From Octopus vulgaris (Eukaryota), in NCBI GenBank assembly GCA_951406725.2, contig OX597835.1, positions 13,144,001 through 13,208,000 of the forward strand: a DNA stretch of 64,000 nt, in the 5' to 3' direction. Under the pieces are notes generated by a model. The model was not told where the DNA came from. It saw only the letters and a list, made by a program, of their open reading frames with translations, and did not search any database. Shown one piece after another: positions 1 through 64,000 of this stretch (position 1 is its first letter; every line of letters begins with the position of its first letter). A program made the translations under genes and the position numbers.

Positions 1-69
1 ACAACAAAACTAAATTTACATTCTGACAGAAATAAGCAATTTTCTACAAGGTGTGTTCTCGTCATCATA

Positions 70-582
70 TCTATATATATAAAACTGTAGTTGTGTGAGT
101 GTCTGTCCCCTTCGATTTAGATTCCTAACTACTCCCACATTTTGCGGTGCAGTTTAACCAAATTCGGGTATCTTATAGTCGTGATTCATATCGAGCCCGT
201 CTGAGTATTAGCGCGCATCTACGATGAGTCTACGATTTTAAAAATAATTTAACATAATTTTTTATTCCATTTTAATGCATATTTTTTCGTGTGTCGATGG
301 CGGCGGAGTTGGCATCCATGGTCACACCTGCACCTGTTTGCTTCTCCCCCTTCTTCCCTCCCTCGTGAAGCTGTGGGGAAGGGAGTGTAAGGAAATCAAC
401 GTCGTAAAGCGTTGTCAAGGAGACCAGCGTTCTTTTAGAACAACGACTTCATGGCTTGAAGACACCAAAACAGAAATGGCTAAGAAAGCCCGAATTGGCA
501 TCTATAAGGGAAGTAACTCTCTAAAAATGCTTATATAGTTATTTCCCTTACAAACCCGAGCAACGCCGGGCGATACTGCTAG
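70..582 (+). mobile_element. Non-autonomous Helitron (513 bp)
   Basis: Starts 5'-TC, ends CTAG-3', inserted between A69 and T583 with no TSD; subterminal hairpin CCCGAGC-AAC-GCCGGG; near-identical copy at 20099-20611. Confidence 0.85.
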
Positions 583-1236
583 TACACTATAAACAATCTA
601 AATTTACAATTTAATATTTAACATCCAGTTATATTAGTTTGGTTTCACTATTTTTATCCCCTAGAAATATTTTGCAACAAAACTAAATTTATATTCTGAC
701 AGAAATAAGCAATTTTCTACAAGGTGTGTTCTCGTCATCATATAAAATATATTTCGTTAATGTACCGATGCTATGCACTGGCATTGAACGGCAATAAACT
801 TTCAGCTAGTGTCTTAGAATTCAAGAGATATAAAATAAAGTTAAATAAATAAAATAATATGAAATAATAAAACCGATGGAGGTAGTAGCAGAAGTAAAAA
901 GTTGTTGGTAAATAAAAAGATGTATTCAATATTTTAGTACAGTTAAAAATAGTCCGGTAGGAAAATTAATGTTCTTTCGCTAGAAACGCTGTGCGTTTCA
1001 GCTTCTTGTGGTCTATTTATATGTGATTTGTTCTTAGTTTCCTTCTGCTGTTTGCAAGTCTTGTATTACCGATGCCAACATTCCTTATGTGCAGTGACTG
1101 TGCCGTCTGCTGAAGCTGTTTACTTGTACAAAGCTAAACGCTTTCATCTACATCAGACATCATAGAAATAAAATACCGATTCCTTTGGAGTAATGAGTTC
1201 TTGCATTGGCATAAAGCCATATTTTTTTGGTGTGTG

Positions 1237-1301
<65 letters not shown>

Positions 1302-1516
1302 ATGATGGGGGTGGAGGTGTGGGGTCAGGCGGGGGTGGATAGTCAGTTCAATCAATCCCTAAATGTTGACAGGTACTTTTTTTTTTTTATTGAATCTAAA
1401 ATGTCAGGTGGGATGGGGTGAGGTGGTGTTCACCTCTGTGAAATTTGAACACAGAACATAAAACGTTCCTCCTCCTCCTCCTCATCATCATCATCATGAC
1501 CACCACCACCACCACC

Positions 1517-1548
<32 letters not shown>

Positions 1549-2137
1549 TTTCAATGTTTTAAGCTCTGCTTTTCTAAGCCTGCACGGGTCAGACAGAATT
1601 TGTTGAGGCAAAATTTTCTACAGTTGGATGCTCTTCCTGCCACCCACTTTCAGGAGTAGTATCTGCCCACGGCCTGTCATGCTTACACAGAGGATTGGAA
1701 ATGAAGAGAACCACTTATATGATGGTGCCACTTGTTTACAACCATCCTATGATGTCAAAGCAAGGAGATACAAACACGTACATCCATCCACAGGCATCCA
1801 TCTGCATCCCTACATGCCTGCATACATACGTACACACACACACACATATATATATACGACAGGCTTCTTTCAGTTTCCATCTACCAAATCCACTCACAAG
1901 GCGTTGGTCGGCCCGAGGCTACGGAAGAAGACACTTGCCCAAGGTGTCACGCAACCTGGATGCATTTGCTGTTGCCAACCCTCCCCTGTTTCCAAGTAAA
2001 GTACTATTTTCTCATGGCCAGACATATTCTCACAGAATATTGGAAACAAACAACACCGCTTGTATGACAGTGACACTCATTTACAACTATCAGGCAATGT
2101 CAAGTTAAAGAAACACACATATATCTATCTATCTATC

Positions 2138-2400
2138 TGTTTCTTTATTACCCACAATGGGCTAAACACAGAGGGAACAAACAAGGACAGACAAACGGAT
2201 TAAGTCGATTACATCGACCCCAGTGTGTAACTGGTACTTAATTTATCGACCCCAGTGCGTTACTGGTACTTAGTTTATCGACCCCGAAAGGATGAAAGGC
2301 AAAGTCGACCTCGGCGGAATTTGAACTCAGAACGTAACGGCAGACGAAATACGGCTACGCATTTCGCCCAGCGTGCTAACGTTTCTGCCAGCTCACCACC
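2138..2400 (-). mobile_element. tRNA-derived SINE family B (Meta-domain-like)
   Basis: Reverse complement of GAGCTGGCAGAAACGTTAGC...GAGTTCAAATTCC (A/B boxes) plus GCCTTTCATCCTTTCGGGGTCGATAAA; small internal duplication of atcgaccccagtg. Confidence 0.8.
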
Positions 2401-2410
2401 TATCTATCTA

Positions 2411-2447
<37 letters not shown>

Positions 2448-2448
2448 C

Positions 2449-2488
<40 letters not shown>

Positions 2489-2782
2489 TGCACACACATA
2501 CGTGATGGGCTTCTTTCAGTTTATATATATACATTTGTATTTCTGTTTTGTGTATTTCTTTAGATGCATGACTTTATTCAAGTTTTCTCTTTTAAATTTT
2601 CAATTTTAGATTTTTTGTATCTTCCCAGTTTTCCTCACGGTTGGTTTGGAACAATGAAATTCCTAAATTCGCATTCAGCATTCCTGGAAATTCACAATTT
2701 CATTTTCAAGAATGAAAACACACACACACACACACACACATTTATTTGTTTCTGTATGTACTTGTATGTCTATGTATGTATG

Positions 2783-3180
<398 letters not shown>

Positions 3181-3738
3181 ATCTATCTACTGTCTATCTA
3201 ACTCATCTATCTCTCTGTCTTCTATCTATCCATCCATCCATCTATCTTTATCTGTTTCTCTCTCTCTCTCTCTCTTTGTGTGTCTCTCTTTGTCTCTGTC
3301 TGTCTGTCTCTTTCTCTCTCTCCACACACACACCTCTGTGTGTGTATGTATATATTTATATTCCTATGCATGTATATTTAATATCATCATCATCATCATC
3401 ATCGTTTTATTTCTGCTTTCCCATGCTGGCATAGAATGGATGAGTTGTCACTGTTGCAGTCAATTTTTGGTAAAAATGTAACATGAGAATAGATGCATGA
3501 TGTTTCCAATACATTTCTTAGATTACCATTCTTCTGAATGTTTCGTTTTTTTTTTTTTTTTTTATTTGTCAAAATTAGCTTAAAAATCAATCCTGCCTAT
3601 AAATATATGCTGAATTATCATGTTTACACTTTTAGAACGCAGTTCATAAATAAATAACCAAACAAACAAACAAACAAAGAAGCAAATGTGTGTGTGTGTG
3701 TGTGTGTGAATGTATGAGTGTGTGTGTGTGTGTGTGTT

Positions 3739-3781
<43 letters not shown>

Positions 3782-3864
3782 GTGCAGAAATGTAAAATTC
3801 TACGAACACACCTATGTTAGATGTATGTAGAGTCTGTCATAATTGTGTATTTGTAAACTGTGAA

Positions 3865-4185
3865 AGTGCATGGCGTCAGGCTCACAATCATGAGGTTGTG
3901 AGCTCGAATCCCGGACCGGGCTGCGTGTTGTGTTCTTGAGCAAGACACTTTATCTCACGTTGGTCCAGTTCGCTCATCTGTAGAAATGAGTTACTACGTC
4001 ACTGGTGCCAACCTGCATTGGCCCCTTTGCCTTTCCCTGGGCATAACATTGGTGGCATGGAGAGGGGAGGCTGTTATGCATGGGTGACTGCTGGTCTTCC
4101 ATAAACAACTTTGCCCAGACTTGTGCCTTGAAGGGGAACTTTTTAGGTGCAATCCCATGGTCATTCATGATCGAAGGGGATCTTT
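3865..4185 (+). mobile_element. tRNA-derived SINE with CORE/V-like central motif
   Basis: B-box-like GAGCTCGAATCCC followed by GTGTTCTTGAGCAAGACACTTTA and CATCTGTAGAAATGAG. Confidence 0.6.
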
Positions 4186-4348
4186 ACCACAGGCATGGCT
4201 GTGTGGTAAGTAGCTTGCTTACCAACCACATGGTTCTGGGTTCCATCCCACTGCATGGCATCTTGGGCAAGTGTCTTCTACTATAGCCTCGGGCCGACCA
4301 AAGCCTTGTGTGTGAATTTGGTAGTCAGAAACTGAAAAAAGCCTGTCG

Positions 4349-4381
<33 letters not shown>

Positions 4382-5184
4382 GAGTGTGTTTGTGTCTCTG
4401 TGTTTCCCCCCTGGTTTCTGTGACACATTTATTCCCACTTCCTCGTCCCCGGACTGGACATTGGTCTTTCACAGGACTGCTCATTTTTGCCAGAGCATAT
4501 AATTCATGAAAAAATAATGTGCAAAGATATCATTGACTCTGTTATTATCTAGTGTAACAATTTAAAAATGATAGTAACAGAATTGATATTATAGGCAATT
4601 GCAGGCCTGCAAAGAGCATTAAATAGGGGAAGGATTAAAATTAATCAAAGGACATACTAAGTATGTCTACCTGCTGGAAATAATTGTCAATACTTTTATT
4701 TAAATTGCAATACTTTTATTTAAATATACTAATAATAACTACAGAAATCAACCGTTCAAAGGCGTACGAGCCAAGACAATCTCTCAGCATTCATTCAAGT
4801 ATTTGGACTCACGTGAACTGGTGTTTCTTCATATTTAATAAATTTAAGTATTAACAAAAGTAGGAGATTACCTGCTGGTAATTTTGGTTACATCCTTTAA
4901 GTATTATTTCGTGATGTGCAAACTGATACAATGAGTTTACTTTCAGATATATGCATTGGGTTATTTTTTTGTATTATCTGAAATAGAATACTCGCATATC
5001 AATTAATCTCCCAAAATTGAATTAATATCGACTTTTATCAGATACTTTGTATATTTATAGATATATATATATAAATGTATGATAAAGAAAACCCCAAGGT
5101 ACGATATGTAGATGCATATGATGCTGAAGGGTTGTACCTGATTGATTTGGAAATTTGTTTTCCCAAATTATTTATATTATATGC

Positions 5185-5228
<44 letters not shown>

Positions 5229-5232
5229 GTAT

Positions 5233-5298
<66 letters not shown>

Positions 5299-5356
5299 AT
5301 ATATTTATGTATGTGTATATGTGTATATATGTATATATAAATATACACATGTATAC

Positions 5357-5398
<42 letters not shown>

Positions 5399-5431
5399 TT
5401 ACATATATATACACACACACATATATATATG

Positions 5432-5590
5432 TGGAGTGGTTGGCATTAGGAAGGGCATCCAGCTGTAGAAACACTGCCAGATCAGACTGGAGCCTGGTGC
5501 AGCCCCTGGCTTCCCAGACCCCGGTCGAACCGTCCAACCCGTGCTAGCGCGAAAAACGGACGTTAAACGATGATGATGATGATGATGATA
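5432..5590 (+). mobile_element. RTE-associated 3' tail repeat (family C)
   Basis: TTGGCATTAGGAAGGGCATCCAGCTGTAGAAAC...GGACGTTAAAC(GAT)n; many copies in the window. Confidence 0.7.
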
Positions 5591-5608
5591 AAGATGATGT
5601 ATATATAT

Positions 5609-5651
<43 letters not shown>

Positions 5652-6388
5652 CATCAAAATAAGCCAACAAGCATATCCAGAGGTAATGCAGTACGATCGT
5701 TTCATGCAACTCCACTTAATTGAACAATCCAATCATTACATCAATTTAAAGTGCAGAGCAATCTTCAGCTGCACAAAGACATAGAATTTAATCAAATTAG
5801 AACAGATGGACATACTAGTATAATTATACCTAAAATCTCCAAGAAATTAAGGAGATAGACAAAGAACATGCTGTCCCAACTCCAGTTTAGAAGTTAACTA
5901 AATTTTTCAAGAAGATATACATTGTTACAGACTCTGCCTGTCACTGATTTTTTGCTTTTATGGGGACAGTTTCAATTTATAGACTAGTTTATCAAATCAC
6001 TTGTATATCTAAGGCTGAGAGAACAGAGGGGAGTATCTGTTTGGGGCAGGGCTAAGGGAGCAGACAGACATCATAGTTGGTATAGTCATAAAAATCAAGA
6101 TTTATTAGAAGCAATATCATGAGGTTTGATAAACTTAAAACAAGATGTTAGCTGACAATTAAGGGAGGCACCCACTAGCAGACCATTGATAATGAAACAG
6201 GGGAAGTCTTATCATGTAGTACTATAGTTAAATATTTTAAACAATGTTGCTATATTGTATACTGTATAAACAAATAAACCATATAGTGTTTGGTTTCTTT
6301 AAATATATGATTTTGTGATAATGTATAACCGTATAAATTTGTGTCTGTATTTGTGTGTATGTGTATATATGTATACAACTCGGTGTGT

Positions 6389-6426
<38 letters not shown>

Positions 6427-6906
6427 GTGTGTGTTTGTGTGCATGTGTAGATGTATTTAGGTATGTCTTATGTATGTGTATATGTAAGTATGTTTGTGTG
6501 TGTATATATATATATCTATCAATGCACATACAGCCACTCAGTAATTTTAATAGTTTCCCTCCTCCACCCACATGCTGGGAACACTCATGTGTATTACATA
6601 TATACACACATGTACATGCATGTGTATATACATATACATGTATTGTAAATCTAAAACTATTGCATGAAACATGTTCACGTTTCATTATTTCTCTTGTTCA
6701 GATTCCTCATAAAAAAATCTTTGGTTTGTTTTGAGATATGGAATATCAAATTGCAGGAAATATTAATAGACCAACATGGTAGAAACGCCAGATCATGTTT
6801 GGGCTGTTCCTATTTTGAGAGATGGCTGTGTGTCTGTGTGTGTATGTGTGTGAGGGTATCTACAGACACACAGACACATATGCACACACTCTCTGCTATC
6901 TCACAT

Positions 6907-6944
<38 letters not shown>

Positions 6945-7205
6945 ACACACACACATCAACAACATGTAGGCACACTTTTGAAATGTACCATCATCAGCAT
7001 CATCATCATCATCATGGTTTTAACGTCCACTTTTCCATGCTTGCATGGGTTGGACAGTGTTTATTGAGGCAGGTTTTCTACAGCTGGATGCCCCCTTCAT
7101 GTGGCCTGGCATATTTTCATGGCAGACTGGAACAAAGTTTGCTACTGGTATGACAGTGACATCCGTTTACATCTATCATGTGATATCAAGACAAAGATAC
7201 ACAGG

Positions 7206-7236
<31 letters not shown>

Positions 7237-7517
7237 ACACACACACACACACACATGATGGTCTTCTTCCAGTTTCTGTACACCAAATCCACTCACACAC
7301 TCACAAGGTGTTGGTCAACCTGAGGCTATTGTAGAATGCACTTACCCAAGGTGCTTTGTAGTAGGACTGAACCCAGAACCACGCAGTTGGAAAGCGGACT
7401 TCTGAACCACAACCATGCTCACACCTATAAAATGCCTCTGTGTGTGCATGTGCGCATGTGTGCATGTGTGTGTGTGTGAGTGCGTTTATGTATATGTATG
7501 TATGTGTATGTATATAT

Positions 7518-7749
7518 CTATTTCTTTACTACCCACAAGGGGCTAAACATAAGGGACAAACAAGGACAGACGAATGGATTAAGTCGATTACATCGACTCT
7601 AGTGCATAACTGGTGCTTAATTTATCGACCCCGAAAGGATGAAAGGTAAATTCGACCTCGGCGGAATTTGAACTCAGAACGTAACGGCAGACGAAACACT
7701 ACAAGACATTTGACCTAGCGTGCTAATGTTTCTGCCAGCTTGCCGCCTT
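7518..7749 (-). mobile_element. SINE family B (Meta-domain-like)
   Basis: Same sequence family as 2138-2400 and 8843-9075. Confidence 0.8.
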
Positions 7750-8106
7750 CACTTGTATGTATATATGATCATCATCATCCAGTGTTTTTACTCCAGGTTT
7801 TGTCCCCGTTAATGGGGGTGGCTGAATCTACCTCAATACCATAGCAACCGAGGTAGGCAGGTCCATCCCACCCCATCCTTTGGGCTGGCTGGTGCCCATT
7901 CTCCCTTGCTATCATGGGGCTTTATTTGGAGCTGGATTTTCTATGGGAAGCATGCCCTTGTTTATCCCCAACCTCAGTTTCTAGACATGAGTGATCCCAA
8001 GACCAAGGCCTCTACCACGATTTTTAAGAAATGTGATGAGAAACTAGCTCAGGAAGGCAGGGACGCTACTCCCTGAGGCCCTTTTCAGAGCCCCCCCCCT
8101 ACCTAA

Positions 8107-8505
8107 TCTTTATATATAAAAGTGAGGTTGTGTGTTGTCTGTCTCCTACGATTTAAATTCCTAACTACTCCCACATTTTGCCGTGCAGTTTAACCAAAAC
8201 CGAGTATCTTATAGTCGTGATTCATATCGAGCCCTTCTGGGTATTAGCGCGTGTCTATGAAGAGTCTATGATTTAAAAAAAAATTACCATCAATTTTTCC
8301 CATTTTTAATGCGTTTTTGGCATATATAAGGGAAGTAACTCTCTAAAAATTTATTATTAAATCTCAGAACGTAAAAAGCTACAGTAACATCCCCCCCTCC
8401 TTTGTGGTTAGCCATATTGAGATGGCTATTATACTTTACATCTCTAAAAATGCTTATATAGTTATTTCCCTTACAAACCCGAGCAATGCCGGGCGATACT
8501 GCTAG
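8107..8505 (+). mobile_element. Non-autonomous Helitron, internal variant
   Basis: TC start, hairpin CCCGAGCAATGCCGGG and CTAG end in an A|T site; shares the 5' ~200 nt and 3' ~65 nt with 70-582 but has a different middle. Confidence 0.8.
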
Positions 8506-8531
8506 TCTACAAATAAGACTAAAACATATAT

Positions 8532-8732
8532 ATATGCTTTATTATTATTACAGCTGCAAAAACATCACAAAAATATCACAAAAAACTGTTACTCAGAGTT
8601 TCACGTTCCTGTTCAGCAGACAGTTTAGATTGAGAATCTCAATCCAAAGTGTCCAATGAATGGGAACGTGAAACTCTGAGTAGCAGTTTTTTGTGATGTT
8701 TCTGCAGCTTTAATAATAATAATAAAGCATAT
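8532..8732. repeat. ~200-bp imperfect palindrome (inverted pLTR-like pair with degenerate hammerhead motifs)
   Basis: Arms complementary around the centre at ~8636; each arm carries GGAACGTGAAACTCTGAGTA. Confidence 0.85.
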
Positions 8733-8842
8733 TACTCTACCTCTGGTATTCGAGTACTATTTTCTCCCACCTTGTTTCACATTTATGCGCTTACTCTGAT
8801 ATGCAGGACGCTGGGAGAACAATGCCTGTCATCACCACAGAT

Positions 8843-9075
8843 GGAGGAAGCGAGCTGGCAGAAACGTTAGCACGCCGGGCGAAATGCTTAGCGGTATTTC
8901 GTCTGTGTTACGTTGTGAGTTCAAATTCCGCCGAGGTCGACTTTGCCTTTCATCCTTTCGGGGTCGATAAATTAAGTACCAGTTACGCACTGCGGTCGAT
9001 GTAATCGACTTAATACCTATGTCTGTCCTTGTTTGTCCCCTCTGTGTTTAGCCCCTTGTGGGTAATAAAGAAATA
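8843..9075 (+). mobile_element. SINE family B (Meta-domain-like), near full length
   Basis: GAGCTGGCAGAAACGTTAGCACG head, GAGTTCAAATTCC B box, GCCTTTCATCCTTTCGGGGTCGATAAA core. Confidence 0.85.
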
Positions 9076-9084
9076 GGTTAAGGA

Positions 9085-9335
9085 GGGGATTGACACTTTT
9101 GAGAGAGCACATATCCAGCATGAAGAACTTAAGCGAGCTGCGCGAAAGCGCACGGCTCATATAGTGAATGGGGAAAGCTTGGTCTGCAATGTTTGCAGTC
9201 GTGTATTCTTGTCAAGAGCAGGGCTCATTAGCCACCAATGGAGCTGCAAATGCAAAATATAAGTTAATCCTAGAGCGCACAATGTTCCTGAAGGTCGGCA
9301 ATGGTCTTCCTCGGTCACGAGTGGACGGCCATCAT
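9085..9335 (+). mobile_element. RTE-type LINE ORF C-terminal fragment
   Basis: Translates to CNVCSRVFLSRAGLISHQ, a zinc-knuckle-like terminus matching 16099-16160. Confidence 0.6.
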
Positions 9336-10179
9336 GTTAAATGATGATGATGCTGATGTTTATATATTTATGTGTGTGTATATGTGTATTGATATATTGA
9401 TGGATATTTGCATATGATTATCATCATTATAGATTGTCATGCTTGTGTGGGTTGGACATGTTCTTCTGTAGCACAGCACCTCATTCTTAGTTGCAACTCT
9501 TTGCCCTCTATTTCATTCATTCCATCTTCTCGATATCCTCTTTCACTACTTTATTCCGACCCGTTCCTTAGCCTGTCTCTTCCCCATGTTCCTTCCACTT
9601 GGATCTCTTGGCTTGTCTTTACCCAACTTCCATCTTCTGTACACTCCACACATCCTGTGCCACCACCCTGGCACAGCCATACTGCTATCTAATGTATTGT
9701 CTCTTCTTATTGCCAACTACAGAGTAAAAAATGGTGCTTTTTTTTGTGGCACCTTGGTTTTAGGATCTCAGTTCCCTTGTGATGGGTGGGTCTTTTCGGG
9801 TACAGCAATGTCCCTCATAACACAGTTTTCTGTCATCATCTTCTTTGTAAAGTTCAGTATTTTGAGATCGGCCTAAATAGGGACCTAAAATAATTTTAAA
9901 AGAACGTGATATAATTCTAGCGAGTTTTTTCTGCCTGCGAGGGTCGGCTGTAGTTTTTATAAATCGTTGAGATATAAAGTAACATTGGAAAGTTTTTCTA
10001 CTTCTATGATAAATCCTGTCCTGGTTTTCCTTGTACAAGAAACGGTGAAGTGTCTTCTGCAAACTATAAACAATCTCTTCAAACTCGCGTGTTTATTATA
10101 GAGGAATTATGTTGTTATCGATTTCACAGACAAATTAATATAAATAAACAGCAGATGATGTATATAGAGATATATGTAT

Positions 10180-10596
10180 GTCTACGTCTGAGAACATATA
10201 TATATGTATACACACACATACACAGACACAAACATACACAGACACACACGTATTATGTACATATATGTATGCTTATATATATATGTATATATGCATTTAT
10301 ATACATATATATATATATATATACATATATATATGTACATACATATATATATATGTGTTTGTGTGTGTGTGTGTATAAGTATGCATATATAAATATATAT
10401 ATATGAACATATTTATGTATAAGTATGTATATATGCATATATATAAATATATATATGAACATGTTCATGTATAAGTATATATATATATATATATATATAT
10501 ATAGGTAGATATGCATATATATAAATATATTATATATATATAGAGAGAGAGATATATATATATATATGAATATATGAACATATTTATGTATAAGTA

Positions 10597-10644
<48 letters not shown>

Positions 10645-10923
10645 CTTATACATATATAAATGAGTGTGTATTTGTATGTATATCTGTGTCAATCTCTAGG
10701 TGTGTGTGTGTGTGTGTTTGTATATGAACGTATGCGTGTATGAAATGTGTTTCATTGCAATAGAATGTGCACTAAAACCTTGCAATCATTGCGTGTGTGT
10801 GTGTGTGTGTTAGGGAGAGGGGAAAATGTGACAGTGACTCTCATGAGCTAGACGGTGTATGTTTGGATATGTTTATATATGTTTGAATATATGTGAATGT
10901 AACTATATATATGCAAGGAATTA

Positions 10924-10955
<32 letters not shown>

Positions 10956-11887
10956 GGCAATTATGTAGATGTGTGCATGTAGATTACGTATGTGTTTGTA
11001 TACATGTTTGTATATATTTGTGTGTGTGCATGTGTGTGTGTGTATATATATATATATGAATATTTGTAAATATGTTTATTGGTGTACATGTGTGTGTGTA
11101 TGTTTGGGTGTGCATATGTATATATGTGTGTGCATGTATGTATGTATGTATGTATATATATATGAGTATGGCGTGTGTGTGTGTATGGGTGTGTGTATGT
11201 ATATATATATATATGAATATGTTTGTAAATATGCATATAGGTGTACATATGTATATATGTGTGTGCATGTATGTATGTATGTATGTATATATATATATGA
11301 GTATGGTGTGTATATGGTTGTGTGTGTGTGTGTATGGGTGTGTGCTTAAGAGGAATTGATTTCTTTGAGAGCAAGTAGAACCGTAAATGTGTGTCAGAAC
11401 AGCATAAAAGTAAAATGTTTGTTTGATATGTAGAGAATGGTAGAGAACGGTAATATTTGTGAAGACGGAACCAGCTTTAGAACTCTCACAATATTCACAC
11501 TAAATACTAAACACAAGAGAAACAAATAGGCTCTTTTTTTATATATATTCTCTTTCTCTTTCTCTCTTCCTGTCTCTCTCTCTCTCTCTCTTCTCTTCTT
11601 TCTCTCTCTCTCTCTTCCTGTCTTTCTCTCTCTCTCCTTTTATGATCATCACATGGAAAATATGTTTGTGTATAAATGTGTGTGGATGTGTTTGTATATG
11701 TGCGTGGATATAAACATAAATACACACATTCACACATTAGTATCTCTATTCTTGTGTATATAATATATATATATGTATATATATATGCACACACACACAC
11801 ATGTATATAAATATCTATGTACATATTATTGTGTGTGTGTGTCTGTATGTACGTACATATATATACTTATATATCAACATACATATG

Positions 11888-11931
<44 letters not shown>

Positions 11932-11987
11932 ATGTGTACACATATATATGTATATTTATATACATATACATACACATATACACACAT

Positions 11988-12029
<42 letters not shown>

Positions 12030-12109
12030 ATGTTTATATGTATATATATGTGTGTATTTATATATATCTATATATATACATATCTATAAATATATATACA
12101 TACACATTG

Positions 12110-12144
<35 letters not shown>

Positions 12145-12161
12145 GTATGTTTATATGTATA

Positions 12162-12215
<54 letters not shown>

Positions 12216-12325
12216 TATATACATACATACACATAAATATATATATATATACATATTATATATATATATTTATTTATTTATAAATATATATACACACACA
12301 TTGACATTTATAAATATACTTATAA

Positions 12326-12383
<58 letters not shown>

Positions 12384-12384
12384 A

Positions 12385-12420
<36 letters not shown>

Positions 12421-12428
12421 TGTATATA
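10180..12428. repeat. Compound (TA)/(TG)/(CA)/(CT) microsatellite field
   Basis: Directly visible low-complexity dinucleotide arrays with short unique interruptions. Confidence 0.92.
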
Positions 12429-13094
12429 GCGAAAAAGAGCGCCAGACATACTGAGTGGGAAGGGGTGAGGGAAAGTGCAGAAAGTAACCATCTCGTATTT
12501 TCGCCTGTGAGTATCTTTCCAAAATTTTGTTTTTTTGCTCTATTGTCTGAAAATCATAAATTCAGTCCTCAGCGTATCGCAAGTGAAGTTGGTACGAAAG
12601 ACGAGGTCATTAGATCTAGCAGTTGACAAATTTATGACTAAATTGGTACCAACATACAATGCAGAGCTGCCGGTTGCCACTAACAAAAGTATATCACATC
12701 TACAGGCTTCATAATCCAGCCTGCCTCAGTCTGTCTGACGAACCAGTTTCATGCCGTATATTTATGGTGGAAAGCATCATCAAACTCAATTTATATGACA
12801 CAAGGAATCATCATAATCTCCATCATCATCATTCAAAATTTTTCATCACTCGTTAGGGTTATCTCTTTTAGTCTGTTACTCGTTTCAGTCATTTGACTGT
12901 GGCCATGCTGGAGCACTGCCTTTTGTTGATCGAGCATATCGACCCCAGGACTTATTCTTTGTAAAATTAGTACTTATTCTATCGGTCTCTTTTTGCTGAA
13001 CCGCTAAGTTACGGGGACGTAAACACACCACCATCGGTTGTCAAGCGATGTTGGGGAACAAACATATACACACACATACATACATACATACATA

Positions 13095-13492
13095 TACTCT
13101 TTACTCTTTACTCTTTTACTTATTTCAGTCATTTGACTGCGGCCATGCTGGAGCACCGCCTTTAATCGAGCAAATCGACCCCGGGACTTATTCTTTTTGT
13201 AAGCCCAGTACTTATTCTATCGGTCTCTTTTTGCCGAACTGCTAAGTAACGGGGACATAAACACACCAGCAATGCTAGGGGGACAAACACAGACACACAA
13301 ACACACACACATATATATATACATATATATGACGGGCTTCTTTCAGTTTCCGTCTACCAAATCCACTCACAAGGCTTTGGTTGGCCCGAGGCTATAGTAG
13401 AAGACACTTGCCCAAGGTGCCACGCAGTGGGACTGAACCCGGAACCAGGTGGTTGGTTAGCAAGCTACTTACCACACAGCCACTCCTGCACC
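13095..13492 (-). mobile_element. tRNA-derived SINE family A (CORE-like), near full length
   Basis: Reverse complement of GGAGTGGCTGTGTGGTAAG...GGTTCAGTCCC...CTTGGGCAAGTG...TGACTGAAA(TAAAAGAG)n tail. Confidence 0.85.
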
Positions 13493-14020
13493 TATGTATG
13501 TATATGCATGCATTTTTCTTTTGCTTCTTCATTGCTTGTTTTAAATATACATGACCATCATACAAGCAGTGATTTTTGGTTGCAATCTCCCTTGAAAACA
13601 TGCAGGGACTAGGAGAAAATATTCGAAATATCACCTTGCTGGGAAACAGATGAGGGTTAGCAATGGGAAGAGCATGCAGCCACAGGAAAACAAATCTCAT
13701 CTGAATCATGCAAGCATGGGAAAGAGATGGCGATGATGAGGAGGATGAAGACAATGTTAAAAAGATGATAATAATGATGATGATGATGATGATATTACTT
13801 TTTCAGAAAGGGAGGGTCATCAATGATTACACATTCCTCTGTAGGTAAGGATTATCAAAACCCTAAAGCTGTTTGCAGAAATATTCCAAGTTATCTGTTG
13901 CTTTAGGAATAACCTTTTATATCTCAAACAAATTTTCAGTTTTCTTCACCAAGCAACACAGATATTTTTTCGTTTCTTTTTGTCTTTCTTCCCCTAATCT
14001 CCCATTTTCAATTTCACACA

Positions 14021-14073
<53 letters not shown>

Positions 14074-14126
14074 TACACACCTACACATACATGTAAAATA
14101 TATAAGCATATTTTTCTGTGTATAAA

Positions 14127-14157
<31 letters not shown>

Positions 14158-14165
14158 TTTGTGTG

Positions 14166-14820
14166 TGTGGTCTGATGAATAAGTATTCAGACTGTTGCCA
14201 TAGTAATGAAGTTAAAACATGCAAAATGAAGCGCCGCTTGGCACAGATTGACCTTGAACTCTGCTGTGCAGGCACACTAAGTTTTAACCTTCTAGTTTAC
14301 TTTCGCTGTTTACAGCAGTGTTTGGAAGGAAGGTGTGTAGCGTGTGATCATCGCACTGATCATGACAGAGAAAGTTGAGCAGAGAATCTGCATCAAATGT
14401 TGCCAAAAGCTTGGCGATATCTGCTTGGAAACCTACACAAAGTTTTCAAAAAAGTTTTCATCATTCTTGACACAATCAAGGAGATCTTGTGCAACTGAAA
14501 CCTGAGTGTCTTTTTGCAGAAACCTGGCAGACATACATCTCATATCCAAATCTTCCTGGATAATGGACTGAACTGAACCGTAACTAATCTGCACATCTTC
14601 TGATAACTCATGGATGGCGATTTGACAATTTCCCCTCACAGCTTCATGCAGATCTGTGATGTTATTCTCAATTCTGCTGATTACGGGTCTCCCAGAACGT
14701 TTGTCCCAGAAAAGCCATCTTGGAACCGTCTGAACCACTCATACACTTGTGTGCAGCTCATACATTCCTCTCCATACACATTCTGCAACTTTGCATAAGC
14801 CTATGAGCAGGGTGGCCAAA
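14166..14820 (-). mobile_element. Mariner-type transposon deletion derivative with inverted 5' end
   Basis: The minus strand encodes a frameshifted transposase N-terminus (YAKLQNVYGEECMSCTQVYEWFRRF; RSGRP...IAIHELSEDVQISYGSVQSIIQEDLDMR). Plus strand 14362-14443 encodes MTEKVEQRICIKCCQKLG. Confidence 0.8.
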
Positions 14821-14972
14821 GCATGTGCTTCATGTCCTTGTAGTTTTGAGTTCAGTCCTACGTGGGCAAGTAACCCTGGACTGATCGATGCTTTTTGAGG
14901 AACTTTGTTACTCAGAAAATGTATGGAGGCCCATCATATATATATACACACACACATTTTCTTTCTGTGTCC

Positions 14973-15008
14973 CTTTCTGTAGAAGAGCATAGGCTCGAAA
15001 CGTAAAAG
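14973..15008 (+). ncRNA. Hammerhead-like motif (non-canonical core) in Penelope-type pLTR-like element (~14957-15100)
   Basis: CTTT-CTGTAGAA-GAGC(ATAG)GCTC-GAAA-CGTA-AAAG: stems I and II pair; core position A6 is T. Confidence 0.5.
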
Positions 15009-15095
15009 ACTTTTTCTATTCCTGAGTGTTATACTAATACATCTGTTTGTTTTGTACACCACCTGTCTTCGTCTTTTGTTTTTTTAGTAAACTCT

Positions 15096-15164
<69 letters not shown>

Positions 15165-15330
15165 GTATATATAAAAATTAAAAATTTGTCTAATATAGCA
15201 GCATTTTCGAACTTCATTTTTTACAAATATATATATATATATATAGTTAATCCAAACAAGAAAACACAGCAACGCGAGGACGTGGAACAATTAAAGTATT
15301 ATTTGACGCTCAGGAAAGAAGGGAAGGAGG

Positions 15331-15365
15331 GTTTAACGTTTCGAGCGGAGCTCTTCGTCGGAAAC
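15331..15365 (-). ncRNA. Minimal type I hammerhead ribozyme motif
   Basis: Minus strand: GTTT-CCGACGA-A-GAGC(TCC)GCTC-GAAA-CGTT-AAAC; stem I GTTT/AAAC, palindromic ACGT stem III, GUU cleavage triplet. Confidence 0.7.
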
Positions 15366-15749
15366 AAAGGAGAAGGAAAGATCCCGAGAAGGGAAGACAG
15401 AGGAAAAAAATTTTTTTGCTGGTGGTGCTCAAGAGATCGCATGTTGAAATATATATACTAGCTGACATACCCGGTAATTCCCAGGAAAGTGGGGCTTATC
15501 CCTTGGTTCCATTCTCATAATTGTTTTGCTAATCCAATAACAACAATACTAGATATGTAGCCCTTAAAACAGTTTTTGTGCATTTACAGAGAATACTGAA
15601 CTGTCTTACACAGGATCTTGCTTTTAGGAATTCTCAATAAATTATGAATATCCAAATTGTGAAGTCAGTTATGTAATAACATGAAATTAGTTACCTGATA
15701 GTAAGAATTCAAGTAAAGTAGCCCCGAAAAGAGCTTTAATACGTTCCCA

Positions 15750-16200
15750 GAGTATGATTTTGCAGAGACGTTTGATGTGGTGGGTGGGATATTTGGTATG
15801 GATGAGTGATGAGCAACTGCCAAAGCAGCTATCATATGGTGAGCTGGAAGATGGCAGGAGACCAGTGCATAAACCTAAACTAAGGTTTAAGGATTGCCTT
15901 AAAAATGCTCTAATAAAGACAAGAATTGCAGCTGGTAATTGGGAGAGGGGGGCACAAGATCATGATGGATGGAGGAAGATAGTGCATGATGGTTGTTCAA
16001 GGTTTGAGAGGGAGAGAGTGAAGTATGAGAGAATTAGGAGGAGGGGGGGCTTAGAAGGGGGTGAACCTGTGGAAAGTGAGAGAGTGTTGCTTTTTATGTG
16101 CGTGGTTTGTGGGCGGAGGTGTTTGAGTCGTGCAGGCCTGGTGAGCCATCAAAATTCTCATAGAAATCGACCCCTGATAAACAATGATGTGGCTATTAAA
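15750..16200 (+). mobile_element. RTE-clade LINE 3' fragment (ORF C-terminus)
   Basis: RRLMWWVGYLVWMSDEQLPKQLSYGEL..GRR...KPKLRFKDCLK and CVVCGRRCLSRAGLVSHQNSH are typical RTE C-terminal motifs. Confidence 0.8.
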
Positions 16201-17214
16201 ATTCATAACAGAACGTGTCACCAGCATTAGGGGCACACATACACACACACACACAAACACACACACAAAAACACCTATATGATAGGCTTCTTTCAGTTTC
16301 CGTCTACCAAATCCACTCACAAGATTTTGATTGCCCTGATTGCTATAATAAAGTTACTTGCCCAAGGTGCTGTTCTGTGGGACTGAACTCATTGATCACA
16401 TTGCTGGAAGCAAGCAACATAACATAATATGTGTGTGCGTGTGTACAGGTGTTTGTGTGTTTGTGTGGGTGTGTGTCTCACCATTTAACAATCGGTGTTG
16501 ATTTGTTTACATTCATGGAACTTAGGAGCTCAGTTTTTTGGAAAAACACAATTGTTTACTGCCAGGATATTTCTCGTTAAGTTTTTACTAATTTTTCTCT
16601 TGATTTTTGTCCGGAATATTTTTACAATTTTCCTGCTTCAAAAACAGATTTATTTCAACAATTGTAGAATTATCAACAGTTTCATGATTTCAATGTCTGG
16701 AAACAAAAGACTATTATTTTGTTCCGATTCTAGTATCTCTGCTCTTTTGCTAACGTTTTTTTTTTTTTTTTTTGTTTTTTAAATCATTTGTTTGTTTTTT
16801 TTTTTTGGTATTTTTTTTTTTTGTTTTGTTTTCTTTGGCATTCAATATGGCTGTTGTGTGTTTTCAGACTTTTGTCTTGTTGTAAATCTCCTTATGACAT
16901 CTGGATTTCTTATTTCTACAATATTAGCTCGAGAATCATTTTCAGCTGGAAAGAAAACAATTTGATTCTCGAAGCTGCTGTTTACCAAACTTTGATTATT
17001 GAGCAGTTCAACAGTTGCGGAAGAAACCAGAGAGAAGCTAAACATTTGCCCCCCCCCCCCGCCTCCAATGTATATCCTTTGTAAAATGTATCCCAATGTC
17101 ACGCCACTCCCTCTGTCCTCTGGCTCCATCTCTATCTTATGCACTTTGTATATCTTTCCTTATAACTACATATATGTGTGTGCTTGTGTGTATAGCTTTT
17201 ATCTTTTACTTGTT

Positions 17215-17431
17215 TGGAGAGAGGCTTTCTCCGTCCGGGTTGTGGATCCGTGGACTAAGCTGCCGGACGAGATAGTGAAGATGCCGATGACCGCTCGGTT
17301 CAAAGTCTCTCTTGACCAGAAATGGCCTGAACTCTTTGCATGAACACCCTCCCTGTACATAACTCCATGTCTCCCTACATAGCCTTGCTTTTTGCTTTTT
17401 GAGCCAAAAAATTAACTTAACTTAACTTAAC
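17215..17431 (+). mobile_element. CR1/L2-like LINE 3' end
   Basis: REAFSVRVVDPWTKLPDEIV...FKVSLD motif and (AACTT)n tail; second copy at 63700-63945. Confidence 0.75.
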
Positions 17432-17779
17432 AGTCATTAGATTGCAACCATGCTGTAGCATGGCCTTGACGAATTTTGGTCAAACGGATCCATCTTATTA
17501 CTTATTTTATTTTAAGCCTGGTGTTTGTTCTATCAGTTGCTTTTGCCAACAACATCAACACCAATTGTCAAGTAGTGGGGTGGGGGATAAACAGATGCAA
17601 AGAAACACACACACCCACCCACCCACCCACACACATATATGTGGCAGGTTTCTTTCCGCTTTTGTCTACCAAATCCACTCTTAAGCTTTTGGTCAGCCCA
17701 AATCTGTAGTAGGAATTACTTGCCCAAGGAGTAACACAGCATTTGTCCAGTATGCTGACGATTCTGCCAGCTCGCTGCC

Positions 17780-17856
<77 letters not shown>

Positions 17857-18082
17857 TCAAATTTTTGCCACAAGGGCAGCTTAGGGGAGGTGGGGATGAG
17901 TCGATTACGTCAACCCCAGTGAGTAACTGGTACTTATTTTATCCACCCTGAAAGGATGAAAGGCAAAGTCAACCTCTGGCAGAATTTGAACTCAGAACAT
18001 ACCATGGGTGAAATACCGCTAGGCATTTCATCAAGCACACTAACAATTCGGCCAGCTCACTGCCTTCTTAATAATGATGATG

Positions 18083-18130
<48 letters not shown>

Positions 18131-19216
18131 GTAACCAATGTATACTATAAGTTTATTTGCCCTAGGAGTGGGGAAGACACTCGGCAAGAAATGGAAGCAA
18201 ATTTGAAAGAAGAAAAAGAGAGTAATAATAATAATAATAATAATGTTGATGATGATGATGATGATGGTGATCGATAGTCCAACATTCTGTGGAGATTAAG
18301 GAGAAGTTTTATGTAAATGAGAGCTTTTTTGCTGCAGTTTTGGTTGAGGATGAAATATTGAATTTTAATCAAAGAAAAAGGAAAAAAAAAAAAAATTACA
18401 AAAAAAAAAAAAAACAACTGTTAAAGATTGGAATCTAGTACAAAATGTAATTAATCATCTGATAATTACCTCTAATTATTGCAGTTTATTGACAGCTTTT
18501 AATTAATTGAAAGTATTGAACTATTGTAAATTGAAAAACAACTTACGAAGCGAAGCTATTGATAACGAGTTTATCTTACTGTTTTCCAATTTTATTGAAC
18601 TCTTGCAGAAAAATAAAAACAAAATATTTATTTTAAAAATAGGTGGGGGGGGGGGAGAAAAAGAGGGAATAATCAATTTGTATTTTTTGTTTGAATTTTA
18701 ACCTTGTAACTAATCAATTTTTTTTTCTTCTGGTTTGGTTTCATGATTCATGCCATTCCAATATTTCTGTGTTTGCTGTTCTAGTTTGATCTCTGAAGTC
18801 TACACTTGTTGACATGTCTAGTTCCTGCAAAAAAATACTCTCTCAGAGACAATAAACATTAAAATTCACCTGAAACACAGAAATATTTGATGATAAACAT
18901 ACTTCAAATTCCATCACTTATTAATAAGGAATCGCCAGGTTTTTTTTTTTCTTTTTGTATTTTATAAACTTTTTTTTTTCTTTTTTGATAGTCGGGTGGC
19001 ATTTTAATCTAATTCGTTAGTTTTGTAATCTATGAAATTGTGCCACAGGCTGCAAAAACTTTATCTTTTCCAAATTTTCGTTCATCTTGTTCAGGATTCC
19101 TCAACAACACAGCATCCTTCTACACGCCATCATTTTATATAAATTTTTTTTTCATGAGATTATGGTTTGTAAGTTTTACTATTGTCGTTTTGTTGTTGTT
19201 CTTATTATTATTATCA

Positions 19217-19277
<61 letters not shown>

Positions 19278-19451
19278 AGCTTTGCATTTTACAACAAGTA
19301 TAATGGTAAAAATTTCCCATCCTTGTGTGTGCTTATCTATGTGCATAAATGCACAGAACATATACACACGTGTATTTATGTATATATTTATATATATATG
19401 TATATTACATTTATATGTATTTATATATATATATATATATATATATACATA

Positions 19452-19822
19452 GGCGCAGGAGTGGCTGTGTGGTAAGTAGCTTGCTAACCAACCACACGGT
19501 TGCGGGTTCAGTCCCACTGCGTGGCATCTTGGGCAAGTGTCTTCTGCTATAGCCCCGGGCCGACCAATGCCTTGTGAGTGGATTTGGTAGACGGAAACTG
19601 AAAGAAGCCTGTCGTATATATGTATATATGTGTATGTGTGTGTTTGTGTGTCTGTGTTTGTCCCCCTAGCATTGCTTGACAACCGATGCTGGTGTGTTTA
19701 TGTCCCCGTTACCTAGCGGTTCGGCAAAAAGAGACTGATAGAATAAGTACTAAAAGGTGGTGCTCCAGCATGGCCGCAGTCAAATGACTGAAACAAGTAA
19801 AAGAGTAAAAGAGTAAAAGAGT
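19452..19822 (+). mobile_element. SINE family A
   Basis: GGCGCAGGAGTGGCTGTGTGGTAAG head through the (TAAAAGAG)n tail, with an internal deletion. Confidence 0.85.
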
Positions 19823-20098
19823 ACATATTTGTACAAAATATATATAATATATATGTATGTATATATACATATGTGTATATATATATATAATATGTGTATA
19901 TATATGTGTGTATGTATATATATATATGTATGCATATAACATGTGTGTATATATATGTATAATACATATGTATGCATATGTACATGTGTGTGTATATATC
20001 CATATATATATAATATATATGTATGCATATATATGTATATATATAGGAATTAGATATAATTACGAGTGTGTGTGTATGTATAAATATATGTGTGTATA

Positions 20099-20611
20099 TC
20101 TATATATATAAAACTGTAGTTGTGTGAGTGTCTGTCCCCTTCGATTTAGATTCCTAACTACTCCCACACTTTGCGGTGCAGTTTAACCAAATTCGGGTAT
20201 CTTATAGTTGTGATTCATATCGAGCCCGTCTGGCTATTAGCGCGCGTCTACAATGAGTCTACGAGTTTAAAAATAATTTAACATCATTTTTTATTCCATT
20301 TTAATGCATAATTTTTCATGTGTCGATGGCGGCGGAGTTGGCGTCCATGGTCACACCTGCACCAGTGTAGCTCCTCCCCTTCTTCCCTCCCTCGTGAAGC
20401 TGTGGGGAAGGGAGTGTAAGGAAATCAACCTCGTAAAGCGTTGTCAAGGAGACCAGCGTTCTTTTAGAACAACGACTTCATGGCTTGAAGACACCAAAAC
20501 AGAAATGGTTAAGAAAGCCCGAATTGGCATCTATAGGGGAAGTAACTCTCTAAAAATGCTTATATAGTTATTTCCCTTACAAACCCGAGCAACGCCGGGC
20601 GATACTGCTAG
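20099..20611 (+). mobile_element. Non-autonomous Helitron (513 bp)
   Basis: TC...hairpin...CTAG in an A|T site; same length as and near-identical to 70-582. Confidence 0.85.
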
Positions 20612-20739
20612 TATATAATATATATGTATATATATAAATGTGCGTATGTGTATATATATGTGTCTATATATAGTTAATCCAGACATGAACAAAGAGAAAA
20701 CGCAACAACGGCTACAACAAAGAGAGAAGAGCGGAGATT

Positions 20740-21035
20740 GGTAACAGCTCAAAGAGCCATGGAGAGGTCAGAGGTCAATGTTTGGAATCTCGTTGAGAGG
20801 GCACATCAGTAGGGAGGTCATCAGAGAGAAGTCCAGCTTGAGGGATGCCATCATAGAGTATACACACAGCAAGTTTAGATGGGCTGGACACGTTGCCCGG
20901 CTCACCGATGATCGGTGGACCCACGCAGTTGTCGAGTGGTACCTGCACGAGCGGAAATGACCACTCGGAAGGCCTCCACAACGGTGGAGTTACGATTTCA
21001 GGAGGGCGATTGGGATCATGTGGATGAGGAAGGTG
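20740..21035 (+). mobile_element. RTE-clade LINE fragment
   Basis: KFRWAGHVARLTDDRWT...GRPPQRW motifs, interrupted by a stop. Confidence 0.75.
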
Positions 21036-21045
21036 CGATCCATAC

Positions 21046-21113
<68 letters not shown>

Positions 21114-21120
21114 GTATATG

Positions 21121-21422
21121 TGGAGGTGCAATGGCCCAGTGGTTAGGGCAGCGGACTCGCGGTTGTAGGATCGCAGTTTCGATTCCCAGACCGAGCGTTG
21201 TGCGTGTTTATTGAGCGAAAACACCTAAAGGTCCACGAGGCTCTGGCAGGGGGTGGCGGTGATCCCTGCTGTACTCTTTCGCTGCAACTTTCTCTCACTC
21301 TTTCTTCTGTTGGCCTGCTCGCTCAGCCAGCGGGGTGGCGTCATTTGAAGGCTAAAACAGTGTGAAGCGCATTGTGACTAGCGATGTGTAGCAACATCTG
21401 ATAGCCTGGTTGGTCACGTGAT
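21121..21422 (+). mobile_element. tRNA(Arg)-like-headed SINE (possibly octopus OR type)
   Basis: tRNA-like head GCAATGGCCCAGTGGTTAGGGCAGCGGACTCGCGG...GTTTCGATTCC followed by a non-tRNA body, set in (TA)n. The family name is recalled, not searched. Confidence 0.6.
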
Positions 21423-21686
21423 CATGTGATATATATATATATATATATATAATTGTATATGCCAAATTTTAAATATATATATAAATTTTCCTCGTATGTA
21501 CATACACATAAAATTTTGTGTACATAAATAACTATATGTGTGTGTGTGCGTGTGTGGAAAGTGTGTGTATGTTTTATTTTATTTTTTTTTTTTGAAGCTG
21601 GAAACATTGTAAGAATTATTTAGGCAGCAAAGTATCATGTACAACACTGGCTGAACAAGTGAGGTCTATGCCTTTTATTGGCTGCC

Positions 21687-21757
<71 letters not shown>

Positions 21758-22166
21758 ACACGCACACATCTGCCCTTGTACATTTGTGGAAAATTATGTA
21801 ACCATCCATAGGGCTGACCATAATTAAATCATTTCTCCCTCGCCGGTAATTCTTCCTAACCTTGGCACAAGATAAACCATTTTTATTCTTCAGTTCTGCT
21901 CAAATACTTGTCTTTGCTGATTCTTTTCCCTCCAAGGTTTTCAAGTAAGACTGAAAAGAGTTTCTTACATAAAGTTATTTACTGCTATGCTGTATGATAT
22001 GTTGCATAATTTCTCTCACTCACTGATTGTCAAATGTATGCTACAAAGATTTGTTCTAGGGAAGGAGAGTAATACAGTAATATTGAAATGTGGTTTCCAA
22101 TTAAAGAGATAGAGGAATATAAAGTATATATAATAGAAGTGTATATCTATGTATCTACATACATAC

Positions 22167-22291
22167 ATGCCCGCGCCTACTTTATGCTTTGCAATATCTA
22201 TATCACTTTCTTCTCTATTCTTCTCGTATTCGTATACATACTGATCGATGATTTCAATGGCATATCCATAAATATTCATAGTTAGCATCTG
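22167..22291 (-). other. Possible isolated exon (unidentified product)
   Basis: Acceptor TTTTATTTTAATCCAG(CAG), open non-repetitive frame QMLTMNIYGYAIEIIDQYVYEYEKNREESDIDIAKHK, candidate donors GTAGGC or GTATGT; no recognised homology. Confidence 0.2.
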
Positions 22292-22374
22292 CTGGATTAA
22301 AATAAAAGTGTATATGGTGTGTTGAATAATCTGCTTAGTTGATATTGTCATCTTAAGGAATAAGAGTTCATATC

Positions 22375-22565
22375 CTGTGCAGGTGGCACGTAAAAAACAC
22401 CCACTACACTTGCGGAGTGGTTGGCGTTAGGAAGGGCATCCAGCCGTAGAAACTCTGCCAGATCAGACTGGAGCCTGGAGCAGCCCCTGGCTTCCCAGAC
22501 CCCGGTCGAACCGTCCAACCCGTGCTAGTGCGGAAAACGGACGTTAAACGATGATGATGATGATG

Positions 22566-22613
<48 letters not shown>

Positions 22614-22614
22614 G

Positions 22615-22652
<38 letters not shown>

Positions 22653-23036
22653 CTGTGTATATATAACTAGAAGAATGTAATAAAGTTATAAAGGTACAAG
22701 GTTAGAATATAAAATGTGTGTGTGTGCCGGTGGCATGTAAAAAGCTCTATCCGAATGTGGTTGATGCCAGTGCCCCCTGACTGGTGGCATCTAAAAAGTA
22801 CTGCCCAGACATGATTGATGTCAGGGTCGCCTGACCAGCTCTTGTGTGGGTGCCACGTAAAAAGCACCCACTACATTCTTGGAGTGGTTGGCATTAGGAA
22901 GGGCATCCAGCTGTAGAGACATTGCCTGATCAGATTGGAGCCTGCTGCAGCCACTGGCTTTCCAGACCTCAGTCAAACCATCCAACCCATGCCAGCATGG
23001 AAAATGGACGTTAAATGATGATGGTGATGATGATGA
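22375..23036 (+). mobile_element. Two family C (RTE-tail) copies
   Basis: Two GGCACGTAAAAA(G/A)CACCCACTACA...GGAAGGGCATCC...(GAT)n units at ~22375-22565 and ~22725-23036. Confidence 0.7.
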
Positions 23037-23431
23037 TATAGGTATATATATATATATATATATATATTCTTTTATTCTTTTACTTGTTTCAGTCATTTGA
23101 CTGTGGCCATGCCGGTTTTAGTTGAGCAAATCGTCTCTAGGATCTATCCTCCAAAGCCCAGTACTTATTCCATTGCCTCATTTGCTGAACTGCTAAGTTA
23201 TGGGGGACGTAAACAACCAACACCGGTTGTGAAGCAGTAATAAGGACACACACTCGCACACGCACATATGATGGGCTTCTTTCAGTTTCCATCTACCAAA
23301 TCCACTCACAAAGCTTTTGGCCAACTCGAGGCTTTAGTAGAAGACACTTGCCCAAGGTACAATGGTGTGGAACTGAACCTGGTACCTTGTGTTTGGGACG
23401 CAAACTTCTTACCACACAGCCAAGCCTGCAC

Positions 23432-23489
<58 letters not shown>

Positions 23490-23631
23490 TATATATATAA
23501 TTCTACAAGAATCATTCTGACAGTGACTTTGAAGTTTCAGCTGGTTCCCCTCCCCTCAAAATTGCTAGTATTGTGCTAAAATTAATAAAAAAAATTATCA
23601 TTGTGTTTTTATAAATCAATGTTTTAATATA

Positions 23632-23659
23632 TAACTTTCATTTTCTTTTTCAGGTAAGT
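23632..23659 (+). promoter_or_regulatory. Candidate recursive splice site (3'ss fused to 5'ss)
   Basis: TAAC-TTTCATTTTCTTTTT-CAG|GTAAGT: branch-like TAAC, pyrimidine tract and CAG immediately followed by a perfect donor. Confidence 0.4.
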
Positions 23660-24779
23660 TGAAAGCCTTGTCTGTCTGTTGGTCTGTTGGTAAGAGCAAT
23701 CGATTTTTACCTTAATAAATGCCTTGTTTTTTTGTTTTTTCTCTCCAGATCTTCATCTGTTCCTCCTTGTTGTACCTGATACACGAACACATTAGCACAC
23801 ACATGATTCCACATGCAAGCATGCACAATCAAGCATACGAGGGCTTTTGCTAACACACATGCACACACAATCATACAAGCAACTACTGCTATAGACACAC
23901 ACACACAAACACACACACATTTCCATAGACATAATTGCACACACACAAGCATACACGCAACCCTTCCATAAACACTCATACACACACATTTCCTGTGATG
24001 TTGCATAAACTCAACTTTCATAAGATAAGGTTTCTCGTGTAAGCGCTTCCAGCCATTCTCCAGTCGTGGCCAAAGGCACTGAAAAACACAAATTCTTCAA
24101 ATCTGCCAAGAAGCCTGTGTTAATCTGTTTTTCTAAAAAAAATTATATTTTAGATAATTTCTAACTTTTGAAGAATTCCCCCACCCCACCCACCTACTCA
24201 ATATTGGGAGTTTGTCAAGGAAACAGGCCTGGCTGTGTGGTTAAGAAGTTTGCTTTGCAGCCCTGTGGTTCCAGGTTCAGTCCCACTGCATGGCACATTG
24301 AGCAGGTGTCTTCTACTATAGCGCCAGGCTGACCAATGCCTTATATTCTTTATTCTTTTTATTCTTTTACTTGTTTCAGTCATTTGACTGCGGCCATGCT
24401 GGGGCACCGCCTTTAATCGAGCAACTCGACCCCGGGACTTATAAAGTGAATTTGATAAGCAGAAACTGAGTGGAAGCCCATTGTGTGTATGTGTGCATGT
24501 ATGCGTAAGTGTGTGTGTGTGTTTGCCACCCATCCACCCACATACCACTTGACAGTTGGTGTTGGTTTGTTTATGTCCATATCACTTAGCAGGTCAGGAA
24601 AAGTGACTGAAAGAATAAGTACCATCTTCATCTTCATCATCATTTAATGTCCACTTTCCATGCTGGCATGGGTCAGACAGTTTGACAGGAGCTGGCAAAT
24701 CAGGCTCCCATTTGTCTATTTTGGTACGATTTCTACAGCTGGGTGCCCTTCCTACTGCCAACCACTTTATACAGAGTGT

Positions 24780-25050
24780 ACTGGGTGCTTTTTATGTGGC
24801 ACCAGCACTTGTGCTTTTTACGTCATGCCAGCACAAGTGCCTTATATGTGATACCAGCATGGGGGAGTTTTATGTGGCACCAGCACAAATACCTTATATG
24901 TGACGCAAGCACAGGTCCTTTTTGCATGGCATAAGCACAGGTCCTCTTTACGTGGCCCCAGCATGGGTGCTTTTTATGTGGCACCAACATTGGTGCTTTT
25001 TATACGGCACCAGCATGGGTCTTGTTTTCACCTGGTGCCAACTCACGTGC
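24780..25050 (-). repeat. Minisatellite of TTTATGTGGCACCAGCA-like units inside a family C element
   Basis: About ten degenerate ~25-nt units. Confidence 0.75.
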
Positions 25051-26689
25051 TTTATAGGTAGTATGCTCCAGCATGGTTGCTGTCCAATGACTAAAGCAAG
25101 TAAAAGTGTAAAAGATAAAAAGATATATATCACAGGCTTCTCTACAGTTTCTATCAACCAAATTTCATTCACAAGATGTTATTCAACCTGATGCTCTACT
25201 AGAAGATGCTTATCCAAAATATCATTCAATAGGATCAGCGGTGGTGCCCCAGCATGGCCACAGCCTTTGGGCTGAAACATTTTTCAGGATTTAAGGATGG
25301 AATCTGGAGCCTCGTATTTACCAAAGAAACCTCTTAACCACTCAGCTAGCCATCATCCAGCGATACTTATTTGCTTACCATTGCAATTATCCATGCTGTC
25401 ATCAATACAGCAATTACTTGTTCGCTTTCATTATTTCATTTTATATTCCTCAAACCTAATTAGCTGTTTACATGTCAGTTGGAAATTGCTGCCCTCATTA
25501 AATATATTTTGACACCAAAATATTGTTCTGTCGTCGATGCTCATCACTGTATTTTGCAGCAGAGATTTCTGCAGATGTTAGGAATGCTGGAAAATTGTCC
25601 AATTTTTGCTGCAGTCATCCATAATTAGTTTGGACCGTAAATGATAAATAGATGGAATAATTATGGCGATGAGAATGTTGACGTTGTTATCGTTGTCGTG
25701 AACAAGTGCTAGGACAGTTTGTTTTGCTTTCTCATGTATAATCATAAATATAGTGCCACATCTAGTGAAAATTTGCATCATTTACCATTCTTGCACAACT
25801 ACTTTATCTTCCACACTCTACTCTTGTCAGAATGACATGGTAAACAAATTCCCAGGTATACCTGCTGCACAAAAACCAAATAGTTAAGTGGCTGCTGTTG
25901 TACTTAACCATTTATCATTCAGAAAACACTGCTGAGTTTGCTTTGCATTAATCACGTGTTATCTCATAGCTTTGATTGTTTATTTTTAGAATGACATTGT
26001 CAAGTAGGTGTGAGAAGCAAGATCTGGCTGGTTTGAATATAAAGCAAGTGGTAGGTGGGTGGCAAGCATACACACACACACACACATACACACATACATG
26101 CACACATACACACAATGGGTTTCCACACAGTTTCTGCTTATCAAATTCACTCATAAGGCATTGGTCAGCCTGGCGCTATAGTAGAAGACACCTGCTCAAT
26201 GTGCCATGCAGTGGGATGAACTTGAAACGACAGGGCTGCAAAGCAAACTTCTTAATCACACAGCCAGGCCGGGATCTGGTTGGTTTAAATGCCAAGGTGT
26301 TAATGTAGTGTACCATCTTGATGGTACATCTGATGTAAGAAAGCTAGGGTGACGACTCCAGGGTTGAAATGAATTAAATACAGGATGTATTTGATGGTGT
26401 GTCATTCCCCAATATACTCCAACCTCTGCTTCACAGACACAATGTGTCCATTCTCTGCTTTGTCTACCATTACTACTGTGACCATTGCTCTTCAGTACTG
26501 GTTTGTCTCATTCCACCCCAACTTAAACATTCCCAACTTCCCAATTTTTCTACTTGTTCCTAATGTCATGTCCACCAAACCAGCTGCACCTTGCTTTTGG
26601 TCCCACATTTGGCCACTACACCAAGTCCTTCCTTTCTGTTGACCATGTTTTTACCACCATTGTTGACTTGTCCAAGACTAGCATTAACT

Positions 26690-27110
26690 GTATGAACCTA
26701 AGTTGGCTTGAAGGCCCAGTGAAGACATTGGACATGCCTCCAGGCCAATTTGTTGTGAAGGCGTGTTTTAAGAGAATGGGCATGCCCCCTTCTACCAGAC
26801 CATTGTGTATTGGAGGATTTGTGAGGACAATAGATACAGACCCTTTCATCAGACCAATTTGTCTTGGAGGACCTGTGAAGACACTGGCTACAGCTCTTTT
26901 CTACAGATCATTGTCTTGGTGAGTTTGGGAAGACAATGGGCACACCTCCCTTTATCCAAGCTAATTTGTCTTGCAGATTCTGTGAAGACGATGGGTGCAA
27001 CCTCTTCCTCTAGACCATTTTGTTTTGGAGAGTCTGTGGAGAAAATGGACCTCACCTATCTCTAAACTAATTTGTATTGGAGTGTCTGCGAAGACAATGG
27101 TCATTCCCTT
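26690..27110. repeat. Degenerate ~54-nt tandem array
   Basis: GAAGAC-like anchors at 26721, 26769, 26823, 26877, 26929, 26984, 27038, 27090. Confidence 0.8.
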
Positions 27111-27794
27111 TCTTGCTGACTTTTGTAACGGGGGTTCTGTGTATGTCCCCTTAGTGCCATCCACTAATACGGTATGATATATATACCACGGAACGGGGTA
27201 GACACCAACTGTCTCCACCTGATGTATCCCCAAATACTCTGCCAACGACTGTAACCAATCCAAAACGACTCTCAATGAACTATAACAACTTCTCAACAAC
27301 TCCATGAACTCACAAATGACACCTTTCGACTTCCTGCGATTTCTCCCCTCTTGTTTACAGTCAAATACACTTCTACTTATACGAGTTCAGCTAGTCCATT
27401 CTCACAGGGGGTGTCATGATTCTCACCATAACTCAGACCACTCTTGATAAAGGCAACTTTATTTGATTAGGAACTTATCAAAGAATTGAAAGGTAGGGAA
27501 AGATTTTCCTAGAAATTAGAAACCAAGTGTGTAAAGAAGTGAAAACATTTGTTACAAAGGAAGGTAGGTGGCATGAAAGATTCCCAGAAAATGGTTTTTA
27601 GCTATTCTTGAAGTGTGAACAATGAAACTCTAATATAATAATATGTTTGAAGAATAAATTAGGAAAATAATTAACTGTTACGTTAATTGCTCTGGCACCA
27701 AACCAATTGTGGATTGAAGTAGAAATTTATGAAGAGGGTTTGTAATTCGTTTGTGGGAAATTTCTCTCTTGTTTTCTTCTTGGTTCCTTCTGTC

Positions 27795-28123
27795 TTTTAC
27801 TTGTTTCATTCATTAACTTGTGGCCATGCTGGGGCACAGCCCTGATGGGTTTAGTTGAACAAATTAATACCGGTACTTAAATTTTGTAAAGTCTGGTACT
27901 TATTGTATTGGTCTCATTTGCTGAACTACTAAGTTACTAGGATATTTTACTTGTTTCATTCATTAACTTGTGGCCATGCTGGGGCACAGCCCTGATGGGT
28001 TTAGTCGAACAAATTAATACCGGTACTTAAATTTTGTAAAGTCTGGTACTTATTGTATTGGTCTCATTTGCTGAACTACTAAGTTACTAGGATATTTTAC
28101 TTGTTTCATTCATTAACTTGTGG
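27795..28123. repeat. 150-bp tandem duplication (about 2.2 copies) of a decayed SINE A tail
   Basis: TTTTACTTGTTTCATTCATTAACTTGTGGC recurs at 27795, 27945 and 28095; units nearly identical. Confidence 0.92.
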
Positions 28124-29539
28124 CAACCCCACTGTTTCTCTTGTACTTAATTTATTGACCCCGAAAGGATGAAAAGCAAAGTCGACTTTGGTGAAATTTG
28201 AACTCAGAATGTAAAGAGGGACGAAATACCGCTAAGCATTTCGCCCGACATGCTAACGTTTCTGCCAGCTCACCACCTTCAAATGAAGAAACGATATTAA
28301 AGAGATGTAAATTATACATTAATTGAAATGAAAGGGGTGAAATGTGATGGGATAAGATGGAGGTTAGTAGTAGGTTAAAATAAAAGAAAGGAGAAAAAAT
28401 TAAAATAGGGGGAATGAGTTGAAGGAAGAATAGAATAAAGAAGATGAAAGAAATTGAGGTAATTTTTTGTAAATAGTCAGATATAATGGACCCTTAGTTC
28501 TGAACCTTTTCTCTCTCAAAGACCCCTTTTATTTAAACAAATTTTCTCACAGACCCCAGCTTTTTGAAAGGTCTATTTCCTGAATAAGCCAATGTTATTA
28601 AATGACAACACAATTGTTTTCTTTGTTTTGTCTCATAATTAAAAGATATATGTAATTGAATAATTATAAGTAATTGAGTAATTATATATTTTAAATTGCC
28701 ACCTTTTAGAATTTTGAACTCAGTTCACAGAAGAACCCCAAGCAGTGTCTTTGTGGGCCCCATTGGTTTGCAAAGCTTAGCTTTGGGAAATCGTTGATTC
28801 TGAAGGTCAAGAAAAATGTATATAGAAGTCATTAGATTTAGATAATTAATCAAAACAAGAGTTGGATAAGAAATTAGTCTTACTTGCTGTTTGAATTAAC
28901 TTAAATCAGAAAGAATAAAGACGTAAGGTGAAAAGCAGTGTTGTAAGAGGCTGATGGTTAGTAAGGAGAGACACACAAATAAGAAAGAAGAAAGCAAGAG
29001 ACCACTGATGCAGTCACAGGAGTGTGACGAAAGAACTCTGGCCGAAATAAGATTAAGATTAATGTAAAAAATAAATAACGCTGAAGCAAAGTAACATCGA
29101 ATATATATATAGTGTGTGTGTTTTTATTGGGTAAACTGGCAAAATGACCATTCCTAAATACAACAATATCTGTTTCAACACACGGTTTCACATCAAAAAT
29201 CTTGCAAAACAAATATATAAACGTAAGTGTTGTAAGAGGTTCAAAGACAAACATGAATGCTGCATTTCATTGGAATTTAATAGAAATGGTAATAAAAGAG
29301 GTTTCTGGTTGCAAAGTTACTCTAAGAAATGTCTATCTGAAATGGAACACGTTGCAACTCGTTAGCAATTATTTTAATGGGAGCTTTTTGTCCACCCCCA
29401 AAAAAATAGCATTTTCAGTTACATATTTGTTTATTGATTTCAAGGTGTCTCTTATACGTTTAGTGCCAATACCTTCTTGAGAATTCATCAGAGATTTTCT
29501 ATTATACCTATTTATATATAATAGAAAAATTTTAATTAA

Positions 29540-29842
29540 AAAGCACCATCTGTTCGTGGCCGTTGCCAGCCTTGCCTGGCCCCCGTGCCGGTGGCACGTT
29601 AAAAGCACCATCTGATCGTGGCCGTCTGCCAGCCTCGTCTGGCACCTGTGCAGGTGGCACATAAAAAGCACCCACTACACTCACGGATTGGTTGGCGTTA
29701 GGAAGGGTATCCAGCCGTAGAAACACTGCCAGATCAGACTGGGCCTGGTGCAGCCTTCTGGCTTCCCAGACCCCAGTTGAACCGTCCAACCCATGCTAGC
29801 ATGGAAAACAGACGCTAAACGATGATGATGATGATGATGATG
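29540..29842 (+). mobile_element. Family C (RTE-tail) copy with repeated GGCACGTAAAAGCACC modules
   Basis: Modules followed by the GGAAGGG(T/C)ATCC core and (GAT)n tail. Confidence 0.7.
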
Positions 29843-29869
29843 ATATATGGGCTGGCTTAACCACATTTT

Positions 29870-31085
29870 TCATGGGTGCTTTTTATGTAGACTGGCATGA
29901 GGGCACTTGCAAGGAAAAAAATCCATCAGCTGTTGGAGAGGGGGAGGCATTAACAGTTCTGCTGTGGTTGGCAGGTTTTCTTGTGTACAGCAAGGCACCA
30001 AATATCTTGGTCCTTTGTCACCTCCTTTGTATGTCTCAGTGTCCTGATATTAGCCTTCAGTACTTTGTCCCATGTCTTCTGCTAGTTCCATTCACTTTAA
30101 GTGATTGGTACTTTCTTACGCAACCATCCTCATCCTTCTGAATCACATGACCAAACCAGTGCTGTCTCCTCTCTTGCCCATTCTATTTAATTCCCCTTAT
30201 GCCTAACTTTTCTCTCAATATACTAGCATTCTGTTGTCCACATACACTTACATTGCACATCCAGCAGGGCGTACTAGCGTCGTTCCTCTCTAAGCCTTTG
30301 CATGTCCTCTGCATTCAGGGCCCACATCTCACTACCATGTAGCACTGCTGTTCCTATACAAGCATCATACAATCTTCCTTTCATTCAGAGAGAGAGAGAG
30401 ACCTTTGGTTGCCAACAAAGGTAAAAGCTCTTTGAATTTTCACCATCCTATTCTTATTCTAGAGATTACACTTTCCGTACATCCTCACCAATTACTCATT
30501 AGGTCCTTTAAGTAGTACAAATTATCTGCTACCCTTAAAAAGCTTCTGGGGCATTTAGGTGAATTAATTTTCTGATTATCTGTAGTTTTCATGGCTCCTG
30601 TGCATCTTCCACACACAGGCACCATCTTCTCTGATAACCTTCCTGTTATTCCATTGCACCTCTTGTGTGTCTATAGCTTGCACCAGGTACACCGTATGAA
30701 ATTCCTGCCTACACCATTCCTACATATTGAGCTGGGCCATTTACCTGAAGGAGATAAGGTCCTGTTTGTTTTCTTGATTACTGAAACCTTAGAACCTTAG
30801 TCTTTGCTAAGTTAAACTTAAGGCCCTTCGATTCCGGATGTTACTTCGATACCTGGAATAACTTTTCTAGCTCTGATATAGAATCTGCTATCAGAGCCTG
30901 GTCATCAGTAGCCAGTCTTGAATTCCTCTGTTATGGTCTGGAGGATAATGATACAAAAGGTGGGGACTAAGAACCAAGCCCTGATAAACACCTACCTGTA
31001 CACCAAAGTCATCACTGTACTGATGGTTAACTCTCACCTCACTGACAGTCACTGTACATGGCTTGTACAGCATTCACAAGCCACT
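29870..31085 (-). mobile_element. Degenerate RTE LINE (RT domain to 3' end)
   Basis: Minus-strand fragments GVQVGVYQGLVLSP (RT QG motif), LYDACIGTAVLHGSEMWAL and QERRQHWFGHV; many stops and frameshifts. Confidence 0.75.
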
Positions 31086-31911
31086 ATGTGTGTGTAGATA
31101 GATAGATAAATAGAAAGAGATAGATAGATAGATAGAAAGATATATATATATATAGATAAATATAGTATATGAGAAAGTGTGTGGAGGGGAAAATAGAAAG
31201 AATATTTATTAGTAAATCAATGTCAATTTGCGCCATTTTCTTCATAGCATCTGAAGAGATGCAGGAGATAATGAGGGAGAGACAGAGACAGAGACAGAGA
31301 CAGACAGACAGAGAAAGAGAAAGGGAGAGAGAGCGAGCGAGAGAGGATATATTTTTTTTTTTTCTTTTTTACATCTAAATGTATAACTGTATATACAACA
31401 ATGCTAACACATTCTAAAAGAATGTCCTAATTCCTAGTTCCAGGTAAATGTCTTGGAAACTCCCCACCTCCACCCCCACCCCCATCAAAGAACAAAAAAA
31501 AAAAAAAAAAACAGCCAAAAAAAGCACGCAAACAAAACCCAAATAAATAAACCAACCATAAAGAAAATACTTTTTCCTATTGATTGATTCTCGTTATTGA
31601 TTTCTTACAATGTAACAAATGAACACGCTTTGTTGTAGTTAAAGGACTGAACGAAAGCTTTGGCTTGTTACTTTTTTTTTTTTTGTTTTTTTGTTGTTTT
31701 CTGTCTTTTGTTTTAAGCCTTCTTTTTTTTTTTTTATCGCTCGTTGTTTCTTTTGTTGTTGTTGTTTTTTTTTGTTTTTTAAAAATTCTTTCGTTCGCTG
31801 ATTATCGAGCTTTTCTGTTAGTTTTGTACCACATTAGTCTTTACACAAAGAGGTACATTCATATTTTTCTTATCTCTCGTCTCAACTTGCTTTTATTTAT
31901 TTATCTATTTA

Positions 31912-31932
31912 TTGTTATTATTATCATCATCA

Positions 31933-31996
<64 letters not shown>

Positions 31997-32034
31997 CATT
32001 ATTATTATTATCATCATCATTATTATTATTATTA

Positions 32035-32071
<37 letters not shown>

Positions 32072-32096
32072 CATATTATTATTATTATTATTATTA

Positions 32097-32169
<73 letters not shown>

Positions 32170-32195
32170 CATTATTATTATTATTATCATCATCA

Positions 32196-32229
<34 letters not shown>

Positions 32230-32264
32230 CATTATTATTATTATTATCATCGTTATTATTATCA

Positions 32265-32307
<43 letters not shown>

Positions 32308-32315
32308 CGTCATCA

Positions 32316-32358
<43 letters not shown>

Positions 32359-32385
32359 CATCATCATCATCATCATCATCATCGT
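31912..32385. repeat. (TAT/CAT)n trinucleotide microsatellite
   Basis: About 470 bp of ATT/ATC repeats. Confidence 0.97.
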
Positions 32386-32993
32386 CGGCGGCGGCGTTGT
32401 TGTTGTTGTTATTTATTTAATTTTTTTTTTTTTTTTTTTTTTTTGCTGGCAACATCAATTTTCATATCACTGAAAACTGGGTCTTTAGATTCTCTCCTAC
32501 TATCATATTTCTGGTTGTAGTTTATGCTTTTGTCTCTTCTGTAGTCTCTTCAAACCGTTTTTTTTTTTTTTTTTGTTGTTGTTGTTGTTGTTGTTGGTAG
32601 TGTTTCTGTTTTTTTTTTTTTTTTAGCTTTTGTTTTTGGTTTTTCAAAAGAAAAATTGTAATTAGGTTTTGTGAAGTTAAAAGACAACAGGAAAAAACAC
32701 AACAACTAAAATAACGAAAAAGATGAAAAGAAAAATTGAATTTAAAAAAAAATATATATATTTTACTCTGCTGATGGAGAAGATATAATGCAGGAGTGAG
32801 TGAGAGAGAGGGAGGGAGAGAGAGACAGAAAGCGAGAGAGAGAGAGAGAGAGGGAGAGAGAGAGAGAGAGGTACATTAGTGAGATAATTAGTTATGTAGG
32901 TGTTGATATATATATGTACATACACATGTACAAATGTATATATGTACATGTGTGTGTGTCTCTCTCTTCTTTTTCTCTCTTTCACTCTCTCTC

Positions 32994-33040
<47 letters not shown>

Positions 33041-33371
33041 ATATATACAAACATACATACACACACACACACACCTGCATATATTCATTTTTATGTCTGT
33101 TTTTCTATGCTGGCAGGAGTTAGGTGAATAATGAATATATTTTAGTGAGGCATTGTTTCATAGCCAGATGTGGGTGTATGCATGTATGTATAATATATGT
33201 GTTTTCATATGTATGTATGTATGTATGTAGGTAGGTGTATGTATACACACATATGACACACACTTTCCAAAGACGGAAGAATAGTTTGGTATGCTGAGTA
33301 AATATAGCTAGATAGTTATCAAGATAAGTAAGGTAATAGCTAAACTGTTATACATAGAAACAAGAGAATGA

Positions 33372-33478
33372 CAGGGAGAGAGAGAGAGAAAGAGAGGGAG
33401 AGAGAGAGAGAAAGAGAGAGAGGGATAAAAAGAGAGAGAGAGAGAGAAAGAAAGAGAGAGAAAAAGAGAGAGAGAGAA

Positions 33479-33509
<31 letters not shown>

Positions 33510-33661
33510 AAGAAAGAGAGAGAGAGAGAGAAAAAAAAGAGAGAAAGAGAGAGAGAGAGATAGAAAGAGAAAGAGAGAGAGAGAGAAAGAAAGAAAGAGA
33601 GAGAGAGAAAGAAAGAGAGAGAGAAAGAGAGAGAGAAAGAAAGAGAGAGAAAAAAAGAGAG

Positions 33662-33694
<33 letters not shown>
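33372..33694. repeat. (GA)n/(GAAA)n polypurine tract
   Basis: About 320 bp of almost purine-only sequence. Confidence 0.95.
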
Positions 33695-33696
<2 letters not shown>

Positions 33697-34228
33697 TCAG
33701 CCTATTTCACCAATAGAAATATAAAAATGGCAATTATTTTGAATTATGATAACATTAATGGAAAACAACAAATTATTTTTCCCCCAAAAGAGTCACTATG
33801 GAGAAAACGAAAGGAAGAGGCAATTCATTGTAAATTAATCTTGTGTCAAATTAATATACCCTCTCGGAATAGCATTAGATTAAAATAATGGTATGTATAA
33901 CATTTATGTTGTATATATATATATACCAATGTAGAATGGCATTAGCTGTAATATTTATCTGCGAGAAGCTTCTCGAAGACATCTGTGTGTTAGAAAAAGA
34001 CAGAGCTCCACTCAGGAAAGGCATTGGGTTGCGAGACACAGGTGTTTCAACTTTGTTTGGTCTCCTCAGTGATGAATACACAGAATATTCTGAGCCAAGC
34101 TGAATATGCTTGCTCTGATACAGAAATCAGCAATCGAAACATTTAATGATTTCTGTGAGAGGCTTGCCAAATTAGAATTCAGTTAACATATAAACTTGAA
34201 ACAGCATCAATTTAAAATACCTGCATGT

Positions 34229-34275
<47 letters not shown>

Positions 34276-34371
34276 CGGGAAGGTTTATGAAAATAAACAA
34301 AAGACAAAGGCAGGTGGAGTACAAACAAACAAATGCATTAGTATGGTGCTCAGGAATAGAAATAGAACAAG

Positions 34372-34409
34372 TCTTTTACGTTTCGAGCCTACGCTCTTCG
34401 ACAGAAAGA
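34372..34409 (-). ncRNA. Hammerhead-like motif (non-canonical core) in a ~165-bp element (34275-34440) flanked by (TA)n
   Basis: Minus strand: TCTTT-CTGTCGAA-GAGC(GTAG)GCTC-GAAA-CGTA-AAAGA; same family as 14973-15008. Confidence 0.55.
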
Positions 34410-34436
34410 TACACAGAAAAGAAACAAGGAGAGAAA

Positions 34437-34506
<70 letters not shown>

Positions 34507-37327
34507 CACATACACATTTTAGTGAAGCTTCTCAAAGAGACTTGGGTAAAACGTGGTGTCTGGCGATCTGCCAATAACATTCTGAGTTAATATTGTGTCT
34601 TCCAAAACTTAATGTCTTTGAGAAGTTTCTCTCAGACAGAATGTTACAGCCAATGCGATTCTACACTTGTGTATACGTTATAAAGATCATATATGCTTTA
34701 AACATTGTTATTTTTATTTGATGTTGCTTCATGTGTATATATGGATTTAATTTTAGCTTGACCAGTGATTGTTCTTCTTTAATGATTCTTACATCACAAA
34801 GACCTGTCTTCCACAGCAGAAGTATTAATGCCACTCACCCCGGTAAAGCGGGTTGGCCTACAAGAGTCCTGTACCGGTGCCACATAAGAAGCACTTGTGC
34901 TGGTGCCATGTAAATGCACTCATGCAGTGCCACATAAAAGCACCCAATACACTCTGTAAAGTGGTTGGCATTAGAAAGAGCATCCGTCTTTAGAAACCAT
35001 GCCAAGACAGACAGGTGGAGCTTGGTGCAACTCTCTAGCTTTCCAGCTCTGGTCAAGCCATCTAACCCATGCCAGCATGGATAACAGATGTTAAAGAATG
35101 ATGATGTTGATGAATAAATATATTTTTGACTTAGCTCAAAATTTCAAGTGGTGTTCATCACTGAGAGGACCAAATGATGTTAAAACACCAGCGTCTTATG
35201 GATTCCTGATGACATTCTTGAGTGGGCTCTGTGGTTTCTCTCATGTCTTTCTGCATTTGTAAATGCATAATTGTTTTATACCCCTGTATTTTATTCAACA
35301 GTTGTTTCAAGTGTATAAATCAATTTATATTATAAATATTATACACAATGTTATGTTAATTATGCAAAAGTTCCAGCAATGACTCTTACAGTTGTTTGAT
35401 TAACATTCCTATATACTCACTGACTGAGTATTCCATAGACCCTCATATCTTTACCCCAGTTTTTCTCAAAGTGGAATGTTTAATATTGATACCAGGGACA
35501 AAAGAGTGTAGTAGAGAGCAATAGGTGTATCTTTTATCTTTTGCTTGTTCCAATTATTTTTGACTGCAACCATGCCTTGAAGAATGCTAGTTGAACAAAT
35601 CGACCCCAGGACTTATTTTTTTAAGCCTGGTTCTTATTCTATTAGTCTCGTTTGCCCAACTGCTAAGTTATGGGTACCTAAAGACACCAACATACACTAG
35701 TTTACATCTATTATTGATAGATGGGTTTAGTTTTGATAATGATGATTGCCTCCTTAAACTGTAAGTTTCCTATGTTCCATTCTGTTGCCTTGATGGCAGT
35801 GTTGATGTTTTGGTTGTGGCTTTTCTCCCAGTGTTCCTTAACTAACAAAAACATAATCACAACAAGTTCCAATAACTCACTCTTCTACAAGAGTTAAACC
35901 CATGTTTAACTAGACAGAGACATCAATATTGTAATATTACAAGAGACACAAGCTGTTTGTGTGATACACTATGCTGCTATTTGACATTTTCTTTCGTCAA
36001 TAAAATTATTCACAAACTGTTGTATAAAATTTAATGCACATCTTTAAAATAGCTAGAAAACATTTCAGCATTTATGTATTTATTTCTATATTTCTATATT
36101 TATTCATTTAAATATTTAATTTATTCCAGAACATTCCTCTGCTGAAAAACAGAAAACATTAAAAGTCATTTTGATTAACATGTAACCACTTTCATGTGGC
36201 AACAAATTCATTCATAAGCACAAACACAAACTATTTCTTAGCATTCAACTCCGTGGTTTCACTGAGATCATTTGCTTTTCTTTCCTTTTGTTTTTTTCTT
36301 GTTAGACAGGATATACACCGTTCATTAAACTCTTTTCAATTCCGAATTGCAATTAACTTCTGTCAGCTGTTTTGCTAATAATTTTAGTTGGTTACGAAAA
36401 CACGGTGCTGTTGGTTAAAGAGAGCTGCTGCACGCTGTTTGTTTATTGTTTGTAATTATGAAGAATATAAGTAATTCTTGAGCGTCATTAAAATAATTTA
36501 CATAACGATGATTACAAAGTTACTTAAAAAGAAAAAAAATGGTGATAACATACACACTTTAACACATACACACACACACACACACGCGCGTGCACACACA
36601 TACACACATTGTTATTGCCATTATTTTTGTCATCATCATCATCGACACTATCACTACCATCACCATCATCATCACCAGCGGCTCATCTTCATCATCACTA
36701 TCATCATCATCATCATCAAGATTGTTATTATTGTCATCATTGTTGTCATTGCTGTCACATCGCCATTATTATCATCATCATCACCATCATCATTGCTGTC
36801 GTCATCATCATCATCATCATCATCACTGTCATCATCACCATCACCACTGCCATCATCACACTGGTGTGGGTTTGACAGATCTGCTTGAGTGTTGATGGAC
36901 ACTATGACCCATGACTGCCTCGTTCTCTGTGAGATTGAATATCTTGAGAGATGGCTTCGCCACCCTCCTCCCTTCCCTCCTACTTACAGTCTTTCTCAGT
37001 CACAAATAATCTCCACCCTCAGTCTACAACCCTTTATCACTGAGCACTCCTCATATCATTATTTATTTATGTCTTTACATGCATGTGCACACACACACAC
37101 ACCCACACACACACACACTCACATGCACGGTTGATGCTAGTGCCGCTAAATTGGCTCCCGTGCTAGTGGCATGTAAATAGCACCATTTGAGTGTGGTCGA
37201 CGCCAGTGCTGCCTCACTGGCTCTTGTGCCAGTGGCACATAAAAAGCACCATTTGAGTGTGGTTGATGTCAGTGCCCCCCGAATGTCGTCCGTGTCACTA
37301 ACAATTCTTTCCAGCTCACCATCTTAA

Positions 37328-37550
37328 CCCTTTTGATAGTAACCCAGCTGAAACCACCTCTGGGTCTGTAATACATATGTCTTGTTTCTATAAGTTTTGA
37401 ATTAAAATCTTCCACTAAACTTTAGTCACAATTTATGTTGCTAACACTAGCTTAATGATAACCAAGTTATTTTACTAAATTCTTTGTTATATTTAAAATT
37501 TAATTGAAAGAAACACAGAGCATCTCAAAATAAATATGGTAAAGAAAGGG
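37328..37550. mobile_element. piggyBac-type MITE (degenerate)
   Basis: TTAA|CCCTTT left end and AAAGGG|ATAA right end. Confidence 0.5.
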
Positions 37551-37569
37551 ATAATAATATTAATAATAA

Positions 37570-37765
37570 TTCTTTCTACTGGAAGCACAAGGCCTCAAAT
37601 TTGGGGGAAGGGGTTAAATCGATTACATCAACTCCAGTGCGTAACTGGTACTTATCTAACTGGCCCCGAAAGAATGAAAGGCAAAGTTGACCCCAGTGGA
37701 ATTTGAACTCAGAACATAAAGATAGATGAAATACTGCTAAGCATGCTAACAATTCTGCCGCCTTC

Positions 37766-37810
<45 letters not shown>

Positions 37811-38017
37811 CCTTTCTACACATTTCTCAAATGTGGGGAAAGGGATTAAGTTGATTACATCGACCCCAGTGTGTGATTGGTACTAATATTATCGATCCTG
37901 AAAGGATGAAAGGCAAAGTCGACCCTGGTGGAATTTGAACTCAGAACGTAAAGACAGACGAAATACTGTTAAGTATTTCGCCCGGCATGCTAACGATTCT
38001 GCCAGTTTGTTGCCTTC
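37570..38017 (-). mobile_element. Two tandem SINE family B copies within (TAA)n
   Basis: Two GAAAGGCAAAGTTGACC...GAATTTGAACTCAGAAC units separated by (TAA)n. Confidence 0.75.
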
Positions 38018-39517
38018 ATTAATGATAACAGCATGAAGATATTGGGTTGAAAAGAAATTCCCGTTTCGGATAGAAAATGTCGAAGGCTTCCCAGGAGACT
38101 CAAACTTGTCTCTTGTGGGACATATCTGCGGGTTCTAGCCAAAAAGGGTTTTGTCACCTAATATTTATATATATTGGTCTTTTGGAAATTTTTGTTGGGT
38201 AAAAGAAGAAAGCAGAAGTTACATAAAAGCAATCAGTTTTTCTTTTTTTATATTCCTTTTGACTTGTGAATCTTTTGCCTCTGTTCCTCCATCATTAATT
38301 AGCATTCTCTTTAATAAACTTTACTTAATTCAGTGCTGACATAATTACTGTGAGTGAACTGAGAAATGTTAATTAATTAAAAAATTTACTGAAATCGGTG
38401 AGAAGCAAAAAAAAAAAAACAACCAAAAGCAAGCAAACAAACAAGCAAGCAAACACAAGCAGAGAAACTCGTTAGCTTCATGATTAAATTCTGGTCAAGA
38501 AATGTAAGGGAAATAACTCCTGATTTTTAACTTAATTAAATATCAGTTCCAAAGTGGAATGTGAGCAATGCTATGAGGTGGGTGGGTGGGTTGGTTGTTG
38601 GGGTGGGGTGGGGGTCGATGGAGATGGGGAGGGAGAAAGTTTGATCTTTCTCTGAAGTTGTTACAATATTTGCCAAGTATCAGATTCCTGCCCCTTCCCC
38701 CCTACACTCGTATACATACAATAAATGTCCATATTCAACTTTTAATTAATTAATTTCATTTAAATTTCCGAGATATCTTCTCTTGTCTGTCCTTATTTGA
38801 ATTAATCATTAAATTAATGAGTTCCTTTTCCCTGCTGCTACAAATGTAATCTTAATTAAAGAAAAAAAACCAGTTACGCACTGGTTCACTCTATTAGGTG
38901 AGCACTGACTTGACTGTTTATTTTTCATGCAAATGGCACCCCTGGGTATTTTGCACTCTTTTGATCTTCGTCAAGGTTCATATTCATTTATTCATTTATC
39001 TTTCACTTGTTTCTGCCATTGGACTACGGCCATACTGGAGCATCACTGTAAATAGTCTAGTTAATCAAACTGACCGTTGTACTTATCTTTTAAGCCTGGT
39101 ACATACTTCATCAGTCTAACTTTGTTGAACTGCAAAGTTACAAAGCCTTGAGTTAAGCAATGCCAGTTGTCAAACAATGGTGGTACGGACACAAATGAAA
39201 AAGCTACCCCCCCACACACACACACATCCACATACATATTGTTTGTTTTTTTTAAGTATGGATTACATAAAAACAAACACAAAGTTGAAGGTTCTCTCAA
39301 AACTCTTCTGTAGAATAAAATATTTCCTTCATTTCTACAGTCTGATGGTTTCTAAGTCAAAACTTCAAAGTCACTGTCAACCTTTGCTTTGTAAAAATAA
39401 AAAAGATTATCTGTCTGTCTGTCCTATCTATCTGTTTGTGTATCTGTCAGTCTACTCTGTCTGTCTATGTGTGTAAAATATACTCCATCAAGGTATACTG
39501 CCAAGTATCAATGTGTA

Positions 39518-39560
<43 letters not shown>

Positions 39561-39669
39561 CACACACACACACACAAACCAATACTAGTTGCTGCGGTGG
39601 TGGTGGTGGCGGTGGTGGTGGTGGCGGTGGTGGTGGTGGTGGTGGTGGACAAACTCAAAGAAACACATG

Positions 39670-40100
39670 TACAGGATGCAGTGAATAAACTGTCGTCTAA
39701 ATTATGCAAAAATGAAAAATAATATTGATGTCTCATTTTAACAGATATATTTACCAAAATTACATTAAAATATCTTGAAATACTGAAGAGTAAATTTATT
39801 CAATAAAATCGCCATTGGCTTCAACCATGGCCTCCAGAAGACTTCAGAATCTCCTGTAAACTCTTCTGGATGGTCTCCTTGTTTTAAGTTGGTGAATGCT
39901 GCCATAACCCTTGCCTTCAGTTCATCATTGGTGTTACAAAGGAGTTTGGTTGGTATCTCACTCAATTGTGCCCTACACATAATAATCAAGGGGGTTGCAG
40001 TCTGGGGAATTAGGTGGCCAGATGTTGGTCTCTCGTAGTCCAAGAAAGACAATTCTGCAATTTCTTTGAGAACAACCTGCACAGATAATTTTCTTCGTAG
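39670..40100 (-). mobile_element. Tc1/mariner transposase C-terminal remnant
   Basis: Minus strand encodes WPPNSPDCNPLDYYV (SPDLNP motif); terminates at a TA-CAG end near 39670. Confidence 0.7.
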
Positions 40101-40354
40101 AGATCAAATGTGTGTGCTGTCCATTAGCACGCACTCCCTCCATCAAATCAATGTTACCTGAACTGGGGAATGATGTACCACGCATCAGGTGTTGAAGTGT
40201 ATGCAGAGCAACATGAAATGAAGTGTTTTGCTTAAGAACAGGACACACCACCCGGTCCAGGAATAGAAACCATGATCTCCTGATCATGAGTGTAACACCC
40301 TAACTACTTGGCCATGTGCCTCCCCATCACACACACACACATATGTATATGTGA

Positions 40355-40392
<38 letters not shown>

Positions 40393-42794
40393 TTTTTCAC
40401 TCTTTTAGTTGTTTCAGTCATTTGACTGCAGCCATGCTGGAGCACTGCCTTAAATGGTGTTTGTTGAAGCAATCGACCCCAGGATTTATTCTTTGTAAGC
40501 CTAGTACTTATTCTATCAGTTTCTTTTGCTGAACCACTAAGTTTTGGGGATGTAAACACACTAGCATTATTTATAAAGCAATGGAAGGTGGACAAACATA
40601 GACACAAAGACACACACAGATAAATACATACATACATACTATATATATATATTTATTTATTTATTTATATACACGCCAGGCTTCTTTCAGTTTCCATCTA
40701 CCAAATCTACTCACAAGGCTTTGGTTAGTCTGAGGCTATAGTAGAAGACACTTACCCAAGGTGCCACACAGTGGGATTGAACCCAGAACCACGTGGTTGG
40801 GAAACAAGCTAACTACCACACAGTCACACCTATATATACATATATGTAAAAAACAACAGGCTTCTTTCAGTTTCCATCTAGCAAATCCACTCACAAAGCT
40901 TTGGTGAGCCCAGGGCCATTTAAGACCAAGGGTTGCACAGTGGGACTGAAACCAAAACCACATGTTTGAGAAGGAAGCTTCTCAACCTACTGACTTTCTG
41001 CCTGGATTATTACTTAATCCAACACAGATTCTCAAATCGCCGATTCCCCAGATTCTGGCAACCTCTTCCTTATTACATTTTAATAACTAAATAACGAGAC
41101 TCAATGTTTTTGTATTCAAATCTTGTCGTTCTTGTGTTTACCAACACTAAATTAGCTTCATGTCTATTGATGTCTAGTTATTGCAAGACTTACTCAATTA
41201 ACAGTTGATTAGCTGTCTGGATTTAAAAAAAAAATTAGCATTGATATTGTATTAGCATCATTAACCGGGTGTTACTACACACCGCCACCCTTTCACAACC
41301 TTCAAATTTTTCGTTTTCATTTTATCAAAAGGTCTTTCTGCTGAAGTCATTAAAATTCTCATCTGCACATAGCTAACAAATGAATTTATTTCATTTTGGT
41401 GGAGTATTATAGACTCAGTTAATTAATCAATTATAATTGCTCTAATAATGGGCCACAACAGTAAAAAAAAACAAAGGGGGAATCTTGTACGTGGTCATTC
41501 TCATTTGGTCTGTTAGAAATAGCAGTCAAGTTTCTTTTAAATTATACCCTACTGCCTTCAGAAAAGGAAAGACATATTGGATTATAGAACCTAAGGCCTG
41601 AGAAGAAAATGAAGCATAGACGGTAGATGCAGACATGGCCATGTGGTAAGAAATCTGCTTTCAAATCACACGGTTCTGGGTTCAGTCCCACTGTGAGGCA
41701 TCTTGTGCAAATATTTCTACCATAGACCCAGGCCGAGCAAAGCTTTGTGAGTGGATTTGGTAGACAGAAACTGAAAGAAATCAATCATATATATACATAT
41801 GTACATAAGTCAAAAAGAAATTGATGGAATGAGTACAAGGCTTCAAAAAAAAGTTCTGGAGTTAATCTTTTTGACAAAAGCCTTCAAGTTGGTGCTCCAG
41901 TATGGCCACATTCTTTCTTTAATTACAGGTCTGCTTGATCAAGACTGACCTAGGGTTAAACAACAGCAGCTACAAGAACAACATCAGCAATAATTGTTAG
42001 TGAGATTTTGTTTGAGAAATATTTCTTGAATTGGAATAAATTCTCTTTTGCCTCTTCTTTTTCCTTTTTTTTCTTCTTTTTTTTTTTGAGGGAATATATT
42101 TTTATTAATTAATTAACATAATGGCTTCATAAAAAAGATATTTCATTGAATATTTCAGATTTAATTGATACTAAAAATAAAAAAAAAATAAATAATTGAA
42201 AATTAAAAATTCTTCAAATCTCTGTATAACTATTGTCGTTTTTTTTTTTTTGGTTTTTTTTGTAAAGAACCACCACATTCCTGCAAGTTTAACTTAACAT
42301 TTTTTTTTTTTTTTTTAATTATTTTGGTTTTATAGAAAATGTGATTGTTTAAAATGAATTTTAGATAATTCATTATAAATTAATTTTTTTCAATCAGGCA
42401 ATCTAATTTATATTCTGTCTTTCTATTGTGTTTTCATGTGAAGTTTTGTAAAGATTAATAGTGCTACCTAATTCATCCAGCTAATCAAATTAGATGAAGA
42501 AAATTTATATTCAGTTCAGCTTCAGCAGTATTCGTGGTGTTCCTTTAGGATTGATGCCATTTCAATTCGAAACCTATTATAGATTCTTTGAAGAAATGCT
42601 ATTTTGATACGTAGGTATGGTCGGAAAAGTTTGATTCGTGACAACATAGTTTCATGTTCAGATCAGATCTTTTGAGCTGCATCATGGGTGTCTTCTGCTA
42701 TAGTTCTGGACTGACCAATAAACTGTCAGAGAATTTGGTAAACAGAAATAGTTAGAAACTTGTCATATATATATGTTATATTTTTTTTTTTTTT

Positions 42795-43188
42795 TTTACT
42801 TGTTTCAGTCATTTGGCTGCGGCCATGCTGGTGCACCGCCTTTAGTCAAGCAAATCGACCCCGGGACTTATTCTTTGTAAGCCCAGTACTTATTCTATCG
42901 GTCTCTTTTTGCCGAACCGCTAAGTGACGGGGACGTAAACACACCAGCATCGGTTGTCAAGCAGTGCTAGGGGGACAAACACAGACACACAAACACACAT
43001 ACATATATATATATATACATATATACGACAGGCTTCTTTCAGTTTCCGTCTACCAAATCCACTCAAAAGGCATTGGTCGGCCCGGGGCTATAGCAGAAGA
43101 CACTTGCCCAAGATGCCACGCAGTGGGACTGAACCCAGAACCATGTGGTTGGTTAGCAAGCTACTTACCACACAGCCACTCCTGCGCC
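42795..43188 (-). mobile_element. SINE family A, full length
   Basis: Complete reverse-complement match to the 53826-54230 type. Confidence 0.85.
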
Positions 43189-43229
43189 TATATATACTTT
43201 ATTTAAAAGCAGCAGAAATTCAACAAAAC

Positions 43230-43267
43230 CTGTTACTTGGAGTTTCACGTTCCCGTTCATCGGACAG
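43230..43267 (-). ncRNA. Minimal type I hammerhead ribozyme motif
   Basis: Minus strand: CTGT-CCGATGA-ACG(GGAA)CGT-GAA-ACT(CCA)AGT-A-ACAG; three stems, GNRA loop 2, GUA cleavage triplet. Confidence 0.72.
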
Positions 43268-43293
43268 TTTTTGTTAAAAAAAAATATAAAAAA

Positions 43294-43340
<47 letters not shown>

Positions 43341-43534
43341 TACATACATATATATTCTCTTTTACTCTCTTTTATTTGTTTTGGTTATTTGACTGTGGCC
43401 ATGCTGGAGCACCGCCTTTTTAGTCAAACAAATCGACCCCAGGACTTATTCTTTGTAAGCCTGGTACTTATTCTGTCTGTCTCTTTTGCTGAACTGCTAA
43501 GTTACATGGTTGTCAAGCGATGGTGGGAGGACAA

Positions 43535-43565
<31 letters not shown>

Positions 43566-43751
43566 CATAACTCGAATTATTATGAATTGTACAGCCATGA
43601 AACAATCGTAGTGTTTTACTCTTTATCTTTTATTAAACTTTTAATACTTTCGAAATATATTTAAAATAATATAAATTAATTAATTTTATGTATTGGCTTA
43701 TGTTTTTCGTTGTTTCATTTGCCTAATAGTGGTTTTATCTCGAATTTAAAT

Positions 43752-43812
<61 letters not shown>

Positions 43813-44352
43813 TACATATATATACACGATGGGCTTCTTTCAATTTCTGTCTCCAAATCTGCTGACAAGGCTTTGATCAGCCCGAAACTATAGTAGAAGA
43901 CACTTGCCCAAGGTGCCATGCAGTGGGCCTGAACCCGGAACCATGTGGTTGAGAAGCGACCTACTTACCACACAGCCACTCCTGCACCTATTATATATTC
44001 CTTTATTTGTTTTAGTCGTTCTTCAAGGCCGTGCCCCAGCATGGCCACAGTCCAATAATTGAAACAAGTAAAAGTACATACGTACACAAATGCATGCAGA
44101 CAGACAGACAGACTTGTACAAAACTGGTTTTCTGGAACTTTTTCTGGTTGACCGATTTTTTATGAACCAGGGGGTCATCACCTGGTTAAGAGACTCTAAA
44201 CTGAACAAATATTAAATTTACTTAACGCATTAAATTGAATACAGGTCTCGGGTATGTTGGTGTAAACATACTGGTACATAGTGTAGCTAGTGTGAATCAT
44301 GAGAGGCTCCAGACAGTCAGTGTCTGGTCAGTTGGTGCTGGACATAACTGTG

Positions 44353-44410
<58 letters not shown>

Positions 44411-45007
44411 GTTTAACATCTTCTTTTCCATGCTGGCATGGGTCAGATGAAATCTGTTGAGGCAGATTTTCTTGAGCTGGATGCTCTTCCTTTCATCAAC
44501 CCTCATTTGCTTCCAAGCAAAGTGATATTTCCCCCATCATCATCATACATGTCTCTATGGGAGACTGGAAGCAATCTCACTTGCATGACAATAGGCTTCT
44601 TTCCGATTCCCTCTTCCAAATCCACTTACAAGGCTTTGGTCAGCATGGGGCTATAGTAGAGAACACTAGCCCAGGGTGCCACTCATTGGAATTGAACCCA
44701 AGACCACATGGTCTAGAAGCAAGCTTCTTGACCACACAGCCACATCCGTGCCTCTCAATGTTCACATATTTCACGCTTGAGCAAAGCACTTTTGATATTG
44801 TCAGTCCTTGTTGATATATCTGATGACCGATTGGTCTGTGCTTTCAGGGACCTGTGGAAATAAACATAACTCTTACTTGAAAACAAGATAAAGGTTGGCA
44901 ACAGGAAGAGCATCAAGCAGTAGAATACTGCTTCAGACAACTTGACATCCAAGCCCCTGCTAGCATGGAAGAAACCCATGCCTCCTGTCCCCATCCCAAA
45001 AAGAAAT

Positions 45008-45245
45008 CATCATCATCATCATCGTTTAGCATCCGCTTTCCATGCTGGAATGGGTTGGACAGTGCAACTGGGGTCTGGGAAGCCAGAAGGCTCCACCAGG
45101 CCCAGTCTGATCTGGCAATGTTTCTACGGCTGGATGCCCTTCCTAACGCCAACCACTCCATGAGTGTAGTGGGTGCTTCTTGCCTGCCAGACAAGGCTGG
45201 CAAACGGCCACAATCGGATGGTGCTTTTTACGTGCCACCAGCACG
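45008..45245 (-). mobile_element. Family C (RTE-tail) copy
   Basis: (CAT)n then GGATGCCCTTCCTAACGCCAACC, GGTGCTTTTTACGTGCCACC. Confidence 0.7.
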
Positions 45246-46281
45246 GAATGTGCCCCTACCAAGTGTTGAATGAATATAAAGGACACAGAGATAGGAGAAC
45301 TTTAGAAACACTCTTTTATGTGATGTTGTGGACTTCATCTGTTTCCTGGCTTAACGCCTCCTCCTAGTCTGCAGGTATCTTTCACAAAGACCTCTCTGTT
45401 GCAAGCCAGGATTCTCTTCTGAGGATAACTTCCTTCCATCAGTTTTGGAGACTAGAAAATGTCATTGTTCGGTTCAGCCAGAAAAGCAACAACAGAATAA
45501 GTTTGTATTGTTTCCATTTAGTTCTATGAAATAAATTACCAAACCATTCTACATTCTATATACATTGAAAATACATTAGTACTGTTGGCAGAACAGTTTG
45601 GTCAGCCGAAATAAAACAAAATGCGATAATGACATGCGATATATCATCTCAGATAAGTAAATAACCTTTCAGTGTTTTAAAAAAAAATACCCTTCTAACC
45701 GAGCACATGATTGCCATATTGAATCTATGCTTTGCGTGTTAAGAATGGATATTCGAAAAAGCAATCACGTTAACCAACTGTGTATCCATACAGAGGAAGA
45801 GTGTAGCCAATCGGAATACAATTATTAGCTTTAATTTTTATTCTGATGATAACATAACGGCGAATCTTTTGATGGTTTATCTGATAAATGGTGAAGCCAA
45901 AGTAAGATGAGAGACTGTACACATTCTTTACATACATTGGCAGTGATTTATTTATCTGAAAAAAGCCATATCAAGTCGTATCTGTTATTTATTAGATCAA
46001 AATAATTGTTCATAGTGGTTTTGATGTATTATCATAGTACGTTCACCTTTCTATCGGAGCTGGATCTCACTTTGGAGATATTGAATATCCAGCGGAATCT
46101 GTCCAATTCCGATGCATGCAGACCCTTGCAGTAGATTGTAATTCATCGTATTGGCTCGGCTTTTAGTTGAGTTAGATTTATGGCTGGTCAGAGGTTGACA
46201 AGAACAATGACAACGGCATAGATCTTTTGCTTGTGTGGCTCTGTAAACATTGAATAACTCTCTACGATAAAAGTTTGATCC

Positions 46282-46315
<34 letters not shown>

Positions 46316-46529
46316 AAAATGAGAATGACAATGATGATGATGATAATCTTAGGTAATTAAGTGCAGCTGGAGTAAAAGAGGTGGATTTGATAAAGTGGGA
46401 AATCCATAATAAGGATTATAACAAGAACAATAATAAGAAGAAGAACATGAATAATGAAGATGATGAAGATGATGATGGTGATGGTGATGATGGTAGTGAT
46501 GGTCATGGTGATGATGATGATGATGATGA

Positions 46530-46710
46530 CAATGCCCTGTAGAGCTCCTACAGAAAGTTTGTCTCTTAGGGATAGCAAGGATGATCAGGAGGGTTCTAAG
46601 CACTTGAAAGGCTGCTGAAAATTTGTGGATGCCTAAGGTTACAAGTAGTAACCTGCTACCCACATAAATCCTACCAGAAATAAGACCAAAACCTGAGCCA
46701 AACGAAAATG
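46530..46710 (+). mobile_element. R4/Dong-like LINE extreme 3' end in (TGA)n
   Basis: CPVELLQKVCLLGIARMIRRVLST* resembles the terminus of 47279-47735; flanked by (TGA)n. Confidence 0.55.
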
Positions 46711-47004
46711 ATGATGATGATGATGATGATGATACTTGCTAATATAGCTACAAGGCCTGACATTTGAGGGACGGGCAGTGGTGGTGGTGGTGGTGGTGGT
46801 GGTGGAGATAGTCGATGACATCAACCCCAGTACTCAGCTGGTACTTATTTTAACTGTCCCAGAAGGATGAAAGGCAAAAGGTGACTTAGGCAGAATTTGA
46901 TCTCTGGATATGAAGACATGAAATGCCACTGAGCATTTTGTCCAGCGCACTAACAAGTCTGCCTGCTTACTGCCTTAATAATAGTAATAATAATAATAAT
47001 AATG

Positions 47005-47040
<36 letters not shown>

Positions 47041-47246
47041 CGTATTGAGAAGAGCATTGTCGATGTGAGAACTGTTGCTGCTCATGTATTTTAATTTAAC
47101 TTTAAAAAAAAAAATCAAAAAAAAATCAATGAACTACTGAGTTTGGTTTAATGGCCTACCAAAGTATACTATGAGTTTCTTTGCCCTAGGAGTCGGGAAG
47201 ACACTCGGCAAGAAATGGAAGCAAATTTGAAAGAAGAAAAAAAAAA

Positions 47247-47278
<32 letters not shown>

Positions 47279-47279
<1 letters not shown>

Positions 47280-47735
47280 GGTGCTTGGTACCAACATACA
47301 CTGGAAAAAGTAATGCATGAAAACGGGAAGGCAAAAATCCTCTGGTACTTTGACTTCCAGACAGACAGGGTATTAGAACGACCTTTTGGAGGGTCAAACA
47401 AATCTGCTTAATAATTGACGTGGCAGTGCCAGGAGATCAACATATCATCATGAAAGAAAGAGAAAAGGTTGATAAATATGGAGACCTGAGAATAGAGATC
47501 GCTAAGATTTGGCAGCTACGAGAGTCAAGCATAAAGGTTATCCCTATTGTCATCGGAGCATTGGATTCGATACCACACAATCTGAAAAAAGTGTTTGGAA
47601 ACCTTGAAAATACCCTACAATCTAGGTGTATTGCTAAAGTCGGCATTACTTGGAACTGCACACATATTGCGTAAAGTACTGTCTGTCTGAGGTCCTTGTT
47701 GTGGACTTGACAAACAGTATAAACCCCTGCTAGAC
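47279..47735 (+). mobile_element. R4/Dong-like non-LTR retrotransposon, restriction-like endonuclease fragment
   Basis: WYQHTLEKV...KILWYFDFQTDR, LIIDVAVPGD...KEREKVDKYGDL, VIPIVIGAL, KSALLGTAHILRKVL*; begins directly after (TAA)n. Confidence 0.8.
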
Positions 47736-47741
47736 ACAATA

Positions 47742-47969
47742 TCTGTTTCTTTATTACCCACAAGGGGCTAAACATACAGGGGACAAACAAGGACAGACAA
47801 ACGGATTAAATCGATTACATCGACCCCAGTGCATAACTAGGACTTAATTTATCGACCCCGAAAATATGAAAGGCAAAGTAGACCTTGGTGGAATTTGAAC
47901 TCACAATGTAACGGCAGATGAAATACGGCTACTGTCCGGCGTGCTAACAATTCTGCCAGCTCGCCACCT
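47742..47969 (-). mobile_element. SINE family B nested in the LINE 3' UTR
   Basis: Family B sequence flanked by a short TATCT duplication. Confidence 0.8.
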
Positions 47970-48089
47970 ATCTTCAATCAACAACCGAGGTCTACTTTGC
48001 CTTTCATCCTTTCGGGGTCGATAAATTAAGTCCTAGTTACGCACTGGGGTCGATGTAATCGATTTAATCCGTTTGTCTGCCTTGTGTCT

Positions 48090-48345
48090 AACACACGTGG
48101 ACATGCCTACAAAGTCAGAAAACAACACAGCTCCCATGACTTTCGGAAACATTTTTTCACGCTCAGAGTTGCTGAAGCATGGAATAAACTGCCTGCGTCA
48201 GTTGTTGACTGCCATGACACTGCATTCTTTAAGGCCCTCATGCTTTCCGAAATCCGCCGAAACTACACCTGATTATATATACACTTTAGATGAGTTGTAG
48301 TGCACCTGAGCACTGTACACAATGTTTATTATTATTATTATTATT
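48090..48345 (+). mobile_element. CR1/L2-like LINE 3' end
   Basis: TRGHAYKV...RKHFFTLRVAEAWNKLP motif followed by an (ATT)n tail. Confidence 0.8.
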
Positions 48346-48402
48346 ATAACCTCACAATATCTTCAATCAACAACCTCACGATATTGTATACTGTGTAACA
48401 TC

Positions 48403-48445
<43 letters not shown>

Positions 48446-48657
48446 GTTTCAAACTTTTTGGCACAAGGCCAGCAGTTTTCAGGAAAGGAATATGTTGATT
48501 ATATCGACCACAGTGCTTTCTTGGTGCTTATTTTATTGACCCTGGAAAGAGGAAAGGCAAGCCGACCATCATAGAATTTGAATTCAGATCTTAAAGGTGG
48601 ATGAAATGCCACAAAGCATTTTGCCTAGCATGCTGATAATTCTGTCAGTTTGCCACC

Positions 48658-48711
<54 letters not shown>

Positions 48712-48902
48712 TCGATGTGAGAACTATTACTACCCATGTATTTTAATTTAACTTTATTTCTATCAAAAAAAAAAAAATGAACGAACTAGTGAGTTTAGTT
48801 TAATGGCCTACCAATGTATACTATGAGTTTCTTTGCCCTAGGAGTCGGGAAGACACTCGGCAAGAAATGGAAGCAAATTTGAAAGAAGAAGAAAAACCCA
48901 TA

Positions 48903-48937
<35 letters not shown>

Positions 48938-49426
48938 TGATGATCCTTTCTACTGTATGCACGAGGTCAGAAATTTGAAGGAAGGGATTTAGCTGATTAC
49001 ATTGATCCCAGTGCATAACTGGTACTTATTTAATTGATGCTGAAAGGACGAAAGGCAAAGTTGACCTCGGTGGAATTTGAACTCAGAATGTAGCGTCAGG
49101 CGAAATACCGCCAAGCATTTCGCCTGGCATGCTAACAATTCTGCCAGCTCACCACCTTAATATTTAATAATAATAATAATAATAATAATGATAATAATGG
49201 TTTCAAATTTTGGCTCAAGGCCATTGAATAATATTGTGGACAACATCAATATTTATTATGGTCGAAAAGATTGTACCAATTGCAACATACTGTGAAGATA
49301 GCTGTTAGTGGAATGACATCTTTCCTTCATTACCTCCTGCCTTTCATGTGTATCAAGCTTAACAACAACAACAACATTGATTTTATTTTTATTTTTTATT
49401 TCAATTAATTTTTTTTCTTATTACTT

Positions 49427-49465
<39 letters not shown>

Positions 49466-50413
49466 TTTGTTCCATCTCGAGCCATGCCTGGCTCATAAGG
49501 GCTGGTTTTCCTGGTTTCCTTGGCGTATAGGTTCCACCAACCAATCAGATGCGCTCAAATGGATCACATATTCTCTCGGCGGAAAAAAACCTTCACATTG
49601 CTGTAGAGCCCAGCATTTTCCTTAAACAGATCGGTTTTTCTCCGCTTAAGGAGTCTAGCTTGCGTTTGCCAGCAAGAAGCTATGTGCTCGCTTTCTCCAC
49701 GTTACGACACAATGAAATTCATCACCGCTGACACTGTCAATATTGCCGCTACAAACTCTTACTGCATCTAACCCTGACAACAACGACAACATCATAATTC
49801 ATCCTCGTGCATATAAACTCACTAAGTGAATATGACTTTTAGCGGTCCCACAGAAACCTTCAATTACCTTATACAATGTTTAATATCATTTCACATTGAA
49901 TTATGCAGCAATCTTAGGTTCTCTTCAGAGAACATTTCTACTGTATGTATTACCAGTTCTTCTGGTATATTAGATTTTTGCTATTCTTCTTTATGTCTCC
50001 TCACAGACATGTATATTCTAACAAGTCGCTTCTTAAATTTCACACCTCTCTTGTTCAATAAACACGGAGTTAAACTTGCAAAGCTGTTATTTTCTCCTGT
50101 TGACTTTTAATGTTTATTTTAGCAGGTTATCAAACTATCATTTTTGGTTTCCCTGATAAAATTTCATTATTTTTTTTTTCTCCTAATTTCCCTTGTTCTA
50201 TTGTTTTGATTTGTAACTTGTATAGTCCATGTGTCCAGAGCCTGAAGATTACTAGGAGACACTAGGCGTATTTTAAAACCTGCTTAGATAATATCTTCAA
50301 TGTATAAATTGATTTGTAGCTCATAACCATACACTGTGTATATTAAACAATATTTATCTCCCACCACCAGATGGAGTACTTTTTCTTGTTGATCTTACCC
50401 TGATGGAAAAATA

Positions 50414-50447
<34 letters not shown>

Positions 50448-50454
50448 ATATATA

Positions 50455-50505
<51 letters not shown>

Positions 50506-50516
50506 ATATCTATCTA

Positions 50517-50550
<34 letters not shown>

Positions 50551-50558
50551 TTTATTGT

Positions 50559-51140
50559 GTGCAAGAGAGACGATTGCGCTGGTATGGTCATGTGGTGAGA
50601 ATGGATGAAGATAGGTGTGTGAAAAAGTGCCACACCCTGGCAGTTGAGGGGACCTGTGGAAGAGGTAGACCCAGGAAAACCTGGGTCGAGGTGGTGAAGC
50701 ACGACCTTCGAACTCTAGGTCTCACCAAGGAAATGACCAGAGACCGAGACCTATGGAAGTATGCTGTGCGTGAGAAGACCCGGCAAGACCAGTGAGAACA
50801 ATCAAAATCAAATCATATATCAGAAAGCAGGGGTTAAGTGACCCATCTGTTCGTGTCCGCTGTCAGCCTCGTCTGGCACCCGTGCCGGTGATACGTAAAA
50901 GCACCATTCGCTCATGGCCGTTTGCCAGCTGTTCCTGGCCCCGTGTCGTCCGTGTCCGCTGCCAGCCTCGGCTGGCCCCCGTGCCGGTGACACTCTGTTC
51001 GCTTCCGTTGCGGTGGTACGTAAAAGCACCATCCGTTCGCATCCGTTGCCAGCCTCGGCTATGCCGGTGACACGAAAGCATCTGGCACGTAAAAGCACCA
51101 TCCGTTCGTGTCCGTTGCCAGCATCGCCGCCCGATGACAC
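50559..51140 (+). mobile_element. RTE LINE 3' end with repeat-module 3' UTR
   Basis: ERRLRWYGHVVRMDEDRCVKK...GRGRPRKTW...DRDLW* followed by GTGCCGGT...CGTAAAAGCACC modules. Confidence 0.85.
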
Positions 51141-51453
51141 TATGCCGTTAGCTCTGTCTGCACCTGCGGTGGCACTATCTATCTATCTATCTATCTATCC
51201 AGCTTACAGACCCCAGTTATATATATATATGGAATATATATAATTTTATATATATAATTTTAAATTTTAAATTCTATTGGATTTTATTCATAAGGTATTG
51301 GAATCTTATATGTATACCATTCTGCCTAAAAAAATAGATTTACAAATGCAATATCCTTACATATCTCACATCTATTTTCTTATATTTCCTCCACCTCACT
51401 CTCTATTTTATATCTTATCTAAATTAACTGTTTCTTAACCATCCTCTCACACC

Positions 51454-51501
51454 GTCTCCGATGAAGGGATATAACAAATATCCTCGAAACAGCTGTAAGA
51501 C
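51454..51501 (+). ncRNA. Minimal type I hammerhead ribozyme (Penelope-like)
   Basis: GTCT-CCGATGA-AGGGATAT(AACAA)ATATCCTC-GAA-ACAGCTGT-A-AGAC: stem I GTCT/AGAC, 7-bp stem II, palindromic stem III, GUA triplet (predicted cut after 51497). Confidence 0.8.
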
Positions 51502-51905
51502 ATTTTATTTCTAGTAGAATTTCAAAGCTTCACTCCTCAGTTATTCTTATTTTATCCTGTTTAAACTAAAGAACCATTCAAAAAATTTCTTTTCGGCTCA
51601 TCCCCGTTCATATCCAACCGTGACCATCCCTGTTGACACTTACTTAAGTCATTATTACACATAAATAATAGGCTTAAACTATCACGTCGCTTTTCCAAAT
51701 TATACCCTTTTTTGTCTCCTAAGTCCACCTTGGGGTATTTTATCTTCTAATGAGTATCTTATTGTGGCCTTGTACAGCATGGTTGTTACTTCAATAAAGG
51801 TGATGACGGCTACACCTGTGGCAATGAAGATAGCTAATCCTACCATAGCTGTCATAGTCACTATCATCATCATCATCATTATCATCATCATCGTTGTTTT
51901 TGTTG

Positions 51906-51966
<61 letters not shown>

Positions 51967-52265
51967 GCTCATCGATTGTGTCTCTGTTCTAAGACAGAGA
52001 AATATGCATGTGTGCATTTCTTGGGTGTGTATTGTGCATGTGTGTGTGCATGTGTTGGTTGTGTGTGTGTGCATGCATATGAGTATATATGTGTGTATGT
52101 ATATCTATCTGTATATATGCATGTGTGTGTGTATTATATGTATGTGTGTATATATATATATATAAATGTATGTGTATATGTATATCTATATATATATGTA
52201 TGTGTGTGTATATATGTATGTGTATATATGTGTATGTGTATGTATAGATATGCAAATGTGTGCAT

Positions 52266-52333
<68 letters not shown>

Positions 52334-52481
52334 ATTAAGTGTATAGTAAAATCTCTCCATTTTACAGCTGCCAAGCAAAAATCTATAAACGCTGGACATT
52401 TTTGTAATACGACCTTTCCACGATAATTACAAGGGTGTTTCAAATTTAAAGTACTTCCAATATCCATCAAATCTGTCTTTG

Positions 52482-52529
<48 letters not shown>

Positions 52530-52785
52530 TCTCTCTCAGACTGGTTGCGTCTCTTTGACTCATTCCAATCTACACTTCTCCTCCTTCCTCCACCCTCCTG
52601 GTAATTGATTCCAGTTCGTGTTGGTTCCGTTCAAAATGGTTTTGCTGTCTAGATCGCTTGTTGCTGCAAAATATAGTCTTAAAATAATTTGCTATGAATG
52701 GCTACTTGTTGATGACCGACTCAACTCTAGAATCTACTTTTCTGAAACTTCCATTTCCTGTTATTACCATTTAGATGTATATAAA

Positions 52786-52831
<46 letters not shown>

Positions 52832-53036
52832 GACATACACATGCATACATATATAAATATGTGTGTATGCATATGTATATATGTACATAAATGTGTGTGT
52901 GAATATATATATGTTAACATGTCTGCAGGCATATATAAATATATATATTAATATATGAAGACATATATATATATAAAGACGTATATTTACACACACACAT
53001 ATATATACACTTTTGTAAACCTCCTTTTATGTATGC

Positions 53037-53069
<33 letters not shown>

Positions 53070-53224
53070 TATATATATGCATATATAGAGATATATATCA
53101 GTGTATATATATATATATATAAATGTATATATAGATATATAATGACATGTTCACTTTAGATATATATCGATATATACAGTACATTATATATACACACACA
53201 CATATATGTCGACATATGAGAATG

Positions 53225-53272
<48 letters not shown>

Positions 53273-53825
53273 TATATATGATATATATCTAGATATGTAA
53301 AGACATATATATACACATCTAAACATATAGGCATATGTAAATTTATATATATATAACGACGCTAAACGATGATGATATATATATGGACGTATGTATCATA
53401 TCTTACACTTCCTGTGTCTGTGGAATTATTGAGAGTAAATTAACCATTTTTAGTTTGGCCTCTCCGGAATGGTCTCTTAAAGTTAACATCAATTTTATGG
53501 TTTCATTTTTTTTCTATTTCAGTTTTGAATATTTATATATTTTTTGTTTCCAAGAATTTGTTGCTTATTGAAGCGTTGACTCCAAATGATGAGATCATTT
53601 CCATGCTGTGATTCCATTCCGTCATAATTTTGCTAAACACTACAGTTCTGATTTTTCTTGGTCACTTGAAAAAAAAATGTTATCTTTTACTGTTCCAAGA
53701 ATTTATATTTACCGTTTTGATTTCAGTTTCTGTGTGATGGCACTGTGTAACACGAGTTTTGCCCTTGGGTAGCAACTGTTGTGACCCCGTTTGCTTACCC
53801 CTAGAAAGGATGACAAAATTGTTAA

Positions 53826-54230
53826 GGCGCAGGAGTGGCTGTGTGGTAAGTAGCTTGCTTACCAACCACATGGTTCCGGGTTCAGTCCCACTGTGTGGCA
53901 TCTTGGGCAAGTGTCTTCTGCTATAGCTTCGGGCCGACCAATGCCTTGTGAGTGGATTTGTTAGACGGAAACTGAAAGAAGCCCATCGTATACATGTATA
54001 TATATATATGTGTGTGCGTGTTTGTGTGTCTGTGTTTGTCCCCCTAGCATTGCTTGACAACCGATGCTGGTGTGTTTACGTCCCTGTCACTTAGCGGTTC
54101 GGCAAAAGAGACCGATCAAATAAGTACTGGGCTTACAAAGAATAAGTCCCGGGGTCGATTTGCTCGACTGAAGGCGGTGCTCCAGCATGGCCGCAGTCAA
54201 ATGACTGAAACAAGTGAAAGAGTAAAGAGT
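53826..54230 (+). mobile_element. SINE family A, full length
   Basis: tRNA-like head with A/B boxes, CTTGGGCAAGTG core, internal (TA)(TG) tract, TGACTGAAACAAG tail. Confidence 0.88.
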
Positions 54231-54390
54231 ATTTCCTTTGGTCTTTGCTCTTGTTACAGTTATTCAAACCCCAAAGAATCCCTCCCAACATGTGACTACA
54301 ATGCCCCTCCACTACTCCTACTCATGATCAAAGATGCACATATTGTCAGCCACTAAGGGACATGCTCGAGTGGTTAAGGCCAAGCAACTG

Positions 54391-54820
54391 ACAAGCAAAT
54401 CTGTGGTTATTGAGCTGAATATTTGCTATAACGATATTTCTGCTTCAGCAACTCGGCACTGAATCTGAAATGTAATGGAAAATAGGTCAGTTTCAAAACA
54501 TTGATGTCCAGGTCACAAAAGCAAAGTGTGAAGGGGATAGTAGTCATTTCCTTTGATTTCTAAATAGAAGCAAATAGGAAATAACACTTACTGACCAAAG
54601 ACAACAAGCAAATCTGTGCCATTGAGCAGAATATTTACCATAATGATATTTCTGCTTCAGCAACTCAGCGCTGAATCTGTCTGAAATGTAATGGAAAATA
54701 GGTCAGTTTCAAAACATTGATGTCCAGGTGACAAAAGCATAGTGTGAAGGGGATAGTAGTCATTTCCTTTGATTTCTAAAAAGAAGCAAACAGGAAAAAT
54801 AACACTTAATGATCAAAGGC
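54391..54820. repeat. ~213-bp tandem duplication (2 copies)
   Basis: ACAAGCAAATCTGTG...GAAATGTAATGGAAAATAGGTCAG...CCTTTGATTTCTAAA occurs at 54391 and 54604. Confidence 0.9.
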
Positions 54821-55532
54821 AAAAATAAATTTTAAATTTGTTACTCAGTGTTACGGAAGAACAAATTCTTCATCATCAAACACACCAATACTTCGCTGTC
54901 CCTCGAGTGTTGTTTCAAAGATATGGTTCTACATTTGGTAAGAATATTTCAAATTGCCTCTAAGCCTTTATAATCATTTAGATTAGTCCACATTCAGAAT
55001 TAATTGGGATTAATTAGGAAGCATTTTATTAATTCAAGTCTTGCAGCATTTTACCATTCTCGTTGTCATCCATGATCTTGGATGTCTTTGAGTCTTCAGC
55101 ATCATCTTTCAGTTAATAGCATCATACCATTATGTTTCATGTCTCACTTGTTTCATTTATTGGATTATGGCCATGCTGGGGCATTACCTTAAAGGGTTTT
55201 GTTTTATGAAACCAATCCTGGTACTAACCTTTTTTTATGTTTTGTTCTTATTCTATTGGTCTCTTTTGCTGGATTTCTAGGTTATGGGGACATAAACAAA
55301 CCATCACCAGTTGTCAAGTGGTGATAGGGGTCAAACGCAATGGCACATACATACATGATGGGCTTCCACACAGTTTCTCTCTGCTGGATTTTACTTACAA
55401 GGCATTAGTTGTCCCAGTGTTATCGTAGAAAACACTTGCCCAAGGTACCTTGCGGTGGGACTGAACTTGAAACCATGCGATTGCAAGGCCAAAGCACCAC
55501 CTCACTGTCACGCCATTTGTGAAGTAATTTAA

Positions 55533-55753
55533 CCCTTTAGTGTTCAGATTATTCTGTTAAATGTAATACTTTTTCACTCAAATTGTTTTGAATTAATCAT
55601 GCATTATCTTATAGCTTTAAGGTTTCAATGATGTGGACGTTTATTTTTAGAATGTCACTGTAGGTTAGGTGTGAGAGGTTGGATATCGCCAGTTTGAATA
55701 TAAAACATGTAGAATATATTGGGCCGGATGTGGCCGGTTTAAACACTAAAGGG
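55533..55753. mobile_element. piggyBac-type MITE
   Basis: Perfect 12-bp TIR CCCTTTAGTGTT/AACACTAAAGGG with TTAA on both sides. Confidence 0.85.
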
Positions 55754-55757
55754 TTAA

Positions 55758-55960
55758 ACAAGATTTGTCTTAATACAGAGCCCTGTTGTATGCTGCTGTA
55801 TCCACCATTAGCACAACCTTTTCTTTCCTTCCAGCTTGCTGGCATAGATATAAAATTTCCTGAATCTTTAATAAAAATCTCCACTGGTGACCAAATCAAT
55901 ATATCATACGTCCAGTTTGTGACCCGTTTCAGGTATTTCTGTGTCAGTATGTGGTACAAA
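55758..55960 (-). mobile_element. Highly decayed LINE reverse transcriptase fragment
   Basis: QQGSVLRQILFN resembles the PQGSVLGPxLF RT motif; VPH...KLD-like upstream. Confidence 0.35.
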
Positions 55961-56379
55961 AACCATGCTGCTTCCTTCATTATCAGGCTGTTGCTGACCA
56001 TATGGCTTAACTGTCTGGTAATTAAACTCCTGCCTTTTACATCGGGCGGCCGTCAAATTCGCTGATCAATCATTTTGCACCGAGTTGAATTACATAGTTT
56101 GTGTAATTCAACAAACACTCAAAAATCGTCATCCTTCCATAATTATGTTGTTGCTGTTGTTGTTGTTGTTGTTGTGTGGTCTCAGGCCAGCTCTGATTAA
56201 GTAGTTCTATGTATGATCAGAAGCATTCCAACAATGACCACACTGCCTGCAGTTTTCTTCTTCTGTATTGTGAGTGACCTCATTTGCCCTCTCTCTGTTT
56301 CTAAGTTTTTTTTATGTTTTTGCTTAGATTAACCCTTTAACGTTCAGATTTCTTTGCCAAATGCAAACCTTATTTATTC

Positions 56380-56776
56380 ATCGTCGTCATCATCAGCATC
56401 ATCATCACCACCACCATCACCACCATCATCATCATCATCATCATCATCATCATAACCATCATCACATCATCATCATCATCATCATCATCACCATCATCAT
56501 CCTCATCACCCTCATCATCAGCATTGTCATCATTGTCATCATCATCATCATCAGCATCAGCATCATCACCACCATCACCATCAGCATCATCACCATCATC
56601 ATCACCCTCATCATCATCATTGTCATCATCACCATCATCATCATCACCATCATCATTCATCATCATTGTCATCATCATCATCATTGTCATCATCACCACC
56701 ATCATCACCCTCATTGTCATCATTGTCATCATCATCATCATCATCATCATAACCATCATCATTGTCGTTGTCATCA
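56380..56776. repeat. (CAT/CAC)n microsatellite
   Basis: Degenerate trinucleotide run; source of the poly-His/Asp/Met ORFs. Confidence 0.95.
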
Positions 56777-57871
56777 TGGTAAAGCCTACTTTTTCCATGC
56801 TTGCTCAATTCATTGACACAGGCTTTCTATGGTCGAACACCTTTCCTGTTGTCAGCCAACACCTATTTCTAGTAAAGCTTATGTTTCCACATGACCGGAC
56901 ACGTTTACAAGGGAGATTGGAAATAAAGGTAACCTTTGCATACTTCTGATATTCATTTTACAACTGACCTACTGGATGAAAAAAAAGTGGGGGTGGTGGT
57001 ACAGAAATCTGCCTTCCAGAACCCAGACATTTTGACCAATGCTTGTGCTCCAGTTTGGCCTAAGCCCATTGGTTGAAACTAATTAAACAGCATAATAGAG
57101 ATACCATTTCTACATTCTTTAAGTCAAGAATGTTGTAGCTTCGTTAGAATCTTTAATTAACTAAAAGCCATATTAATTAAGAAGCAGTATAAGAATTTTC
57201 ACTAAAATTATTAACCGATTCCTTAATCCTGTTGATCTCAAGAACTCTCTCACGGAACCAGTTTTGAAATAATTGAGACAGATTACAGAACTATTTTCAT
57301 GTGGAATATCAAAGTAGCTGTTAGTTTTGAAGTAGAATTATAATGGGATTGTCATTCTTCCCTACATCAAACCATTTCCATTTTCCCATTATCCTCCCCC
57401 GCCACTGCCTACTATCTCCACCACTCACCTCCTTTCTGTGCCTTCTCTCCTCTGTGTTGTTCTCCATCATTAGCACTTCACGTATCTACTATCACTCTTA
57501 CCCTGGACCCTCAATCCCTGTCCCTTGAGGCTTTCCTATATCTCAATCCATTATTTGCCTCAATCACCTCTAACCTGTCCACACACCCAGTCCAAACTTC
57601 TGTACCACCCCACGTATTCTTCCCCCCACCCCCAAGAGCATCTCCCAACACATCTTCACCATCATCTCTCCTGCTATTGCTCTCTTTATCTTCCTCTCTG
57701 TCTCACCCGTTCCTTTTATCTGACTCTTTAACTCACCCTCCTTTCTTTTTCCTATTGGAGTATCCATGTATCTACTCTACACTAAGACACCTATCTCTGT
57801 CCCCACAATAGCGCTAATCCCTCATCAGCTGCCATAAAGCCACCACCCCCTTTCTACTACACCCTCTTCCC

Positions 57872-57940
57872 AGCTGAGGAAGTCTTTTTCTTGCAAGCTG
57901 AGGAAGTCTTTTTCTTGCAAGCTGAGGAAGTCTTTTTCTT
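57872..57940. repeat. 24-bp tandem repeat x3
   Basis: AGCTGAGGAAGTCTTTTTCTTGCA repeated. Confidence 0.9.
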
Positions 57941-59059
57941 TGGTGACCCAGTTGGTGCTGGTGCCTCATAAAAAAGCACCCAGTACAATTTGTAAAGGGG
58001 TTGGCATTAGGAAGGGCATCCTGCCCTAGAAACCATGCTAGAACAGACAATGGAGCCTGGTGTGGCCCCTGGCCCTACCAGTTCCTGTCAAGCCATCCAA
58101 CCCATGCCAGCATGGAAAACACATGTTAAATGATGATGATGATGATGATAACGATTTATAATGACTGATGGTGATGATGATGATAACTAGATGTCTTGGA
58201 TTAGAAACCAATAGCTTCTTTATTGTTCAGAATAAAATGCCAGGAAGAATGGTATTTTCTCCAATTGGTGTCAGTTTGGTGCATTGACATGTGAGTGAAG
58301 ATAAGAATCGGCAAATACAGAGATAGAATTCTTCAAATGTGTGAAGTTATCAGGTGCAAATTCCTTGATTCTGTCAATTTCCTTATAATTTGAAGAAGAT
58401 ACAAATTCTTTAATTTACCATCTCCATTGTCAAGAACAGCATCAACAGAGCTTTCCATATCCACCATTAGACTTCTAGAGATACAACAAGATAAGAAGGT
58501 TTCACTAATTGAAAGTTTAAATGAATCCGATATTGAAATTTTGAAGTCATTAACCATTCTTAACTTGTGTGACAAAGAAACACTTCTTTGTCAACTTACC
58601 TGCCTTTTTTTTTTTGGTGAATTTAGCATTTTTTTTTTTTTTGCATGATTCTTGATGCGAAATTGTGTTGAAACAGGTGTTGTACAGTGTGGGGCAGAGA
58701 GTACAGACGTTTTTGAAAAATTCACAAAATCATTAATTTTAGCTGCAAACAAATTTTATTGACATCAATGTGTTTCGTATTGAATTAGCATTTGTCAAAA
58801 TCAAGTTTGGAAAACAACATCCATCATGTGGTGTCCGTCTTCATTGTTGCATTTCTGAAGGTGTTCTTGGAAGTTGGCCACCACTCTCTCCAGCATTGCT
58901 CTGTCGATTTGGGTGAGTTCCACATGCATAGCTGCCTTCAAATCGACCAATGTATCGAACTGCACATAATCAAAGTGATCCCCACCTCACCTGAAAATTG
59001 CTGGCCTTGTGCCAGAATTAAAATGTGCTATTACCATTATGAGTTTTCTTCTTCCGACA

Positions 59060-59203
59060 TGGGTCCGGGTTCAGTCCCACTGCATGGCACCTTGGCAAGT
59101 GTCTTCTACTATAGCCTCAGGCCGACTAAAGCCTTGTGAGTGGATTTGGTAGATGGAAACTGAAAGAAGCCCATCGTATATATGTATATATATATATATG
59201 TAA

Positions 59204-59273
<70 letters not shown>

Positions 59274-59487
59274 ATATTTGTGTGTCTGTGTTTGTCCCCC
59301 CAACATCGCTTGACAACCAATGCTGGTGTGTTTACATCCCTGTAACTTAGTGGTTCAGCACAAGATACCAATGGAATAAGTATTAGGCTTACAAAGAATA
59401 AGTCCTGGGGTCGATTTCTTCGACTAAATGCGGTGCTCCAGCATGGCCACAGTCAAATGACTGAAACAAGCAAAAGAGTAAAAGAGT
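59060..59487 (+). mobile_element. SINE family A (5' truncated)
   Basis: GGTTCAGTCCCACTGC... through the TAAAAGAG tail. Confidence 0.8.
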
Positions 59488-61084
59488 ATATTTCTTGATG
59501 CTTCTATTTCTGAGGCATGTGACTGTAGAAAATCTGTCTCAAACCATTCCTTCTGACCCATGCAAGCATGGGAACATAGATGTTAACTGAAACAAGGATA
59601 ATCTTTTCTACTCTACGCACAAGGCCCAAAATTTTTGGGAGGTGGTGAGTCAATTAGACCCATTCCAATATGCAACTGGTACTTAATTTATCGACCCCGA
59701 ATGAATGACAGGCAAAGTTGACCTTGGCGGAATTTGAACTCAGAACATAAAGACAGACGAAATACTGCTAAGCATTTCGCCCAGCATGTTAATGTTTCTG
59801 CCATCTTGCCACCTTAAACTGAAATGGTGATGACAATGACCCAGTGTTTTGTAAAGCCTTAATAAGTCTAGGATTGTTTTTTTCATGTTTTGTTTAGGCT
59901 TCCATAGTTTTTAGCAAAACAATACACATCCAAAGAAAACTCCCACAGTTCTTGTAACAACAAATGATAAAGCTTTGGAACACAACATTTTAAGCTTCCA
60001 AATTAAAACTTTTCTTCAGACCTACTTTGTGTCGGTGATGAAAGCAAATAAGAGAGCGCCACCACAAGTCTACCAAGGATCCAACATTGCAAAGAATGCC
60101 ATGCTGCAGGCAACACATCAAACTTTTGACATGTAAAAGAAAATTACATTCTTTTCTCGATTCCAGGAATGAGGAAACAACAATGTCAATCCTAACGAAT
60201 CTTGACATGGAATATAATTAACTATTTCTGGGTTGGTAGTCACATGCTGGTCCAGGTGATTGGCGGCTGAATGAATGGGAACTTCTCTGCAACTCCTGGC
60301 CAACACTTATGACTCGGCTTGTTTTCTTTGTTATCTGAATAAGCTATAAGGTTCACTTGTACTCTAAAAGCTGAGGGGAGTCAGCCAGAGAGATGACACC
60401 CCGGCCATCTAGCTGTCAAAAGTGAGTCTTCCTTTGGGCATAAGGAAACATTTGAATTTGCTAACCCCTGCCCCCTCTATGTTATTAGGGAAGATTTAGT
60501 AATTGATTAAAAAGAAAGACAAAACAAAAAAAAAAACTAAGGAATGGTAATGGTGGCGGCAGCGGAGGTGCTGCTGCTGCTGCTGGGTGCAATTTCAGTA
60601 AAGAAAAGATATTTTCCTAAGAATGTAGAATGTTAACTCTTTACCTGCCATTCTTTATCTCCTGCTCTTGCCATCTGGAAAAACCATACATTCACCTCTT
60701 CAGCAAGACACTTGTTCTTGTCCCCCCATCATACATTTAACCTTCTTCAATGCTCCTCCCCATTCAAAGATGGTTCTGTCTTGCGAATACTTAGGGATTT
60801 TCACTAGTGTTGGTACCACAGTAGACTTTGTATATTCTGTAATGTGGTTGGTGTTAGGAAGGGACCCCAGCTGGAGAAACCATGTAAGGCAGGCATTGGG
60901 GGACGCAATGCAGTGCTCTGGTTTGACCATTTCTTTCAAACCTTCCAACCCATCCCAGATTAGAAAAAGAACATTAAGGGATGATGCTGAGGCCATTAAG
61001 TAAACAGTGAGAGAGCAATGGTGAGAGAGAAATGTGGTTGTTTGAGGACTTGATGAGGATGCTGGGGTTAGAGGAACCAGTGGA

Positions 61085-61390
61085 ATGGCTGGCAAGGGCG
61101 AATGGAGTGAGGTGTTATGGGCATGTGTTGAGGAGGGGATGAGGAGCATGTTCTGATGAGAGTGCTAGAGTTTGAGGTAAATGGACAGCGAAAGCGAGGT
61201 TGACCAAGGAAAATGTGGAGGGGACAGGTGGAGGAGGAGATTGGGAGGGTTGGCTTGAGAATGGAGGACGCCCAAAACTGGGCAAGATGGCAAGATGGTG
61301 TGAGGGTGGTTGCTATGGCATTGTGGCAGAGCCAGCCACCTCCCGTTAACAGAGATAAAACTCAGATTTAAAATAATGGATGATGATGAT
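61085..61390 (+). mobile_element. Degenerate RTE LINE 3' end
   Basis: VRCYGHVLRR and LEFEVNGQRKRG motifs, ending in (GAT)n. Confidence 0.55.
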
Positions 61391-62499
61391 GATGAAGGCA
61401 CGTGACCCAATAGTTGGAGTGTTGCACTCATGGTCATGAGATCGTGGTTTCAATTCCCAGAGCAGTTGCTCCACTCCACTCAGCTGTGGGGCAAGTGTCT
61501 TCTACTTGTGAGTGATTGGCTTGTACGGATAGGATGGTGGTTCAGAAAAATCCTGCAAATGGAAGTCTTGCAGGCCATGTTTTGTGTTGAGCAATCGAAA
61601 GGATGAATAGAACAACTTGTCCTGCGAACCCCAACTGGTTGGGATTGGCTGCTCAACCACATCGAAGGTGGTGATGATGACGATAATGACGATGAAGTAA
61701 ATAACCAACTGTGACACTCGCACACCTTCAATCACCTGCTCGTCACTTCACCTGATATTGATTTAGCTTTAATATTCCTTTGAAGTACCTTGTTAATAAA
61801 ACAAACAGTAAGTGCTAGCGCACTTAATGTGACCCAAATAACTTTAATGAATGAAGGCTCTACCTGTATTGAGATGAGGTAAACATTGATGAATAATGAT
61901 TAACCCAACCAAACAAAAACAAGGGGAGAATACTAAGAATACAAAAATAAACAACAACAAATGTAGGAGTTGTGTTGTGTGGTAAGCAGTTTACTTCCCA
62001 ACCACTAGTTACAAGTTCAATCCCAATGCTTGGCACCCACCTTGGGCAAGTGTCTTCTACTATATACAGCCCTGGGCCAGCCAAAGTCTTATGAGTAGGA
62101 GACGTAAGCACACCAGTATCGGTTGTCAAGTGATGTTGGAGGGACAAGCACAGACACACAAACACACACAGACACACACACATACATATATACGATGGGC
62201 TTCATTTAGTTTCCGCCTACCAAATCCACTCACAAGGTTTTGGTCAGCCCGAGGCTATAGTAGATGACACTTGCCCAAGGTGCCATGCAGTGGGACTGAA
62301 CCTGGAACCATGTGGCTGGTAAGCAAGCTACTTACGTTTATTTTGTTAGTTTTTATGTCCATTTTTCTATGCTAGCATGGGTTAGGTGAATATATTACTG
62401 ACCGAGATCTCTGGAGATATGCTGTGACTGCAATGACCCGGGCTGCTTCCTGCACCAGTTCTGCATAGCCCCTGCCCATTCAAAGTACCTTGGATTTCA

Positions 62500-62912
62500 G
62501 AACAACCCGCTGTGCTTGAGGAGACCTATTGAGTCAAGTACATGAACATCGAAATAAATATCAATGGAAATAGTAGTTGTGATACCTGTGCCGGTCGCAC
62601 ATAAAAAGCACCATCCGAATGTAGCCGATGCCAGCGCCGCCTTGACTGGCTTCTGTGCCGGTGGCACGTTAAAAGCACCAACCAATCGTTGCCGCTGCCA
62701 GACTCCCCTGGCACCTGTGCCGGTGGCACGTAAAAAGCACCCACTACACTCGCGGAGTGGTTGGCGTTAGGAAGGGCATCCAGCTGTAAAAACACTGCCA
62801 GATCAGACTGGAGCCTGGTGCACCCTCCTGGCTTCCCAGACCCCGGTCGAACCGTCCAACCCATGCTAGTGCGGAAAACAGACGTTAAACGATGATGATG
62901 ATGATGATGATG
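62500..62912 (+). mobile_element. Family C (RTE-tail) copy
   Basis: Three GTGCCGGT..CAC.TAAAAGCACC modules, GGAAGGGCATCC core, (GAT)n tail. Confidence 0.75.
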
Positions 62913-63078
62913 ACCTTTTCCTGTTGTTATTCTTCACTTGTCTTTCAAGCATGGAATCCTTTAGTTTACATGTCTTCAAGACACAATTCCCATAGTGTAG
63001 GATTTATTTACAGAAGGAATTATGACAATAATACTGCTTCTTGCTCTTAATTTTCAGAGGAATAAATTACAACCCCCA

Positions 63079-63112
<34 letters not shown>

Positions 63113-63699
63113 TATTCATTTCAGTGGGGCATTAATCAATCACATTATAGATTGCAACATTGTAATGTATCAATCGCTATTTAAACTTCACTGAACTAAA
63201 TGAATGATTGACTAACTTTGTCCATATACACTCGTCTGACCAATGATTAAGGTCAGCCATTTGGCTAAATTAACTAATGTGTCATATTAGTATTAGATAC
63301 GAATATATTCTGTCTGTGTGTCTCTCTCTATCTATTTCTCTGTCTGTCTGTATGTCCATCTTTCTGTCCACCTCTCTGCTTGTCTCTCCAGCCTTCTCTC
63401 TCTCTGTCTCTGATATAACTATGGTATCGCAGACATGTTATTGGTTGAATGGTCAGTGTAACTTGACCAGTTGAAGTTTTGACTGTCCATATTTAGTCAC
63501 TTTTCCATGAACAAAGCTATTTGCTGACCACAGTACATGTGGTGCCATGGTCCAAAATATTTGCTGACCTCAGTCCACGTGGCTGTAAATAGGTGTCATT
63601 GTAAGAAATGCTCGCTGGCATTTTTTCTGGCAGTTATTTCACTGAATTCTTCATTATTTTCAAAATGAATTGGAACAAAAGTAGTGCATTCTAACAGAA

Positions 63700-63945
63700 G
63701 TTAAGTTAAGTTAAGTTAATTCTTTGGCTCAAGAAGCAAAAGGCAAGGCCATGTAGGGGAACATGGAGTTATGTACAGGGAGGGTGTTCATGCAAAGAGT
63801 TCAGGCCATTTCTGGTCAAGAGAGACTTTCAACCGAGCGGTCGTCGGCATCTTCACTATCTCGTCCGGCAGCTTATTCCACGGATCCGCAACCCGGATGG
63901 AGAAAGCCCCTCTCTTTCGACCTAGATGAAATCGTCGCAGAAGTA
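63700..63945 (-). mobile_element. CR1/L2-like LINE 3' end
   Basis: AFSIRVADPWNKLPDEIVKMPTTARLKVSLDQKWPELFA* and (AACTT)n tail; same family as 17215-17431. Confidence 0.8.
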
Positions 63946-64000
63946 TGGCATAGAATAGTTAAATTGATTGAAATTAAAACCTTCCATCAGAATTCCACCC

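Follow-up and report, generated by a model that had tools for sequence, protein, structure and literature searches.

The hammerhead motif at 51454-51501 of the window (the whole 64,000-nucleotide stretch of Octopus vulgaris contig OX597835.1 that was analysed) is the 3'-end hammerhead of a truncated copy of a Penelope-like element (PLE), and it belongs to a subfamily in which core position 4 is C rather than U (C4, the U4C change). The copy is likely inert where it now lies, and in the founding elements the variant was likely a low-activity ribozyme that was tolerated or favoured; we give this reading as a whole a probability of roughly 0.78. The motif is real and forms the end of a retroelement rather than standing as a lone ribozyme, and taken by itself the locus is an unremarkable repeat relic of a familiar kind. 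The hammerhead architecture is already known; what is new is the lineage-wide, recurrent U4C core.

Anatomy of the motif

All of the listed hammerhead elements can be read directly in the 48 bases of the forward strand, and the account of sequence, stems and core given in the initial annotation is confirmed from the letters and by a type I descriptor compared with shuffles. The 5' strand of stem I (51454-51457) pairs over 4 bp with its 3' strand (51498-51501), where family homology also ends. Core positions 3-9 occupy 51458-51464, with C replacing U at position 4 (51459). The next segment (51465-51485) comprises an unpaired A, stem II with its loop and an unpaired C, a layout on which the fold, the column counts and the published Hydra-clade arrangement agree. 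Stem II pairs 51466-51472 with 51478-51484 (7 bp, G.U as first pair, 5-nt loop) and is flanked by unpaired bases on both sides, A51465 at the 5' side and C51485 at the 3' side. The last segment (51486-51497), supported by the self-duplex and dimer folds, holds GAAA (51486-51489), the loop-less palindromic stem III (an 8-nt palindrome, 51489-51496) and the predicted cleavage site; H17 is A51497, in a GUA triplet, and the cut proposed earlier, after 51497, is consistent with hammerhead position numbering.

In its loose version, the descriptor gives three matches in the window versus 0.14 per shuffled window, and all three have C at core position 4. The strict version (stem II of at least 6 bp and a perfect 8-nt palindrome) gives no match in 100 shuffles. 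By contrast, an Rfam scan of the window returned no family up to the gathering score, which for RF00163 is 34 bits. Across the 2.8-Gb genome, RF00163 has only six matches among 73 scored candidates, none of them at 51454-51501 and all in other families. The best RF00163 match in the genome, at 45.5 bits and with a canonical core, lies near position 1500 of locus L001; loci L002, L003 and L006 have, near the same position, 108-nt matches with a long stem II insertion, and these make up a family of their own.

In minimal PLE hammerheads as described by Cervera and de la Pena (2014; PMC4209133), helix II is long and helix I short, A9 is followed by an unpaired base, and helix III is palindromic; the descriptor of that study (Fig. 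S7) fixes cuganga and leaves room for one additional base at either flank of stem II. The GAAA box, the A15.1-U16.1 pair (51496) and an NUH triplet (GUA) are all present in the window motif, and its helix I of 4 bp, helix II of 7 bp and unpaired A51465 lie within the published limits (4-5 bp; 7-8 bp; a base after A9). With C at position 4, the core departs from CUGANGA, and we class the motif as a variant and not as a consensus member. The G10.1-C11.1 pair is absent as well: in the best register this pair is G.U in the window copy and in S1 and S3, two of the four subfamilies introduced below, and G-C in S2 and S4. The base at 51485 is C in only 1 of 106 flank-anchored copies, the usual state being G in S1 (20/29) and S2 (23/29), A in S3 (22/24) and A or T in S4. 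The initial annotation had pointed to an extra or mismatched A at the base of stem II. A51465 is indeed unpaired but is not damage: because a short stem I, bases flanking stem II and a palindromic stem III make up the published PLE/Hydra architecture, the extra A is a hallmark of PLE hammerheads.

Predicted fold and covariation

When two copies of the motif are folded together, the predicted minimum free energy structure is a double hammerhead with an 8-bp intermolecular stem III, which fits the palindromic stem III and dimer model put forward earlier. The predicted energies are -26.3 kcal/mol for the dimer versus -6.3 kcal/mol for the monomer, and -11.1 kcal/mol for the 8-bp self-duplex of stem III. 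Monomer stability is ordinary (z -0.29); the energy gain on dimerisation is equalled by 8 of 200 shuffles, or by 14 of 200 when flanks are added. No dimer signal is seen for families B and C, the two other hammerhead families of the window, where 48/200 and 124/200 shuffles gain as much. Covariation across genomic copies, named in the initial annotation as a check, was run and gave no significant signal in the stem pairs: three pairs have two-sided, compensatory change, and 169 of 500 shuffles score as high in an alignment of 76 rows, left from 110 sampled copies after length variants and some others had been dropped. Such an absence is what invariant founders and decaying copies would give.

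A truncated Penelope-like copy

The motif forms the end of a 260-bp fragment at 51242-51501 (+), a truncated 3' piece (3' untranslated/pLTR region) of a dispersed Penelope-like retrotransposon. Blastn against family loci aligns the whole of this interval at up to 88-89% identity, and comparison with the subfamily majority, together with clade membership, assigns it to S1. Upstream of the motif the copy is identical to the S1 majority at 162 of 170 positions, a difference of about 5%, and within the 48-nt motif it has two differences. At its 5' end the copy is truncated beside a TA-rich, microsatellite-like tract (51217-51262, found by a tandem repeat finder), and at its 3' end it lacks the tail that other copies have after stem I. 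Sequence past 51501 had no match among the family loci then compared. The junction after 51501 is bridged by single-copy contigs of sequencing runs X19 and X20 that are about 94% identical to the window; these belong to contigs compared from four runs, data that carry no RNA ends, strand or level.

The statement that no PLE open reading frame lies nearby holds, since tblastn with family peptides detects no ORF remnant in the window. A second copy of the family was likewise not found in the 64 kb. Tandem arrays of short hammerhead-bearing units, by which non-LTR retrozymes are defined (10.64898/2026.07.22.740005), are absent, the motif being a single copy in the window. In the genome, a degenerate pattern of the motif has 129 exact matches versus 0 for the reversed control, which is an undercount, the pattern having left out the commonest base at 51485. 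Inverted partner copies are present at several family loci, as has been described for PLE insertions (Craig et al. 2021, PMC8557442).

The closest paralogues of the window copy were sampled through locus L028, which also matches window 50557-50797 at 88%. This interval and window 15691-16227 (+) hold remnants similar, in our judgement, to the terminal 3' portions of ORFs from non-LTR retrotransposons. The window further contains two two-copy tandem duplications, at 27795-28124 (150 bp, 99% matches) and 54391-54822 (216 bp, 90%).

Reverse transcriptase and endonuclease remnants

Longer family copies run into broken reverse transcriptase (RT) and endonuclease (EN) frames. In loci L212, L213 and L218, a C4 motif is preceded on its own strand by RT and EN remnants. 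The earlier identification of the motif as a type I minimal hammerhead from a PLE is right. The EN follows the RT, an order seen in L212. In L212 and L218, the region equivalent to the window fragment lies about 0.7-0.8 kb downstream of the EN remnants, and about 0.9-1.0 kb separate the end of the EN ORF from the motif, which excludes as ORF end a short frame immediately 5' of the motif. The RT and EN pieces align to a full-length protein, P0001 (2e-28 and 3e-10); against the GIY-YIG profile PF01541 the endonuclease scores only weakly, with an E value of 0.0027, below the cut-off. A protein search for longer relatives yielded one match among 1638 candidates. Among the protein matches listed (150 of 157), the longest open frame has 433 amino acids and no intact element is present.

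Several features of these remnants bear on clade. A CxCX5C linker, absence of CCHH, CxxC before the E and CxH after the N are found in L213, L215, L218 and partly in L212; in the ORFs of L213, L218 and L100, an expanded Asn-rich low-complexity linker precedes the CxCX5C motif. The RWK and DKT motifs of the Hydra-clade RT N-terminus have no in-frame match in the four remnants scanned and are present in the closest protein, P0001. (TA)n is found at the 5' boundary in the window and at many family loci, and is the preferred target of Hydra-clade PLEs (PMC8557442, section 11). Judged from sequence, the linker, the missing CCHH, the flanking CxxC and CxH and the (TA)n targets would fit the Hydra clade of that study and not Neptune, which is ruled out by the CxCX5C form of the linker (not CX2-5CxxC) and by the absence of CCHH in the GIY-YIG domain. 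Hydra-clade PLEs are described as generally shorter than 3 kb (PMC8557442); the distance from RT fragment to hammerhead exceeds 3.1 kb in L212, a copy with an expanded low-complexity linker.

C4 as a founding state of subfamilies S1 and S3

The initial annotation treated C4 as a variant of this copy. To place it within the family, four subfamilies were sampled with queries ending before the motif; the best 40 candidates were scored, 25-30 loci were kept and the seeds were excluded from the counts. In these flank-anchored samples, position 4 is C in 22 of 29 S1 and in all 24 S3 copies, and T in 27 of 29 S2 and 21 of 24 S4 copies. These counts rule out a private mutation of the window copy. The T4 copies in S1 do not point to a U4 founder, an option ruled out because G5A copies accompany them at the frequency seen for the adjacent CpG (4 TG and 2 CA at the core CpG versus 3 TG and 3 CA at its neighbour), so that they are products of decay. 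A midpoint-rooted tree of the upstream flank, with a bootstrap that was not fully converged, unites S1, S3 and the window copy in one clade (100/100) nested among S2 copies. C4 is thus the founding state of S1 and of S3, the youngest subfamily (median divergence 2.8%), and the more basal S2 and S4 are U4. In some S4-type copies (L133, L136 and L024), stem I has 6 bp instead of 4 bp.

The motif has changed far less than its surroundings. Between the S1 and S3 majorities, 42 of 43 motif columns are kept versus 151 of 181 upstream columns (Fisher p=0.013; 0.024 with both flanks), and the length of loop II differs. When the majorities of all four subfamilies are compared, variable columns number only 3 of 43 in the motif versus 19 of 54 downstream (p=0.001), and the other catalytic positions and the cleavage triplet are fixed. 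Taken together, the column counts and the change in loop II length suggest that the motif remained under selection after U4C, for whatever role. Core and all stems are fully intact in 3 of 29 S1 and 11 of 24 S3 copies, and in the window copy too.

C4 in other families

Two further C4-core minimal hammerheads were found in the window by the descriptor, both on the reverse strand and both in repeats that have no similarity to the Penelope-like S family outside the core. The family B motif (15331-15365) sits in a very young repeat of about 200 bp lying between (TA)n tracts (window 15245-15450). Several copies are identical over the 88-base flank query, and this near-identity suggests recent mobility. 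With a flank-only query, C4 is present in 19 of 20 other core-retaining copies, and 4 of 25 loci lack the core. Distant relatives of family B carry both U4 and C4 among diverged subfamilies, in 20 places hand-picked for variety. The family C motif (43230-43267) has stems I and III like published Hydra-clade motifs, resembling Hydra-2_aMil (PMC8557442, File S2), and the family spans window 43195-43290, with an extendable stem I and often as inverted pairs. C4 is present at 20 of 20 family C loci, but here the query included the core. Neither family showed a same-strand ORF link: the sole EN remnants, at L236 and L261, are on the other strand, and for family B the upstream query was mostly microsatellite.

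Genome-wide, a generic minimal-hammerhead pattern, which checks no stem pairing, has 24,821 matches versus 20 in the control. C4 accounts for 11,386 of these (9 in the control), about 46%, and U4 for the remaining 13,435; among 100 listed, the C4 matches are mostly family B. A descriptor that fixes U4, as the published PLE one does, would hence miss about 46% of the generic pattern matches in this genome. One U4 minimal hammerhead family, very abundant and with a longer stem II (G000:C1:585829-585864 and many others), accounts for more than a third of the first 100 matches to the pattern.

Interpretation of the C4 core

In the founding element, the motif would cut the element RNA after the GUA triplet only when two copies pair via the palindromic stem III, a mechanism taken from published PLE hammerheads and the predicted fold. 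The copy counts and the flank tree show that U4C was fixed in the founding lineage. That lineage continued to amplify, in two or more waves, and conserved the remainder of the motif. From this fixation and continued amplification we infer that the U4C motif was likely a tolerated or favoured low-activity ribozyme, cleaving weakly in the founders, which suggests that C4 elements likely kept a weakened self-cutting RNA.

The initial annotation proposed that the RNA at 51454-51501 may itself be active. A window copy that is transcribed, cleaves itself (in trans as a dimer, or as a monomer) and has a function at the locus could draw on the intactness of the core and all stems, a test passed by only 3 of 29 S1 copies, and on the fact that the copy ends exactly at stem I, with the same junction bridged in the X19 and X20 contigs. 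However, roughly one S1 copy in ten and close to half of the S3 copies pass it as well, and in published work minimal motifs did not cleave as single units and did so weakly as dimers (PMC4209133). We consider this very improbable, and the proposal is unsupported: the locus is a doubly truncated relic, no family partner lies in the window, and the activity reported with U4C is lower. The window copy is likely inert at its site, because it has no such partner and because its divergence, in motif and upstream alike, is what neutral decay predicts.

Even the founding C4 motif could have been catalytically dead, with cleavage no longer needed and the motif conserved for some other role, for instance as a structure at the 3' end to which the reverse transcriptase binds. 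As a natural viroid variant, U4C is reported to lower in vitro activity considerably (cited in Perreault et al. 2011, PMC3088659), and in a deep scan single changes in the CUGA turn gave low activity (PMC9901934). Naiads and most Chlamys are described as having spread without canonical hammerheads (PMC8557442), and the founding S1/S3 motif also has G.U, not G-C, as first stem II pair. We nevertheless find a dead motif doubtful, given the fixed catalytic positions and triplet and the low variation of motif versus downstream columns, and given that the viroid variant is reported to keep sufficient activity in vivo (PMC3088659).

A neutral hitch-hiking C4, tolerated by the ribozyme and spread according to which founders amplified, would agree with the thousands of copies reached by U4 families and with the presence of both states among relatives of family B, from which most of the listed C4 matches come. 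Against this stands the occurrence of C4 in three families without similarity outside the core, compared with U4 in all 56 motifs of PMC4209133 Fig. S3 and in all rows of PMC8557442 File S2, a biased contrast in that those searches required U4 at least in part. We hold neutrality to be a real possibility, though we lean away from it. Conversely, U4C as the majority state in three unrelated families, including the youngest high-copy ones, might reflect repeated independent selection for a detuned hammerhead, slower cleavage favouring retrotransposition, and more than 11,000 ribozymes would then be invisible to standard descriptors; we offer this only tentatively and would not expect it to be correct. 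The sister subfamilies differ at only two or three of 43 motif columns, U4 versus C4 among them, and so let cleavage rate be set against amplification history, in a group of endonuclease-bearing PLEs for which hammerhead function has been described as unclear (PMC8557442).

Comparison with known hammerheads

No report of C4 in PLE hammerheads was found by title or abstract in the literature searched; Lunse et al. 2017, the most relevant paper, lies outside that scope and may hold such variants. Among the same literature, only PMC3088659 combines "hammerhead", "viroid" and "U4C".

Among the closest known systems is the Hydra clade. In its listed hammerheads (PMC8557442, File S2), stem II has an extra base at either side and stem III is 4 bp long with a loop of 0-2 nt, and the window motif is similarly of type I, with an extra base on each side of stem II, a 4-bp stem III and a short stem I. 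The elements share the 3' position of the motif behind a C-terminal GIY-YIG ORF with a CxCX5C linker, and the (TA)n targets. Unlike the listed Hydra-clade motifs, all of which are U4, the youngest subfamilies here have C4 and a G.U first stem II pair, and the bases opposed at the foot of stem II are purine-purine in the founder and A.C in the window copy. The listed octopus family Hydra-1_Obim has other stems. The family also resembles the minimal PLE hammerheads of PMC4209133 in being dispersed as single copies from truncated PLEs, with low-activity dimer cleavage as the proposed mode; it differs in the loss of G10.1-C11.1 in S1 and S3 and in its core, the only core variant named in the parts of that paper drawn on being U3-A8. 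Rfam RF00163 (Hammerhead_1) has the same core layout, although the window motif scores below its gathering threshold. Finally, the viroid hammerhead of PMC3088659 has the same core substitution. There, U4C is a rare plant-viroid variant whose effect is suggested to be offset by tertiary contacts, whereas here it predominates in multi-copy retroelement subfamilies of an animal and is carried by a minimal motif.
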